Positions 1-64,000 of a stretch of DNA of 64,000 nucleotides are shown in pieces (positions within the stretch are counted from its first letter, which is position 1; each line of letters opens with the position of its first letter). The notes under the pieces are model-generated. The model ran no database searches. It was not told the DNA's origin and saw only the letters and a program-made list of their open reading frames with translations. Location: positions 58,114 through 122,113 of IMG/VR virus record IMGVR_UViG_3300035529_000070; one strand, given 5' to 3'. The position numbers and the translations under genes were made by a program. This DNA is from a virus.

Positions 1-1744
1 AAGCGTAAGCATCGCGTTCTCTAGATAAAGCTAATATAGAATTTGTATCGGCAGATATATCAAGAACATCCACACCAGATAAATCAGCCTGTAATTTAAC
101 CGGTTCTTCTATATAAACAGGTACAGCAGATTCTATTTCTAACTGATACACATTTTCACCCCAAGTATATACATAGCCTTGGTCATCTAAAGCAACTGCA
201 TGGTTAGCATCAGCCGCTATTTTCAATATATTAACACCTGTTAAATCACCAGCAATTTGGGTAGGTACAGTGATATCAGAACCACCAGATATACCAGCTT
301 GTCCCATATCATTAGCACCAAAACTCCATACAGTTCCATCTGTCTTCACAACATATCCAGTGTTAGCTCCAGCCGCTATTGTTCTGGCAACACCTGTAAA
401 TTCTGTATTCTCTACTGGAGAATTTGAAGAACTAGCAACACCTAACTGTCCTCTATCGTTTCTACCAAATACATAAACCAAACTGGCTTCGGTCATGAGC
501 ATAGTTGAATAATCCATCGCTTTGATCTTTTTAACTTTTTCAGAAGCGCCTAGTTCACCTATGCCGTTTATAAGAGTAGATGTACCAGTGGCATCACTAA
601 TTCCTTGACCTAGTTGGCCGTAGTCATTATCTCCTTCGGTATAAACTTCACCAGATGTTGTCAACTCAACTGTATGGCCTATTCCTGTTTCTATATCCTG
701 ATTAATAACATTTGCAACTATCAGTTTAAATAAATTTTCTTCAGGCAATAAAACATTATATACATCTTTTGTATTTTTAGGAAATGCTGTATAAAATACT
801 GTATCTCCATCTTCAACTTGGAAATCATCAACCAAAGGAGCTACAGAATATTTATTTTTTTCTTCCGTTTCAGATACCAAATATCCATCTTGAATACCTT
901 GTGGATAATCAGTCATCTTTCTCCTAATCATAGTAGCTGCCCATTTAGGCTCATTAGGATCGGTATATGTTATTTTTGGTTTAGATATATCTTGATCATA
1001 TTCAACTAAAAACGATAACAATTTAGCTGTATAAACTTGATTATCATAAGGATTTATAGTTATAGATCTTGTTGTATTTTCATATATATCATTGACTCTC
1101 ATTTCCATGTTATAGAAGCTTCTGGAAAACTGTAAAACTCTATCGTTAAAACTTATTCTAACATGAGCAACAGCTCGGCTTCTCATGAGCCTTACATCAC
1201 CATTCACAACATCTATTATGATTTTATCTCCTTCTTCAAAATCGGGTTCTTTAACTTCTACATTAACTTTATAAATACCTGTTTTATTTGTTTTTGATAT
1301 TTCAAATCCTGGATATATCTTTGCGTTTAGAATAGGCAATCTAAAACTAACTATTCCAAGCCCAACTTCTTCTATAATCCCATAATAAGTATAATCGGGT
1401 ATTTCTGTTATATCCCAAGTTCCTCCACCTAAATCATCTGGCTTAGTTCCTCCAACAACAGGTGAGATTTGAACCACATCCTGAGGCTTCATACCCGTCA
1501 CGTTATCTAACGCTAATTCTCTACTGTTATTGAAAGCAACAACACTTTTGTTATTAGTATAAGGCGTTATTGGGATAATCATTTCTTCTATTACATGATT
1601 TGTGTCAGTTATGCCAGTTATTGTTTTAGTGTTCCCATCTTTATCTATAACTGATATTTTCGCCTGTCCATTACCAGCACCTATAATTCTGCCATGAGTA
1701 TCATAAGTGACTTGTTTGGATTCATTTAATATTGCTATTGCCAT
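1..1744 (-). CDS. Partial RCC1/BLIP-II-repeat virion protein (runs off the left edge; not in the ORF track)
   Basis: ATG at 1744-1742 after RBS GAGGTG. The stretches I translated are open and in one frame: MAIAILNESKQ...GHTVELTTSGEVYTEGDNDYGQLGQG...VYVFGRNDRGQLG (RCC1 repeats). WAATMIRRKMTDYPQGIQDG resembles WRYTTIVRKLGSYPVSISDG in 8569-9324. Confidence 0.8.
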   Translation of the reverse strand, partial: MAIAILNESKQVTYDTHGRIIGAGNGQAKISVIDKDGNTKTITGITDTNHVIEEMIIPITPYTNNKSVVAFNNSRELALDNVTGMKPQDVVQISPVVGGTKPDDLGGGTWDITEIPDYTYYGIIEEVGLGIVSFRLPILNAKIYPGFEISKTNKTGIYKVNVEVKEPDFEEGDKIIIDVVNGDVRLMRSRAVAHVRISFNDRVLQFSRSFYNMEMRVNDIYENTTRSITINPYDNQVYTAKLLSFLVEYDQDISKPKITYTDPNEPKWAATMIRRKMTDYPQGIQDGYLVSETEEKNKYSVAPLVDDFQVEDGDTVFYTAFPKNTKDVYNVLLPEENLFKLIVANVINQDIETGIGHTVELTTSGEVYTEGDNDYGQLGQGISDATGTSTLINGIGELGASEKVKKIKAMDYSTMLMTEASLVYVFGRNDRGQLGVASSSNSPVENTEFTGVARTIAAGANTGYVVKTDGTVWSFGANDMGQAGISGGSDITVPTQIAGDLTGVNILKIAADANHAVALDDQGYVYTWGENVYQLEIESAVPVYIEEPVKLQADLSGVDVLDISADTNSILALSRERDAYA

Positions 1745-1758
1745 TATGTTCACCTCTC

Positions 1759-2766
1759 TTAACTATTAATATAAACATCATATTCTTTTATTAATATATT
1801 TGAACCTTCATAAAATATCTTCATCTTACCTGTCATACCATTTAAAAAACCAGGAAGAGTAATTGCTGCATAGCCATCCTTCGAAACCATAGTTCCTGAA
1901 AATTGGATATTACCTATTTCATCGGCAATGACTACTTCTAAGTTTTCTGAGAACAATTTATGAGTTTGGAAACCTACAACTCCATCTAAATACAACAAAG
2001 CTGCGTCAAATATTTCTTGTTTATGGGTATTATAACCGTCGTTTATATTATATCTTTTTCCGCCTGTAATTGTGGTAATTGCAGATACTTTTTGCCTATA
2101 AACAGAGATGTCTAAGTTAGATACATCAGGATCATCAAAATCAAAAATATTAAAAATATATCCAGCATCTCTCAGCCTCGTTGCTAAATCGCTCCATTCT
2201 GCCACGGTATGATCTACCCATGCCATAGGTGTAAAATAGTTTAACACAACTCTATTATTTGTTTTGGGATAAGAATCTAATATCATCTCTAAATATTGAT
2301 AAAAATATTTACCATCACCTAAATATCTCCTGCCATTATAATCAAAAGAACCATAAAATTCCCCAAATATATTATTAGTACTATTTTCGTCTAACGGGGT
2401 ATAACTGCTCGTATAATACACACCTGGATCACTTATACTTGTATTCCATGAAATAGCTCTATATGTCGGATTAAATGAGCCAGGTGGAATATCTTCCATA
2501 CTAACTACAAAATCATTAAAGATATCCAACATCATAACCTTATAAGGACTTGGGTCGAAAAATCTAAGTGTCGGTGCTAAAAAAACCACATCCAAATTCT
2601 TCGTTAATTTCAAGTTATACAATCCATCATCTAATAGATTATAGTTAGCCGGATCAATATTAACTGACGATAAATCCAAATAACAGTAATTATCTATTTT
2701 TCTTAACTTTCTACCATTAGACAGTTTAAATCTTGTATAGTGTTTGAATATATCTCTATAACTCAT
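1759..2766 (-). CDS. Hypothetical virion/tail-associated protein (335 aa)
   Basis: Long ORF packed in the structural operon; no motif recognised. Confidence 0.6.
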   Translation of the reverse strand: MSYRDIFKHYTRFKLSNGRKLRKIDNYCYLDLSSVNIDPANYNLLDDGLYNLKLTKNLDVVFLAPTLRFFDPSPYKVMMLDIFNDFVVSMEDIPPGSFNPTYRAISWNTSISDPGVYYTSSYTPLDENSTNNIFGEFYGSFDYNGRRYLGDGKYFYQYLEMILDSYPKTNNRVVLNYFTPMAWVDHTVAEWSDLATRLRDAGYIFNIFDFDDPDVSNLDISVYRQKVSAITTITGGKRYNINDGYNTHKQEIFDAALLYLDGVVGFQTHKLFSENLEVVIADEIGNIQFSGTMVSKDGYAAITLPGFLNGMTGKMKIFYEGSNILIKEYDVYINS

Positions 2767-4583
2767 AGTACATCACCGTCCATCACTTTTAAATATATAG
2801 CAGGGAATTCAGGAATGAAACCTTTAGTATTACTTTTCAAAACAATTTTATGGTTTATTTTATTTTCTATATTTTCAAACGATTCTACTATCTTACCTAA
2901 TTTATGAACCCTAACATCGAAAGTTATTGTTTCCCCCGTGAACAATTTAGCTTTAATTCTCAGTTTTTCATTGGTCACGTCAGCACATTTTTTATAAGGG
3001 AAAATCAAATATCTTATACCATGTATAGGTTGTTGACAATATTTCATAGAACTAATCCTGACATAATTGTAATAATACTTTGTAGCCTGAGTTATCACCC
3101 TTATCCAGTTAAATGCTTTATCAGTTTTTAGAAACGCTTTAGCATTTATTCTCACCCAATTATATTTTGTTAATTTAACATCTTTTTCTATATTTTTGTA
3201 TAACATTGGAATAACATCCGGTATCATATTACCTATACTCGAAGATAATCTATCTATTATTCTTGTTAGAGATTCGTATTTATATTTCCTATTTTGATTA
3301 ATCAAAAAGTTTTTAGAAGAATAATTTAAATTGGAATCATTATAAATTAATAGCTTATCAGTTTTTCTAGAAATATCATTGGTAACAAACTGTATATCAG
3401 ATAACATTTGCCTAAAAACATCCATTTGGTTTGTAAATATAAACGTATTCACATTTCTATTAGATGGATTTTCAAGTGCCATAAGAGTTTCACTTAGACC
3501 TAAATGTCTGTAAGAGGATAAAGAACTAGGAGATATATTATTTTCTACAGTAGCTAATGATTTGACTCTATTAAAAGCTATATATTTTTCCGTTACAGAA
3601 TCTCGTCTCATATCATTAGCCATTAAATAGTTAAACACGTATTTTTCATCAGCCACAACAGAAGTTATCATCTTATTCATGATAAAAAAACTCTTTCCAA
3701 AGGAATTGTTTACCATATAATGTATAACCTTCCCAAAAGTTCCCAAATCAGAAGTGCTTAAATAATTTGATATAGTCTTATCTAAACTTCTTTTCATTGC
3801 AAACAAGAAGTTGAAATATGCATTATTGGAAGTATGTTTTAATCCAGATAAAATATTAAATAATCCTTTTTCTATTATAGTTTCTTCTTCTTGTATTACA
3901 TTAAACACTTTCTTTAAAGCATCATTGTTTTTAGTTAATATAGAATTAAACCAACCTATAGCCGTATCATAATCTATATTTTGCAAATTATCTTCATCTT
4001 TATAAATGTTATACACGTTGCCTAATAGTTCATCATATTGAAAAGGATCTCCTAAATCATACATGTTATAGAAATATTCTATAAACACTCTCAAAGCAGC
4101 TACTGTTAATTTAGAAACACTATCCCCAATTTTAAATTCTTCTAATTGTTTGATTGTTGTTTCAGAAGGAGTGGGTATATCTTTTTCTATAGCAGATAAT
4201 TCCAACATGCTCTGTATTCTTGGCATTTTTAGTTCTTCTTGAGGGTTAGGGGAAACTCTGACATAATTATAAAAAGTTTGTATATTATTTAAATCTAATT
4301 TTGAATAAACATTCGCACCAGCTTCAGTTACTATAGGTAATGAAAAAGAAATCCAGTTATAAGACTCTGGATTGTTTGGATCAGGTGTTATGTTATAACC
4401 TTGTGTTTTAACTTTTAAAAAAGAATTCCCTCTTTTATTGACTGTGCTATATACAACTTTGTTTTTTATAGATACATAATTGTATGAATAATATTTAACA
4501 TTGTTATTTACAGGAATACTTTGTATATATTTCTTTTGATAATAATTAACTGGATTGCTAATTCCAATATAATTATAAGGCAT
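2763..4583 (-). CDS. Hypothetical virion/tail-associated protein (606 aa)
   Basis: Long ORF overlapping both neighbours; no motif recognised. Confidence 0.6.
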   Translation of the reverse strand: MPYNYIGISNPVNYYQKKYIQSIPVNNNVKYYSYNYVSIKNKVVYSTVNKRGNSFLKVKTQGYNITPDPNNPESYNWISFSLPIVTEAGANVYSKLDLNNIQTFYNYVRVSPNPQEELKMPRIQSMLELSAIEKDIPTPSETTIKQLEEFKIGDSVSKLTVAALRVFIEYFYNMYDLGDPFQYDELLGNVYNIYKDEDNLQNIDYDTAIGWFNSILTKNNDALKKVFNVIQEEETIIEKGLFNILSGLKHTSNNAYFNFLFAMKRSLDKTISNYLSTSDLGTFGKVIHYMVNNSFGKSFFIMNKMITSVVADEKYVFNYLMANDMRRDSVTEKYIAFNRVKSLATVENNISPSSLSSYRHLGLSETLMALENPSNRNVNTFIFTNQMDVFRQMLSDIQFVTNDISRKTDKLLIYNDSNLNYSSKNFLINQNRKYKYESLTRIIDRLSSSIGNMIPDVIPMLYKNIEKDVKLTKYNWVRINAKAFLKTDKAFNWIRVITQATKYYYNYVRISSMKYCQQPIHGIRYLIFPYKKCADVTNEKLRIKAKLFTGETITFDVRVHKLGKIVESFENIENKINHKIVLKSNTKGFIPEFPAIYLKVMDGDVL

Positions 4584-5170
4584 TATAGGATAACTCCTCT
4601 AACTATAAAGGAAGACAACCCCTCAGTAGGATTATTTTCTGTAGAAAGATTTTTTATGTCAAATGGTGTTGAATATATCCCAGCATTCAAATTATTTTCC
4701 AACATTATCTTTTGTTGTTTATAAAAAGGGCAATTCGCATTACATTTGGTAGTTTGAAATTCCAATCTTCCTTTAGAACAATACTGTAATCCCGAGCCTT
4801 GCTCATAAATATTATTCTCACAATGTCCGTAATATTTAGCTTCAAGGTCTTCTTGCAATCCCAATATTTTTTGTCCATTTGTTGCTTCTAATATTTCAAA
4901 TAAGTCATTATCTTTTGATTTTTCTGTATATCTTTCCATAACAACTACATCTACCCTATTATCTGATGAAGTTATAACGGCATCTACCTCTCCCATTCTA
5001 GGAATAGCCTCTACTCCATACATATTTTTAAAAAAATAATCGGTGGAATTTATAGTCACTAAACCTTCTACATTCAGAACTTCAGAAGGAGCAATGTACA
5101 AAACATTACTCCCAACTGGAATCTCTTTATCTTCTAATACTAATTTATTCAATCTATTTGTTGTGAACAT
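4583..5170 (-). CDS. Tail-region protein with C-x13-C-x11-C-x3-C motif; paralogue of 10050-11174
   Basis: HCENNIY...YC...KCNANCPFY matches HCLNNIY...YC...KCNENCPFY; similar N-termini (RLNKLVLED vs RLLNKLLIIED). Confidence 0.65.
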   Translation of the reverse strand: MFTTNRLNKLVLEDKEIPVGSNVLYIAPSEVLNVEGLVTINSTDYFFKNMYGVEAIPRMGEVDAVITSSDNRVDVVVMERYTEKSKDNDLFEILEATNGQKILGLQEDLEAKYYGHCENNIYEQGSGLQYCSKGRLEFQTTKCNANCPFYKQQKIMLENNLNAGIYSTPFDIKNLSTENNPTEGLSSFIVRGVIL

Positions 5171-5185
5171 TTATAAACACCTCGT

Positions 5186-7093
5186 TTAATCGAAGTCAAT
5201 AAAAATCTGACTATCTTCAGATTTGTCCATACTAATTCTTTTAACTGTTAGTGGAACATACTCTTCATTTCTGATAGGTAATTTAACATAACTATTTACT
5301 TTGGCATATTCTAGCCAATACTGTTCAATAGTTGTTTCTTTATTACCTATTATTATTTTATCATTTGCGCCTATATTCGTTAAGTTTTTTAAATCTACCA
5401 ATTTGCCAGGGAATCGCCATTGCCTGATTTTCAATTCTTTCTCAACTGAATCATATTCCAATATAATAGGTCTTTCATAATTAGAGCTTTCCATGTATCC
5501 GGATATCTTATAAGTGTTACCGCCATAAGGATACATAAGCATTTCTTCTGTCACCGCTACAGTTTCTGGAATAACTGTTGTGACATTTTCAGGAATATCA
5601 GTATGTGGTTTATTTTGTGGAGCTGATAATTTCAAATAATAGTATTGAGTTGTAGAAAGCTCTTTAATTTTAATAGCTTCTTTCTTTTTATCTACATCAA
5701 AATCAACTTCCACCATAGTGTCACTATTTAAAACTTTAAAGTTCACATCATTGAGGTTTAAACGTTTCCAATCAGTTTTTATATTGCCGTTTGAATCTTT
5801 TTCCACTTTATATAAAAAATCTTCATTGAACCTAAGGTTTCTATTCTCCTGTTTTGCAAACATTTTATCCATAATCATATAAAACACTTTACTGTTATCT
5901 GCAGCCACTATCTTCAGCCTGAGCTTTATATTAGATGTTATAAGCCTTTCTGTTGATGTTTTGAATAGTTCTACACCATTCTCATTATATATAAAAAAGA
6001 ATTGCTTATATGAGCTTATATGAGCTTCTAAAGAAATAATCCCTGCAGGGATAACGCCATAATTGTACTTGTTAAATATTCTACTTGTATCTCCCATTTC
6101 ATTTTTATCTAATGTTAAGTCAACTGAATCTATTAAAGTATCTGTGTTATCTAAAAATTCTAATATAAACTTCGAATTTTCTATTCCTTGTATTATTTCA
6201 AAGGACGTTCTCAATCTAAATGGAAGTTTATATAAGTTGTTTGTTTGAATATAATAATTTGAATCGGCAATGTTAGAATTATTTATCACTAAGGCATTGC
6301 CATCTGATGTATATAATCCGTTGGCATTAGTGATATCCCAATTTGTTATATCTATAAAATCTTCATTTAAAACTGATGATTGTGTTGTAGACAAAGAAGG
6401 AGTAACAGAGGAACCGTATTGCATTTCTATTTGATCAATCGATTTTATATCTGGAAAGTCTATTGAATATTTAGCTGTAGGTTTAGAAGAACTAGCTGTT
6501 ATCATCCCTGTATATTCAAAGTTTGTCGCAGTATAAGTAGGCCCTTTATGTAATCCAAGTGCTCCATTTTCATTACTACCTTTAGCCATAATTCTACCAT
6601 CCGGGGTTTGAGCAATTATATGTTTTTCTCCACAAGAAATAGAAGCATACCTACCTATTTTGGTAAATTCTAATATAGACTCTTCTGATTTATTCGGCCA
6701 AAGTTTAGCTATTGGATTATTATATCCTATACCCCAAACATTATCGTCTTTATCATATACAAATAAATTAAAACTATCCATTTCGTATTTTGTGATATGA
6801 GCTATAGCAGGGGGGATGAATTGTTGCAATTCAGGAATTGATAACAAATCTCCTGTATATAAAACCCCATGTTCGTTGTTCCCTTCAACCCAGATAGTGT
6901 CATCATTTTTAAACACTATAATGTTTCTGCTGTTAGACTGAAAATCATTTACATCTGTAGCAAAAACTGTGGGCGTAGGATCACCATACGCCCATATATA
7001 TAATGTTCCATCTTCATTTAAGGAAACATATCTATCTTTATATTCGTCTTGTTTTATTATATTCGTGAACTCACTGTACTCGATTATTGGCAT
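5186..7093 (-). CDS. Tail-associated protein with degenerate N-terminal RCC1-like repeats
   Basis: IWVEGNNEHGVL, VWGIGYNN, ISCGEKHIIAQTPDGRIMAKGSNENGALG are RCC1-like. Confidence 0.65.
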   Translation of the reverse strand: MPIIEYSEFTNIIKQDEYKDRYVSLNEDGTLYIWAYGDPTPTVFATDVNDFQSNSRNIIVFKNDDTIWVEGNNEHGVLYTGDLLSIPELQQFIPPAIAHITKYEMDSFNLFVYDKDDNVWGIGYNNPIAKLWPNKSEESILEFTKIGRYASISCGEKHIIAQTPDGRIMAKGSNENGALGLHKGPTYTATNFEYTGMITASSSKPTAKYSIDFPDIKSIDQIEMQYGSSVTPSLSTTQSSVLNEDFIDITNWDITNANGLYTSDGNALVINNSNIADSNYYIQTNNLYKLPFRLRTSFEIIQGIENSKFILEFLDNTDTLIDSVDLTLDKNEMGDTSRIFNKYNYGVIPAGIISLEAHISSYKQFFFIYNENGVELFKTSTERLITSNIKLRLKIVAADNSKVFYMIMDKMFAKQENRNLRFNEDFLYKVEKDSNGNIKTDWKRLNLNDVNFKVLNSDTMVEVDFDVDKKKEAIKIKELSTTQYYYLKLSAPQNKPHTDIPENVTTVIPETVAVTEEMLMYPYGGNTYKISGYMESSNYERPIILEYDSVEKELKIRQWRFPGKLVDLKNLTNIGANDKIIIGNKETTIEQYWLEYAKVNSYVKLPIRNEEYVPLTVKRISMDKSEDSQIFIDFD

Positions 7094-7103
7094 AAATTAC
7101 ACC

Positions 7104-8567
7104 TCACTTATATATTGGTGTTAAATCATTCTTGGTTAATGTTTGAGCAGTTTTTAACGTAGTCATATTGTTAACAGGTAATTCTATGTTTTCCCCGCTA
7201 AAACTAGTCGCATCTATTAAGGTTGGAGTAGATATATTGGTTGTAGTGCCATCCCCAAGTTGCCCGACATGATTTCTACCCCAAGTATAGAGCTTGCCCG
7301 TCTCTGTTATGGCTGATGAGTGATATGTATTGTCAGACGAAGAATTCCAAAAACCTCCTAAACTAACAGCTACTATCTTCTCACCGCCAAAAGCATCTAT
7401 TAACGTTGGGGTAGGTCTGTTGGTTGTAGTGCCATCACCAATTTGGCCGTAATTATTAAAGCCCCAAGTATAGAGTTTGCCCGTTTCTGTTATGGCTGAG
7501 GAGTGATGCTGCCCTAAACTAACAGCTACTATCTTCTCTCCACCAAATGCGTCTATGAGGGTTGGAGTATTTCGTTGAGTTGTAGTACCATCACCTAGTT
7601 GACCTTGTGTATTATAGCCCCAAGTATAGAGTTTCCCCGTTTCCGTTATGGCTGAAGAATGATTGCCCCATAAACTAACAGCTACTATCTTCTCTCCACC
7701 AAATGCGTCTATGAGGGTTGGGGTATTTCGTTGAGTTGTAGTACCATCGCCAAGTTGGCCGTAATAATTATAGCCCCAAGTATAGAGTTTACCTGTTTCT
7801 GTTATGGCTGAAGTGTGATACGTTCCTAAACTAACAGATACTATCTTCTCGCCGCCAAATGAATCTATTAAGGTTGGAGTAGATATATTGGTTGTAGTGC
7901 CATCACCAATTTGGCCGTAATTATTAAAGCCCCAAGTATAGAGTTTGCCCGTTTCTGTTATGGCTGAGGAGTGATGCTGCCCTAAACTAACAGCTACTAT
8001 CTTCTCTCCACCAAATGCGTCTATGAGGGTTGGGGTATTTCGTTGAGTTGTAGTACCATCGCCAAGTTGGCCGTAATAATTATAGCCCCAAGTATAGAGT
8101 TTCCCCGTTTCCGTTATGGCTGAAGAATGATAATACCCTAAACTAACAGCTACTATCTTCTCGCCGCCAAATGAATCTATTAAGGTTGGAGTAGATATAT
8201 TGGTTGTAGTGCCATCACCAATTTGGCCGTAATTATTAAAGCCCCAAGTATAGAGTTTCCCCGTTTCTGTTATGGCTGAGGAGCTAGCATATGCTAAGCT
8301 AATAGTATAATTTTCACCGAATTTAGATTTTAAAACTCCCGAATCAACTATATCATTGAAAAATTTGATCTTTAAATTGTGTGTACCAATTGTTTTATTT
8401 TGCATCCTTACCCTAATCTTTTTTGTATCAGGATCAAAATCAAAAGGCACCTCATTATCCAATGAATCATATATTTTAAAATTACATCTTTTTCTACCTA
8501 AACTATCATATCCCATTACTGCGGGATTAAATGTTGCTCCCTCTGGAATGAAGATCTCTGTACCCAT
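7104..8567 (-). CDS. Seven-bladed RCC1/BLIP-II beta-propeller protein, candidate receptor-binding/adhesion protein
   Basis: Seven 52-aa repeats of SAITETGKLYTWGxNxxGQxGDGTTTxxxTPTLIDxFGGEKIVxVSLxxxH. Confidence 0.9.
   Translation of the reverse strand: MGTEIFIPEGATFNPAVMGYDSLGRKRCNFKIYDSLDNEVPFDFDPDTKKIRVRMQNKTIGTHNLKIKFFNDIVDSGVLKSKFGENYTISLAYASSSAITETGKLYTWGFNNYGQIGDGTTTNISTPTLIDSFGGEKIVAVSLGYYHSSAITETGKLYTWGYNYYGQLGDGTTTQRNTPTLIDAFGGEKIVAVSLGQHHSSAITETGKLYTWGFNNYGQIGDGTTTNISTPTLIDSFGGEKIVSVSLGTYHTSAITETGKLYTWGYNYYGQLGDGTTTQRNTPTLIDAFGGEKIVAVSLWGNHSSAITETGKLYTWGYNTQGQLGDGTTTQRNTPTLIDAFGGEKIVAVSLGQHHSSAITETGKLYTWGFNNYGQIGDGTTTNRPTPTLIDAFGGEKIVAVSLGGFWNSSSDNTYHSSAITETGKLYTWGRNHVGQLGDGTTTNISTPTLIDATSFSGENIELPVNNMTTLKTAQTLTKNDLTPIYK
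7210..8282 (-). repeat. About seven tandem 156-bp repeats, near-identical at DNA level
   Basis: TTATTAAAGC recurs at 7453, 7921 and 8233 (spacings 468 and 312 = multiples of 156); the last interval carries a 9-codon insertion. Confidence 0.95.
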
Positions 8568-8568
8568 G

Positions 8569-9324
8569 TTATACCACCTCTCCTAATGTTATTTCTACAT
8601 CTTCTCTGTATATATCAGAAGTTTTCTCTACATCAAATGAATATCCATCTATCATTTGTGTTGTTGTTGAATATGTGTCACCAGATATCTCTATACTTAC
8701 ATCGTCAAAGTTGTTATCTGGAACCGTTACTGTAAATTCATAACCAGAAATTAATTCGCTAGCATCTGTTTCCTGAATTGTTGATCTATTTTCAGGTAAA
8801 TCCGTGTTATCTAGCTCAAAAGTTTGCAAGGTAATAAATGCTCTATAATAATATCTATCCGTAGTATTAGCAAATACAACTTCATCTACATAAGCTAATG
8901 ATGCATATTTATTTAACTCTGCATTCCTAATAATAACGGTTCCATCTGAAATAGAAACAGGATAACTTCCTAATTTTCTTACTATTGTTGTATATCTCCA
9001 ATCTGGGCTTTGTGGATCTTGCCAGGTTAAATAGACTTTATCTTTGTTATAAGCATTTAAAGCTACGAAATTACTAACAGATAATCCTAAATTAACATCC
9101 GACTCTACTTCTGGAGCATCAATATAATTTACAGCACCATCTTTTTGTTGTACAACAATTTTCGTTGCCTCAACTTTTATATCATCGGCATTTGTTATAG
9201 GTAATTCCACAGGTTTATCTGGGTTGTATAAACTTATAACCTTCCCATCATTAGTTACCAATACACTGTTAACTATCTTTTTCGCATTGGAGATGTTTTC
9301 TATCTTTCTAAACCCTATCGCCAT
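8569..9324 (-). CDS. Tail-associated protein; N-terminus paralogous to 9326-9646
   Basis: Shared LVTNDGKVI...DDI segment. Confidence 0.65.
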   Translation of the reverse strand: MAIGFRKIENISNAKKIVNSVLVTNDGKVISLYNPDKPVELPITNADDIKVEATKIVVQQKDGAVNYIDAPEVESDVNLGLSVSNFVALNAYNKDKVYLTWQDPQSPDWRYTTIVRKLGSYPVSISDGTVIIRNAELNKYASLAYVDEVVFANTTDRYYYRAFITLQTFELDNTDLPENRSTIQETDASELISGYEFTVTVPDNNFDDVSIEISGDTYSTTTQMIDGYSFDVEKTSDIYREDVEITLGEVV

Positions 9325-9325
9325 T

Positions 9326-9646
9326 TTAAATCACCTCCATACTACCCAAATCTATAGAAATATAAATATTATTGCCTTCATTTGGTATATCATCAGGTAT
9401 ATTCAAATTAAATTCTAAACCAAGAAATTCTTTTTCTGGATTTTGAATAACCTCTTCTGTTTGTTCCTTTGTTTTTATTATTATCTTATCAGCTATAAAA
9501 GCTATATCGTCTACAGTTGGTATATCTAATTTCACAGTATTTGTAGGAGAAGATACTCTTATAACTTTTCCATCATTGGTAACTAGTTTATCCTTCTTCA
9601 ATTTTTTAACATTTTCTACGCCTATTATCTTCTCAAAACCAGCCAT
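9326..9646 (-). CDS. Small tail-associated protein
   Basis: Paralogue of the 8569-9324 N-terminus; C-terminus resembles the end of 10050-11174. Confidence 0.65.
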   Translation of the reverse strand: MAGFEKIIGVENVKKLKKDKLVTNDGKVIRVSSPTNTVKLDIPTVDDIAFIADKIIIKTKEQTEEVIQNPEKEFLGLEFNLNIPDDIPNEGNNIYISIDLGSMEVI

Positions 9647-9683
9647 TTATCATCACCGAATCGGTTGTAGGAAGCCTTTGCCT

Positions 9684-9791
9684 TTAGGCTTGGGAGGAAT
9701 ACAACCAATTCTCCCTCCTTTCAATATTATATTTAAACCCATCAATTTTTTGAATAAAAGGTTTATTATGTTTATCTAAAACAAATACCAT
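9684..9791 (-). pseudogene. iscB: Internally deleted iscB (35 codons)
   Basis: RBS AAGGAGG then MVFVLDKHNKP (start of the PLMP domain) fused in frame to FIQKIDGFKY.. (IscB-like C-terminus); RuvC/HNH absent. Confidence 0.8.
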
Positions 9792-9799
9792 AGGTTTTT

Positions 9800-10048
9800 A
9801 AACCTCCTTGCTCGTGTTGAGCAGTAATCTTGATATACATCAAGCCACATCGCCAATGTTATTTATGCTTTTTGCGTCAAGCACACTATTCATACCAACT
9901 TTAGAATTGTTTAATGCTAAACGACAGAGCATCAGACTTGTGGAGCATCCGAAGGTGTCATGACATAAATAACGTAGTCATTTAAGACTTAGGCTAGTCA
10001 ACTAAGTTGGCTTTTTCAAGTCAACTCCTTCAGGGGTTGGTAGTTGAC
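9800..10048 (-). ncRNA. omega-RNA (HEARO-type) scaffold of an IscB element; guide would be the adjacent 5' flank (about 10049-10068)
   Basis: Ordered blocks I recognise from IscB omega-RNAs: GTCAACTACC, GTTGACTAGCCTAAG, GACTACGTT, ATGACACC..GGATGC, CAAGTC..GCTCTGTCG, TAAACA, AACATTGGCGA. The 3' boundary is approximate. Confidence 0.85.
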
Positions 10049-10049
10049 C

Positions 10050-11174
10050 TCATTCGTTTGTAAAAGAATATAAATCTGCCTCTATGTAAACATCAGTTCC
10101 CTCTTGAGGAACATCGTTGGGTACATTGATAGTCATTTCGTATGCATAAAATTCTTCATAAGATTCAACTTGTTTTTCTCTCCCAGATACCCACACATTC
10201 CCTTCAACATCTATAACATATGTGACATCATTCTCCACATAAGCCCTTTTCATTGCAGGCAATACTGTAGGCGTAGATACTGGCAATTCATTATTGTTTT
10301 TTTTGAACTTCACATTATCAAAAGTTTCGTTTATTTCATCCCTTTTAGTTACCAACACATCCATTTTTGAGGTCTGTATATCAAAATAGTTCTCCAACAA
10401 AATATCTTCTGAGTATACAGGGCTTGCCATCAAAGTTTCTGATACCCTTTTAATTAAAGGAGAATTGAAATCTACGAATTTATTAATAACCAAAAAGAAA
10501 TCTTGCGTTGTATCTAAGGATACAGAATCATTAAACGTCGTTTGTTTATCTAAAAAGCTTGTATTGTTTAGTCCAGTTGTATTTTCTAATACCATAGGAT
10601 TATTCGAAAGATTTTTAACTTCTGGATCTATATTATTTGTTTCTGCATATCCTTCGAATGTATTTGTATAAGGCCCATATATAACAGCGAGCGTTTCAAA
10701 AAACCTTGAGTTTAAAACATCGGTAAGATACACTTTCTCTCTTTGATAAAATGGACAATTTTCATTGCATTTATTAGTTTTATAATATGAAGATCCTGCA
10801 GCACAATAATTGGTCTCCACGGAAGGGTTATATATGTTGTTTAAACAATGTGTATAATCCTTAGAATCATTTTCTAAAACGCCTTTTATTAATCCAGGTT
10901 CTTTTATATATCCATAGTCAGTATTAGGGGATTTATCCCATAACCTATCAAAAAAACTCGGTGGAACCCTTTTGTTTCTTGGCAGTACATTAACTGTTAC
11001 ATCACCAATTAATTTTAGTGATTCTAATCCCTTCATTTCTTTATTGAAAAAAACCCCGGAGAAATCACCGGGGTCACTGGTTAATATATGAATATCATCA
11101 TTATAATCTTTTATGCTTATATCTTTATTATCTTCTATAATAAGCAATTTATTGAGTAGTCTAGTCTGCATCAT
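10050..11174 (-). CDS. Tail-region protein with four-Cys motif and an RCC1-like fragment
   Basis: Paralogue of 4583-5170; TYVIDVEGNVWVSG is RCC1-like. Confidence 0.65.
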   Translation of the reverse strand: MMQTRLLNKLLIIEDNKDISIKDYNDDIHILTSDPGDFSGVFFNKEMKGLESLKLIGDVTVNVLPRNKRVPPSFFDRLWDKSPNTDYGYIKEPGLIKGVLENDSKDYTHCLNNIYNPSVETNYCAAGSSYYKTNKCNENCPFYQREKVYLTDVLNSRFFETLAVIYGPYTNTFEGYAETNNIDPEVKNLSNNPMVLENTTGLNNTSFLDKQTTFNDSVSLDTTQDFFLVINKFVDFNSPLIKRVSETLMASPVYSEDILLENYFDIQTSKMDVLVTKRDEINETFDNVKFKKNNNELPVSTPTVLPAMKRAYVENDVTYVIDVEGNVWVSGREKQVESYEEFYAYEMTINVPNDVPQEGTDVYIEADLYSFTNE

Positions 11175-14100
11175 CTAAATCGACCTCCAATATATTTTAA
11201 CAAATTGTCAGTTGGAGAGACGTTTAAAACAACTATGTCATCAGCTATGAGATAACCACTTGTATTATTACCTATTTTTAATGAATGTACTGTATCTGCT
11301 GGAATATATATCGTTTCATAAGTGAGAGTTTTTGGATTTAATATTTGTACATTATCTGAACTTATTTTAATTACTATATTTTGGAAATTCAAAGTATTCA
11401 TTCCAATAAACTCCCCAGAATCACTTAATATCAAATTCCCATCCATATCTATTTCAAAGATTTTTTTACCGCTGATAGTAACTAATTCAGATATAGAACT
11501 TATATTTCTTTCAACTAATCCTCCAGTAACAAAATCAACATCATCATCTGAATCATCGTATTCTAAAGTAATAGATAATCCTCTCATTTGTTCCACTGTG
11601 AGTTTATAATTAAAGAACATAAATTCATTCAATAATTCTTTAGGTGTTGACCATACAGGATCAACTACATCAAAAACATTACCACCAAATGATATTTTTT
11701 CATTACCTGTTAAAGCCATAGTATTACCTATATTATTCAAAAATGCTGAAATAGATTTTTCACCATCTAACACAGTAAACAAATTATCTGTAGCTGGTTC
11801 GTAATACAACCCTATAGCTCTTATTTTATATTTATCGTTTGATTCAAAAGGATGTGCATTACTTGAAAAACTTGCTACTCCAGAAGTTTCAGTCTGAACA
11901 TAACATTTAAATCCCGTAGATGTTGTATTAAATCTAATTTTATTTGATAAGCTAAATAATGTATGCTCGTTTGTATCCGTTGCCTTATGATATGTCCCTG
12001 CGTTAGTAAATATTGTAAATGTTTCACCTGTCCCTAATTCACTTAAAGCAAACTTCTTATCATACAACCCTGCTCTAACTATTTCAGAAACCTCTTGTGT
12101 TGTAAATCCATAATTATCTATCCCACCGGAATAATAAACATCAGATACTTTTGGTTTTACATACACCGAAGGAGATTTGGATAAATCCAATGTATAATCA
12201 GGGTCATATTCTATATTAAAAAATATTTCCGTGTCAGCTTGTGCTAGTGTGTAAGGATTATTATCATGATTCAAATTAACCAACCATTTAACGTGTTGAG
12301 CGTTAGGATCATACATTAATAGTATTACATCTAATACATTGCCATCTTTAGTAAATTTAATGTTGTTAATATCTCTGTTTGATAACACTGTTTGAGCCCA
12401 TACATTAGAATCTATTTCAACAGGTACCCAAAACTCTCCTGTATTCCCGACTCTTTCTTCTAAAAATTTCAATCTAAATATCTGCCTGCTCCCACCTAAA
12501 CCGGAACCAATTAAATCTAACAACACAGTTGCTCCTGTAGGAATGTTATTTATATTCAATATGTTATCATCAACTCTTACACCTTTTTTATCATACTGAG
12601 GTGTTTTAGGCATTGTAGCTGCTAATTGTAGATTTTCACTTTCCAATGAATTTTCGAATTTAAATCTATCTGAAGAATCTGTATTAATATTTGCGACAGA
12701 ATTTGATTCATCTGCAACATATTTAATTATATTAGTTCCAGGATTAATAGTGGCTGCAGGAACAAATATTTTTCTTTCATCAAACCATTGAATTACCCTG
12801 GCAGAAATATCCGCACCGTTAAGGTTCATAAGTATAGGCCTAGCTGTATCATCCAACCCTTGTTTTAGGTGTAAATCATCTATATTTAACAAAAGGTCAA
12901 CTGTTTCTGTTGAGTCTGTATCGTTATATACTGACCAACTTATATCACTGAAAGATTTATATTCTCTTACTATGGTTATATTATCTGTTTTTACACCTTG
13001 TTTTTCAACGACTTGGCCGTTATTTACAAACACAACCTCTTCATATAATTTAGCTATATTTGGGTTAAGAGTTAAATCTTCCAATGTATCTATATAACCT
13101 TTATTCAAAAATTCAGGCACCATTGTTTCTGGAACATGAACTATTTCAGTTCCATCCACGTCTTCCATGGTTATTTCAGAAGTTGAATCGAAGTAAATTT
13201 TTGTTTCTGTGCTATAAAGAGTAATATAATCTGAATAGTTTGAAGTAGAACGAAAAATAATATTTTTTGAAAAAAAATCATATTGATAAAATTTTATAAA
13301 GCTATTAAATGTTTTTATAGGCCAATAAGAAATATTATATGATTGATCTCGCCAATTTGGAGTATTAATTATATTTAACATCACGTTATATAAATTAAGT
13401 TCTCCTCCTCTTGACCATCTTACATTAGTATTTAACAGAATTGAATAAGGATATAACCCATAAATGTTTTTGTTTGAAACTAAATCTAGATAAGATAATG
13501 AATATTTCCCTGGCATTAATATCAAATTATCCCCGTTATCTTTAGCAGCTTCCAATGTCTTATAAGGATTTTCTTTAGAGCCATCACCGTTTGTGTCATC
13601 GCCATCAAATGCGTCCACGTACACTGTAGTTCCTTCCCACGAACCAGAAATTTTGGGATCTATTTTGACTTCAGGTATATGAACTACTTTAGATCCGTCA
13701 GATGAAAAATAATTTTCTCCATAATAAGGATTACCTTGATCATCTTTTACATACACTTGGTCAGAATAACCTTTTTCTAAAGATTGAATTTTAATCGGTT
13801 CGCTTATATCTATAGGTTCTGATTCTGCTATATAGTTTTCCTGATATATTGTTTTGCCAAAATACAAATCCACCATATAATCAGATTCGTGTTTAACTTT
13901 ACCAGCAAAATAAACGACATTCCCCTGAACATCTAATATATACAATTCATCAAAATCAATATTAAAATCTGAATTCAATATAGTATTATAATTTATATCA
14001 TTTTTTATATATCTATTCATCAATTCTTTATGACCATCTTCTATAAAAGTGGCTTGAACATCTGTATCTTCAAATAGATATCTAGGTATAGCGACATTAG

Positions 14101-15262
14101 GATAAACTATATAACCAGTTTTAGTAACTCTTACATACTTTAAAGTATCCGGGGCAACTTCTAATAACAAATCAATATTATTACCATCATTATTAGCATA
14201 TCTTATTGTAGAACCAGTTATCATTGAAGTTGACATATAATTAACTCCAACGCCATCTATTGACCCAGTAATAGACGAATTATTTATAACGACAGAATTA
14301 TCTATATCTAATTCAATTGTTTTATTATTTATAACATTATAAGGAAAACGAGCAAAAATTGCTTGAGACCCAGAAACTATAAAATTAGGTTCAGACGGTA
14401 GTGTCAATCCATTTGGAAACCAAGTTTTAGAAATTGAATCATATTCATATATCAATAGATTATCTACAGCATAAAATTTATAATAATCCCCTGCTATTTT
14501 ATTAGAAAAAGGGTTCACTATATCTTTATAAGTCTTATCTAACGGATTATATAAAAAACTTCTATTTGTATCTATTATCATTAATTGGTTATCCGTATTC
14601 GCTATAACTGGATTATCATAAATATTATCCTCGCTCGTCCATGAAACTGGTATCTTCTCAGAAGAATCTACAGTTATTTGATAAGCTGCAGGTTTTGGCA
14701 ATCCATTGTTATCATAGAAGATGTTCGGATCATTATAAATTTCTTTCTCTTTAGATAAAGATAACTCCATACCACCTATATCAGAACTGTTAGTGGTAAA
14801 AGAGTCGCTAAATATTAACTGAATATTTCTGGTGCCAAACGGTATTTCAAAAATCAATGCTGATAATCCAGTTTTTGCTATTCCATCAACCAATACCTTA
14901 GCATTACTTCCCCATTTAAATGTATTGAGCATTGATGTATTTGTAATAGGATCATTCAGGTACATATAATCGGCATAATAACCATCCGAAACTTTTACAG
15001 GGAAAAATATCCCTTCTTGAAAACTATCGTTATCGAATTTTGCATACCTGGTCATGAAATCAGTCTTGTTGAAATCTACCGGCAATCCATCAGCTAAAAC
15101 CGTTTTAAGATTGGCATAAGCGATATCAGAAATCATTATTTTAGCATATCCAGATAAGAAATTTTCAGGCATTTTAAAATGCATTTTATTATCTATAACA
15201 GGTCTTGAATTTATAGCAATAGTTTTATATGGATGAACATACGGCAAATGTTTTACTGACAT
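11171..15262 (-). CDS. Large tail fibre/adhesin-like protein (1363 aa)
   Basis: TVYVDAFDGDDTNGDGSKENPYKTL...GDNLILMPGKY is the typical start of a right-handed beta-helix (pectin-lyase-like); beta-rich throughout. Confidence 0.6.
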   Translation of the reverse strand: MSVKHLPYVHPYKTIAINSRPVIDNKMHFKMPENFLSGYAKIMISDIAYANLKTVLADGLPVDFNKTDFMTRYAKFDNDSFQEGIFFPVKVSDGYYADYMYLNDPITNTSMLNTFKWGSNAKVLVDGIAKTGLSALIFEIPFGTRNIQLIFSDSFTTNSSDIGGMELSLSKEKEIYNDPNIFYDNNGLPKPAAYQITVDSSEKIPVSWTSEDNIYDNPVIANTDNQLMIIDTNRSFLYNPLDKTYKDIVNPFSNKIAGDYYKFYAVDNLLIYEYDSISKTWFPNGLTLPSEPNFIVSGSQAIFARFPYNVINNKTIELDIDNSVVINNSSITGSIDGVGVNYMSTSMITGSTIRYANNDGNNIDLLLEVAPDTLKYVRVTKTGYIVYPNVAIPRYLFEDTDVQATFIEDGHKELMNRYIKNDINYNTILNSDFNIDFDELYILDVQGNVVYFAGKVKHESDYMVDLYFGKTIYQENYIAESEPIDISEPIKIQSLEKGYSDQVYVKDDQGNPYYGENYFSSDGSKVVHIPEVKIDPKISGSWEGTTVYVDAFDGDDTNGDGSKENPYKTLEAAKDNGDNLILMPGKYSLSYLDLVSNKNIYGLYPYSILLNTNVRWSRGGELNLYNVMLNIINTPNWRDQSYNISYWPIKTFNSFIKFYQYDFFSKNIIFRSTSNYSDYITLYSTETKIYFDSTSEITMEDVDGTEIVHVPETMVPEFLNKGYIDTLEDLTLNPNIAKLYEEVVFVNNGQVVEKQGVKTDNITIVREYKSFSDISWSVYNDTDSTETVDLLLNIDDLHLKQGLDDTARPILMNLNGADISARVIQWFDERKIFVPAATINPGTNIIKYVADESNSVANINTDSSDRFKFENSLESENLQLAATMPKTPQYDKKGVRVDDNILNINNIPTGATVLLDLIGSGLGGSRQIFRLKFLEERVGNTGEFWVPVEIDSNVWAQTVLSNRDINNIKFTKDGNVLDVILLMYDPNAQHVKWLVNLNHDNNPYTLAQADTEIFFNIEYDPDYTLDLSKSPSVYVKPKVSDVYYSGGIDNYGFTTQEVSEIVRAGLYDKKFALSELGTGETFTIFTNAGTYHKATDTNEHTLFSLSNKIRFNTTSTGFKCYVQTETSGVASFSSNAHPFESNDKYKIRAIGLYYEPATDNLFTVLDGEKSISAFLNNIGNTMALTGNEKISFGGNVFDVVDPVWSTPKELLNEFMFFNYKLTVEQMRGLSITLEYDDSDDDVDFVTGGLVERNISSISELVTISGKKIFEIDMDGNLILSDSGEFIGMNTLNFQNIVIKISSDNVQILNPKTLTYETIYIPADTVHSLKIGNNTSGYLIADDIVVLNVSPTDNLLKYIGGRFR

Positions 15263-15276
15263 TTATCATCACATCC

Positions 15277-15504
15277 TTAAAGCAATTCATCTAATTTTTT
15301 CGTAATATCTTTCAAGCTTTCTATATTTACGCTGAAATCTTTTAAAGCATCATTACCATATTGAGAAATAATATAGTTATAAGCTATTTGTTTTTCTTTT
15401 GATGTAGCATTTTCATAATTTTCTAAAAAAGTTTTAGTTGTGTCGTTTAAAACTTTCAATCTACTTTTAGCATTTTGCAAAAAATCTATTTCGCTATTTC
15501 TCAT
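15277..15504 (-). CDS. Small helical protein in the tail operon
   Basis: ORF with RBS that fills the gap exactly. Confidence 0.6.
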   Translation of the reverse strand: MRNSEIDFLQNAKSRLKVLNDTTKTFLENYENATSKEKQIAYNYIISQYGNDALKDFSVNIESLKDITKKLDELL

Positions 15505-15517
15505 AACTATCCCACCT

Positions 15518-16495
15518 TTATATTATTCTTTGAGTATATGTTTTGCCTTCTTCTTTTTTGTATATCATCATCGCTGGCTTATTCTCAGCAGAAACTAAAT
15601 AATCACCATTCCACACTCCGTGAGTTTTGGTGTTCCTTATAGCCGGTATTGCAACAAATAAGCTATCAACAAAAGTATCAGTTGCTATATAAAAATTGCT
15701 AACAACATCAACTAAATTATTAATACCCGGATTTATTGGGAAGACACCTTCATCAGAAATTATTTCCATAGAACTAGGCTTTTTATTTAATATAACTCCA
15801 ACAGTTTGCGAAGCTATATTCACTGGACCATAAATATAAGGATTACTTATAGTTGGTTGATATGTCAAAGAAACATTCTTGTTGTAAGTCAACCTTTGTA
15901 ATAAAGGTTCTAATTCCAAAACAGCTCTTTCGTGCCTTGTTTGAGAAGGTTTAATTAGCTTTTTATCCCCTTGAATAACAAAAGCCCAAGCAGCAGGATC
16001 ATCTTCGGGAAAATATCCTTCAATATCATATAATGTTTTATCAGTATTATTTTTAATTTTCATTTGAATAGTATCACCTGTTTCATCGTTGAACATTATT
16101 TCAGATACTATATCGTTTGTCGATGTTTCAAATTGTGCCATATCTGGATTAGCAAATACATTTATCCCTGAAATATCTATTGTACCTATTTCTGTTTTAG
16201 ATATTTTAATGCCTTGAGACACTATATCAGTAGAAATTTTGAGAAGATTTCCTGTCTCATATGTAAAAATATTATCTGTTATTTCTTGCCATTGATTTTG
16301 GCCTACATAATTTTCTACTTTAAGAGTTTCATTTTTATTTGTTGTTAATGTAATAGAAGATATGTAAAAAGTGCTATCCCAATATATTTCTATTGAATCA
16401 TTTTGAGATAAAGATACTGGCAAATTCAATATTGTCTTAACGCCAGATATATTTTTATATTTCACATGTTCTAAATTTAGTATATTAAACATCAA
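15518..16495 (-). CDS. Hypothetical virion protein
   Basis: KIKNNTDKTLYDI resembles FLKNTTAKTLYDI in 16508-17119. Confidence 0.6.
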   Translation of the reverse strand: MMFNILNLEHVKYKNISGVKTILNLPVSLSQNDSIEIYWDSTFYISSITLTTNKNETLKVENYVGQNQWQEITDNIFTYETGNLLKISTDIVSQGIKISKTEIGTIDISGINVFANPDMAQFETSTNDIVSEIMFNDETGDTIQMKIKNNTDKTLYDIEGYFPEDDPAAWAFVIQGDKKLIKPSQTRHERAVLELEPLLQRLTYNKNVSLTYQPTISNPYIYGPVNIASQTVGVILNKKPSSMEIISDEGVFPINPGINNLVDVVSNFYIATDTFVDSLFVAIPAIRNTKTHGVWNGDYLVSAENKPAMMIYKKEEGKTYTQRII

Positions 16496-16507
16496 TTATC
16501 TCTCCTT

Positions 16508-17119
16508 TTAAGAAGATACTCCGAATACAACGCCTATAATCATTTCTCCCGGACCACCAGCTGACATTAAATTAGAATAAGTCATTTCTCTTTTTATCCA
16601 AACTGCTATAGTATCACCTGGTTCCAATACAGCAGCTTCTTGTAATGGATTTATGAATATAGCGTTTGTAAACCCAATAGGGTTCTGCCATTGCCCTGTT
16701 CCGTAATTTGCTAAAAGAGTGTTGTCTGGAGATGTATTTGAATTAGGTATTGTAGACGCTGGGTTAGTAACTGTATCCCTATTGTCCATATTCTTTTCAC
16801 TTTCAACAGCAATCCCCCATACTTCAGGAGCTCCTGCAGATTGTTCTATCCACACTCTTATATCATAAAGCGTTTTTGCAGTTGTATTTTTTAAAAATAT
16901 TTTTGCAAATTGAGTATCAGATGGTTTTATAACAGGGTCTAAATTAACTATTTGAAATAAATTGTTCAAATCTTCCCCTGTTGTTGTATCATATCCAATA
17001 CCTCCGCCAACAGAATCATCCGAAGCGTTTGGCGCATATGGTGTATATTGAGATAAAAATATATCACAATTTTCAGTTGTACCGTAAAAACTAGGAACTG
17101 TACTAGGCGTAATAGGCAT
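16508..17119 (-). CDS. Hypothetical virion protein (beta-sandwich-like)
   Basis: Shares (I/V)A(V/I)WIKRE with 17125-17766. Confidence 0.6.
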   Translation of the reverse strand: MPITPSTVPSFYGTTENCDIFLSQYTPYAPNASDDSVGGGIGYDTTTGEDLNNLFQIVNLDPVIKPSDTQFAKIFLKNTTAKTLYDIRVWIEQSAGAPEVWGIAVESEKNMDNRDTVTNPASTIPNSNTSPDNTLLANYGTGQWQNPIGFTNAIFINPLQEAAVLEPGDTIAVWIKREMTYSNLMSAGGPGEMIIGVVFGVSS

Positions 17120-17124
17120 TCAAA

Positions 17125-17766
17125 TCATCCTCCCTCTTCATAACCTACTATTTTAAATCCTAATTCAAATTTATTATTAAGATAAGTTGCTGCCGGAGTT
17201 TGTATTTCTCTCTTAATCCATATTGCAACCTCATCATTATATTGTAACTCATTTGCTATATTAAAAGAGTTATCGGGGTCAACGGGATGTTCAAAAATAT
17301 AAGACGATAAATTGTTCTTCAAATATTCTTCGCCATCCTCTTCTAAAGCATTAGCTAGAAAAATAGCATCATCGGGAGAAGGCGTCTCTCTATTTATAAA
17401 ACATTGTAGTCTATATAAATTAAAATTAGGATCAATATACTTGATCCATAGTTTTCTATAATCTATAATCTTCCCTGTTAAATATAACCTATATCCTCTT
17501 ACTGATTTGAATAAATTTTCAAAACCATAATGAGGAATAACCGCCTCATAATTTATATTTCCGTCATTAAGAGATATAATCTCGCCTACAGCTACAGCTT
17601 GACCCTCTGCAACCCCTAAACCTTCAGAGTTAGTTATGTAATCATAAGCTCCATTATCATAATTTATTTTATAACCGTTTTCTTGCGTTTCTATATTAGT
17701 AATAGTAGCAGCGAACGAAGCCCTTACCGGCCTCGTCGCTGCATAAAACATTAATTGATTGTCCAT
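17125..17766 (-). CDS. Hypothetical virion protein
   Basis: Paralogous motif VAIWIKRE; stop overlaps the next start. Confidence 0.6.
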   Translation of the reverse strand: MDNQLMFYAATRPVRASFAATITNIETQENGYKINYDNGAYDYITNSEGLGVAEGQAVAVGEIISLNDGNINYEAVIPHYGFENLFKSVRGYRLYLTGKIIDYRKLWIKYIDPNFNLYRLQCFINRETPSPDDAIFLANALEEDGEEYLKNNLSSYIFEHPVDPDNSFNIANELQYNDEVAIWIKREIQTPAATYLNNKFELGFKIVGYEEGG

Positions 17767-20700
17767 TAAACATCACTTCCCATACTTCCATCCCAAACAT
17801 GTACTCTAAAATACAGTTTGTTTGCTGTCACTGGCGTTGATAAAGTATGTTTGAATCTCACATAATTTTCTCCATCGGCCGGAACCCCATTCACACCTTC
17901 TACACCTTCAATTCCTGGCTCTAGTCCCATAACTTGTTTCCATGTATATTTTTCAGGGGTAGTTCCTGGGGTATAGAATGTAGAATAACTAAATTTAGCA
18001 GGGTTGTATGTATAACCGTCAGAACTTCTAAATGGCTTTTTATCTTTTTCAAACGATTTAAATGCAATAAGTCTATCAGAAACTGAATAAGTTGGATCAT
18101 CGAAATCTTTTGTGGCTACTTCTATAGCAAAATGTTCTGTACCTTCTACTAAGTTTTCAGGAGCTAACCAAACAACATCTATATCTTGATCGCTTATAGG
18201 AGCACCTAAAGCTGGATAAACAAGCTCAGGCATTTTATATACATCCATCATATATAGATCAACTTTTCTCAATGTTGGATATTTACTAATAGAAGATTTA
18301 AAATCAAACTTCATTTGATAAACTAAATTATCAGATTCAAGGTTTTCAAATTCAGGCAATGCCCTTATATCAGCTGTATTTTCAACAGCAATCCATCCTC
18401 TAGTATTCCAAGTTCTACCATTATCAGAAGAATATCTAATAAAACTGCTTATATTAGAATCATATAACGGGATTCTTCCTTTAGGTTCATCTTTCACTAT
18501 AACCAAATCAAATAACTTAGAAGCTCTAGGTGGTTTAAATACAGGCGTAATAATAGAACTATTTATTTCTTTATCAGACTCAGCTTCAAATATTATGTTT
18601 GCTGATTCAAATCCCGGGAATGGGCCATTATTATCAGATACCAAATAAATCAATCCTAAATAGAAATTTTGTGGATCATCATAAAGGTTAAAAAAATCTG
18701 CCCATTCTTCATAAGTTATTTCCGAAGTTTCTATATTAGTATTAGAAGCAGTTTTAGTTTGGTTTGTTCCATACATGACTTCTACCCAAGTTCTGGTATC
18801 TGTATCTAAGTAATACCATCTTTTGTTATCAGCAGAGAAAATATATTTTATAGTATGAGCGACTATTCCATTAACTTCTTTAGATCTTGTACCTAAATAC
18901 ATTTGTTTTATCGATTTAAGTTGAGCTGCATTATATACTGCTTTATTTATTGTTTTAACATAAATAGCACCTTTGTTTTCATCTGTTTTTACAGCCATAG
19001 AATCAAGATTTATATTGTTTATCCTGATTTCACTATTATAATTTTTTATGAAAATTTTGTTTATTTTAACGTCTATAGACCATTTAGAAGAGTTTTCTAA
19101 ACCTGTATACACTTTTCCTATATTTTCAGTAGCTCCACTTCTAGGTAACTGCAACAATGTTTCATGAGTTTCAATTTGTGATTCTGTCGCCCCATCTGGG
19201 GTATAAACAATATTATGAGTATAAATTACTTCAGCGATGCTCTCGTTTGTAAATGTCATTGGTTCTTCTACAGCCGTCATGTTATACCAATATCTGGCCC
19301 TCCACTGCGTATAATAAACGTTTCCATCTATATCTGACCATGTAACTCCTGAATTAAATCTTCCTATCAAAGCTTTTTGAGAATCATTATTTTTGAGAAT
19401 CATTGATTTCATTCTAGTAATTTTAGGCTCTATATCTCCAAATTTAAAACCTGTATAAGATTTGTAATTGAATTCTCCAGTTATTATATCTTTATGATTG
19501 AAATGCAACTCAAACTGTTTTTCGGGCGGTAAAGTTTCAACAGTATACAATTCATTAGCATTTTCAAATTCCACTTGATATCCCGGGTACCCAAAATCAG
19601 GTTTCGGAACGCTATAAGAGCGACCATATACTCTACTATCTTGAGTAAATGTTTGTTCTCCAGACACTTCGTGATCTCCAAACAAAACATGTGTAGCATC
19701 AAACGACATTTTAGACACAGGGATTTCTCTTTGGAATTCAAATTTATATGCAGAATTAGGATCAAGTTGTAACATAGGATTCCCACTTGCATCATCTACT
19801 GTATGTTGCGTAATAAATTCGTCGGCAGTCATTATAACAACTGTTGAATCATTAGCAAAATCAACATTAGTTACTGACCCTATTAAATTAGTTGTATCTA
19901 TTTTATAAACTCTAGCAATCAGACTTCTAATTTCAGGAGAAGTTAGACCAAAGTTTTCTACATTTATAGGGGTAGCTTCGACTTCCATATTAGTCCTAAC
20001 TATTGTTTCATTACTTAAATTAAGAATATTGTTCCAACCAGCCTCCATTGTTGGTTCTATAGTTCTTAAATGAGAATTGATTGGATCTTCTCCTAACACT
20101 TCCATATTTCTTGCAAATCCATTTGATAGAAATTCTCCCATTCTATCAGCAAGAACTTCAATAGGTATACTTTTTAACACTAATGAAGTATCTCCAGCTG
20201 TACCAGATATATTCACCAATTGAAAATTAGAACTATCTGCTGGATAAGATATTTCAAAATCATTCATATCTAGAGGAAATTTAGCATTCAACATTCCAAA
20301 TGTATCATCCATTATTACACCAGAAGGTTTTTGTTCTAACTTATTATCAAAAACAAATCCTTCATGTCCTTCGTACAAAGAAGCTGATTCCGGATTAAAG
20401 TTCAATGAACCTCTCCAAAATTCATTTTCTTTAATAAATATTGGGTCCAATGTTCTATCTGGTGCTGGCACATTATGTGGATTTGTCATTAACGATTCAT
20501 TTGTAAAACTTGTTAATTTAGCATAATACATAATAGTTGTACCAGGATCTACTCCAAATCCTTTATCTTCATAAACGTAAGTATCCATAATGTATGTCAT
20601 TTGATTAACAGATGGATCTATAGGTTCAGTTTCTAAAATGTTTATTTGAGTTGGATCAATTGTTATAATTTGGCTTTCATAATTTACCGATAACACCTTT

Positions 20701-22793
20701 ACACCAGTAAAGTGATATGAAGTATCAGCAAAATCTATTGTTATTTTTCCATCTTCTCCTAAACCGTTCAACAATTTATTTTTAGGGTCAGAATAATCTA
20801 ATTTCAAATAAGATATATTCCCAAAAAAACTCCCAGAAATTTCATCATCGGGATTGTTTGAACTTAAAGGAATTACCTTTTGAGCGTTATTTTCTACAGC
20901 AACTTTACCTATTCTGAAAGGCTTGGCATCTCCAGGTAGTTGCCTAAATATTTCTATATTATCTATTTCTGAAATTCTAGTATCAGTTATATCAATATTT
21001 AATAAAATAGTATCGTCATGCGTTGAATGGCTTAATTGTGGCTGTTCAAACTCAACTAAAGTTGTAAAAGTATCTACGGATGTTTCGGCACCTTTAGCTC
21101 CAACGGAGTAAGGTATAGCTTTAACATTATACTGTGTATCAGATGTTAATCCATTTATAATTACTGGAATAACAGATGCAGCACTGTCTAAATAAACTGT
21201 TTGGTCTAACCTGAATTCAGTTTCAGAATTTTCTTTTATCAATATTTCTATCTTTGCGTATTTTGTCTTGTTTTCTAAAGATATAGTATATGTAACTGAA
21301 TGAGATTTAGTTTTAGCTCTCTCAAAATTTTTAATAGGTGGAACTGTAGCTGCTGCTTCCATCCAAAAATATGCAGGAGTATATACAACAAAATCATTAT
21401 CATTTACAACTTGTATATCCCATACATCGTTTAAAGTCCAAGCATCCCCTACAAAATCAGTGTCATCAAGAGTATAGTTTTCTTCTATTGTTAGAGTTAA
21501 ATCACCAGTAGTTGCATCCCAAAGATTATCTTCTCCAGCTATTCTTAATGCAACAAATCCACCTTTATTAGAATCTTCAGCTATAAGAGGAGCATTGTAA
21601 TCAAATTCTGTAGCTCCTATATATATCAAATCATTCTTTATTTCAACAGCTGGTATCCTTCCTGTATAAAATTGTGAGGGTAATATCAACGCTGTTTTTT
21701 CAGGTTGTGTTTCATCAAACACATAGTTAGAGCTTAACAATCTAACATAATTTTGGTTTTTAATAGTAAAATCAACCATATCAACTATAAAATAAAAAGC
21801 TCCACCGTTTATATATTTATGGCCAGTTGCTGTAGGATCATATTCTCCACGTAAACCAACAGCCACATGTAATTTCTTAGTATCAAAAGAGTAATCAAAT
21901 CCTATACTTTCTATTTCGTTAGTTGTAGGATCTAACGGACTCGTTGATGCTGTTATATCTGTAAAGTCTGTAATTTTTATAGTTTGAACTGCAATATTTG
22001 GCATAAACGCATATCCATTATTAATTTGCATTTTAAAATATACTTTCAAATCATTTTTTAAAGAATATAAAACCATATCATTCTTCATCGATACAGCTGA
22101 AAAATTAACATTTGGCGTAATGTTATAAGATGTAGTTACAGAATCTATAGTAGACGCAGATTGAGTCATTGATCCAAAATATTGTACTAAAGAATCTGAG
22201 CCATTATTTCCCATCAACATCAAATATTCATCACCTAATTCATTTTTTACAAATTGAATACCTTTTAACTCTGTATATGATTTAACAGGAGCTGTAGCAT
22301 TTTGTGCATAACTTAAGTTCCAAGTTCTTGTATAATAAGACAATTCACTTGCTATAGCCCCAGCTGTATAAATTCCATTATTTCTATATAATGCAACATA
22401 ATCTCTGGCAAAATCCAACACAATCCCTATTGGTTGAGATTTGTTAAAAATAGCCAATTTACCATTTTTAGCTGAAATCACAAAATCTGAATTTTCATAA
22501 TCTAAATGCATAAACATTCTTAATTCATATATATATGAGCCAGCTGTTTCATTGAGGTTTATATTAAACCAAGGTTTCATAGTTTCAGCATCATACCATA
22601 CAAACCTATTGTCCTGTGTTAAAACTATTAAATTTTTCCTAGGCATTTGCCCGTATTTTTTGTACCAACTTAATGATTTATTTTTTAGCATTAGATCATC
22701 TGGATCGAAATCATCTGTCCTATCATATAAAAACATTCCTTTGATTTTCCCAGATATAGTCGTTTTTTTAATCAAACCTGATTGTAACGGCAT
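17766..22793 (-). CDS. Very large tail-tip/baseplate protein (1675 aa) with an FN3-like domain
   Basis: IINGLTSDTQYNVKAIPYS is fibronectin-III-like; position near the tape measure gene. Confidence 0.6.
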   Translation of the reverse strand: MPLQSGLIKKTTISGKIKGMFLYDRTDDFDPDDLMLKNKSLSWYKKYGQMPRKNLIVLTQDNRFVWYDAETMKPWFNINLNETAGSYIYELRMFMHLDYENSDFVISAKNGKLAIFNKSQPIGIVLDFARDYVALYRNNGIYTAGAIASELSYYTRTWNLSYAQNATAPVKSYTELKGIQFVKNELGDEYLMLMGNNGSDSLVQYFGSMTQSASTIDSVTTSYNITPNVNFSAVSMKNDMVLYSLKNDLKVYFKMQINNGYAFMPNIAVQTIKITDFTDITASTSPLDPTTNEIESIGFDYSFDTKKLHVAVGLRGEYDPTATGHKYINGGAFYFIVDMVDFTIKNQNYVRLLSSNYVFDETQPEKTALILPSQFYTGRIPAVEIKNDLIYIGATEFDYNAPLIAEDSNKGGFVALRIAGEDNLWDATTGDLTLTIEENYTLDDTDFVGDAWTLNDVWDIQVVNDNDFVVYTPAYFWMEAAATVPPIKNFERAKTKSHSVTYTISLENKTKYAKIEILIKENSETEFRLDQTVYLDSAASVIPVIINGLTSDTQYNVKAIPYSVGAKGAETSVDTFTTLVEFEQPQLSHSTHDDTILLNIDITDTRISEIDNIEIFRQLPGDAKPFRIGKVAVENNAQKVIPLSSNNPDDEISGSFFGNISYLKLDYSDPKNKLLNGLGEDGKITIDFADTSYHFTGVKVLSVNYESQIITIDPTQINILETEPIDPSVNQMTYIMDTYVYEDKGFGVDPGTTIMYYAKLTSFTNESLMTNPHNVPAPDRTLDPIFIKENEFWRGSLNFNPESASLYEGHEGFVFDNKLEQKPSGVIMDDTFGMLNAKFPLDMNDFEISYPADSSNFQLVNISGTAGDTSLVLKSIPIEVLADRMGEFLSNGFARNMEVLGEDPINSHLRTIEPTMEAGWNNILNLSNETIVRTNMEVEATPINVENFGLTSPEIRSLIARVYKIDTTNLIGSVTNVDFANDSTVVIMTADEFITQHTVDDASGNPMLQLDPNSAYKFEFQREIPVSKMSFDATHVLFGDHEVSGEQTFTQDSRVYGRSYSVPKPDFGYPGYQVEFENANELYTVETLPPEKQFELHFNHKDIITGEFNYKSYTGFKFGDIEPKITRMKSMILKNNDSQKALIGRFNSGVTWSDIDGNVYYTQWRARYWYNMTAVEEPMTFTNESIAEVIYTHNIVYTPDGATESQIETHETLLQLPRSGATENIGKVYTGLENSSKWSIDVKINKIFIKNYNSEIRINNINLDSMAVKTDENKGAIYVKTINKAVYNAAQLKSIKQMYLGTRSKEVNGIVAHTIKYIFSADNKRWYYLDTDTRTWVEVMYGTNQTKTASNTNIETSEITYEEWADFFNLYDDPQNFYLGLIYLVSDNNGPFPGFESANIIFEAESDKEINSSIITPVFKPPRASKLFDLVIVKDEPKGRIPLYDSNISSFIRYSSDNGRTWNTRGWIAVENTADIRALPEFENLESDNLVYQMKFDFKSSISKYPTLRKVDLYMMDVYKMPELVYPALGAPISDQDIDVVWLAPENLVEGTEHFAIEVATKDFDDPTYSVSDRLIAFKSFEKDKKPFRSSDGYTYNPAKFSYSTFYTPGTTPEKYTWKQVMGLEPGIEGVEGVNGVPADGENYVRFKHTLSTPVTANKLYFRVHVWDGSMGSDV

Positions 22794-22807
22794 GTATCAC
22801 ACCTCCA

Positions 22808-23455
22808 TTATTTTATCGGAATATCTGATTGTATTTTTTCATAACTAGCCGTTGTATTGTTGAATTTGTATACATCGGCAGTATCTATCAAATTATATGG
22901 ATCAGCAAAAGAAACTATCATATTTCCATCAGAACATATTTGTGTTCCTAAAACTCCTGTTTGAGATAATCCTCCTAAGATATCCGATAATGTTTTTCCC
23001 ACATAACCATAACCTTTTATTTTAAAAGGAGGAACCAACCCATAATCTGCAGGTGGCTGTTCAAAAGCTAGAGTACCTCCAACATAATCAAAAAACCACC
23101 CAACATCATGTCCAGATGGGATAGGTGTATTTGAACCATCTAACAACTCTATTATATAATCTTTACCGTATGTTGGCGGTATAAGTATAGGGTCGTTAGT
23201 ATCTCTGTGGTAAGAACGCTTGTCTCCTACTGTTATATCCTCTATTAATTCTTCATCTATACATAATGCTATACCATTGGATACTGCTTGAGTTGGTATA
23301 TCAGCTATTGGGGATACCCAAACTAAGTTAGGGTTAGTAATTCCTAGTGCTGACCATCTTGCTTCTTCATAAAATTCTTTATCATTAGTAGAATGTGTCT
23401 TGTCATTTATCTTCTTAAAAGGATAATTGATTTTGGTATCTTTATTCATAGCCAT
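22808..23455 (-). CDS. Hypothetical baseplate/tail protein
   Basis: ORF with RBS in the operon. Confidence 0.6.
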   Translation of the reverse strand: MAMNKDTKINYPFKKINDKTHSTNDKEFYEEARWSALGITNPNLVWVSPIADIPTQAVSNGIALCIDEELIEDITVGDKRSYHRDTNDPILIPPTYGKDYIIELLDGSNTPIPSGHDVGWFFDYVGGTLAFEQPPADYGLVPPFKIKGYGYVGKTLSDILGGLSQTGVLGTQICSDGNMIVSFADPYNLIDTADVYKFNNTTASYEKIQSDIPIK

Positions 23456-23460
23456 TCAAA

Positions 23461-25578
23461 TCACCAGCCTATTTCTTTGATATTGTCTAAATAACATCCA
23501 TCAGAAATGGATATTTTTATCACATATGAATAATCTGTATATGCAGTGGAATTAGTCCCAGCAGTCCAATTAACTTTTACTCCACCGCTAATATTTTCAA
23601 ATTTAGTAGCAGCTCCATCATCATCTGCCCCGGTAAAAGTACCTAAATCATAGTATTTAGATAGATCTAACCATCCTGTTTGACCAGGTAGCTTTATATA
23701 AGCTTTTAAATTAGTTCCAAAAATAAAATCACCCGTTAATTGAAGAATGCCATTATTTCTAGGTTCAGAACCTTTAAACATTCTAATATAATCCACAAAT
23801 TGTTGTGAAGAACTTAATGAATAACTATATTCTGGAGCTGTTTGTATACTTCCAATATAATTAGGATGGACTAACTTTCCAGAGTAAACAATAGCTTCAT
23901 CAGTTAATGATTGAGTTGAATCCCATACATCTTTAGCGGGTGTTGGCAACTCATTATAATTATCTAAAGGTAAACGATATGTCTCAGTACAAAATTTTTC
24001 TTCTAACCAACTACTTTCACAGGATATATTATTAACCCAATAAGGAAAATTGAAACTTTGTTGTGAAATGCTAAAAACATTGTAAAATGATAACTTGACT
24101 GTATCAGTAGATAAACGCATCTTATTTTGTGGTAGAGAAAAAGAAAAATTCTTAGAAAACAAAGAATCCCAAGCGTTAGGAATTTTTCCCCAAAGTTGAG
24201 TATAAGAAACATTTCCAACTAAACCTAAACTATTTAATCTAACATTCACAGGATATTGTTTGACTGTATATTGAACTAAATTTTTAATTGTAGGTAATTC
24301 AAATTCAAAGTCAGCATCCTTTAAATAAGCTATTCCAGATAAATATTTAAATTGAGTATTGCTTATAAACATATTAACATTATCAGGATTATAATCTACA
24401 GATATATCGTTTTCTAAAAAGAAAGATTTACTTTGTTGTACTACAATATTTCCTTTAGAATCTCTAAACGATACTCTTAATGTAGAATAACCATCTGATA
24501 AGTTTTCTGTTTTAAACACTACTTCTAAATCTCCGTTATATGGTGTTTTAAATATTCCTAAAAACTGTTCAGGATTAGTTACCTTTGCATTCATTATATC
24601 TCCTATTTTTTCAGCTTTATTTGGGTAATCACAAGTTTGCCCTATAGGTATTTCCCAACTTTCTTTTATTTGATCGTTATTTTTATCTGCATAAAAAATA
24701 TATCTAACGCCAGATTTAATTTTGGAATTGAATATTATTGGTGTACCTGTTTTAACTACAGTAGCAGGAGAACCTCCGACTAAACCAAACCCAACATTAT
24801 TGGCATATACAACTCCTGAAGCATAAGTTCCCTGCCAATTAATGTTAGAGAATTCAGGCTGATAACATAACCTCAATTGTTCTGAGACTTCCCTTAAAGC
24901 CTCATTTAATTTATCTACTCCATTGGCAACGGTATCCGAAGGGAATAATCTAATAGGAGAAACACCTCCCAAATACCCATCATCATAACTTCCATCTGAC
25001 GGAATACCCAAAGTTCCTATGTTACCTATATCTCTCAACATCTTTAGTATATAATCAATCTGTTGCTGCATATGATGTATTTGTCTAGGCAATGGCAACA
25101 AATTCGAATATTCCTGTTCCCAATTTTCAAACTGGTCTTTATATTTAGAATATTTATCCAAAAACTCTCTTTGAGGGCCAGTTAAATATTGTTGTATCCT
25201 TTCCACACTATCGGCTATATTATCTACATCAGAATTTCTTACCACATCACCAGCTTCATAAAAAGATACAGTTATACTTTGTCCTACGTAAGATGGATCA
25301 ATCCATATCCTGTTATTTTCAGGTTCAAAATAAAAATAATCTGATTTAGGTTCAGGCAAAGGAAAGTTTACAACCCTAGCTAAAGTTTTTCCATTATCCA
25401 AAACTGCTGTAATTATTTTAGTGGTATCAACTAATTTTCCCAGTTCAACAAATTCATGTTCTATATCATAAGTAAGTTCTGCATATCTAGATTCATAACT
25501 TCCATCAGGTTTTTTTAGTTGAGGGCTGTAATCTTTCAGTTCATCTGGATTAAAATCATTTTCTGGCATATTACACAC
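23461..25578 (-). CDS. Putative baseplate/tail protein (705 aa)
   Basis: Directly after the tape measure gene; short coiled coil followed by a beta-rich region. Confidence 0.55.
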   Translation of the reverse strand: MCNMPENDFNPDELKDYSPQLKKPDGSYESRYAELTYDIEHEFVELGKLVDTTKIITAVLDNGKTLARVVNFPLPEPKSDYFYFEPENNRIWIDPSYVGQSITVSFYEAGDVVRNSDVDNIADSVERIQQYLTGPQREFLDKYSKYKDQFENWEQEYSNLLPLPRQIHHMQQQIDYILKMLRDIGNIGTLGIPSDGSYDDGYLGGVSPIRLFPSDTVANGVDKLNEALREVSEQLRLCYQPEFSNINWQGTYASGVVYANNVGFGLVGGSPATVVKTGTPIIFNSKIKSGVRYIFYADKNNDQIKESWEIPIGQTCDYPNKAEKIGDIMNAKVTNPEQFLGIFKTPYNGDLEVVFKTENLSDGYSTLRVSFRDSKGNIVVQQSKSFFLENDISVDYNPDNVNMFISNTQFKYLSGIAYLKDADFEFELPTIKNLVQYTVKQYPVNVRLNSLGLVGNVSYTQLWGKIPNAWDSLFSKNFSFSLPQNKMRLSTDTVKLSFYNVFSISQQSFNFPYWVNNISCESSWLEEKFCTETYRLPLDNYNELPTPAKDVWDSTQSLTDEAIVYSGKLVHPNYIGSIQTAPEYSYSLSSSQQFVDYIRMFKGSEPRNNGILQLTGDFIFGTNLKAYIKLPGQTGWLDLSKYYDLGTFTGADDDGAATKFENISGGVKVNWTAGTNSTAYTDYSYVIKISISDGCYLDNIKEIGW

Positions 25579-25590
25579 CTACTTTCTGTT

Positions 25591-28500
25591 TTAAGTTTGC
25601 TGATTTTTCAGCGTTTGAATATCTTCAGATAAAGCTCTTACATTATCAGCCATTCTGTTTATTTCTTCAGGCAATCTCAATATTTCCCTTGATTGTGTTC
25701 TGACTATATCACTAAATTGAGTGGTGGCATTACTAAATGTCTTTGTAGAATCATCGAATTGCGTAATAGACTCATTGAACAAAGCAGAAGACTCATTTCC
25801 TTCTTTTAAATCTCCCGAAGATTTCTCTAAAATTTCCGATGAAGTAACCCCTTTAAAAATAAGATCGGTTACTCCAGAAATTTCCTGTGATTGAAGAAGC
25901 ACTTCTCCACCAACTTCATTTTTATATCTTTCAAGAGCATCACTAGTAAAATCTCTCATAGGTACGACTTTATTCCATCCCCTAAAAGAACTTGCGGCTT
26001 CAGGAGTTAAATAATCTTCAAGGTTTATTTCCTCACCAGAATTAGCTTTATCTCTGAGTGTTTCTCTTAAATCCATAGCGTAGAATTCACTTGTGTTTTT
26101 AGCCGCTCCTGTAACCGTAAAATAATCCTCTAACAGTTTTATTTGTTCTAACTCAGTTTCGTCATCTGTCAAACTTTTTAAATTATCAAAAATTAAACTA
26201 ACATTTTCTGGCCCGATACTTTCAAACATATCTTGGATTTCAGATCTTGTAATCCCTCCACCTTTAACTGATTCTAAAGCACCAGCAAACCTATACGGAA
26301 GATATTGTGATTTACTCATCTCTCCTTGATGTATATTGGCTGCAACATTTTCAGCGCTGTTTAAAATATCTCGGTTCAAAGCCTGTATATCTGGAGAGCT
26401 GTTTAGAAAATTATTCCCAGCTTCTTGAGCCGAAATGTTATAGTTCAGCAATTCATTTATCACTGGAGCAGTTTCAAACCCCCGACTCTTATATAACGAA
26501 TTCATAGCAGGCTGTAAAGCTTGAGATATTATCTCTGGATTCACACCCCTAAGTTCTTCAGATTGTAAGATTTCTCTTATTCTATTCGCGTATTGTATCC
26601 TTTCTTCTTCTGTTTGTGGTATATCATTTACAGCTCTATATAACTCATAAATCTGATTTTTCCTTCCGGCATCGCCCTCTATACCAGATAAATCTGCATT
26701 CTCTGAAAAATTATCAGAGTAAACTTTGTTATAATATGTACTGGCAATATTATTAAATTGTTCATTAGCAATTGGAGCTGTTAAATTTTGAACATTAATC
26801 ATATCTAATGCCCCTATCGGTGTAGAGTAGTTACGGGCTTGCTCTAACATTCCTGCCGATAATTGCCAATTAGGATTTTGCCTTATCTCACCAAAAAAAT
26901 CAGATAAATTATCCGCTTTTGAGATATTTCTTAATTCTTCAATTCCTACCCCAAATTTATTACGAAGCGACTTATTAACTTCATCTTCTAATTCAGGCTG
27001 ATATTTTGAGTTTGCATAACTATTTACTTGTGATCTTAAATAAGAAAGGCTCCCAATATCTAAGCCGTACTCAGATAATTCTTTTTCAAAATCAGACATC
27101 CTTTTTAAAGCTTCGGTTTTAGCAACTTCATAACCTTCTTCATCTTTAACATCCACTATACCACTAATACCTTCACGGACATTTATTTGATACTCCCCAT
27201 TAATTTTTTCAAATTCTTGGCCAGGTAAAGCCGTTCTATTATATTGTTTAAAAAAATTTTCTAAATCTTTTTGTTGACTATAATTTATTTTATTAATGAT
27301 TTTTCTGGCGTCTTCCTGGCTTAATCTGTTCATAGCTGGATTGAACATACCACCTAAATCTTTTAAATTATTCTCTTCATCAAAAAACATTCTATTAAAA
27401 GCAGACATAACACTTTCATCTGGCTCTCTTCCGTAAGCTTTTTGATAGACATTTCTAAAATATTCTTTCACTTCTTCTGATGTCACTTGACTCATATCTT
27501 TATTATTAAATTCTGCAACCGTCATTGCTGATGCTATATTCAAATTAGAATCAAGAGTTGTGAAAGTATTTGTTAAATCTGATTGCCTAGTTTCATAATC
27601 AGTGCTTCTCATATAATCATAATACTGTTTAGCATTAGCTTCATTTTTAATAATTTCATTAGTTGCCTCGAGATTTTTTTCGTTTTCCGCAGATAAATTA
27701 CCAGCTGCACCAACCGTTCTATTAATCATCCCATACAATTGTTGAACAGCTTCAGGATTATTTTCGTTCGCTATAAGAAATTTTTGGATTTTGTCTTTTA
27801 GCTCTTTATTATCCATATTACCTTCAGAGATGACATCAACTATTTCTTTCAATAAGTTTATTTGGGAAGTTTCTGCTATAGCTTCAGCATTATTAACACT
27901 ATTCGGATTATAATTTTCTGCAAAATCCCGAGCATAGCTTCTAACTTGTTCTTGCATAGCTGCATAATCAGCAGTAGATACTTGCATACCAGTAAAATTA
28001 GAAATACCTTCCTTAATTAAGTTATCTATTGAATCAATTAATCCGCTAGTAAATTCTTTAGGTATTGCAATCCCCATTAAATTCAAATTACCAGCTTCGA
28101 TATCTTTTCTATACTGTTCCCGCTGTTGTCTAATTGATTGTATTTGATCTGGAGCAAAATAATCTTCATAATAACTTGTGTATAATTCCGTACCTGTTAA
28201 ACCCATCCCGTAATTATTCATATTGTTATACATTGACCAAGATGGAGTTCTAGTATTGTAATAAGTGTCTGCTGTTCTTTCCATATACCCTAACATTTCT
28301 GTTCTAGCTTCTCTGAATACATCCATAAAACTTTCAAATACATTTTGTATTCTTTTAGTAAATGGTATTTGTTGAAATGACATATTAGAATTAACAACTC
28401 TATCTATTTCAGCAAGCCTAGTATCTTGAAACACCCTATTAGTTATTCCTTCAGAGCCGTTTGTTCCAACTTCATTTACTAATTGTTTTAAAAATTGAAC

Positions 28501-30018
28501 GCTACCAAAACCCTGTCTGTTAAGATTTTGAATAGCTAAATTTTCATTACCGTTTACAGATGCTAAGGTAAACTTAATAACCTCACTTAATATCGCAGGG
28601 GATATTGCTGATTGTTCAAATTGAGATAGAACATCAGGATTATTTTCTATAGCTTGAGAAACATAGTTCATTATCATTTCTGGTGAATTTAATTGCAACC
28701 TTGCAGCTAATCCTTGACCTGCTGTCGCTAGTTCAACAGAATTAACATCTCCAGAAATTACACTTTGAACTCTGTTACGATCTAATTCGCCATTATTAGA
28801 AAACATTCCACCTAATAACATTGTAGTAAAATCTCTATTTTGAAACATATTTTGCATAATGGCAGTAGATTGTTTGGCTACATTAGCCGCTCCACCTGAA
28901 TTTCGTACAAACTGATCAGCATTATTTGTATCGTTTACCATAAAAGAGGCCAAATTATTTGAAGCATTAGCAACTAAACCTAAAGCTTCTCCATATAAAC
29001 CCGCTTGATTACCCATTTGCATATTAGCTGTAGTCTGTTGCATTTGAAATTCTTCAGTTGTGCCTGTATTCCAAGCTGATTGTCTTGCATTAAAAGCTAT
29101 TTGTTGCATTTGATCTGTGTTTGTAATACCAACATTGCTGAATCCTTTCATCAACTCTAACGCATCTTCTGTAGAAGTCTTTAAAGTTTGAGAAATCAAT
29201 CTATTGGTTTCCATTAAACCTTTAAAATCCTTTTTAAACTGATCTACAGTATATTTAGCATTAGAAATCAAATTAGATTGCGAAACTTGGGTGAATAGTT
29301 TTTTAGCATCTTCACCATTAAAGACAGGGTCTGTCCTTGATGTTTTTATGATCTCATTTAATATTTCACTAGATTCAGACATAGAAAGAGGAGTATTTGC
29401 TCTTGCACTTCTATCTCTAAATAATCTATTTCCTATTTGTCTTGTAGCCATCAACCCTGGCATATCCATAATATTTTCAACAATTCCACCCATACCTAAG
29501 CCAAGCATATTTCCTACAGCAGCGCCTAAAACTGTTCCTACTCCAGGAATAGGTATTAAAGACCCTAATCCAGCCCCTACAGCTGTTCCTAATCCACTTA
29601 CACCAAAATTGCTCATCATTTGTAAACTAGTTGCTGGAAATTGAGATTGAGCTTCCATATATGCTTCTGTTGGCAACATATGTCTAGCATAACCTGCAGC
29701 CATATATTCTGGCCTAAGACTATTCATGAAAGACATTGTTGGGACAGGTCTTAAGGTTTGATATGGATTTGTAGCCATAGGAGTCATAAGAGCTGGTGCC
29801 ATAGTTGCCGCTCTTGATTGCATCATTGCAGGTTGAGGCATGTTAAATGCAGCCGCCGCTTGTTCATTAAAACCAGCAGTAGCTCCATAAAATTGTGAAG
29901 AAAAACCCGGTCCTCCACTTGCCTGTGTATATCCATTTAAAAATTGACTTCCCACATAAAACGCTGGGGAATTCAGCATATTAAATCCTTGAGCTAATGT
30001 ATCGGGTGTTATCATCAT
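25591..30018 (-). CDS. Tail tape measure protein (1475 aa)
   Basis: Long helical A/Q/N/M-rich protein with hydrophobic GLGTAVGAGLGSLIPIPGVGTVLGAAVG segment; directly follows a frameshifting chaperone pair. Confidence 0.8.
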   Translation of the reverse strand: MMITPDTLAQGFNMLNSPAFYVGSQFLNGYTQASGGPGFSSQFYGATAGFNEQAAAAFNMPQPAMMQSRAATMAPALMTPMATNPYQTLRPVPTMSFMNSLRPEYMAAGYARHMLPTEAYMEAQSQFPATSLQMMSNFGVSGLGTAVGAGLGSLIPIPGVGTVLGAAVGNMLGLGMGGIVENIMDMPGLMATRQIGNRLFRDRSARANTPLSMSESSEILNEIIKTSRTDPVFNGEDAKKLFTQVSQSNLISNAKYTVDQFKKDFKGLMETNRLISQTLKTSTEDALELMKGFSNVGITNTDQMQQIAFNARQSAWNTGTTEEFQMQQTTANMQMGNQAGLYGEALGLVANASNNLASFMVNDTNNADQFVRNSGGAANVAKQSTAIMQNMFQNRDFTTMLLGGMFSNNGELDRNRVQSVISGDVNSVELATAGQGLAARLQLNSPEMIMNYVSQAIENNPDVLSQFEQSAISPAILSEVIKFTLASVNGNENLAIQNLNRQGFGSVQFLKQLVNEVGTNGSEGITNRVFQDTRLAEIDRVVNSNMSFQQIPFTKRIQNVFESFMDVFREARTEMLGYMERTADTYYNTRTPSWSMYNNMNNYGMGLTGTELYTSYYEDYFAPDQIQSIRQQREQYRKDIEAGNLNLMGIAIPKEFTSGLIDSIDNLIKEGISNFTGMQVSTADYAAMQEQVRSYARDFAENYNPNSVNNAEAIAETSQINLLKEIVDVISEGNMDNKELKDKIQKFLIANENNPEAVQQLYGMINRTVGAAGNLSAENEKNLEATNEIIKNEANAKQYYDYMRSTDYETRQSDLTNTFTTLDSNLNIASAMTVAEFNNKDMSQVTSEEVKEYFRNVYQKAYGREPDESVMSAFNRMFFDEENNLKDLGGMFNPAMNRLSQEDARKIINKINYSQQKDLENFFKQYNRTALPGQEFEKINGEYQINVREGISGIVDVKDEEGYEVAKTEALKRMSDFEKELSEYGLDIGSLSYLRSQVNSYANSKYQPELEDEVNKSLRNKFGVGIEELRNISKADNLSDFFGEIRQNPNWQLSAGMLEQARNYSTPIGALDMINVQNLTAPIANEQFNNIASTYYNKVYSDNFSENADLSGIEGDAGRKNQIYELYRAVNDIPQTEEERIQYANRIREILQSEELRGVNPEIISQALQPAMNSLYKSRGFETAPVINELLNYNISAQEAGNNFLNSSPDIQALNRDILNSAENVAANIHQGEMSKSQYLPYRFAGALESVKGGGITRSEIQDMFESIGPENVSLIFDNLKSLTDDETELEQIKLLEDYFTVTGAAKNTSEFYAMDLRETLRDKANSGEEINLEDYLTPEAASSFRGWNKVVPMRDFTSDALERYKNEVGGEVLLQSQEISGVTDLIFKGVTSSEILEKSSGDLKEGNESSALFNESITQFDDSTKTFSNATTQFSDIVRTQSREILRLPEEINRMADNVRALSEDIQTLKNQQT

Positions 30019-30024
30019 AATTCG

Positions 30025-30342
30025 TCACCTCTCGTCCCTATTTTTCAACATATTCATTATATTTTTTGCAGCATTTGATATTTCTACATCTGAAAAATCT
30101 ATTTTTTTATCTTGAGTCATAACATTTGAATCAGTTCCAGAAATAATTTCATAAAATGTTTTAAACTGTTCTTGAACCTCATCGAATAATTGTTTTTTAT
30201 ATTCACTACTTACATACTGCAATTTTAAAGTGTTAAATAAAATGCTTAAACTCAAATATTCTTTTTCTTGCCGCTTACGCAGAGCATTCATCATTAATAT
30301 CTTATGTTTTTGATTTTTAGTGTACCCATGTTGTAGCAACAT
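30025..30342 (-). CDS. Tail assembly chaperone, T segment (C-terminal part of the -1 frameshift product)
   Basis: The -1 frame from the slippery site reads TTA AAA TCC TCT CGT GCT TAT TAT GCA GGG GAG ATG TTG, in frame with this ORF and without a stop. Confidence 0.8.
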   Translation of the reverse strand: MLLQHGYTKNQKHKILMMNALRKRQEKEYLSLSILFNTLKLQYVSSEYKKQLFDEVQEQFKTFYEIISGTDSNVMTQDKKIDFSDVEISNAAKNIMNMLKNRDER

Positions 30343-30371
30343 CTCCCCTGCATAATAAGCACGAGAGGATT

Positions 30372-31130
30372 TTAAAAATTTTTAATTGAATCACCTGCAG
30401 AATCTTGTATTCTTTGATTTAATTTTGCATTTGTATCTCCAATTATATTCATTAACATTGCAGGTTTATCTGAAAATAAATTTATATATGGCTTTAAATC
30501 ATTTTCATAAAATTCTGCCAAAAATTCATCTATTTTCTCATTTTTTAATTTAGCAATTTGACTCATGTCAGTATCAACATCTAATCCTGTATCGTATATT
30601 AAATCCAATAATCTTTCTCTATACTTAGGATCAATAGGTTTATATATTTGTTCTCCGTTAATTTTTTCCACAGTAAACCTTGATGCAATAAATAGCTTCA
30701 TGATATTGAACGTCACAGTGTTCATGTATGACTCTTTCCGTCTTATAAGAAAAGATAAAGTCAATTGAAACAAAAGACTCTCTGTAGAATTGGTTACCCT
30801 TAAAGTAAACGAGAACTTATCCTTAATTTTGAAAGTTTTGGAAAAATTATCATCCAAATAATAACCTAATAAATCATCTTCAGTTAATTCAAAATCCAAA
30901 GCATATGGATATGGATCTACTTCTTTTGCTTTGTTTTCTTCAACGCTGTTGTTGTTTACTTGTTTGCTTTTTTCTTTAGTTTCTTTTTTATTTTTTGACT
31001 TTACCTTTCCTATTTTCATATTAGGCAATTGCAAAGACTCCGGTTCTGATTCTTCACCGTTATTTGCTATTTGTTCTGCCGCTTTTTTTGCAGCCCCCAT
31101 TATTTTTTTTACATCTTCATCGTTTGCCAT
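30372..31130 (-). CDS. Tail assembly chaperone, G-type
   Basis: Ends A AAT TTT TAA; canonical position upstream of the tape measure gene. Confidence 0.8.
   Translation of the reverse strand: MANDEDVKKIMGAAKKAAEQIANNGEESEPESLQLPNMKIGKVKSKNKKETKEKSKQVNNNSVEENKAKEVDPYPYALDFELTEDDLLGYYLDDNFSKTFKIKDKFSFTLRVTNSTESLLFQLTLSFLIRRKESYMNTVTFNIMKLFIASRFTVEKINGEQIYKPIDPKYRERLLDLIYDTGLDVDTDMSQIAKLKNEKIDEFLAEFYENDLKPYINLFSDKPAMLMNIIGDTNAKLNQRIQDSAGDSIKNF
30375..30381 (-). other. Programmed -1 frameshift slippery heptamer A-AAU-UUU
   Basis: Perfect X XXY YYZ in the correct frame, immediately before the stop. Confidence 0.85.
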
Positions 31131-31172
31131 GATAATCCCTCCAAATATATATGTAGCCTTTAATTCTAACTT

Positions 31173-31181
31173 ATTATAACA
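31173..31181 (-). promoter_or_regulatory. Extended -10 promoter (TG-T-TATAAT) for the structural operon
   Basis: Minus-strand ATGTTATAAT; the same motif precedes minus-strand genes at 48626 and 53133; no clear -35. Confidence 0.6.
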
Positions 31182-31230
31182 TAGAATAAATGCGTTACTC
31201 AGTTTAATACCAACTGTCTTTTTTGTTTTT

Positions 31231-31239
31231 TGATAGAAT
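31231..31239 (+). promoter_or_regulatory. Extended -10 promoter (TG-A-TAGAAT) for the spike/RNAP operon
   Basis: Same TGATAGAAT as the Hfq promoter; weak -35. Confidence 0.5.
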
Positions 31240-31260
31240 TATACTAAAGGAGGATTGAAT

Positions 31261-31389
31261 ATGAAAAAAATGATATTAAAAATTTCTGACAAAGTTACCA
31301 ACGACACTTTAAAAAATATTTTGAAAGATAAAAGTGAAAAAATAATAAATAAATGTAAGCCAATGTACGTAAAATTAGAAAAGGAATGA
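31261..31389 (+). CDS. 42-aa small protein (not in the ORF track)
   Basis: RBS GGAGG; MKKMILKISDKVTNDTLKNILKDKSEKIINKCKPMYVKLEKE-stop. Confidence 0.55.
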   Translation: MKKMILKISDKVTNDTLKNILKDKSEKIINKCKPMYVKLEKE

Positions 31390-31395
31390 TAATAT

Positions 31396-32553
31396 ATGAC
31401 AGAATTTATTGATGCTTTTGTTCAAAAAGTCAATCCCACTAAAGGCATTGTCACAGTTATAGACCAAAAATATCACAAACAACATATTGTCCCTTATACT
31501 AAGTTTTTCTATGCTAAATTTAAAGGGATGGAAATTGTACCTAAAAAAGATACTATAGGACTTATAGTCATAACTCCTGAGAAGAAAATATTTTTCCCTA
31601 TACAAGCAACAATAGTTAATGAAATAGAAAAAAATGCTAGCAAATTCCCGTTAGGTGAAGGAGATGTAGCTTTTATCAACGATACATCTTTAATAAAAAT
31701 ATCTGAAAATGAACTTTTAATAAAATATCAAAAAGGAATACAAATTCATTATGACCATGAAAATGGATTATTCTTAATAAAAACAAAATCATTGTCTATA
31801 TATGACCATGCTTTATATTATTCAACAAATTATAATGACCAACTGGATAAATCCTCTCCATCTATTTCTTTCTCAGATAAACCTGAAAATGAAGATAATT
31901 TCTTTCAGGTAAAATTATTTGATATGGATCAATTATTGAAAGTTTTTTTATCCCATAAAGATGAAAATATTTTTAACTTTTCTATAACAGACAAAAAGTA
32001 TATGCTGTTATCAATTTTCAATTTAAATATATCTATAAACGAAGACTCTCTATCTTTAAATTTTAACGATTCCAAAATATCTATATCCAATGGATTATCT
32101 CTTAAAACACCAGATTTTAAAATAGAAACAGATAATGCGGAAGTTGTTTCTGGGAACGTTAAACTAACTCTCAATCAAAATAATGGTAAAATCCAATCAG
32201 GTGAGAATAGTATTACTATAAGTGAAAACGGTATTGACATAGATGGAAACAACATAAATATTAATGCCGATAACTTAAATCTTACCGGTTCAAACTTTAA
32301 TGTAGAATCTCAAAATGCAAACTTTGACATACCAACTTCTAATTTTCAAGGCGATGTAAGCTTTAGAAAAGGTCAAGAAAACTCATTTGACGTAACTAAT
32401 CAACAAGAATTAGATGCAGCTATAAAAGAATTAGAAGTTAAATTTAATACAAAAATAACAAAAGTAAAGACAGACATAAGTGGATTTAAAGGCAGATATG
32501 CAGTACATACTCATACAAACATTGCTGGGCCAACAACTCCACCGTCGTCATAA
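31396..32553 (+). CDS. Baseplate central spike, gpV-like
   Basis: OB-fold-like N-terminus, repetitive beta-strands (ISENGIDIDGNNININADNLNL), C-terminal HTH apex motif YAVHTHT. Confidence 0.75.
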   Translation: MTEFIDAFVQKVNPTKGIVTVIDQKYHKQHIVPYTKFFYAKFKGMEIVPKKDTIGLIVITPEKKIFFPIQATIVNEIEKNASKFPLGEGDVAFINDTSLIKISENELLIKYQKGIQIHYDHENGLFLIKTKSLSIYDHALYYSTNYNDQLDKSSPSISFSDKPENEDNFFQVKLFDMDQLLKVFLSHKDENIFNFSITDKKYMLLSIFNLNISINEDSLSLNFNDSKISISNGLSLKTPDFKIETDNAEVVSGNVKLTLNQNNGKIQSGENSITISENGIDIDGNNININADNLNLTGSNFNVESQNANFDIPTSNFQGDVSFRKGQENSFDVTNQQELDAAIKELEVKFNTKITKVKTDISGFKGRYAVHTHTNIAGPTTPPSS

Positions 32554-32581
32554 TTGATAAGAAAAGGGAGGATAATTACTA

Positions 32582-34417
32582 ATGAATAATTTAACATTCA
32601 AGTTACCACATATGAAAGAACAATGGGCAGCTAGCCTTTTACAAGGCTTATACACACAGCATCCATATTTAATAGTAGATTCGTCAAAAGTAATCATAAA
32701 CGATTATGCTTTAAATGATGCTGAATTAGCTATTGTATATTTAACCATGCAAGGTCAAAGGTTTGGTGCCCCTACTATCATAAAGGATGGAGAAGCATAT
32801 CCGTTTGATATTTTATTATTGCCAAATGGAGAAGTAGAACTTTTAAATAGAGATAATTATGAAAAAATACTCTCTGAAATATATCAAGTTGCAACTCCTG
32901 CGCCAAGAACAAGATCTACAGGTGATTTGTTCAAAGTAAAAACTTCTGGAAGATTACCAATTGATCAAATGATGGTATTAGATAGTCTTACCAAGCTATC
33001 ATCTTACAACAAGTTCTTGTTTAGAGAATATGATCCAGCAGAATTTTTAAAAACTGCTCAAGAAGTATTTAGTGCAGTTCCACCTGAAATAAAAGATTAT
33101 GCTAAAGAATTAAATTTAAGACAATCAAAATTATTTGATACTAATCCTAACGATATAACTGAATTTGAAATTTTTGATAAAACAGCAGGATATAAATTTA
33201 TTTTTTATAACAATGGAGATAAAGTCAAAGAATTTTTAGGTGGAAAATCTGAATTAGAAAAAGTTGCCAATTCATTTGATATTTCAGATGAAGAAATAAA
33301 ATTAATGCAAGACACAAAATATGCCAAATTCAAAAAGCACGCTTCTGAATTATATATAGATTATGAAACGGAAGAAAAACCAGAAATTAGTATAAGAAAA
33401 ATGAATGGTGAAATAGAAAAAACTGCAAATGCAAATTTCTTAATAAAACCAGCAGAACCTAAAGCTGGATTAAGAATGACATTTGCAGAAAAAGATCCTA
33501 ATGGTGATACGATCTATTCTGAACCTATTTATTTAACTAAAGTAGCAGATGACGAAATAGAAGGGTATTCTTCTGTTGGTTTCATAAAATTAAAAGAAAC
33601 GGATAAACATATGATAAAAAAGGCTTCAATTCCCGAAAGAAAATTATATTTATTAACCGCTAATGCATTACCTTTTGAAGTTGTAGATAAGAAAAACGTA
33701 AACTTCGATGAAAAATATCAAAAACTTATAAAAAAAGCTTCTTTTGATAAAATAAAAATTTTCAAAGGCAAATCAAATTATACAATTAATGATTCTAAGG
33801 TAGTAAAAGATATCACAGATGTCAACGAATATTTAATGAAAACAGCTGGATTTGCTGCTATGGATACTTTATACATAGACAATCATTTAGAAAATATAAG
33901 CCCTTTGCATAGTATTTCTATTGATTACAAGCATAAAACAGATGAGCCATTAGAAAAGCTAGCTAACGATAAATTTGAAATCACTAAAAATGAAAAGAAA
34001 TCATTTATAAAGTTTGCAGCTTATTTATTGAAAGTTGCTGCAGACACACCTGAACCTTATTCGCCACAACATGTAGGATTTGTTGATGATAATAAAGATC
34101 CTGAACAAAGTAATTTCGACCAATCAAAACAAGAAATAACAAGCAGGGATTTATTAGACCAAGCCTTACAGCAAAATCCAGATGATGCAATTGCCAACAA
34201 TGTGTTAGAAATGTCAGGTGCTAAAAATATGAGTGTGGAAGAATTAGCTAGTCAATTTCAACTATTAGAATACACAAAAAATGCTTTGATAAAGTTAATG
34301 TTCCAAGCAGAAGTTGGAATATTACCTATTGAGTATAAAATAGTTAGAAGTGCTTTATTGGCTTTAGAGAGTGTTATACTTAGACTAGAAAATACATTAA
34401 ACCAAATGAATATATAA
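32582..34417 (+). CDS. Protein with repeated Phi-x-K-x-A motifs; putative protease-processed internal head protein
   Basis: FLKTA, FDKTA, LEKVA, FKKHA, IEKTA, LTKVA, MIKKA, LIKKA, LMKTA, LEKLA, FIKFA, LLKVA, YTKNA. Confidence 0.55.
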   Translation: MNNLTFKLPHMKEQWAASLLQGLYTQHPYLIVDSSKVIINDYALNDAELAIVYLTMQGQRFGAPTIIKDGEAYPFDILLLPNGEVELLNRDNYEKILSEIYQVATPAPRTRSTGDLFKVKTSGRLPIDQMMVLDSLTKLSSYNKFLFREYDPAEFLKTAQEVFSAVPPEIKDYAKELNLRQSKLFDTNPNDITEFEIFDKTAGYKFIFYNNGDKVKEFLGGKSELEKVANSFDISDEEIKLMQDTKYAKFKKHASELYIDYETEEKPEISIRKMNGEIEKTANANFLIKPAEPKAGLRMTFAEKDPNGDTIYSEPIYLTKVADDEIEGYSSVGFIKLKETDKHMIKKASIPERKLYLLTANALPFEVVDKKNVNFDEKYQKLIKKASFDKIKIFKGKSNYTINDSKVVKDITDVNEYLMKTAGFAAMDTLYIDNHLENISPLHSISIDYKHKTDEPLEKLANDKFEITKNEKKSFIKFAAYLLKVAADTPEPYSPQHVGFVDDNKDPEQSNFDQSKQEITSRDLLDQALQQNPDDAIANNVLEMSGAKNMSVEELASQFQLLEYTKNALIKLMFQAEVGILPIEYKIVRSALLALESVILRLENTLNQMNI

Positions 34418-34445
34418 ATAAAACAGAACATAAAGGGGGAATTAG

Positions 34446-35213
34446 ATGTTGCCTTACAATCGTCTCCTAGTCGCTCTAAAAAGCCTTGGCTATAACTTTA
34501 GAGAAACGCAATCTATATTGAACAACTATAAATTCCCAACTTTAACAGAAGCCCAATTTGTCAAATTAAATGCAGAAGATGTAGATGATTGGGTAAAAGA
34601 ATTGATTACCGCTTGGGAAGACAAAGACTCATATAAAGTAGTTTTTTATAAATTATTAAACAATGCTAAGTTGAGATATAAAGTTATACCGTTATTAACA
34701 GCCAATTCCAATACCAAAGAATTAGCGAAAGCTATGTTAGAAAATGGATATAGAGAAATAACTGAAGAATCTTTAGAATATTTTAAAAAATGGTTTTGGG
34801 ATGTTGATGAAGTCAAGGAAAAAGACTGGGACTATATTTTTACAAATAATAGATTTCCAAGAATTATTTCAGATAAAATTCAAAATGCTTTATATGGTAG
34901 CGAAATGAACGCCTATTTTGAAAACGGGATTTTTCCACAAGCTAATCCCGATTCTTTTTTAAACGGCGTAATTTCTGTTGCTTATCAAAAAATGCGCGAT
35001 ATGATGTCCGACCCTATAAAACGTAATCGAATTAGTTATAGTGAAGCGACTAAACAAGCAATGAAAGCGATAGAAGTTTTAACCAATAGACAAAAAAATG
35101 GTGCAGAAGATGTTGATCCTAACGATATCATAGGTATATTAGAAGGTGAGATAAAATTTAAAAATATGAACAGTTTTGAAAACTTCAACAATCTTAAAGA
35201 AGGTGACGATTAA
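34446..35213 (+). CDS. Hypothetical helical protein translationally coupled to the RNAP gene
   Basis: TAATG stop/start overlap at 35211-35215. Confidence 0.65.
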   Translation: MLPYNRLLVALKSLGYNFRETQSILNNYKFPTLTEAQFVKLNAEDVDDWVKELITAWEDKDSYKVVFYKLLNNAKLRYKVIPLLTANSNTKELAKAMLENGYREITEESLEYFKKWFWDVDEVKEKDWDYIFTNNRFPRIISDKIQNALYGSEMNAYFENGIFPQANPDSFLNGVISVAYQKMRDMMSDPIKRNRISYSEATKQAMKAIEVLTNRQKNGAEDVDPNDIIGILEGEIKFKNMNSFENFNNLKEGDD

Positions 35214-38200
35214 TGTTTTTAAGCGATTTTGCAGATAAAACAAATACACAATTAAAAGATATAATTATAAGAAAAATCAAAGAAATGTATCCAATAGAAA
35301 ATGCAAATAGAAAAATAACTCTAGAACATATAACTGTTGACATACCAAAAGAAGCATATGATCCAGAAACTTTTTCTGATAAAAAAGCAACTAAATCTAA
35401 CATTTCTATGACTGCAAATATGAAGTTAAATCTTATAGATAAAGAGTCTAACAAAACGATAGACTCTAAAACTATAAAACTAAAAATTCCTGCTATGAAT
35501 TTAAAGGGAACTTTTTTGGTTGGAGGTAATGAATATTTATTACCTACTCAATTAAGACTTAAACCAGGTATTTATACCAGAGTTAGGGAAAATGGAGAAA
35601 TAGTTTCCGAATTTAAAATGGAAAAAGGTGAAAACTTTAAAGTTGTTCTTAATCCTAATAAAAATACCCTTAGAATAGATCAAGGTAGACAAATAAAATT
35701 AATTCCATTTTTGAAAGGTATGGGTGTAACAGAAGCCCAAATGAAACAAGCATGGGGGGCTAAAGAATTTGACACTCTTAACCAGTCAGATGGAAACGGT
35801 GATCCGGAAAAAGAAGTACAGAAAGTTTTAGAAAAAGATTTTTCTAGAATGTATCAATGGATGTGGAAAGACATTGATCCAGAAGCATCACCACAAGATA
35901 AAATTAAAGAATATATGAAAAAAACAGAATTAAACCCTAAAATAACCAACATTACTTTAGAAAAAGAACATAGTAAAGCTGATATTCAAGCTATAATGGA
36001 CGCAGCTAAAAGGGTTATACAAATATCCAAAGAAGAGAAGAAACCTTCAGGAATGAGCTCTACCGTGTTCAAGAAGGCTAATAAGCCTATACATTACATA
36101 GAAGAAAAATTAGGAGAAATGGATAGAGTATTAAACAGTAGCGTTAAAAAGAGAATGTCTCAATTTGACGATCTACATAAAATTATTTCTCCCGCATATA
36201 CACAGAAAATATTTGATGATTTCTTTTTAACATCTTCAGTGTCTCAAATAGCTGACCAACCTAACCCAATAGGATTATTAACTAATTTGGGTAAAACTAC
36301 TTTAACTGGTGAAGGTGCAATAGAACAAGATAGAGCTATTACAAAAGCAGACAGAAGTGTTGACCCTTATCATTTCGCTTTTTTAGATCCTGTACATACT
36401 CCAGAATCTGAAAAAATCGGGTCTAACCTTTATGCCACTTCTGGCACTTTAAGTTCAATTTATAACGATCCTGAACCTGAATTAAAAAATAGTTTTTATA
36501 ATTTCAATACTAATAAAGTAGAAAAATTATCACCTATAGATGTATATGATAAGGTGTTAGCTTTCCCTGGTGAAATAACTTCTAAACAAAGAACAGGTAA
36601 AATAGTCAAAGCTATTCACAAAGGAGAAATTAAAAATGTAAAAGATACTGAAGTAGATATTATGTTGACTAATGCTTCGAGTATGTTTGATGCTTCAACA
36701 AATATTCTTCCATTTTTACAATCTATAAATGGAAATAGGGCTATGATGGCTTCAAAACATTTAACTCATGCTATCCCAATTGAAGATCCAGAAGAGCCAT
36801 TTGTTCAAAGTATTATACCTGGAACTAAAAATACCTTCGAACAATCAGTTGGTCAAACAACTACAGCTAAGTCTACAGTAGATGGAGTTGTAACTTCAGT
36901 AAGCGAAAATAGAATAATGATCAAAGATAATAATGGTAAAGAACATAAGATTAGTTTATTGAGTTATTTAGAAACTGGAGATAGTACTTTTTTAAAACAA
37001 AAACCAATAGTAAAACCAGGAGATAAAGTTAAAAAAGGACAATTAATTGCCGAATCAAACGTCACTAAAAACGGGACATTGGCTTTAGGTAAAAATTTAA
37101 AAGTTGCTTATGTGCCTTATAAAGGGCATAACTATGAAGATGGTATCGTAATTTCACAATCAGCAGCTAAAAAATTGTCTTCAGAACATTTGCATAATTT
37201 TAAAGTTGAAATAACACCTGGCTTGATTTTAGATAAAAATAAATTCAAAGCTTATTTTCCTCAAGAATATACAACCCAACAATTGAATAATTTAGATGAA
37301 CAAGGGATAATTAAAAAAGGCGCAACAATAAATAATGGAGATCCCTTAGCTTTAGTTATGGCAGAACGTTCTCAATCATTACATGAAAAATTAATTGGTG
37401 ATTTACATAAACAACTTATGGCCCCAGTAAGAAATAAAGCTGTGGAATGGGATAAGAGCGTTAAAGGCGAAGTAGTTAAAGTGGTAAAACAACCATCTTT
37501 AATCCAAATTATGGTAAGGTCAGTAGAACCTGTTATTGCTGGAGATAAAATAGTCGGAAGACATGGTAATAAAGGAACAGTTGCGCAAATAATACCAGAT
37601 GCAGAAATGCCTAAAGATGAGTCTGGAGAAAATATGGAGATACTAATGAACCCTGCTGGTATCCCCTCTAGAATAAATCCTTCTCAAATTTTAGAAACAG
37701 CTGCAGCTAAAATAGCAAAGAAAACTGGGAAACCATATAACGTGGAAAACTTCAAACCTGGAACAAATTATTTAGAACAAATAAAAGCTGATTTAAAAAA
37801 ATACGGTATAAAAGATAAAGAGTTTTTAACCGATCCTAACATAGGTAAGTTGGAAGAACCTGTACTAACAGGATATCAGTATATAGTCAAACTTCCTCAA
37901 CAAGTTGAACATAAAACAAACATAAGAGAAGAATGGGGTTATGATGCAGATAAAAGACCTCTTAAAGGTGGAGGCGAAGGTGGAGGAGCTAGAGCTCTTG
38001 ACCCTTTAACTTCTTATGCTTTAATGGCTCATAATGCCAGAGCTAATTTAAGAGAAATGGCAACTTATAAGGCTGAACAAAATGATGATTTTTGGTTTGC
38101 AATAGAGAACGGGCAAATTCCTCCAGCGCCTAAACCTACATTTGCTTTTAACAAGTTCACTGGTTATCTAAAAGGCGCAGGTATCAACGTTACTAAATCT

Positions 38201-41200
38201 GGTAATAATTTGCAATTATCTCCTATGAAAGACAGTGATATAACTTCTATGTCAAACGGAGAAGTTAAAACACCTGATACCATTAAAGGCTATAATATGA
38301 CACCTGAAAAAGGTGGAATATTCGATGTGGATACTTTAGGCGGATTGCAAGGAGATAAATGGGGACATATTAAATTATCAGAACCTATTTTAAATCCTAC
38401 ATTTGAAAAACAAACTAGAAAACTTTTAAATTTAAAAACAACAGAATTTAATGCACTTACTAACGGCTCTAAAGGCATCGATAAAAACGGTAACATTGTA
38501 GATGCTGATAAAGCTGATTACTTTGGTGGAGAAGCTTTTAAACATATGTTAAGTAAAATTGATCCAGATAAAGAACTAAATTCTATTAGACAAAAATTAA
38601 GTAATGACGAAAAAATTAAACCTAATGAAGTGGATAATTTATTATATAAAGCCAAAATACTTAGAGGGTTTAAAGATACTAATACTAGCCCACAAGATTA
38701 TGTTGTAAATAATTTACCAGTAATACCTCCAAAGTATAGGCCCGTTTATCCTTCACAAGATGAAAAGTTTGTAGTTGTTTCTCCAATAAATCACCTATAT
38801 AAAGATACTATTTTATTAAATAACCAAATTAAAGAAGCTAAAGATAGTAAAATATTGACTCCAGAAGATCAAAATAAACTTTCTGGTGAATTGTACCAAC
38901 AAGCAAAGGCTTTAGTTGGTATGAGAGATCCTCTTCCATTCACACAATCTCAAAAAGAAGGAGCTTCAGGTGCATTAAAGTTTTTGGCTGGTAATGGCAG
39001 CCCTAAATCAGGTTATTTCCAATCTAAAGTATTAAGCAAAAGGCAGGAACTATCTTCCAATTTAGTAATACAAAATGGGCCTGAATTGGATTTAGATGAA
39101 GCAGCCATTCCGGAAGATGCCGCTTGGAGTTTATACAAACCATTTTTAGTAAAGAAAATTCAAGATCAAGGATATAACATAAAAGAAGCTAAGGATATGA
39201 TCAAACAAAGAGACCCTTTAGCAAGAAAAATGTTGGAAGAAGAAACAGAAAATAGGCCGGTTTTGTTAAACAGGAGTCCATCTTTGCATAAATTTTCTGT
39301 TATGGCTTTCAAACCTAAAATAACACAAGATCAAGTAATTAGGTTGAACCCTAGTGTAGTTGGAGGCTTTAACGCAGATTTTGATGGTGATTCAAGCATC
39401 AATTCTGTGTTTGTTGAATTTTTAAAAGTTGACAAATTTAAGAGATTAGGGTATGATTTAATCGGAGGTGGTAATATGCCATTCGATAAATTATCCTTAC
39501 GAACAAAAACTGGCTTAGTAAACTTAAAAGATTTTCCAAGAATAAAAGAAAGCAAAAGAGTTGAAGGAAATAAAGAAATTTATGATGTTCCTAAAGATAT
39601 AAAAATATTGGCTTCTAAAGATGGTAAAACAGGATATTATCCTATTGAAAGTTTTAGTATCCATAAAAATTTAGAAATAATAGAAGTAAAAACCAATACT
39701 TCAAGGACCATCCAATGTTCTAAAGACCATTCATTAATAACCGTAGATAAAGATCTGAATTACATCAAACACAAACCAGAAAAAAATATAACTATCCCTA
39801 GAATTAGAAAACCAGTTGAAGGGCACGCAATAGAAAGTATAGTTTTACATGATAAACAGGAAAGTCAATATGATTTCAATTTCAAAATACCTTTAGATGA
39901 AAAATGGGGATATGTCAACGGAGTTTATGTTGGCGATGGATGGATAGACAAAATTAAAAATAAAAAAAGTTATGGTATTCATCTAGCCAACGTATCTAAC
40001 GAACTTTTTGAAGATGTTCAAGACACAATCAATAGTTATATCAATGATGGAAATAAAATAAACTTCTATATCAAAGACAACCCACATGATTTTAACGGAT
40101 TTGAAAGCTTTTCAAGAAAAATGACATGGTTTTCAAAAACCTTTCATCATTATTTCGGTTTATTAGGACACAAAGCCCAAAATAAGCACCTGCCAAAATA
40201 TTGGTTGCATGCTCCTGAAGATTTTAGATGGGGATTGCTAGGTGGTCTTATAGATACAGACGGAACTATAAACTATAACAAAACTAATAAAGGGACAAAA
40301 AGAATGACTGTAGGTTATTATACTACATCCAGAACTTTAGCTTTCGAAGTAGTAGCTTTAGCTTCAAGCTTAAACTTAACTGCTTCTGCAACACCTACAT
40401 TCACACCTAAAAAGGAAGAATCATGGACTATAACTTTCACTCAAGAATCAATTGTGAATATGAAAAACAAAATAAAGTTAAGAGTTCCAGAAAAACAAAA
40501 ACTAATAAAAGAATTTGAACCAAATAAAGATTATGATAGAAATAAATATACTCCTAAACTTTCTAAAAAAAGATTAGATGAGTTAAGAAAAGCCATAGGT
40601 TCTCCTAGATTGAGAAACAAGAAGGGAGAATTGATGACGGATGATTTAGAGAAACAGGCAGAGATAAAACACAAAAGAAGTTTAAACGCTATTTGTGCAA
40701 GAATCTTGAAAAACAACACAGCTTTAACCAAAAAAACAGCCTTAGAAATATTTGACTTAGGTTTAGAATTATTTGAAAAAGATGATTTTTGGAAAAAGTG
40801 GAAAGAAATGGTTTTAGATGAAAATATAGAGTGGGAATTAATAACAGAAACTAAAGCTTTACCTGAAATAACTGAAGCTTATGATTTAACAGCTGGCCCT
40901 ATGTATACAATGGTTACCGAAAATGGTTTTATTATTCAAGATACAATGGCTTTACATATTCCTGTCACTGAAGAAGCCAGACAAGAATCTTTAAGGATGA
41001 CTCCTTCTAAAAATTTATTCAAGCCAGCTAGTGGTAGTTTAATGAATAACTTTAGTTTAGAGTATAATGGCGCTATATATAATTTAACAAAAGCTCCTCA
41101 AAATGAAGAAGTCAAGAATACTCAAGCTAATGACTTTAGACAATTATTCCAAGAACTCCAAAGTAATAAGCTAAGGTATAATGATATCATTAATTTTCAC

Positions 41201-43051
41201 GGAAGAAAATCCACTGTTGGAAGACACTTGGTAAATGAATTATTCCCAGAAAAATATAGAGACTATAACAACAGATGGGATAAAAAAATCATTAACTCTA
41301 AACTGCAAACGATAGCAAAAGAAAATCCAGATAAAGCTGTAGAAATATTAAATAATCTTAAAGAAATAGCAAGATATGCTATGTATAAAATACCTTTTAG
41401 TGTATCTATAAATGACTTAACTTTGCCAAATGCAAAACCATTGCAAGAAAAGATATTATCATTAGACTCATCTAATATACCAGAGAAACAAAAACTAAAA
41501 GAATTAGAAAAACTTGATAATGAAGTAACTAAACTAATAGATCAATCAGCTTTAACAAATACAGATAGTAATGGATTTTTACATATGAAAGCTTCAGGAA
41601 CAAAAGGATCCACGTCTCAAATCAAACAATTATTAGTTGGACCTGTTAGAGTACAAAATAACTTTGGTAATCCAATACCAGCAGGTCTTGGCAAAAGTTA
41701 TGGTGAAGGATTAACTCCAGCACAATACTTCTCAGCATCATATGGTGCACGTATGGGTATGTTGGCAAAAAAGCTTGGTGTTTCTGAGCCGGGTGCATTG
41801 AATAAAGAAATATTAAATTCAGTTGCCGATCAAGTAGTCACACAATTTGATGATCCTAATGACCCGGGTGTACCTTTCAAATTATCAGAAGAATCAGATA
41901 AAGACATGATAGGAAGAAGATTAGCAAAAGATATCATAGATAAAAGAGGCAAAATAATTGCAAAAAAAGGTGAAGAGGTAACATCACACATGTTATCAAT
42001 GGTAAGAAATCACAATATAAAATACATTTATTTAAAGTCTCCTTTATCTGACACAGCGCCAAAAGGAATGAGTGGTACAAGCTTTGGCATTGATGAAACC
42101 GGGAAAATACCTGATATAGGAATTAACATAGGTATTAAAAATACACAAGCAATTACTGAGCCTTTATCTCAAGGAGCTTTAAACTTTTTCCATACTGGAG
42201 GTGTTTCATCTACCGAATCAACAATGTCTACATATGATACTATAAACACCATGACAAAACTAACTCAAACATTCAAAGCAAACTCTGCTGTATTATCTCA
42301 AGTAACTGGTACTGTTGAGAAAGTTGAAAGGCAATCACTTGGTGGATACGCCGTAACAGTAGATGGATTAAGGCACATAATACCACCAGGATTACGACCT
42401 AAAGTTAAAAAAGGTGATAAAATTAGAAAAGGAGAACCATTATCTACAGGTATGATTCATCCAGAAAACGCTTTTAATGCAAGAGGTATGGGATACGCAA
42501 GACAAACTATGTCCAATCAGTTCAAAAACGCCTTAAAAAAAGATATAAATGTTAATTCTTCAACTGTAGAAACGTTAGTTAGAGGATTAACTTCAAGCGT
42601 AGAAATATTAAATCCGGGGCAATATAGAAATAAATTTGATGTAGGAGATGTTGTCCAAGGGCAATATGTAGATTATCTCAACAGAAAAGCTACTAACACT
42701 AAAAAGAAAGTTGACTCAAGTTTAATTGGATGGATGGTAGGGGATAATTATGAACACATTAATGTTGGCACTCCTATAGATAGAAATATATTAAAAGAAT
42801 TACAAGAACTAGGTTTAAAAGAAATTATGGCTTATAAAGAAGTAATAAAATATAGACCTATAATAAGAGGAACTACAACTTTACCTCATAAAAAATCTGA
42901 TTGGTTACAAAGATCTTCGTTCAGAGGATTAAAAAACGCCTTATCAGAAGAAGCGGCTTTCGGAGGAAAAGCAGATCTTCACGGGACCAGTCCAATAACG
43001 GCATGGTCATACGGTGCTGAAATTAGGCAAGATGAAAAAGGTCAATATTAA
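35213..43051 (+). CDS. rpoBC: Phage multisubunit-type RNA polymerase, beta and beta' fused in one chain, intein-containing
   Basis: Beta motifs DPVHTPESEKIG, NRAMMASKH, GHNYEDGIVIS, GDKIVGRHGNKG, NPAGIPSRIN. Beta' motifs LPVIPPKYRP, LNRSPSLH, NADFDGD, bridge helix GLTPAQYFSASYGARMG, trigger loop EPLSQGALNFFHTGG. Confidence 0.95.
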   Translation: MFLSDFADKTNTQLKDIIIRKIKEMYPIENANRKITLEHITVDIPKEAYDPETFSDKKATKSNISMTANMKLNLIDKESNKTIDSKTIKLKIPAMNLKGTFLVGGNEYLLPTQLRLKPGIYTRVRENGEIVSEFKMEKGENFKVVLNPNKNTLRIDQGRQIKLIPFLKGMGVTEAQMKQAWGAKEFDTLNQSDGNGDPEKEVQKVLEKDFSRMYQWMWKDIDPEASPQDKIKEYMKKTELNPKITNITLEKEHSKADIQAIMDAAKRVIQISKEEKKPSGMSSTVFKKANKPIHYIEEKLGEMDRVLNSSVKKRMSQFDDLHKIISPAYTQKIFDDFFLTSSVSQIADQPNPIGLLTNLGKTTLTGEGAIEQDRAITKADRSVDPYHFAFLDPVHTPESEKIGSNLYATSGTLSSIYNDPEPELKNSFYNFNTNKVEKLSPIDVYDKVLAFPGEITSKQRTGKIVKAIHKGEIKNVKDTEVDIMLTNASSMFDASTNILPFLQSINGNRAMMASKHLTHAIPIEDPEEPFVQSIIPGTKNTFEQSVGQTTTAKSTVDGVVTSVSENRIMIKDNNGKEHKISLLSYLETGDSTFLKQKPIVKPGDKVKKGQLIAESNVTKNGTLALGKNLKVAYVPYKGHNYEDGIVISQSAAKKLSSEHLHNFKVEITPGLILDKNKFKAYFPQEYTTQQLNNLDEQGIIKKGATINNGDPLALVMAERSQSLHEKLIGDLHKQLMAPVRNKAVEWDKSVKGEVVKVVKQPSLIQIMVRSVEPVIAGDKIVGRHGNKGTVAQIIPDAEMPKDESGENMEILMNPAGIPSRINPSQILETAAAKIAKKTGKPYNVENFKPGTNYLEQIKADLKKYGIKDKEFLTDPNIGKLEEPVLTGYQYIVKLPQQVEHKTNIREEWGYDADKRPLKGGGEGGGARALDPLTSYALMAHNARANLREMATYKAEQNDDFWFAIENGQIPPAPKPTFAFNKFTGYLKGAGINVTKSGNNLQLSPMKDSDITSMSNGEVKTPDTIKGYNMTPEKGGIFDVDTLGGLQGDKWGHIKLSEPILNPTFEKQTRKLLNLKTTEFNALTNGSKGIDKNGNIVDADKADYFGGEAFKHMLSKIDPDKELNSIRQKLSNDEKIKPNEVDNLLYKAKILRGFKDTNTSPQDYVVNNLPVIPPKYRPVYPSQDEKFVVVSPINHLYKDTILLNNQIKEAKDSKILTPEDQNKLSGELYQQAKALVGMRDPLPFTQSQKEGASGALKFLAGNGSPKSGYFQSKVLSKRQELSSNLVIQNGPELDLDEAAIPEDAAWSLYKPFLVKKIQDQGYNIKEAKDMIKQRDPLARKMLEEETENRPVLLNRSPSLHKFSVMAFKPKITQDQVIRLNPSVVGGFNADFDGDSSINSVFVEFLKVDKFKRLGYDLIGGGNMPFDKLSLRTKTGLVNLKDFPRIKESKRVEGNKEIYDVPKDIKILASKDGKTGYYPIESFSIHKNLEIIEVKTNTSRTIQCSKDHSLITVDKDLNYIKHKPEKNITIPRIRKPVEGHAIESIVLHDKQESQYDFNFKIPLDEKWGYVNGVYVGDGWIDKIKNKKSYGIHLANVSNELFEDVQDTINSYINDGNKINFYIKDNPHDFNGFESFSRKMTWFSKTFHHYFGLLGHKAQNKHLPKYWLHAPEDFRWGLLGGLIDTDGTINYNKTNKGTKRMTVGYYTTSRTLAFEVVALASSLNLTASATPTFTPKKEESWTITFTQESIVNMKNKIKLRVPEKQKLIKEFEPNKDYDRNKYTPKLSKKRLDELRKAIGSPRLRNKKGELMTDDLEKQAEIKHKRSLNAICARILKNNTALTKKTALEIFDLGLELFEKDDFWKKWKEMVLDENIEWELITETKALPEITEAYDLTAGPMYTMVTENGFIIQDTMALHIPVTEEARQESLRMTPSKNLFKPASGSLMNNFSLEYNGAIYNLTKAPQNEEVKNTQANDFRQLFQELQSNKLRYNDIINFHGRKSTVGRHLVNELFPEKYRDYNNRWDKKIINSKLQTIAKENPDKAVEILNNLKEIARYAMYKIPFSVSINDLTLPNAKPLQEKILSLDSSNIPEKQKLKELEKLDNEVTKLIDQSALTNTDSNGFLHMKASGTKGSTSQIKQLLVGPVRVQNNFGNPIPAGLGKSYGEGLTPAQYFSASYGARMGMLAKKLGVSEPGALNKEILNSVADQVVTQFDDPNDPGVPFKLSEESDKDMIGRRLAKDIIDKRGKIIAKKGEEVTSHMLSMVRNHNIKYIYLKSPLSDTAPKGMSGTSFGIDETGKIPDIGINIGIKNTQAITEPLSQGALNFFHTGGVSSTESTMSTYDTINTMTKLTQTFKANSAVLSQVTGTVEKVERQSLGGYAVTVDGLRHIIPPGLRPKVKKGDKIRKGEPLSTGMIHPENAFNARGMGYARQTMSNQFKNALKKDINVNSSTVETLVRGLTSSVEILNPGQYRNKFDVGDVVQGQYVDYLNRKATNTKKKVDSSLIGWMVGDNYEHINVGTPIDRNILKELQELGLKEIMAYKEVIKYRPIIRGTTTLPHKKSDWLQRSSFRGLKNALSEEAAFGGKADLHGTSPITAWSYGAEIRQDEKGQY
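39392..40942 (+). mobile_element. 517-aa intein with LAGLIDADG homing endonuclease
   Basis: Removal gives NADFDGD|TMALH. Block B CSKDHSL, LAGLIDADG motifs YVNGVYVGDG and LLGGLIDTDG, block F AYDLT, block G ENGFIIQD/T. Confidence 0.9.
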
Positions 43052-43064
43052 AGTTGGTGATAAA

Positions 43065-43700
43065 ATGATAAGTGATGAATTTATAAAAACCTCTGGATTC
43101 AAAGGGATGATAGGTGAAGGCGCTTTCGACTTAGCAGCTGGATTGCCTATACAAGTAGGTTCTTTTAAAGCACAGCAAAAGACTCAAAAAAACTTGCAAA
43201 GCTTAGCCACTACTTATAAACAAACTACTGGGGATGACTTAACAAAAGACTTAAGCAAATATAAAAAAGAAAGAAAAGGTGGTCTTGGTCAAGTCGTAGG
43301 GTTATTAGGCGGTACTTTATTAGGCTCTGCATTAGGAGGTAAAGTTGGAGGTAAACTTGCTGGAAAATTTCTTAAAAATGTGCCAGGCAAAAAAGTTACC
43401 AGCACATTAATTGGCGCTAATACCACAAAAGAATTTGGGGAAATAGTAGGAAGCTCATTAGGTTCAAACGTAGCCAGTTTTGCTGACACTGCTTATGATA
43501 AAAGTCTTATAAATAAAGGTAGAAAAAAATTACAAAAAGATCAAAGTTTAGATCCAAATAAAAAGAAATTATTGAATCAAGCGTTAGATTTACAAGAAGA
43601 ATCATCGAATAAATATAATGCTGTAGATACCATAGATTTATTTACTTCTCCTTTAATACAGCATGGTTCTTCATCTTTATTAAGAAAGTTTAAAAAATAA
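43065..43700 (+). CDS. Gly-rich amphipathic protein, possible ejection/internal head protein
   Basis: Probable start at ATG 43065 (RBS GGTG); begins MISDEFIKTSG (variant of the K-x-A motif); GLLGGTLLGSALGG segment. Confidence 0.55.
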   Translation: MISDEFIKTSGFKGMIGEGAFDLAAGLPIQVGSFKAQQKTQKNLQSLATTYKQTTGDDLTKDLSKYKKERKGGLGQVVGLLGGTLLGSALGGKVGGKLAGKFLKNVPGKKVTSTLIGANTTKEFGEIVGSSLGSNVASFADTAYDKSLINKGRKKLQKDQSLDPNKKKLLNQALDLQEESSNKYNAVDTIDLFTSPLIQHGSSSLLRKFKK

Positions 43701-43724
43701 AGCCCTTTAACAGAGGGCTTTTTT
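43699..43724 (+). terminator. Rho-independent terminator
   Basis: AAAGCCCT-ttaacag-AGGGCTTT followed by TTT. Confidence 0.85.
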
Positions 43725-43737
43725 CTTTTCCTATTGC

Positions 43738-43767
43738 TTGCTTCAAGGTTTTATTTTGTGGTATAAT
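43738..43767 (+). promoter_or_regulatory. Sigma70-type promoter
   Basis: TTGCTT-18-TATAAT with extended TG. Confidence 0.75.
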
Positions 43768-43785
43768 AAGTCGAGGTGATGACAA

Positions 43786-45462
43786 ATGGACTTAAAACAG
43801 GCAAAAGATTATATAAAAGAGAATTTAAAAATCGAAGAAGTTATAGGAAATTACGTGAAACTAAAAAAATCAGGTAAAAACTTCAATGCTCCTTGCCCCT
43901 TTCACGCTGAAGATGCCCCGAGTTTTTTTGTTTTCCCTAAAACTCAAACTTTTAAATGTTTTGGTTGTGGAGAACAAGGCGATATAATTTCTTTTGTAGA
44001 AAAATATGAAAACTTAACTTTCACGGAAACTATAAAGAAATTAGCTATTGAAAATGGAATTGAAATAGAAAAACAACCTGAAGATCAATATAAGGCTATG
44101 TTGAATGATTTAAGTAAAAATTATTATAATACTTTACTTAACTTGCCTCAAAATCATCCAGCAAAAATTTATGCATTAACCCGATTTTCTGAAACAGAAA
44201 TAAATGAATTTAATATAGGATACTCAACAGGTGAAGAGTATAAAGAATTTTATAAAAATAATTCTCAATTATTTAAAGAATTAAATTATAAAGAATATGA
44301 TATGTTTAAAAATAGAATAATATTTCCTATAAAAGATGTGGGGAAAAATACTGTGGGTTTTACTGCAAGATCTATAACAAATGAAAAATATAAATATCTT
44401 AATTCGCCAGATTCATTCTTGTTTAATAAGAAAAATATTTTATATGGTATAGATATTGCCAGAAAATATGCTAAGGAAAATGATATGATAATAGTAACTG
44501 AAGGATTAGCAGATACTATTAAAATGCACTCTATTGGATTTAAAAATACAATAGGACTTTTGGGTTTAGATATATCATTAGATCGCTTAAAATTGATCTC
44601 AAGGCTTTCTAAGCAACAAATACTGATGATGGATAATGATAAATCTGGCATAAAAGCCATTAATGAATATATTGAAAAATCCATTCCTTTACAGTTACAA
44701 ATAGCAGTACCTTTATATAAAGAAAAAGATCCAGATGAACTAATCACTAAATATGGAAAAGACAAAACTTTTTCAATTCTTAAGCAAAGTATACCAGGTA
44801 TAGATTTTTTCGTGTCTTCAAAGCAAAGCGAATATAATTTAAAAAATGTATTTCAAAAACAACAGTTCATGCAGGATTTATATAATCTATATAATAAACT
44901 ATTAAATAATAAACAACCGGTATTTGCAGAAAATATATTAAACAAAGTAGAAGAAATAGGAATTACAAAAGAATCTTTTTTGAAGACTATTTCAGAACCG
45001 ATAAGAAAAAAAGAAAAAAAAGAGTCTAATGTTAGTTTCAATTATAATAGACAATTGAACAATTTAGAAAAAACATTGATTGTACTTATTATAAATGCGG
45101 ATGATAAAATACATGATTTTTTAATGGAATTATCTACAGATAGTCTTACAACTAAATATAGCGTAGAAATTTTAGAAAATTACCAATATAATCAGAAATT
45201 AAATATAGTGTCTGAGAAATATGAAAAAATTTCTGATTTTCTTATGAATCACTATAATAACATTTCATCAATGCCAAAAGAAAAAGTATTGAAACATTAT
45301 AATAAGTTCAAAAATTATATTCAAAATAATTTTAATGCATTCAACAAAATTAAAAAGATAAACGAAAAAATGTCTAAAACAGATTCTTTTTCAGAGAAAT
45401 TGGATTTAATTGAGCAGTTAATTGTCACACAGAAAAAAATAAAAGAAGGTGAAAAACAGTGA
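43786..45462 (+). CDS. dnaG: DnaG-type DNA primase
   Basis: CHC2 zinc finger CPFHAEDAPSF..FKCFGC, KYLNSP, TOPRIM VTEGLAD and MDNDKSG. Confidence 0.95.
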   Translation: MDLKQAKDYIKENLKIEEVIGNYVKLKKSGKNFNAPCPFHAEDAPSFFVFPKTQTFKCFGCGEQGDIISFVEKYENLTFTETIKKLAIENGIEIEKQPEDQYKAMLNDLSKNYYNTLLNLPQNHPAKIYALTRFSETEINEFNIGYSTGEEYKEFYKNNSQLFKELNYKEYDMFKNRIIFPIKDVGKNTVGFTARSITNEKYKYLNSPDSFLFNKKNILYGIDIARKYAKENDMIIVTEGLADTIKMHSIGFKNTIGLLGLDISLDRLKLISRLSKQQILMMDNDKSGIKAINEYIEKSIPLQLQIAVPLYKEKDPDELITKYGKDKTFSILKQSIPGIDFFVSSKQSEYNLKNVFQKQQFMQDLYNLYNKLLNNKQPVFAENILNKVEEIGITKESFLKTISEPIRKKEKKESNVSFNYNRQLNNLEKTLIVLIINADDKIHDFLMELSTDSLTTKYSVEILENYQYNQKLNIVSEKYEKISDFLMNHYNNISSMPKEKVLKHYNKFKNYIQNNFNAFNKIKKINEKMSKTDSFSEKLDLIEQLIVTQKKIKEGEKQ

Positions 45463-47468
45463 CAGAAGAGATAACATACGGTTTAAATAATTCACGAACT
45501 ATATTTTATTTATATTTACCTAAAACATTTATTAAAAGACATGGTAAACCCGAAGGTCTTAAATATCATCAAGAAAAAGATATATGGTTCGAATATACAA
45601 TAAAGAAGCAGGCTTGGAATAAAACATTTGATTTTCTAGAATCAAAAATTAGTTCAGAAACATTACAAAACATAAAATCTCTTTTCTCTAAAAGCAAACA
45701 ATATGTATTAAAAATAAAAAATAAAAACATACTAATTAAAACCACAGATAAAAATATTCAAGCTTTACTTCAACAAGCATCGTTTTTATATGATAACAAA
45801 TATAATTTTTTTCACTCTGATTTTGAAACAGCTTTAAATCATCAAAATATCATTGATCAAATAGATCCAGAGATAATTGAAGAAATAAAAGAAACTTTGA
45901 AGCCAAAGCCTTACATACAAGATGTAAATAAACAATTAATTCAAAAACATTTAATTAAATACATTCCTGATTATTTATATGATTTTCAAAAAGAATTCGT
46001 TGAAAAAGCTTTAACTGACTATTTAAACGGAGAAACTGGTATAATGCTTGCAGATGATGTTGGGTTGGGTAAATCGGCTCAAAGTTTAGGAGTAGCTGCT
46101 GCATTATTAAAAGCAGATAAAATAGATAAAGTATTAATAGTCACTAAAAAAAATGTTGTTAAACAATTTGCAAGTGAAGTAAAAAGCTTCTTAAATATTA
46201 CACCAGAAATTTTATCCACACAACATTGGGAACCTCAAAATAGTACAGTGTTAATAAGCAATTTTGCGCCAATATCAAAATTTGTCGATCAATGGAAACT
46301 TGTTCCAAAAGGCAAAGAAGACCGAGTGTTGTTTATTATAGATGAAGTTACAAATTTAAAAAATCCTGATAATGCAAGGAGAAAAGCGTTCAATAAACTG
46401 TTTAAAACATATCCTGGGTTTCGTATTGGAATGACAGCTACACCTTTTGGTAAAGAACTAGTAGATATGTTTTATATGTTTAATTTGTTAGTCCCAGATT
46501 TTATGAGTTGGCCTAGATTTGATAATAGACATAGAAATACTTTTACTATTAATAAACAAATAAGAACTAAATATGGGAAAACATTTACAAAGAAAATAGA
46601 TATTGTAAAGAATTATAAGAACTTCAAAGAATTTCACAATGCAATTTCACCTCATATGGTAAGAAGAAAGAAAAATATTGCAGATAAAGCTTTAGGTCCC
46701 AAACATACTCATCCTATTTTCTTACCAGTTTCAGATAAATTCTTGGAATTATACAATAGATTTTCAAATGATATAGTTAATGCAGTAAAAAAACAATACA
46801 ACAAAAAAGAACAAGGACTAGCTACCTTATTAGGAGTATCTTTGTTAAGGCAATTCTGCAATTATGTTGGATTGTTTGAAGAATCCAGCGCCAAATTATT
46901 ATCTCATATACCATATAGAGAATATATGATAGAAACCCCCACTCCTAAATTGGACTGGACAGTAAACACTGTAAAAAAAATAGATGATAAAGTTATAATA
47001 TTTACTGAATTTGCTAAAATGGCAAATGTATTGAATAACCATTTAACAAATCTTGGATATAAAACAAAAATAATAACAGGTTCTACAGAAAGAGATGACA
47101 GAGAAGAACTAAGAAAGAGTTTTCAAAAGGATAGATTCCAAATATTAGTAGGTACTAATGCTATTGCTTATGGGGGGAACTTCCAATTTGTAGATCATTT
47201 AATAAATTACGATATGGCGTATAATCCTGAAGTAAACTGGCAAAGAGAAGGACGTATTCATAGATTGGGAAACACAAATGAAAAACATATTTATAATTTA
47301 ACATTACAAAGTGGTATTCCAGATTCACCTCTTATAGAAGAATTGATATATCAAAAAGTTACAAGAAGAATGCAGGAAGCTGAAAAAGCTGTAGATGGCA
47401 GAGAATTAGAAATAGATCACAATGATGATTCTGTTATAAAAGAAATATCAAAGAAACTTTTCAAGTGA
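45459..47468 (+). CDS. SNF2-family helicase/translocase
   Basis: MLADDVGLGKS, IIDEV, GMTATP, NYDMAYNP..QREGRIHRLG. Confidence 0.92.
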   Translation: MTEEITYGLNNSRTIFYLYLPKTFIKRHGKPEGLKYHQEKDIWFEYTIKKQAWNKTFDFLESKISSETLQNIKSLFSKSKQYVLKIKNKNILIKTTDKNIQALLQQASFLYDNKYNFFHSDFETALNHQNIIDQIDPEIIEEIKETLKPKPYIQDVNKQLIQKHLIKYIPDYLYDFQKEFVEKALTDYLNGETGIMLADDVGLGKSAQSLGVAAALLKADKIDKVLIVTKKNVVKQFASEVKSFLNITPEILSTQHWEPQNSTVLISNFAPISKFVDQWKLVPKGKEDRVLFIIDEVTNLKNPDNARRKAFNKLFKTYPGFRIGMTATPFGKELVDMFYMFNLLVPDFMSWPRFDNRHRNTFTINKQIRTKYGKTFTKKIDIVKNYKNFKEFHNAISPHMVRRKKNIADKALGPKHTHPIFLPVSDKFLELYNRFSNDIVNAVKKQYNKKEQGLATLLGVSLLRQFCNYVGLFEESSAKLLSHIPYREYMIETPTPKLDWTVNTVKKIDDKVIIFTEFAKMANVLNNHLTNLGYKTKIITGSTERDDREELRKSFQKDRFQILVGTNAIAYGGNFQFVDHLINYDMAYNPEVNWQREGRIHRLGNTNEKHIYNLTLQSGIPDSPLIEELIYQKVTRRMQEAEKAVDGRELEIDHNDDSVIKEISKKLFK

Positions 47469-47515
47469 AATAAATTTATTAAAATATTTGGTATATATTA
47501 TATGTTAGATTTAGT

Positions 47516-47548
47516 AAAAAAAGGGTGGTCATTTTTGACCGCCCTTTT
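47516..47548. terminator. Bidirectional terminator between convergent genes
   Basis: AAAA-AAGGGTGGTCA-tttt-TGACCGCCCTT-TT. Confidence 0.8.
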
Positions 47549-48029
47549 CTGATTGTACTATTAAAGCTGGATATTTTGAAAAAGAAAGAGAAACATTTTT
47601 AATTTTATTCATTATTCTACCATTGGTATCTAAAAATAAAGAAGGGTAAAAATTTTTATCGTTGTTAAAATAATAAGCTATATTTCTCTCAATGATTTTT
47701 AATATAGTCTGTTCTAAGTATTGATATAAATGGAAATCAATGATTTCTGCTGGAGTTATGGCTGTATTAACTAAATCTTCCTCTAAACCAGAATTCTCAT
47801 AAGTATCATAAATATAAATCTTAGTATTATAATCTATTATTTTAGATAAATCATTATAAATAGACATAGAAAGAAATTTAAAAAAATTCATGTTATTATT
47901 AATGATTTGATAATTAAATTCATCGTACTCTTTGAATTCTAAAAAATTAATTACAGAAGGCATATAACCATTAATCACAACACTAATAATTTTATAAAAA
48001 TCTGATTTATTAAAATGATTATAATTCAT
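47529..48029 (-). CDS. Hypothetical protein
   Basis: ORF overlapping the upstream gene by 4 nt. Confidence 0.55.
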   Translation of the reverse strand: MNYNHFNKSDFYKIISVVINGYMPSVINFLEFKEYDEFNYQIINNNMNFFKFLSMSIYNDLSKIIDYNTKIYIYDTYENSGLEEDLVNTAITPAEIIDFHLYQYLEQTILKIIERNIAYYFNNDKNFYPSLFLDTNGRIMNKIKNVSLSFSKYPALIVQSEKGGQK

Positions 48030-48589
48030 AGAATCACCTTAGAGATTCTAAAATCAATTACCTTATCTTTGTTTTCAACAATAGGTTGTTTATGTTCTAT
48101 GTTTTTAATCATCTCATCTCTCAAATCTAAAATAGCTTTTTTAATATTAACTTTTTCTATTTTATAAATACCAGACTTCAAAACAGGTAGAATCTCAGCA
48201 TCGTACTTTTTTCCTTTAATAATAACAGATTCTAAAAAAACTTGTAATTGGTCAATTTTTTCAATATCATCTGGTTCATATGCTGTCATTTTACTACGTT
48301 CGAAGTGTCCATCTCCTACAGTAATTTTATATTCTCCAGTAAATAAAAGTGTAGAATATTTCAACGCATAAAAAGAGTTATTATTCCCTTTAATACTCTT
48401 GACTAACATAGCTTTCTTATTTTTATTACCAACTATCTGTGTTAAAATAATGTCAAAATCATAGATAACATCTTTAATATATCGAGTTTTATTAAAGTTG
48501 TATCCAAACAAAATGTCAGATAAAATTCTAAAACTAGAAGAAAGATGAAGATACGACAATAGCAATTGTCTTTCAGTCTCTACAAGCAA
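48026..48589 (-). CDS. Hypothetical protein
   Basis: TTG start with RBS and upstream promoter. Confidence 0.55.
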   Translation of the reverse strand: MLVETERQLLLSYLHLSSSFRILSDILFGYNFNKTRYIKDVIYDFDIILTQIVGNKNKKAMLVKSIKGNNNSFYALKYSTLLFTGEYKITVGDGHFERSKMTAYEPDDIEKIDQLQVFLESVIIKGKKYDAEILPVLKSGIYKIEKVNIKKAILDLRDEMIKNIEHKQPIVENKDKVIDFRISKVIL

Positions 48590-48625
48590 GAGTCTTCACT
48601 TCCTTCATATAAGGATTTTCACTTA

Positions 48626-48654
48626 ATTATAACATGAGTTTTTTAAAAAAACAA
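48626..48654 (-). promoter_or_regulatory. Sigma70-type promoter
   Basis: TTGTTT-17-TATAAT with extended TG. Confidence 0.65.
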
Positions 48655-48668
48655 GAAAGGAGGTAAAA

Positions 48669-48851
48669 TTGATGAATTATGATCTTATGAAATGCTTTGA
48701 ACTTTTAAGAAAAGATAAAACTATTGGAGGATTATTGAAACAATACCAAGAGAAAGAACAAGAGCTAACCGTGTTGGATAAATATTTAAAAGAGCAATAT
48801 AATGGTATAAGGAAGAAAAACCGTGACGATTCTAACTTTTATCCTTTGTAA
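48669..48851 (+). CDS. Small hypothetical protein
   Basis: Strong RBS AGGAGGT. Confidence 0.55.
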   Translation: MMNYDLMKCFELLRKDKTIGGLLKQYQEKEQELTVLDKYLKEQYNGIRKKNRDDSNFYPL

Positions 48852-48898
48852 ACGAACTAATGTTATGATAAAATTAATTATACTAAATACAAAGGAGT

Positions 48899-49594
48899 TT
48901 GAAAATGGTTATTATAAAAATCATACGAAAATTCATTGATCTATATGACCCTGGAATCGCCCCAAGAACTTTCTATAATTTTATAATTACTATTATAGAA
49001 TTATCAGAAAGAAAAGCGTTGATTACTGGTACTAAATTAAACATGGGCGAAATTTCAAGAAAATATCATAGCCCTCGTCCAAGAATTCTTGATAGTTGGA
49101 AATCATTAAATGACCAAGGCTTTTTAGTAGCAACTAATGATAAAAATTCTGGCAGGTATATGGTAAAACTCGGGCCCGTATTTCAAGAATATTTTGCAGC
49201 TATAATGTTAGAAAACAATGAATTTCCAGGCGGAGAATTTATTCAAATATTGTTTAAACAATTCTATGCTAACACAAGAGATACTTTCGCACATGAGCTC
49301 ACTAAAGTTATAAATAACACTATGACTCTTTCGTTTAAAGAGGAATATCCAGATTTATGGAAATTTTTATCAGATGATGATAAAGAAATATTAGAGGTAT
49401 ACGAAACATATGCCGGGAAATTAGATATCACAGATTATGGAACCTTTGAAAAAGTATGTAGATTATATAACAAAAGTGATATATTAGAAGGCATTAAAAA
49501 AACTTATTCTGAAACAAGAGAAGATAACTTTTTGAATAAATTTGGTATTACCGCTTTAGATAATTACTTATCTTTAAAAAATAAAAAGGAGTGA
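48899..49594 (+). CDS. Putative winged-helix DNA-binding protein
   Basis: LNMGEISRKYHSPRPRILDSWKSLNDQGFL is wHTH-like. Confidence 0.5.
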   Translation: MKMVIIKIIRKFIDLYDPGIAPRTFYNFIITIIELSERKALITGTKLNMGEISRKYHSPRPRILDSWKSLNDQGFLVATNDKNSGRYMVKLGPVFQEYFAAIMLENNEFPGGEFIQILFKQFYANTRDTFAHELTKVINNTMTLSFKEEYPDLWKFLSDDDKEILEVYETYAGKLDITDYGTFEKVCRLYNKSDILEGIKKTYSETREDNFLNKFGITALDNYLSLKNKKE

Positions 49595-49599
49595 TCTAA

Positions 49600-50640
49600 A
49601 TGAAACTTTTTGATCAATTAACCAACGATTGGTATTTGCCATATGTTGGGAAAATTAAGACAGGAACAAAAGAATGGAGAAATGGTAAATCAATTCCTGT
49701 AAAATACAATTATTTTGTCATTTTCTCTGTTGCAAAACAAGGTAAATTAGAACATCAACTTCACCCAGTATTTAATCAGATTTACAATAAGAAAAAAGGT
49801 ATTCCGATAACTTTTCCGTCAGATAATATAGAAGATATTTTTGAAGTACATTACGCAGTATATAAGGGTTCTAAACCAATTTGCAAAGGTGACGGTGAAA
49901 AATATGAAAGAGATTTCAATGGTCAAAAAACAACTGGAGTATGCGACTATAACAACTGCCAATTTGCCAAACAAAATGGATGTAAAATGAAAATGTCTTT
50001 GAAAGTGTTGATAAGAAATAAGGAAACTGGTAAGGTTTTCACAGGAGGTTATTTTTCATTCTATAGTTCTGGGTTCAAAACAATAAAAACTATAGCTAAA
50101 AATTTAAGCATGGCTAAAAGTGTCTTTGGATATTTATCAGGAATACCAGCTTATTTAATGATGGATAATGATAGTACCAAATTACAAAATGGTGGAAAAG
50201 AATTTATATCAGAATATCATTATGAAAGAATAGATTTTGAAATGCCTTTAGAAGCATTAAAAGGAAAACAATTAACCATTAAATACGAAGGGAATGAAAT
50301 TGGTAATTCTGATGAATACGAAGAAGACTTTAACCAAGGATATGACAATAATTACAATCAACAACCGGCAAATAATTACAATCAAAATTACAATAATTAT
50401 CAACAACAATACAATTACAACCAACAACCTCCTGTGACAAATCCAGGGTATGAGCAAGGTTATGATTGGCAAAACAATCAACAACCACAACAAAATAAGC
50501 AAAAACCTAAACAACAAGTAAGAACTAATCAAAACACAAAAATAGAATCACAATTTGATATCCAAGAAGAAGATCCATATACGAATAAATTGCCTGATCT
50601 TGATGAAGATCCATTTGCAGATATTGAAAGTGACATCTAA
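49600..50640 (+). CDS. Phage Gp3-like (recombination directionality factor-like) protein with N/Q/Y-rich linker and acidic SSB-like tail
   Basis: LPYVGKIKTG...NYF...ITFPSD...YAVY..ICKGDG...C...C...C pattern; tail DLDEDPFADIESDI. Confidence 0.6.
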   Translation: MKLFDQLTNDWYLPYVGKIKTGTKEWRNGKSIPVKYNYFVIFSVAKQGKLEHQLHPVFNQIYNKKKGIPITFPSDNIEDIFEVHYAVYKGSKPICKGDGEKYERDFNGQKTTGVCDYNNCQFAKQNGCKMKMSLKVLIRNKETGKVFTGGYFSFYSSGFKTIKTIAKNLSMAKSVFGYLSGIPAYLMMDNDSTKLQNGGKEFISEYHYERIDFEMPLEALKGKQLTIKYEGNEIGNSDEYEEDFNQGYDNNYNQQPANNYNQNYNNYQQQYNYNQQPPVTNPGYEQGYDWQNNQQPQQNKQKPKQQVRTNQNTKIESQFDIQEEDPYTNKLPDLDEDPFADIESDI

Positions 50641-50657
50641 AAAAAAGGAGTGATAAT

Positions 50658-51785
50658 ATGCCAGCAAGAGCTCAATCATCTAGTAGTATTAAAAAAGCTG
50701 AATGTCTAGAATCTTATAAACATATTTATATTGAAAAATTAAAGAAATTCGAATCTGGTGCTGCGGCACAAACAGGAACTGCTGTACATAAAATTCATGA
50801 ATTATATTTTCAAAAAATAGTTCAATCTCAAGAAGAAAACAAACATAATGAAGACTTATTTAAAGAAGCAATAGAAACAGTTTTACAAGATGTATCAGAA
50901 GAAACCATCAAAAATGATGTGTTCAAAATAACAAAATCTTTAAATCCTGAAACGTATTTATATGAAATTGCATTAACTAAAGGTACAACTGAGAAAAGAA
51001 TAGCTATCGATCGCGATTTCAATAAAATAGCATATGATAGCAAAGATGCTTATGCAAGAGGTATTATTGATGTTCTTTGGTTTGAGGGTGATACTTTATA
51101 CATATTAGATTATAAAACTAATTCACAACAAAATGCAGATAAAAAACAATTGGAATTTTATTCTTGGCTAGCATATGAATATTATAAAAACGATAGTGAC
51201 ATTAATTTTGATAACGTAGTTTTATTATATGCTTATTTGAGATTCCCTCATGATCCATTGAAAAAGGTAGCTGAATTCACAACAAAACATATAAGAGAAA
51301 ATATAAAACCAGGTATTGTAAAAACTATAGAATTAGTAAATAATACAGATGAGTTTCCACCCAATCCTTCTCCACAAAGATGTAATTTTTGTGAAGTATC
51401 ATATGCATGTTCTCTATTAAGTGATTTAAGAAAAACTCCATTAAAACCTGAAGATCAAATAACAAAAGAAGATGCTAAACATTATGCTAAAATTTATTTA
51501 GTAGCTAAAGCGACAGCAGATAAATTAAAACCAATGGTAGAAGGATTTATCCAAAAAGAAAAAGAATTAGATTTAGGTGAAGAAATATTATACTTCAAAA
51601 CAACTAAACGAAGAAATCCTATTAAAGAAAACTTTATTCCACAATTACAAAAATTAAAGAAAGATCAACTAATTGATGAATTAAAAGTAACACAAAAACT
51701 AATACATAAATATGGTCTAAAAGCTACGGATGAAGATTTTAAAGACACAATTTCAAATAGGTTAGATTCTAGACCAAAAAAATAA
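50658..51785 (+). CDS. PD-(D/E)XK nuclease, AddB/Cas4-like
   Basis: RGIIDVL..YILDYKT, N-terminal Cys plus CNFC..YAC (Fe-S staple pattern). Confidence 0.85.
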   Translation: MPARAQSSSSIKKAECLESYKHIYIEKLKKFESGAAAQTGTAVHKIHELYFQKIVQSQEENKHNEDLFKEAIETVLQDVSEETIKNDVFKITKSLNPETYLYEIALTKGTTEKRIAIDRDFNKIAYDSKDAYARGIIDVLWFEGDTLYILDYKTNSQQNADKKQLEFYSWLAYEYYKNDSDINFDNVVLLYAYLRFPHDPLKKVAEFTTKHIRENIKPGIVKTIELVNNTDEFPPNPSPQRCNFCEVSYACSLLSDLRKTPLKPEDQITKEDAKHYAKIYLVAKATADKLKPMVEGFIQKEKELDLGEEILYFKTTKRRNPIKENFIPQLQKLKKDQLIDELKVTQKLIHKYGLKATDEDFKDTISNRLDSRPKK

Positions 51786-51793
51786 ACAAAAGA

Positions 51794-51816
51794 GCCCAGG
51801 GTGTATATCCCTGGGC
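51794..51816. other. GC-rich intergenic hairpin with no U-tract on the plus strand
   Basis: GCCCAGGG-tgtatat-CCCTGGGC. Confidence 0.6.
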
Positions 51817-51843
51817 ATAATCTTAACTGTGAGGTGAAAAAAA

Positions 51844-52128
51844 ATGGATCTATTAGAAATTTTAGATAATCATGTAAACGATTATAAGAAAATTAAAAAC
51901 AGTAATTTTAATTTGAATCCCAAACAAATACTAAAACAATTAGAGTCTTTTGTGAAAGAAGAGACGCTATTTGCACCCCAAGAAATTCAGTTATACATAA
52001 AAACAACTTTACTAAGAATAGATGCTATGCTTTCAGCTGAAATAGTAGAAGATAAAGATTTACAAATACTAAAAGACCTAAGAGGTTTATTATTAGAATT
52101 TTCAAATGCATATGATATTGATTCATAA
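51844..52128 (+). CDS. Hypothetical protein
   Basis: RBS GAGGTG. Confidence 0.6.
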   Translation: MDLLEILDNHVNDYKKIKNSNFNLNPKQILKQLESFVKEETLFAPQEIQLYIKTTLLRIDAMLSAEIVEDKDLQILKDLRGLLLEFSNAYDIDS

Positions 52129-52150
52129 AAGGGCGATATGCCCTTTTTTT
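52127..52150. terminator. Bidirectional terminator
   Basis: AAAAGGGC-gatat-GCCCTTTTTTT between convergent stops. Confidence 0.8.
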
Positions 52151-53094
52151 TACATATTCAGCTTTTTAATTACCTTTATATATTTTGCTATATCCCTAAC
52201 ATTTTCTAATTCTTTAGGCATATCAGATAATATCTTAGCCGCAGTTAAGGTCCACCCTTCTGCTTCAAGTTCATTCCCAGATGCCGCTATTTTCATTTCT
52301 AAAGCTTCAGAAGCAGCTGGCATTTTTAAATAATTAAATCCCAAAGCATAATTATCTTCAAAATTAACAGATTCGAATGATGGCTGAATCTTTTTTAATG
52401 CTTCATTTACATCAACTGATGAAAAATTAGAATAATCTTCAAAAAGATATGTTAAATCTTTCCCTTCTTCAAACACTAACTTTGATCCTTCTTCTCTTTC
52501 TACTACAGCCAACATTAAAACTCCCAAATGTAATTTTGAAACTTCTTCACTTTGATCATAAAAGAAAATCATAAAATTCTTTTTTTTATCTTCTGAATCA
52601 AACCATGGATAAAATTCGACCGTAGATTTATAATGTCCACTTAATTCTTCTTCCAATTCTCTAGAAGCTGCTTTCATCAATATTCTAACAAAAGAATCTC
52701 CTTCTTCAACATCGTTATCATTTATATGCCCACCAAGTCCTAAGGCGGTTTTACCTGCTAGCCTTTTTTCAGTAGCATTATCTGACCTAACCCCCATCAC
52801 AACATTTTGTTTTAATTTATCTATTGTTATTATATAAGGAATTACTTGAACAACATCTAAATCGTCTGGATTCAATTTATTGTCTGGGTCATCCCCTGCC
52901 TCTCTTCTAGTAACAAATTCCATAGTATCTGAAAAATCTGTATCAGATTCTCCTACCATTATCATTACAATATTGTCGTCCCCTTCTTTTACCCTCATTC
53001 CAAAAGTCAAAAGGTCCTTTGCGTTGCTAAACAATTTCTTCTTATTAAGGCATAACACTTTTTCATCATATTTGCTCACAAAACATACCTCCAA
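52150..53094 (-). CDS. NUDIX-fold predicted phosphoesterase (COG4112-like)
   Basis: QVIPYI...EKRLAGKTALGLGGHINDND...ASRELEEEL...VSKLHLG. Confidence 0.75.
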   Translation of the reverse strand: MEVCFVSKYDEKVLCLNKKKLFSNAKDLLTFGMRVKEGDDNIVMIMVGESDTDFSDTMEFVTRREAGDDPDNKLNPDDLDVVQVIPYIITIDKLKQNVVMGVRSDNATEKRLAGKTALGLGGHINDNDVEEGDSFVRILMKAASRELEEELSGHYKSTVEFYPWFDSEDKKKNFMIFFYDQSEEVSKLHLGVLMLAVVEREEGSKLVFEEGKDLTYLFEDYSNFSSVDVNEALKKIQPSFESVNFEDNYALGFNYLKMPAASEALEMKIAASGNELEAEGWTLTAAKILSDMPKELENVRDIAKYIKVIKKLNM

Positions 53095-53132
53095 TTTGAT
53101 TTTTATAGAATTAAATTATATAATATAATTAG

Positions 53133-53141
53133 ATTATAACA
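53133..53141 (-). promoter_or_regulatory. Extended -10 promoter
   Basis: Minus-strand CTATGTTATAAT, identical to the motif at 31173. Confidence 0.55.
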
Positions 53142-53179
53142 TAGTTTTCAACAAAAATAAACTAAAGGGAGAGTTAAAA

Positions 53180-53920
53180 TTGAGGATCAGTCCATATAAA
53201 GTAACATTTTATGTAGAAAAATTTGATATAGAGAAATTAGATAAATTTATAGATACCACCTATAATATAGGTACAACTACAGATTTTATAATTTATGATA
53301 AAGGATATATAAAACTAAAAGGGATACCTAAAAATAGAAAACCAAAAGACATAATTTACCCTCGAGGCAAATATTTTTATAATGGAGTAAAAACATTAGC
53401 CGCATGGATTGCATTATTCAAGAGATATAAAGTATCTTATAAAGAGTATATAAGTAGTAAACTGAATTATCCCATAGAAACTATATTTGTTCAATCACCA
53501 AACATTTGGGTTTTTAATGATGATTCATATGATTTGGATAACAGAATGTTTAAAAGAGTAAGAGAAGATAAAATAGATTTTTTACCTAAATATTTCTGGA
53601 CAACTTACAATAATATCATGAATGAATTGTTGAAGTATCAACCAAAAGAATTTTATGATAACATAATAAATTTTTCTGGATTAAACTCAACAGCCAAGTT
53701 TTTTTCTCTTGAATATAAAAGTAACATATTATATTGCAATCTAGCTATTTTAAAAAACGATCATAATTTCAATAAGGAATATAAAACTGTGTTGGTTTTA
53801 AACACTAAAAAAGGCGAGATGACCTTTCCATATTACAATACTGTAAGGTCTAAAAGCAATATGAGTTTAGTAGAAACTAAGAAGAAAATAAGGTCATTAA
53901 AACTTTCGTTGACAATATAA
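53180..53920 (+). CDS. Hypothetical protein
   Basis: TTG start with RBS. Confidence 0.6.
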   Translation: MRISPYKVTFYVEKFDIEKLDKFIDTTYNIGTTTDFIIYDKGYIKLKGIPKNRKPKDIIYPRGKYFYNGVKTLAAWIALFKRYKVSYKEYISSKLNYPIETIFVQSPNIWVFNDDSYDLDNRMFKRVREDKIDFLPKYFWTTYNNIMNELLKYQPKEFYDNIINFSGLNSTAKFFSLEYKSNILYCNLAILKNDHNFNKEYKTVLVLNTKKGEMTFPYYNTVRSKSNMSLVETKKKIRSLKLSLTI

Positions 53921-53938
53921 CATGGTAAGTGGTATAAT
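53909..53938 (+). promoter_or_regulatory. Near-consensus sigma70 promoter
   Basis: TTGACA-18-TATAAT with extended TG. Confidence 0.85.
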
Positions 53939-53944
53939 AATTTT

Positions 53945-54053
53945 AGGCAAATCTCGTTCCCTTTTCTTTACTTCTCCTTGCAATTAGTAAAGAAAAAGGA
54001 GCTGCGATATCAGCTCCTGAGATTTGTACTCCCCAATGAAAGGAGTAATCAAA
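53945..54053 (+). promoter_or_regulatory. Highly structured 5' leader with sequestered RBS
   Basis: Stems CAAATCTC/GAGATTTG, TTTTCTTTACT/AGTAAAGAAAA, AGGAGCTG/CAGCTCCT, TACTCC/GGAGTA. Confidence 0.7.
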
Positions 54054-55499
54054 ATGCAAATCATTTTTGAAAATGTCATTAAAAAAGTCAATCAAAAGGA
54101 ATTCAAAAAACTTGTTCGCGAAGGACAAGAGTTTTTTATAAGAACTTTTGAAGACTCTTACATTAAAAATTATATCATTTTTTTCAACGATAGTCAAGAA
54201 GAAGAAGTAATTGAAATTCAATCTTTACTGGAGTCTAAAGGAATAAGTTATGATATTGTTGACAAAAGTATTTGGGTGTCATTTGATAACTATATTTTAG
54301 AATCTAGATTAAATTTTGTTAGAGAAAAAGTAGAAGAACTTGGTTTAATGGATAATATTTTTTTAAATGCAGACTGGATTAAATATCCTGTTGAACTAGT
54401 AGTATTAAAATATAATAACGCTAAAAAGTTCAATTATTTTGAACTAAATACAGACTATTCAAAAGGGGACAAATCAGACATGTGGATGACAAAAGATTTT
54501 TTCATTTCTCTATTAGAATCTGAAAATGCTGTATATGACGAAAAGACAGACTCATATATTATCCCAGATAGTGAAGAAGTTTTCCCAACAAGAATTATTT
54601 TGAAACAAGATAAAAGAGGAGAATACTTTATTAAAAGATTAGACGGTAGTTATTTTTTAGATTCAGAAGGAAACAAAACTAGAAAAATTACAGTACAAGA
54701 ATTTTATTATTACCATATTAACAAAGAACTCAGAAAACTTACTAAGAAAGAATTTATTAACGCTACTCAAAGCATGATGGAATATTTTAACTTCTATCAT
54801 GAAGTTAAAGGGGAAAAATATTTAAAAGTACAACAAGCATTATCTAAATCAGAAATAAGTTCAGTTCACGGACTCTTTGAAACTATGGTTTTAGCTTTAC
54901 ACATGCAAGCACACTCAGAAAAATTAGGTTTTAAAACTTTTGGATTAACTAAACATTTTATAGAAGGATATTTAGGGATACATAGAACAACAGCTTTTTC
55001 TATATTAATAGCTTTAACAGGTTCTGGGCTATTAGAAAGAACAAAAGAAATAAAGATAAATGATCATAGATCATATTCTTATAAAGTTGCAGATCATGTT
55101 TTTACAAACCCTGAAGATGCCTTTAAAAGAGCATATTATAGATTACAAAAAATACAGAAAACAGCTAAAACCAAAGGAGTTAGTAAAATATTAGCAAAAC
55201 ACGTCTATATAACTTTTGGAGTTGAAAAAGGTGAAAAACTTTTACAAATGTCTTATGATTTTTATGAAGAACATTATGTTGGTAAAACATTTTTAGATGT
55301 AAATACCAATAGATTAAACTCTTCTATTAAAAATAGAAAACGTAGAGAAATTTCTTTTACTAAAAATCTATTGATGTTTATGAATATGGTACATAATCAA
55401 CCATATTTTGATAGCGTAGTTAGAAATTTCAGGAAAGACCATACTAACTTTGGCGATCCAACAATGGAATTTGTTTCAGCTTCGCCCGGCGGCGCCTAA
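54054..55499 (+). CDS. Rep-like/DNA-binding protein with C-terminal winged helix
   Basis: Probable start ATG 54054 (RBS AAGGAG); FGLTKHFIEGYLGIHRTTAFSILIALTGSGLLER..SYSYKV is wHTH-like. The Rep function is inferred. Confidence 0.45.
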   Translation: MQIIFENVIKKVNQKEFKKLVREGQEFFIRTFEDSYIKNYIIFFNDSQEEEVIEIQSLLESKGISYDIVDKSIWVSFDNYILESRLNFVREKVEELGLMDNIFLNADWIKYPVELVVLKYNNAKKFNYFELNTDYSKGDKSDMWMTKDFFISLLESENAVYDEKTDSYIIPDSEEVFPTRIILKQDKRGEYFIKRLDGSYFLDSEGNKTRKITVQEFYYYHINKELRKLTKKEFINATQSMMEYFNFYHEVKGEKYLKVQQALSKSEISSVHGLFETMVLALHMQAHSEKLGFKTFGLTKHFIEGYLGIHRTTAFSILIALTGSGLLERTKEIKINDHRSYSYKVADHVFTNPEDAFKRAYYRLQKIQKTAKTKGVSKILAKHVYITFGVEKGEKLLQMSYDFYEEHYVGKTFLDVNTNRLNSSIKNRKRREISFTKNLLMFMNMVHNQPYFDSVVRNFRKDHTNFGDPTMEFVSASPGGA

Positions 55500-55893
55500 C
55501 GTTGCCTTTTAAAAAATAATGTTTTTTCTAAATTTATGACATTAAATGTAAATATTAGTATACTACAAAAGGTTAATGAAATATAACCTTCTATTTTTTT
55601 ATGGATTTTTAAATATGATATTTTATATCTTAATTGAAATTATGAAATTCTTAAAGTTTTTCAAAAAAAATGATTTTTTTACACCCTTGATATTGAAAAT
55701 TCTTTTTCGATATCATAGTCATCGACTGCTCTTTGTCGATGACTAAATAAAAGGTATGCAAGCTAAAAAGATAGGCTTTTTTGGTATATATTATTTGTAC
55801 TTGTTGACCTAGCCTTTTAGCTGGTAGATAAAATTCATACGACTTATACCACATAAAATCTCAGTCGGATTTAACATTAATAGTTTATTTAGT

Positions 55894-55922
55894 TTGACAA
55901 AGGCTTTCAGGTATGATAGAAT
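55894..55922 (+). promoter_or_regulatory. Sigma70 promoter of the Hfq-like gene
   Basis: TTGACA-17-TAGAAT with extended TG. Confidence 0.8.
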
Positions 55923-55952
55923 TAAAATATAAATATAAAAGGAGTGATCAAA

Positions 55953-56450
55953 ATGGCTGGATACAAAAACAATAATTACAAAGGAAAAGGAAACAACAAA
56001 AAGAAAACAGAAAAGAAGTATAAACACAAACCAGGAACGGTTAATCCAATATTAGATATTCAGGAAAAACTTTTTAATCAGTTAAAAGACAAAAACAAAA
56101 TCTTGGAAATATCTATGAAAAACGGAGACGCTTATCAAGGAGTTTTTATAAAGCAAACTACATTTGAAATACTTATTAAATTAGGTAAAAAAATGTTAGA
56201 TATAAACAAATCATATATAAAATATTTTACTGTAGAAGACTTTAATTTAGATATTAAAAATCAATTGCTAACTGATATTACGGGATTAAAGTTGAAAAGC
56301 AAAACAAGTGTCGAATTAATTTTATCAGATGACACTACCGTAAAAGATTTTGAATGGTTAGCTGAAGATAAATTTGTGGTAGCTGGTAAAATGAATGGCA
56401 AAAACGAACTCGCAATCGTCTATAAACACGCTATTCAAGTTATTAAGTAA
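55953..56450 (+). CDS. hfq: Tandem two-domain Hfq/Sm-like RNA chaperone with a basic N-terminal tail
   Basis: Domain 1 IQEKLFNQL..LEISMKNGDAYQGVF..FEILI..INKSYI; domain 2 ends LAIVYKHAIQVIK (Hfq YKHAI motif). Confidence 0.8.
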   Translation: MAGYKNNNYKGKGNNKKKTEKKYKHKPGTVNPILDIQEKLFNQLKDKNKILEISMKNGDAYQGVFIKQTTFEILIKLGKKMLDINKSYIKYFTVEDFNLDIKNQLLTDITGLKLKSKTSVELILSDDTTVKDFEWLAEDKFVVAGKMNGKNELAIVYKHAIQVIK

Positions 56451-56478
56451 GCTAAGATGGAAAGCGTTGTTAGTGTCT

Positions 56479-56510
56479 AAGGTGGGGCTCAATAGAGTTC
56501 CACCTTTTTT
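56479..56510 (+). terminator. Rho-independent terminator 1 after hfq
   Basis: AAGGTGGGGCTC-aata-GAGTTCCACCTT followed by TTTT. Confidence 0.75.
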
Positions 56511-56530
56511 ATTTGTTAGTAGGAAAATAT

Positions 56531-56555
56531 AAGATGGCTTAATGCCATCTTTTTT
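56531..56555 (+). terminator. Rho-independent terminator 2 (overlaps a possible TGGCTT-17-TATACT promoter, 56535-56563)
   Basis: AAGATGGC-ttaat-GCCATCTT followed by TTTT. Confidence 0.7.
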
Positions 56556-56571
56556 ATTATACTTATGTATG

Positions 56572-56746
56572 GTGGGGAAAAATTCCCCATAGTGTACATT
56601 AGTATGTGGGGAAAAATTCCCCACCCTCAACATGTGTTTATTAATATGGTTATAGGTAAGTGGGGAAAAATTCCCCATAGTGTACGACTGTATGGTGGGG
56701 AAAAATTCCCCATAGTATATAAATGTATGTGGGGAAAAATTCCCCA
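56572..56746. repeat. Five identical copies of the dyad GTGGGGAAAAATTCCCCA
   Basis: Starts at 56572, 56606, 56660, 56695, 56729 (spacings 34, 54, 35, 34); core TGGGGAA-AAA-TTCCCCA. Confidence 0.95.
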
Positions 56747-56774
56747 CCCTAAAAAAATAAAGGAGTTGATTTGA

Positions 56775-57515
56775 ATGAGTAAAATGGAGTTATTTCAAAA
56801 TGCAGAATTTGGGAAAATAAGAGCAATGGAAAGGGAAGGAGAAATATGGTTTGTAGCTAAGGATGTGTGCAATATTTTAGAGCTATCTGATGTAAGCATG
56901 TCTTTATCCAGATTATCAGAAAAGCAAAAGCTGATACAAACAGTATTTGTATCAGGTCAAAATCGAAATATTTGGACTATAAATGAATCTGGGCTTTATA
57001 AGTTAGCTTTTACCTCAAGAAAGAAAGAAGCAGAAAAATTCACTGATTGGGTAACAGAAGAAGTACTACCTTCTATTAGGAAGCACGGTCATTATTCCGA
57101 CAAAAAAATGACCAATTTAGATATGTTTGAAATGGCTGTAAAAGCTCTTAGAGAAGCAGAAATAAGGCAAAGAAAGCAAGAAGAAGAACTATACAAACAA
57201 AAAAATGACATTAGAATTTTGAATGCAAGAATAAATAATTTTGATAAATTAAATGTAGAAAACAAAAGGCAAAAACTTGTAAGAATGGTAAATAAATATT
57301 CCTATAACAATGGTATTAATATGCAAAAAGCATGGGGAGAGTTTACTAGATATTATAACAATGCATTTCACACTAATCTTTCAAGGCTTATAAATTCATA
57401 CAAAGAAAAGAACAATATGAAAAAATTAAGTAGGCCAGAATATCTAGAAAAAACAGGAAGTTTGGATGATGCATTAAGAGTAATTGATGCTATGCTAAAT
57501 AAAAAGGAGGGATAA
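56775..57515 (+). CDS. Bro-N domain protein (phage antirepressor family)
   Basis: FGKIRA..GEIWFVAKDVCNIL...INESGLYKLAFTSRKKEAEKFTDWVTEEVLPSIRKHG. Confidence 0.93.
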   Translation: MSKMELFQNAEFGKIRAMEREGEIWFVAKDVCNILELSDVSMSLSRLSEKQKLIQTVFVSGQNRNIWTINESGLYKLAFTSRKKEAEKFTDWVTEEVLPSIRKHGHYSDKKMTNLDMFEMAVKALREAEIRQRKQEEELYKQKNDIRILNARINNFDKLNVENKRQKLVRMVNKYSYNNGINMQKAWGEFTRYYNNAFHTNLSRLINSYKEKNNMKKLSRPEYLEKTGSLDDALRVIDAMLNKKEG

Positions 57516-57516
57516 G

Positions 57517-58056
57517 ATGGACTTGTTATTTATAATTAAAAAGGGAGACATATATGAGTTCTATAAATTTATAGCTACAAATAAGTATAAACATGTTATG
57601 CTATTCGGAGAAACTCAGCATTTGCCTCCCAATAAACATAAGGTAGTAATCAATGAATCTTTAGAAGATATAATAACTTCTATACCATTTGATACAAGGC
57701 ATCTAATAGCTGGTTCTATACATACTATGCTTATGGAAACAAATTATGAAATGGATTTAATATATAAAATGGAAGGATATGAAATTTCAGTTAGGATAAA
57801 TAATGATCATGAATTATCTAAAGATTATGATAGTAAAGATGAGAAAAAATTTAAAAATGCTGTTAGAGATTTTTTAACAAGAATATATATAGATATGAAT
57901 TTTAAATCATACGCGACAATGGCTAATGCTAGGAGGGAGTTTTATGCTACTCGAGATAAAAATAGACAAAGGCAATCAGAAAGAAACAATATACATGGAC
58001 GATCAAAAAATAATAGTAAGGGGAACTATACAAAAAGAGATACCAAAAGATATTGA
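57517..58056 (+). CDS. Hypothetical protein
   Basis: RBS GGAGG, coupled to the Bro-N gene. Confidence 0.6.
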   Translation: MDLLFIIKKGDIYEFYKFIATNKYKHVMLFGETQHLPPNKHKVVINESLEDIITSIPFDTRHLIAGSIHTMLMETNYEMDLIYKMEGYEISVRINNDHELSKDYDSKDEKKFKNAVRDFLTRIYIDMNFKSYATMANARREFYATRDKNRQRQSERNNIHGRSKNNSKGNYTKRDTKRY

Positions 58057-58165
58057 TGATTTAATAGATAAAATAAAGTATAATTTAATCTATCCTAAAG
58101 TTCAATACTACGGGGATGGATTTTCCATTAAAGCCAAAAATGGATATGTAAGATATTTTATGTGA
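57944..58165 (+). CDS. Small hypothetical protein overlapping the previous gene
   Basis: ATG at 57944 after AGGGAGGAG. Confidence 0.5.
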   Translation: MLLEIKIDKGNQKETIYMDDQKIIVRGTIQKEIPKDIDDLIDKIKYNLIYPKVQYYGDGFSIKAKNGYVRYFM

Positions 58166-58200
58166 ATAGGAGCTATAATTGGTTTCTTATTATCCATATA

Positions 58201-58236
58201 AAAAAGGGCGCATTAATATGCGTCCTTATTTTTTTT
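58201..58236. terminator. Bidirectional terminator
   Basis: AAGGGCGCAT-taat-ATGCGTCCTT flanked by A and T runs. Confidence 0.7.
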
Positions 58237-58521
58237 ATTATGATATTCTTCATAAGCTGCATCAGTCAACACTATTGCATCATCTTTGCCTTTATTTAAA
58301 TAAATATGCTTTGGCTTTTTATATAATATTCTTAAATTAGTTCCGCCAAAACTAGGCATTTCTTTAACTCTAAAACTCCCAATTGCTCTTAAACTAAATT
58401 TCCCAATTCCAGTTATTTGTTCCCAAAAGATGTCTTTAAGAGCTTTCATTACTTTTCTTACATCGTTGTATTTTACTTCAGTTCTATTAGATATTTCTTC
58501 TATAAGTTCTCTGTGCTTCAA
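58213..58521 (-). CDS. HU/IHF-like nucleoid-associated protein
   Basis: MKHRELIEEISNRTEV...VRKVMKAL...FSLRAIGSFRVK. Confidence 0.8.
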   Translation of the reverse strand: MKHRELIEEISNRTEVKYNDVRKVMKALKDIFWEQITGIGKFSLRAIGSFRVKEMPSFGGTNLRILYKKPKHIYLNKGKDDAIVLTDAAYEEYHNKKNKDAY

Positions 58522-58997
58522 TTAATAGCATCTCCTATTTTATAGAATTTGTGATAAAAATTATCCGGAGTAGGAACTTCTATCACGCTAAAATACCTGG
58601 TAAATATATCTTGAGGGGTTTTACCTTTAGCCTCCAATTCAGACAACCTTTTTTTAGTAATATAAAATACAGCTTCCTCTGAAAAATGTTTTTTACCTCG
58701 AAGATATAATTCGGTGTATTCTTCTGCAATAATACCACATTCTATAAATTTATCCAAATCGTATTGCGTTGTTAGATGTATGTTTGGAGCATTCCATGCA
58801 TCAAAATTTTTTGCTAAATCTCTAGGATCTGGTAATCCATCATTGTTATCATCACCATCATTATCAAAATAATGTATAGGATAAGATAATTGATTCATAA
58901 ATACTCCAGCAATCATTTTCTTTTCTTTTACAGGGCAAATAGATGCCTCACCAAAAATCAAAATTTGTAATATTTGTTTTAATTCTCTATAATCCAT
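58518..58997 (-). CDS. Possible SleB/Hydrolase_2-like cell-wall hydrolase
   Basis: LIFGEAS..EKKMIAGVFMNQL and C-terminal YHKFY resemble IYxEARGE..GKxAVAxVxxNR...HxFY. Confidence 0.45.
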   Translation of the reverse strand: MDYRELKQILQILIFGEASICPVKEKKMIAGVFMNQLSYPIHYFDNDGDDNNDGLPDPRDLAKNFDAWNAPNIHLTTQYDLDKFIECGIIAEEYTELYLRGKKHFSEEAVFYITKKRLSELEAKGKTPQDIFTRYFSVIEVPTPDNFYHKFYKIGDAIN

Positions 58998-59059
58998 ACA
59001 AATACCTCCAACTTATTATTAAATTTCAGTAAAAAACTGATAAAAATTAATGTTAAATA

Positions 59060-59068
59060 TGCTATAAT
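59060..59068 (+). promoter_or_regulatory. Extended -10 promoter of the dnaB operon
   Basis: TG-C-TATAAT. Confidence 0.6.
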
Positions 59069-59104
59069 AAAATCAGACACTACAACGAAAGGAGTTGCTT
59101 ACTT

Positions 59105-60469
59105 GTGAGTTTTGAAATAGAAAAGCGTACATATGCTGATGAAGAACAACTTATTTCAATTCTATTATATGACTATCACAAAAATATGCCGGTTGTGGAC
59201 AATATAGTCACACCGGATATGTTTTCTGATGAAAATCTCAGAAGCGTATATGAAGCTTTACAGATAGAATTTAAAAACGATCCACAAACTACTTTGAAAC
59301 AAGCGTTAAGTTATCATGGAGTCAATGTAGACCTAGATAAAATAAGAGTAATGGTCAATGACTTTGATTTTTCAATTAATCAAGATAATGATGAAGAAGT
59401 TATTAAAATTGCTAACAAAGTTGTAGATCATTATCAAGCTAGAAAATTGATCAACATGATTAATACTTCCGCACAACGTTTATCTCAAGGTGCTATGTTA
59501 GATGATGTTAAAATTAATATAGAAAAATTATTCAATGAAATGAATAAAGATACAGCTAAAACTTCCGTAACTTCCTTAGGGGAAAACTTCTTAAACTTTT
59601 TACAAGAATATGAGATCAAAGAAGAAATAAAAAGAAAAGATCCAGATGCTAATTTATTAGCTGGTGATACTACTGGGTTTAAAATAATAGATCAGTGGAC
59701 ATATGGTTTAAAGAAACAAGAAATGTGGATCATTGCTGGGAGACCATCTATGGGTAAAACAGCTTTGGCGTTAAGAATGTCTTATTTAACTGCTAAGAAA
59801 AACAATAAACCAGCGCTTTTTATATCTCTAGAAACTTCTGAAGAAAGTTTGACAAAACGTTTAATGGTCATGGAAACCAAAATACATAATTCCAAAATAT
59901 CAGAGGCTAAATTAAATAAAGAAGAAAAGAAAAGAATGATAAATTTTGCTACCACTGTAGAAGATACACCTTTGCATTTTTTAGATGCCGTTAATATCAC
60001 ACCTAACTTCATACGCAATGTTATAATCCAATTTAATGAAAGACATTCTGAGCCAATGCGATATATTTTTATAGACTATCTTCAACTTTTAACTCCAAAC
60101 GAAAAATCTACAATGAGACAAGAACAGGTTAGTTCAATATCTAGAGATCTTAAATTAATAGCAAAAGAATTTAACATCACAGTTGTTGCTTTAGCACAAC
60201 TTAGCAGGGAAGTAGAAAAAAGGCCAGATAAACGCCCTAAAATGTCAGATTTAAGGGAATCTGGATCTATGGAGCAAGATGCCGATATTATACTTTTACT
60301 ATATAGAGATGAATATTATTTGTCAAAAGAAGAAAAAAGACCGGAAGCACAACAAAGTTTAGCAGAAATTGTTCAAGCAAAGTTTAAAGAAGGAGCTACA
60401 GGTGTTTATGATTTATCTTTTATTCCAGAATATATGTACTTTTCAGATTACATTAATGACGAGGTGTGA
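59105..60469 (+). CDS. dnaB: DnaB replicative helicase
   Basis: IIAGRPSMGKT, FISLE, IFIDYLQL, LAQLSREVEKR..LRESGSMEQDAD. Confidence 0.96.
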   Translation: MSFEIEKRTYADEEQLISILLYDYHKNMPVVDNIVTPDMFSDENLRSVYEALQIEFKNDPQTTLKQALSYHGVNVDLDKIRVMVNDFDFSINQDNDEEVIKIANKVVDHYQARKLINMINTSAQRLSQGAMLDDVKINIEKLFNEMNKDTAKTSVTSLGENFLNFLQEYEIKEEIKRKDPDANLLAGDTTGFKIIDQWTYGLKKQEMWIIAGRPSMGKTALALRMSYLTAKKNNKPALFISLETSEESLTKRLMVMETKIHNSKISEAKLNKEEKKRMINFATTVEDTPLHFLDAVNITPNFIRNVIIQFNERHSEPMRYIFIDYLQLLTPNEKSTMRQEQVSSISRDLKLIAKEFNITVVALAQLSREVEKRPDKRPKMSDLRESGSMEQDADIILLLYRDEYYLSKEEKRPEAQQSLAEIVQAKFKEGATGVYDLSFIPEYMYFSDYINDEV

Positions 60470-60472
60470 CGT

Positions 60473-61696
60473 ATGACTGAAGCTATCTTTCAAAAATTAA
60501 ACCGAAAAGATATACCTCACAGCGTGTATAAGGTATATATTTATTTAGAAATGAACGATGAAATACCTAAAAATATTAACGCGTTATCTAAAATTTTAAA
60601 TATGGCCAGAAAAACATTAAGAAATGCCTTATCTATTTTAGAAGAACTAGTACCTGAAATTTTAGAAAAATTAAAGCCTATTGAATTTTATAACCATAAT
60701 GTCAATATTAAATTTGAGGTGGAAAAGGTAAGTATAGAGAAACCAAAAGATAAACCAAAAGAAACAGAAGAAACAGAAGAAACAGAAGAAACAGAAGAAA
60801 CAGAAGAAAATATTAAAAAATCTTATTCAGAAAGGTATCCTTTAAAATGGAAACAATTAAAGAAAACAATGAAAAATCTCATTACTCAATTTGAAAAAAA
60901 AGAAATATTTACAGAAAAACAATTTGAATATATAAATAACAGTGTTGTTTATTGCAAAAAGCACCTTGAAGATCCCCTCGACGAAGAAGCTATCCTAACT
61001 TTATTGATCCCATCTTTAAAACAAATACAAAAAAATGGATATAAAAATATTAAAGATTTATGGCTTCAAACAATACAATATTTGGTCCAAAAATTTCCCG
61101 GATCTCCTCTTTATGAAACCCAACTAAAGCATTCTAAATCAAGACAATATCAAGAAAAAATAAAACAAGAAAAGAAAGAAAATGATATCCCCGATACTCA
61201 ATACAAAGAAATAGAAAAACTATTCAAGAAAATATTACCTCATTTAACTATAGATTATACTAAAGCAGGATTACTACCATACTCCACTAGAAATAAAATA
61301 CAAAGAAGTTGGTTAGAATATCACGATTTGAAAGAATGGGAAACTGCATTTAAGAAAATTAAAAACAGCGAATTTATTCAAAATCATTCATCTTGGCAAC
61401 CAGATTTTGAATGGATTGTAGAAATAAATCACTTACGTAAAATATTAAATGGTAAGTTTGATTCTAAAAATAACAATTCTAAATTGAATGAAAGATATGT
61501 AGAACAAAATTTAAAGAATAAAGGTACTTCAAAGTTTGCATTACCAGGATATATTAAACAGTACACAAAAGAAGGCGTGTTTTTTGTTAATGAATTAAGA
61601 AAGAATTATGATGATGATGATAGATTCATCAACCATGCAATTGCATTAGCAAAAAAACATAATTTGAAGGTGCAAGATATTACAACGAAAGTATAG
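60473..61696 (+). CDS. Phage replication initiator (replisome organiser)
   Basis: N-terminal HTH; C-terminal WQPDFEWIVEINHLRKILNGKF motif; lies between dnaB and the dnaC-like gene. Confidence 0.7.
   Translation: MTEAIFQKLNRKDIPHSVYKVYIYLEMNDEIPKNINALSKILNMARKTLRNALSILEELVPEILEKLKPIEFYNHNVNIKFEVEKVSIEKPKDKPKETEETEETEETEETEENIKKSYSERYPLKWKQLKKTMKNLITQFEKKEIFTEKQFEYINNSVVYCKKHLEDPLDEEAILTLLIPSLKQIQKNGYKNIKDLWLQTIQYLVQKFPGSPLYETQLKHSKSRQYQEKIKQEKKENDIPDTQYKEIEKLFKKILPHLTIDYTKAGLLPYSTRNKIQRSWLEYHDLKEWETAFKKIKNSEFIQNHSSWQPDFEWIVEINHLRKILNGKFDSKNNNSKLNERYVEQNLKNKGTSKFALPGYIKQYTKEGVFFVNELRKNYDDDDRFINHAIALAKKHNLKVQDITTKV
60761..60805 (+). repeat. Five tandem 9-bp GAAACAGAA repeats (ETE)5
   Basis: Copies at 60761, 60770, 60779, 60788, 60797; preceded by two AAACCAAAAGA. 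Confidence 0.9.
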
Positions 61697-61708
61697 GGGG
61701 TTTTTGGT

Positions 61709-62467
61709 GTGAAAAAAGAAATACTTTTAAAAGTAGTGGAAGCTATCAAGAAAAAGCCTAATTTACGAATGTCAAATTATGAAGCAGCAGTAGAACACAT
61801 GAAACAAAATAATTATAAGTGTTTTGATGAATGCAATTTAATGTTATTTGAAAAAAATGGGGATTATTTAAAATGTCCTATTGCATCAAAAAGAAAAAAA
61901 ATACAAGAAAAAGAAGTACATTTCCCAAAACGGTTTGATGATATGATTTTTAATAGTTTTGATGTAGAAAGAAATTCTGAGGCATTTTTCGCAAGTAAGT
62001 TTTTTGCGGATAATTATCCAAATAATAAAGATAGAAATCTTATATTATACGGAGATATAGGAACAGGAAAGACTCATTTGGCTGTTAGCATAATGAAAAA
62101 ATTGTTGTATTTTACCCAGTTTGAAGACATTGAATTTGAAGTCTTTAATAATTCTCATGATTTCTTAAAAAATTCTTATAGAATAAATCAATTGAAAAAT
62201 TGTGACCTTTTGATATTAGATGATTTAGGTGTATATAATTTAAAAAACTGGGCTCAAGAAACTTTACATGATATTATAGATCATAGATATAAAAGTAAAT
62301 TGGGAACAGTTGTCACAACTAATATTGGAGCACATATAACAGATCAAGATAAATTTATAGAAGAATTCAGTAAAGAATTTGATGCCAGACAAGCTAGCAG
62401 ATTAGTAAGTAATGCAGATATTGTAAGAGTCAAAGGTAATGATAACCGATTGGTCGGTGACAATTGA
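61709..62467 (+). CDS. DnaC/IstB-like AAA+ helicase loader
   Basis: LYGDIGTGKTHLA, LLILDDLG, IIDHRY...TTN. Confidence 0.9.
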   Translation: MKKEILLKVVEAIKKKPNLRMSNYEAAVEHMKQNNYKCFDECNLMLFEKNGDYLKCPIASKRKKIQEKEVHFPKRFDDMIFNSFDVERNSEAFFASKFFADNYPNNKDRNLILYGDIGTGKTHLAVSIMKKLLYFTQFEDIEFEVFNNSHDFLKNSYRINQLKNCDLLILDDLGVYNLKNWAQETLHDIIDHRYKSKLGTVVTTNIGAHITDQDKFIEEFSKEFDARQASRLVSNADIVRVKGNDNRLVGDN

Positions 62468-63039
62468 TGTATTATTTAAACACGTATATTGAATGGAAAC
62501 AACATATCACAGAAGCTTACTTATATCCAGAATTTGAAAAAGGGAATCACTATACAAATAAGTATAACAATTTTTTGGATTGCGAAGATAAAATAACTTT
62601 GATAAAACATGGATATAAAATATACAAAAGTTATTGTCTTATGATACCTTTCAATTCACATGAAGAATACAAAAAAATGATGTCTATATTAAAGAGGGTA
62701 TTGTTACCCAAAACTTATAATTTAGTCTTACAATCAAAGGCTTTAATGCCAAAAATAATTAAGGAAAAAGGATTCAACATAACTATATTAATATCAAATT
62801 TCGACCAAGTTTCTGGCTTATCTAATTTTAGCAGAAGACAATTAAAGCCATTCCGTGAATCACAAAATATTAAAGATTTCATGTACTTTTTCGATAAATT
62901 AGAAACAGATACGGAATACGAGAATAACTACAAAAAAATATTTATCACTAAAGAAACATCTAATGATAGGTTTGAATCATATACTAAACGAAAACCAAAA
63001 AAGAAAAGAAAGAAAGAACCAAGTTTAAGATTATTTTAG
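62464..63039 (+). CDS. Hypothetical protein
   Basis: Overlap-coupled ORF. Confidence 0.55.
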   Translation: MMYYLNTYIEWKQHITEAYLYPEFEKGNHYTNKYNNFLDCEDKITLIKHGYKIYKSYCLMIPFNSHEEYKKMMSILKRVLLPKTYNLVLQSKALMPKIIKEKGFNITILISNFDQVSGLSNFSRRQLKPFRESQNIKDFMYFFDKLETDTEYENNYKKIFITKETSNDRFESYTKRKPKKKRKKEPSLRLF

Positions 63040-63042
63040 GAG

Positions 63043-63459
63043 TTGATTGTCATAGAATTCGAAAAACAAATGAGAATTGATATGGATAAAATCCCTATAT
63101 CAGTTAATGCAGCCTACAAAAGAGCTAAAATGAGGTCAGGAAAACCTGGTATGTATATGTCCCAAAAAGCAAGAGAATATAAAGAGGAATTAGCCTGGTC
63201 TGCTAAATTGGCATCAAAAAAATATAATTGGAAATTGTTTAAAGAAAAAAGATTTTTTTATGTGGATTTATACTTTACTTTTAAATCTAAGAAGCGTTTT
63301 GTAGATCCTAATAACACTCATAAAATAACATTAGATGCTTTAGAAGGTATTCTGTTTGAAAATGATAAATGGGCTCTTACAAGAGATATGAATGCTGAAT
63401 TTGGAAATAAAGAACATTTAACGATAATAATAAGAATTCCAAAAAAAGAAGAGGAGTAA
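63043..63459 (+). CDS. rusA: RusA-family Holliday junction resolvase
   Basis: PISVNAAY...DPNNTHKITLDALEGILFENDK. Confidence 0.85.
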   Translation: MIVIEFEKQMRIDMDKIPISVNAAYKRAKMRSGKPGMYMSQKAREYKEELAWSAKLASKKYNWKLFKEKRFFYVDLYFTFKSKKRFVDPNNTHKITLDALEGILFENDKWALTRDMNAEFGNKEHLTIIIRIPKKEEE

Positions 63460-63475
63460 TACACTCCTCTTTTTT
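63449..63475 (+). terminator. Rho-independent terminator
   Basis: AAGAGGAGT-aatac-ACTCCTCTT followed by TTTT. Confidence 0.8.
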
Positions 63476-63717
63476 ACCTATATATTAATATTTTATTTCT
63501 ACACCCGCAAAAATTTCTGTTTTTTTATCTTCAAAATATTGCCTTACTCCACCGCCTATGCTTACATTATCTTTCTTATCTAAAGGGACAAACAATCCAC
63601 CACCAGCAGATTTGTTAGTTAAAATAGCGTCGGCGTTGATTCTAAAACCACCTTTTTCTCCTGGGTCAAAAGTATGGACAGTTACTGAATATCCTTCTTG
63701 AACTTCACCTTTATGGT

Positions 63718-64000
63718 CTATGACTTTGGTTTGTCGAATCGTTTGTCCAAAAGAAAAACCGCAGCTTCAATAGCAGCATCTAATAATGTTTCATCTCTTT
63801 CTTCAATGTTAATACCGTGATTTTTTAAAATATCTTTAGACATTTGTAAAGCTCTTTCTTTTTTTTGTTTACCTGATAGCCCTTCGTTTTCTCCCATCTG
63901 TTCAATTGCAATAACTGCATCTTGAGCAACTGTTTTTATAATATCAGATAAATCAATAAACTTTTTTTTACTATCTGCCGGTATTTTACTACCAAAATAA
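63718..64000 (-). CDS. Partial holin, LL-H family-like (start lies beyond the right edge)
   Basis: AQDAVIAIEQM...LSGKQKKERAL...LLDAAIEAAV-FLLDKRFDKPKS-stop. Confidence 0.75.
   Translation of the reverse strand, partial: YFGSKIPADSKKKFIDLSDIIKTVAQDAVIAIEQMGENEGLSGKQKKERALQMSKDILKNHGINIEERDETLLDAAIEAAVFLLDKRFDKPKS

Follow-up and report, generated by a model that had tools for sequence, protein, structure and literature searches.

Standalone omega RNAs of IscB OMEGA systems were described by Altae-Tran et al. 2021, and, as far as that work is represented in PMC10691335 and PMC9581776, such RNAs lack an effector or transposase of their own, reside in genomes that also contain effector loci and act in trans with compatible effectors. 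The preliminary description of the present locus correctly treated them as known, and their natural role has been called unknown (PMC10691335). Related to these are PATE-like minimal IS200/605 elements, which encode omega RNAs and rely on the proteins of other elements, and non-autonomous elements of the IscB type in Geobacillus stearothermophilus (Meers et al. 2023, preprint 10.1101/2023.03.14.532601). According to the same preprint, the IscB scaffold forms the right end of the transposon, the guide is encoded beyond that end, and transcription has to read through from an upstream gene of the same orientation.

The locus considered here lies in an IMG/VR virus record of 183,532 bp that is estimated to be 82% complete and uses the standard genetic code; the window is the whole stretch of 64,000 nucleotides of this record that was analysed. 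Positions 9657-10048 of the window contain a 392-bp insert that is, as judged from its sequence, an internally deleted, non-autonomous IscB-type IS200/IS605 (ISC) element, or more specifically an omega-RNA-only mini-transposon. This insert is probably a young and structurally competent member of an active element family that depends on proteins supplied in trans, rather than a domesticated phage weapon.

Architecture and deletion history of the mini-element

The insert separates the stop codon of a 374-aa open reading frame (TGA, 10052-10050) from the start codon of a 106-aa frame (ATG, 9646). Across this region the minus strand carries a long run of large open reading frames in the same direction, few of which have family matches. 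The matches that do exist in this block, one weak PHROG 'tail protein' and two RCC1-repeat proteins, leave the label of a tail operon, under which the setting was initially described, plausible but weakly supported. The 374-aa protein is 50% identical to its homologue in phage G001, a 185-kb IMG/VR phage that is syntenic with the window phage. Megablast and blastn searches of GenBank phages with the locus returned no relative, the sole match being a short stretch resembling HEARO in Clostridium phage c-st, and a search for related loci with the 374-aa neighbour retrieved nothing from IMG/VR or the JGI metagenomes. The locus is contained wholly or partly in 20 sequencing runs, mostly from oil-field or subsurface metagenomes with a few from wastewater or soil; no RNA run was among them. 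The features of the locus are collected in Table 1.

Table 1. Coordinates of the mini-element, its target motif and its neighbouring genes (positions in the window)
Feature	Position	Strand	Description
Downstream neighbour	9326..9646	-	106 aa, without family match
TCAC target motif	9653..9656	+	directly 5' of left end; on the RNA strand, 3' TAM GTGA(T)
Transposon left end	9657..9722	+ (TnpA top strand)	imperfect palindrome CCTTTGCC-TTTA-GGCTTGGG
iscB remnant	9684..9791	-	35 codons plus stop, in-frame fusion of N-terminal and C-terminal parts
Omega-RNA 3' extension past Rfam model	9792..9838	-	two small hairpins and iscB ribosome-binding site AAGGAGG
Omega-RNA scaffold (HEARO)	9839..10048	-	Rfam RF02033, 152.1 bits, model 1-211 of 211
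Guide-encoding flank, outside element	10049..10068	-	last ~20 nt of 374-aa gene, including TGA
Upstream neighbour	10050..11174	-	374 aa, without family match; same direction as omega RNA

The claim of a complete omega-RNA scaffold, for which an Infernal scan had been proposed as the check, is borne out by a cmscan match to RF02033 over the whole model, with a score well above the gathering score of 83 and an E value of 5e-32. HEARO is the sole family above its gathering score in the 64-kb window, and the scaffold is the only HEARO copy in the 183.5-kb record. A consensus fold was computed with RNAalifold from eight copies, namely the window copy, six copies from phage G001 and that of L075, a 1.5-kb JGI contig. 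This consensus contains 54 pairs, 29 of which show compensatory changes, and the window scaffold retains 50 of the 54 pairs, compared with 50-52 of 54 in copies whose iscB is intact or long. Its identity to the L075 scaffold is about 94%. The RF02033 model omits downstream structural elements (Meers et al. 2023, preprint 10.1101/2023.03.14.532601). In the window copy the 47 nt that separate the Rfam match from the start of iscB are likewise retained, and the alignment with L075 reveals a compensatory difference in a hairpin of this extension (CTTGAT...ATCAAG / CTCGA...TCGAG). A search for a promoter belonging to the element found none, promoter-like sites being fewer than in shuffled sequence.

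The scaffold stands directly upstream of the iscB open reading frame and in the same direction, and this frame is no longer an intact gene. Its translation, MVFVLDKHNKPFIQKIDGFKYNIERRENWLYSSQA, consists of the N-terminal 11-12 codons of iscB joined in frame to the C-terminal 23 codons. Residues 1-11 are identical to the start of the L075 iscB product (MVFVLDKHNKPLAPCHPAKARK...), while the tail can be aligned with residues 401-421 of an IscB of 426 aa from phage G001 and fits the C-terminal ...QRFDGYSYRKE... motif that is common in 120 homologues. The 35-aa product has no Pfam match. The agreement of the two termini with the start of one IscB and the end of another confirms the earlier proposal that an iscB had been cut down to 35 in-frame codons. 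In Logan contigs from four oil-field/subsurface metagenome runs, the contigs of other copies diverge from the window sequence at 9757 in both directions, with branches that read ...KPLAPCHPAKAR and ...GINYKYCQ + IIQKIDGFKY. Because the branches of the other copies leave at 9757, the deletion junction is set at 9756/9757. The junction coincides with a TT microhomology, and approximately 1.2 kb of iscB is missing. Comparison with these copies demonstrates, at the level of sequence, an origin of the mini-element by deletion from a full-length element.

Both ends of the element have been retained. At the left end the imperfect palindrome is framed by a GGTTGTA/TACAACC stem, and the plus strand of 9657-9722 folds as DNA into subterminal hairpins. 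On the plus strand, 9649-9722 and 9985-10056 each fold as DNA into hairpins, which are thus present at both ends on one strand. The end motif had been called intact-looking at the outset, a view supported by these hairpins and by a 32-nt core that is about 90% identical to the left-end hairpins of IS605 elements. The right end of the element is the 5' end of the scaffold, where the plus strand reads ...CAACTCCTTCAGGGGTTGGTAGTTGAC up to the boundary. In all HEARO copies examined the GTCAAC start follows directly after unrelated flank, and the start of the scaffold is therefore taken as the boundary of the element; the flanks of other copies join at 10049-10051 and at 9652.

Guide, target site and related elements

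The scaffold begins at 10048 and is preceded by the last bases of the upstream gene, the stop codon of which lies 1 nt ahead of it, in agreement with the earlier derivation of the guide from the 5' flank. The guide-encoding flank reads ...UUCUUUUACAAACGAAUGAG. The length of an IscB guide is approximately 16 nt. No second target of this guide was found in the phage record at <=2 mismatches.

On the other side of the element, the target motif is shared with further copies. Another copy has ATCAC ahead of its left end (loose end at 9652), and e20, a full-length relative in G001, ends ...AATT with TGTGAAAA directly beyond, which is the same flanking motif. The GTGA TAM that had been placed after the reconstructed target is consistent with both of these copies, the motif being based on only three instances. 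The two junctions share no direct repeat and there is accordingly no target-site duplication. When joined, the flanks read ...ACGAATGAG followed by GTGATGATAAATG, which comprises a stop codon, a GAGGTGA ribosome site and ATG. The GGTGA ribosome site of the 106-aa gene survives the insertion, reading TCGGTGATGATAAATG with the insert and GAGGTGATGATAAATG in the joined flanks.

The excision product had been written out in the preliminary description exactly as the joined flanks read here, but no natural empty site corresponding to it was found. The empty-site joint 9656/10049 does not occur in four metagenome runs, the exact 23-mer of the joined flanks is absent from IMG/VR, and exact-protein look-ups of the 106-, 374- and 251-aa neighbours led to occupied sites only. 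The insertion looks fixed in all contigs that contain either of the neighbouring genes. Because no contig or run has yielded an element-free allele, the guide is without a known natural target, which counts against an element that is still competent in trans.

A search of the phage record for tnpA, recommended in the same description, was successful. An IS605 element with tnpA and tnpB is located at approximately 177.9-179.7 kb of the record (G000:C1); its tnpA occupies 179138-179497, and its tnpB product is 389 aa long. Over the 32-nt core, the hairpin that precedes tnpA at the left end of this IS605 shares about 90% identity with the left end of the mini-element, and the same core matches IS605 elements in Paenibacillus profundus, Cohnella soli, Lysinibacillus and Metalysinibacillus at about 90%. 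The right ends are also close (...GGGTTTGTGTAGTTCAC in IS605 and ...GGGGTTGGTAGTTGAC in the mini-element, each up to the boundary). From this likeness of the ends it follows that the iscB/omega-RNA unit is antisense to the direction of tnpA, which fits the geometry of a 3' TAM. The phage IS605 is preceded by TTAC and terminates in TCAC; the corresponding sequences of the mini-element are TCAC and TGAC. Mobilisation by the resident TnpA is uncertain because of this difference in target and end motifs.

The record was also searched for a full iscB, and here the outcome was negative: neither Pfam RRXRR nor tblastn with nine IscBs detected an IscB elsewhere in the phage record. This absence speaks against a trans-dependent element that is still competent, with the reservation that 18% of the phage genome is estimated to be missing from the record. 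When the start of iscB was back-translated into a degenerate query, IMG/VR contained no match, and a 36-mer of the scaffold matched a single metagenome contig (L075) and no viral contig. A protein search with a G001 IscB for the cognate of the remnant was set aside, since it returned only closer relatives of the query (at least 66% identical).

In four metagenomes, words from 9652-10077 reach 3-8 times the depth of the flanks; at least four further flanks at the right end and one at the left end are present in the runs, and some metagenome unitigs are 100% identical to the window scaffold. Also present in these metagenomes is an iscB of full length that shares the scaffold and whose N-terminal coding sequence is identical, the product of this sibling gene beginning MVFVLDKHNKPLAPCHPAKARK... 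and having ...GINYKYCQIIQKIDGFKYNIE... at its C-terminus. The extra depth, the identical unitigs and the other flanks thus indicate that near-identical copies, some of them full-length, co-occur with the phage. In L075 the iscB is present and open for 135 codons, with the RRxRR region reached before the contig ends. Only when TAG is taken as a sense codon is the flank of L075 one continuous open frame, unlike in the standard-code phage, and L075 therefore belongs to a different genome. That one sibling is in a TAG-recoded genome is a further point against a competent trans-dependent element, and co-residence of the two in one cell is hypothetical. In two JGI contigs, L079 and L080, the mini-element retains its left flank but adjoins a different right flank; these contigs may be either recombinants between copies or assembly chimeras.

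Phage G001 provides a view of the same element family in a related genome. It contains six HEARO matches of 146-163 bits. Three are followed by a complete IscB open reading frame (426, 430 and ~450 aa), two of these in the same gene block, and in a fourth the iscB is cut off by the contig end. The remaining two copies are without iscB, one of them being followed by a tnpB element. Since two G001 copies lack iscB, the nuclease has been lost repeatedly in this phage lineage while the RNA was kept. The tnpA-tnpB IS605 is present in G001 as one copy that is 79% identical to that of the window phage. A count of orphans in phage contigs by sequence pattern was discarded as unreliable, several of the pattern matches falling under the HEARO threshold.

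Possible fates and functions of the insertion

The history of the element may be reconstructed as follows. A full-length element of about 1.6 kb was located 3' of TCAC between two phage genes of the same direction, and a deletion of about 1.2 kb at the TT microhomology removed iscB save for 35 in-frame codons, leaving the scaffold and both hairpin ends untouched. With no promoter of its own, and with the upstream stop codon 1 nt ahead of its scaffold, the element could yield RNA only by read-through from the upstream gene, and the read-through transcript would supply the last ~16-20 nt of that gene as the guide. Such a guide would match only the element-free allele, where it would be followed by GTGA, and the occupied site would be protected because the scaffold replaces the TAM. 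To cut empty sites, the element would have to obtain IscB from a sibling of full length that shares its scaffold, and a cut empty site could result in retention of the element or in homing via repair from the occupied copy. Movement or excision would need a Y1 TnpA, such as that encoded by the phage IS605 with its similar end hairpins. Trans-guided homing of this kind is plausible though hypothetical, and the published rules fit: the scaffold is the right end, the guide is outside it and read-through would come from a co-oriented upstream gene.

The first question to be asked of this reconstruction is whether the mini-element exists as assembled. These samples contain the element in multiple copies, and a collapse of such a repeat during assembly could in principle have generated the 35-codon iscB, the true phage having a full-length element or none; L079 and L080, which are short contigs joining the mini-element to other right-end flanks, may indeed be chimeric. 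The probability of such an artefact is vanishingly small, however, because independent contigs and unitigs of four runs have the mini-element at this site and the junction is bridged. Unitigs bridge it at near phage depth in runs X3 (8.9 vs 6.9) and X5 (8.0 vs 6.65), the JGI/Logan contigs L076-L080 and L083 also span it, and the order of 374-aa gene, mini-element and 106-aa gene is identical in JGI and Logan contigs of up to 118 kb from several different samples. A real insertion may nevertheless be a passive relic, in which the deletion would have killed the element, any RNA would be degraded along with the rest of the operon transcript, neither IscB nor TnpA would be available in the infected cell and the insert would persist as neutral. 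The lack of an IscB in the phage record is in keeping with such a fate, as are the fixation of the insertion in all contigs with either neighbour, where the empty site is unseen, and the limited disturbance of the genes on both sides, with GGTGA before the ATG in both the joined and the interrupted junctions and the upstream stop codon preserved. If the RNA is inactive, the mini-element is merely a decaying insertion. Against this stand the scaffold and both ends, which are undecayed relative to copies with an intact iscB, the identical scaffolds at higher depth in the same samples, and the tnpA element of this phage, whose end hairpins are similar. Lack of decay, sibling depth and tnpA weaken the case for a relic but would fit youth as well as function, and this fate is thus considered unlikely while retaining appreciable weight.

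Functions at the level of the phage or of competing phages have also to be weighed. An orphan guide that recruits the IscB of the host or of a co-infecting relative, and so destroys or converts competitor phages lacking the insertion, would be a domesticated weapon, the stronger reading offered in the preliminary description. The geometry of guide and TAM is right for an element-free allele, the omega RNA runs in the direction of a long series of large genes, and run X4 contains a second haplotype with the element at the same site that is patchily diverged for ~400 nt on each side and identical beyond, which is a weak hint of recombination centred on the element. Yet neither a competitor allele without the insertion nor a source of IscB is known; the differences in X4 occur in patches separated by ~100 nt, so that the identical sequence beside the element is not significant. 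The two other orphan omega RNAs in G001 differ in their ends and sites, a pattern that looks like recurrent decay and not like selection, and a benefit to the phage is not separable from a benefit to the element. A domesticated weapon is accordingly held to be very improbable. A co-conversion tract in X4, proposed from the identical 48 nt and 31 nt beside the element, was rejected on account of a ~97-nt difference-free gap inside the diverged part. Somewhat less improbable, though still doubtful, is the possibility that the mini-element is a hyper-parasite moving between co-infecting phages, using the IscB of siblings in the host or in other phages to cut element-free alleles into which it is then copied by repair; under this scenario the patchy divergence of the second haplotype (~400 nt on each side) would be a conversion scar.

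The reading of the locus as a young, trans-dependent member of an active family makes it a clean natural case, with an undamaged scaffold and ends, a Y1 transposase in the same phage and effector-bearing siblings in the same oil-field communities. It may therefore serve as a possible test bed for two questions: whether guide elements without a nuclease are kept through borrowed IscB, and whether IS200/605 elements behave as homing elements between phages.

Comparison with described orphan guide elements

The orphan omega RNAs of Altae-Tran et al. 2021, as far as they are represented in PMC10691335 and PMC9581776, resemble the mini-element in possessing a scaffold with a flank-derived guide, in lacking an effector or transposase in cis and in belonging to a family with effector-bearing copies. 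In those accounts the effectors are found in one bacterial genome together with the orphans, whereas here the RNA is in a phage record without IscB and effector-bearing siblings are found only in the same metagenomes. A further difference from the orphans so described is that the origin of the present element is legible, as an in-frame internal deletion with 35 codons left, and that its guide RNA is a predicted one only. Compared with the Rfam family HEARO (RF02033), the scaffold is typical in its whole-length match well above the threshold and in its position upstream of an IscB (HNH endonuclease) open reading frame; it differs in that this frame is reduced here to 35 codons.

The likeness to PATE-like elements and to the IscB elements of Geobacillus extends to the transposon itself. 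Both hairpin ends are present without a functional protein gene, and the ends are like those of a tnpA element in the same genome; the scaffold is likewise the right end, with the guide outside and in the same orientation as the upstream gene. In contrast, the published omega-RNA PATEs are discussed for TnpB, and the present element has an IscB-type (HEARO) RNA and resides in a phage. The resident tnpA element is also paired with tnpB here and has another target motif (TTAC versus TCAC). Trans-acting orphan omega RNAs and omega-RNA PATE-like elements are thus already published, and the mini-element is a clear example of them and not a new principle; what it adds to the described systems is a phage setting, a readable deletion history and a prediction of guide and target that is precise to the base.

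Copies and haplotypes of the mini-element

Two short contigs, L079 and L080, carry the same iscB-deleted mini-element and the same 106-aa neighbouring gene as the window (compared over 9317-10051), while their right-end flanks differ from that of the window. In both, the 5' part of the omega-RNA scaffold is of the type found in L075, a metagenome contig in which a sibling scaffold accompanies a long iscB. These contigs may represent either real recombinants between copies of the element or assembly chimeras formed at the repeat. A tRNA-like gene split by a group I intron immediately adjoins the right end of the copy in L079; its 5' half contains ...GGGGGCGTAGCTCAACGG... and its 3' end reads ...GGTTCAAATCCCATCGTCTCCACCA. 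The split tRNA was not called by ARAGORN in this contig.

A second phage haplotype is present in X4, one of four metagenome runs compared with the locus, and has the element at the same site. Its differences, at window positions 9374-9608 and 10080-10233, fall mostly at third-codon positions and are patchy, lying within about 400 nt on either side of the element; farther out the two haplotypes are nearly identical. This pattern, not significant as it stands, may reflect recombination centred on the element. One X4 contig (depth 43) skips 145 nt within the scaffold, with a shorter side of 25 nt, and may derive from a scaffold-deleted copy elsewhere or be a repeat artefact.

Related omega-RNA elements in other genomes

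The syntenic 185-kb phage G001 (IMGVR_UViG_3300034684_000299) contains six omega-RNA copies, two of which lack iscB. Both of these orphans share a CTCTCCAAT..ATTGGAGAG hairpin, in opposite orientations, and one of them is directly followed by a tnpB element.

The flank of the full-length sibling in L075 forms a single open frame of 289 residues only if its 12 TAG codons are taken to encode a residue, whereas the phage of the window itself uses the standard code. This reading frame suggests that the sibling resides in a TAG-recoded genome, perhaps that of another phage.

Genes neighbouring the element

A strong terminator-like hairpin of the intrinsic type falls within the 5' coding part of the 374-aa gene. 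The phage contig L076, which also carries the mini-element, is 99.9% identical apart from the length of its RCC1-repeat protein; the repeat number is variable among close relatives.

IS605 of the phage record

Feature positions
Feature	Sequence	Positions	Strand	Details
Split tRNA-like gene	L079	560-1030		JGI contig Ga0376502_025401
Group I intron	L079	612-979		RF00028, 70 bits
Flank of full-length sibling	L075	1-868		JGI contig Ga0194138_10068492
HEARO copies	G001	441-666; 11969-12187; 20240-20448; 103006-103234; 131324-131548; 151340-151549
Scaffold skip (X4)	window	9799-9945
Terminator-like hairpin	window	11052-11075	-	8 pairs, 6/8 G-C, then T run
RCC1-repeat protein	window	7104-8567		487 aa
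RCC1-repeat protein	L076	5080-6720		546 aa
Complete IS605	G000:C1 (whole phage record)	~177,900-179,700 (outside window)		138-aa Y1 TnpA + 389-aa TnpB
Same IS605	L002	308-2050	-

Comparison with the copy in G001 places the boundaries of the complete IS605 after a left flank ending ...TTTTTAC and after a right end of ...GTAGTTCAC. The end hairpins of this IS605 are similar to those of the IscB mini-element.
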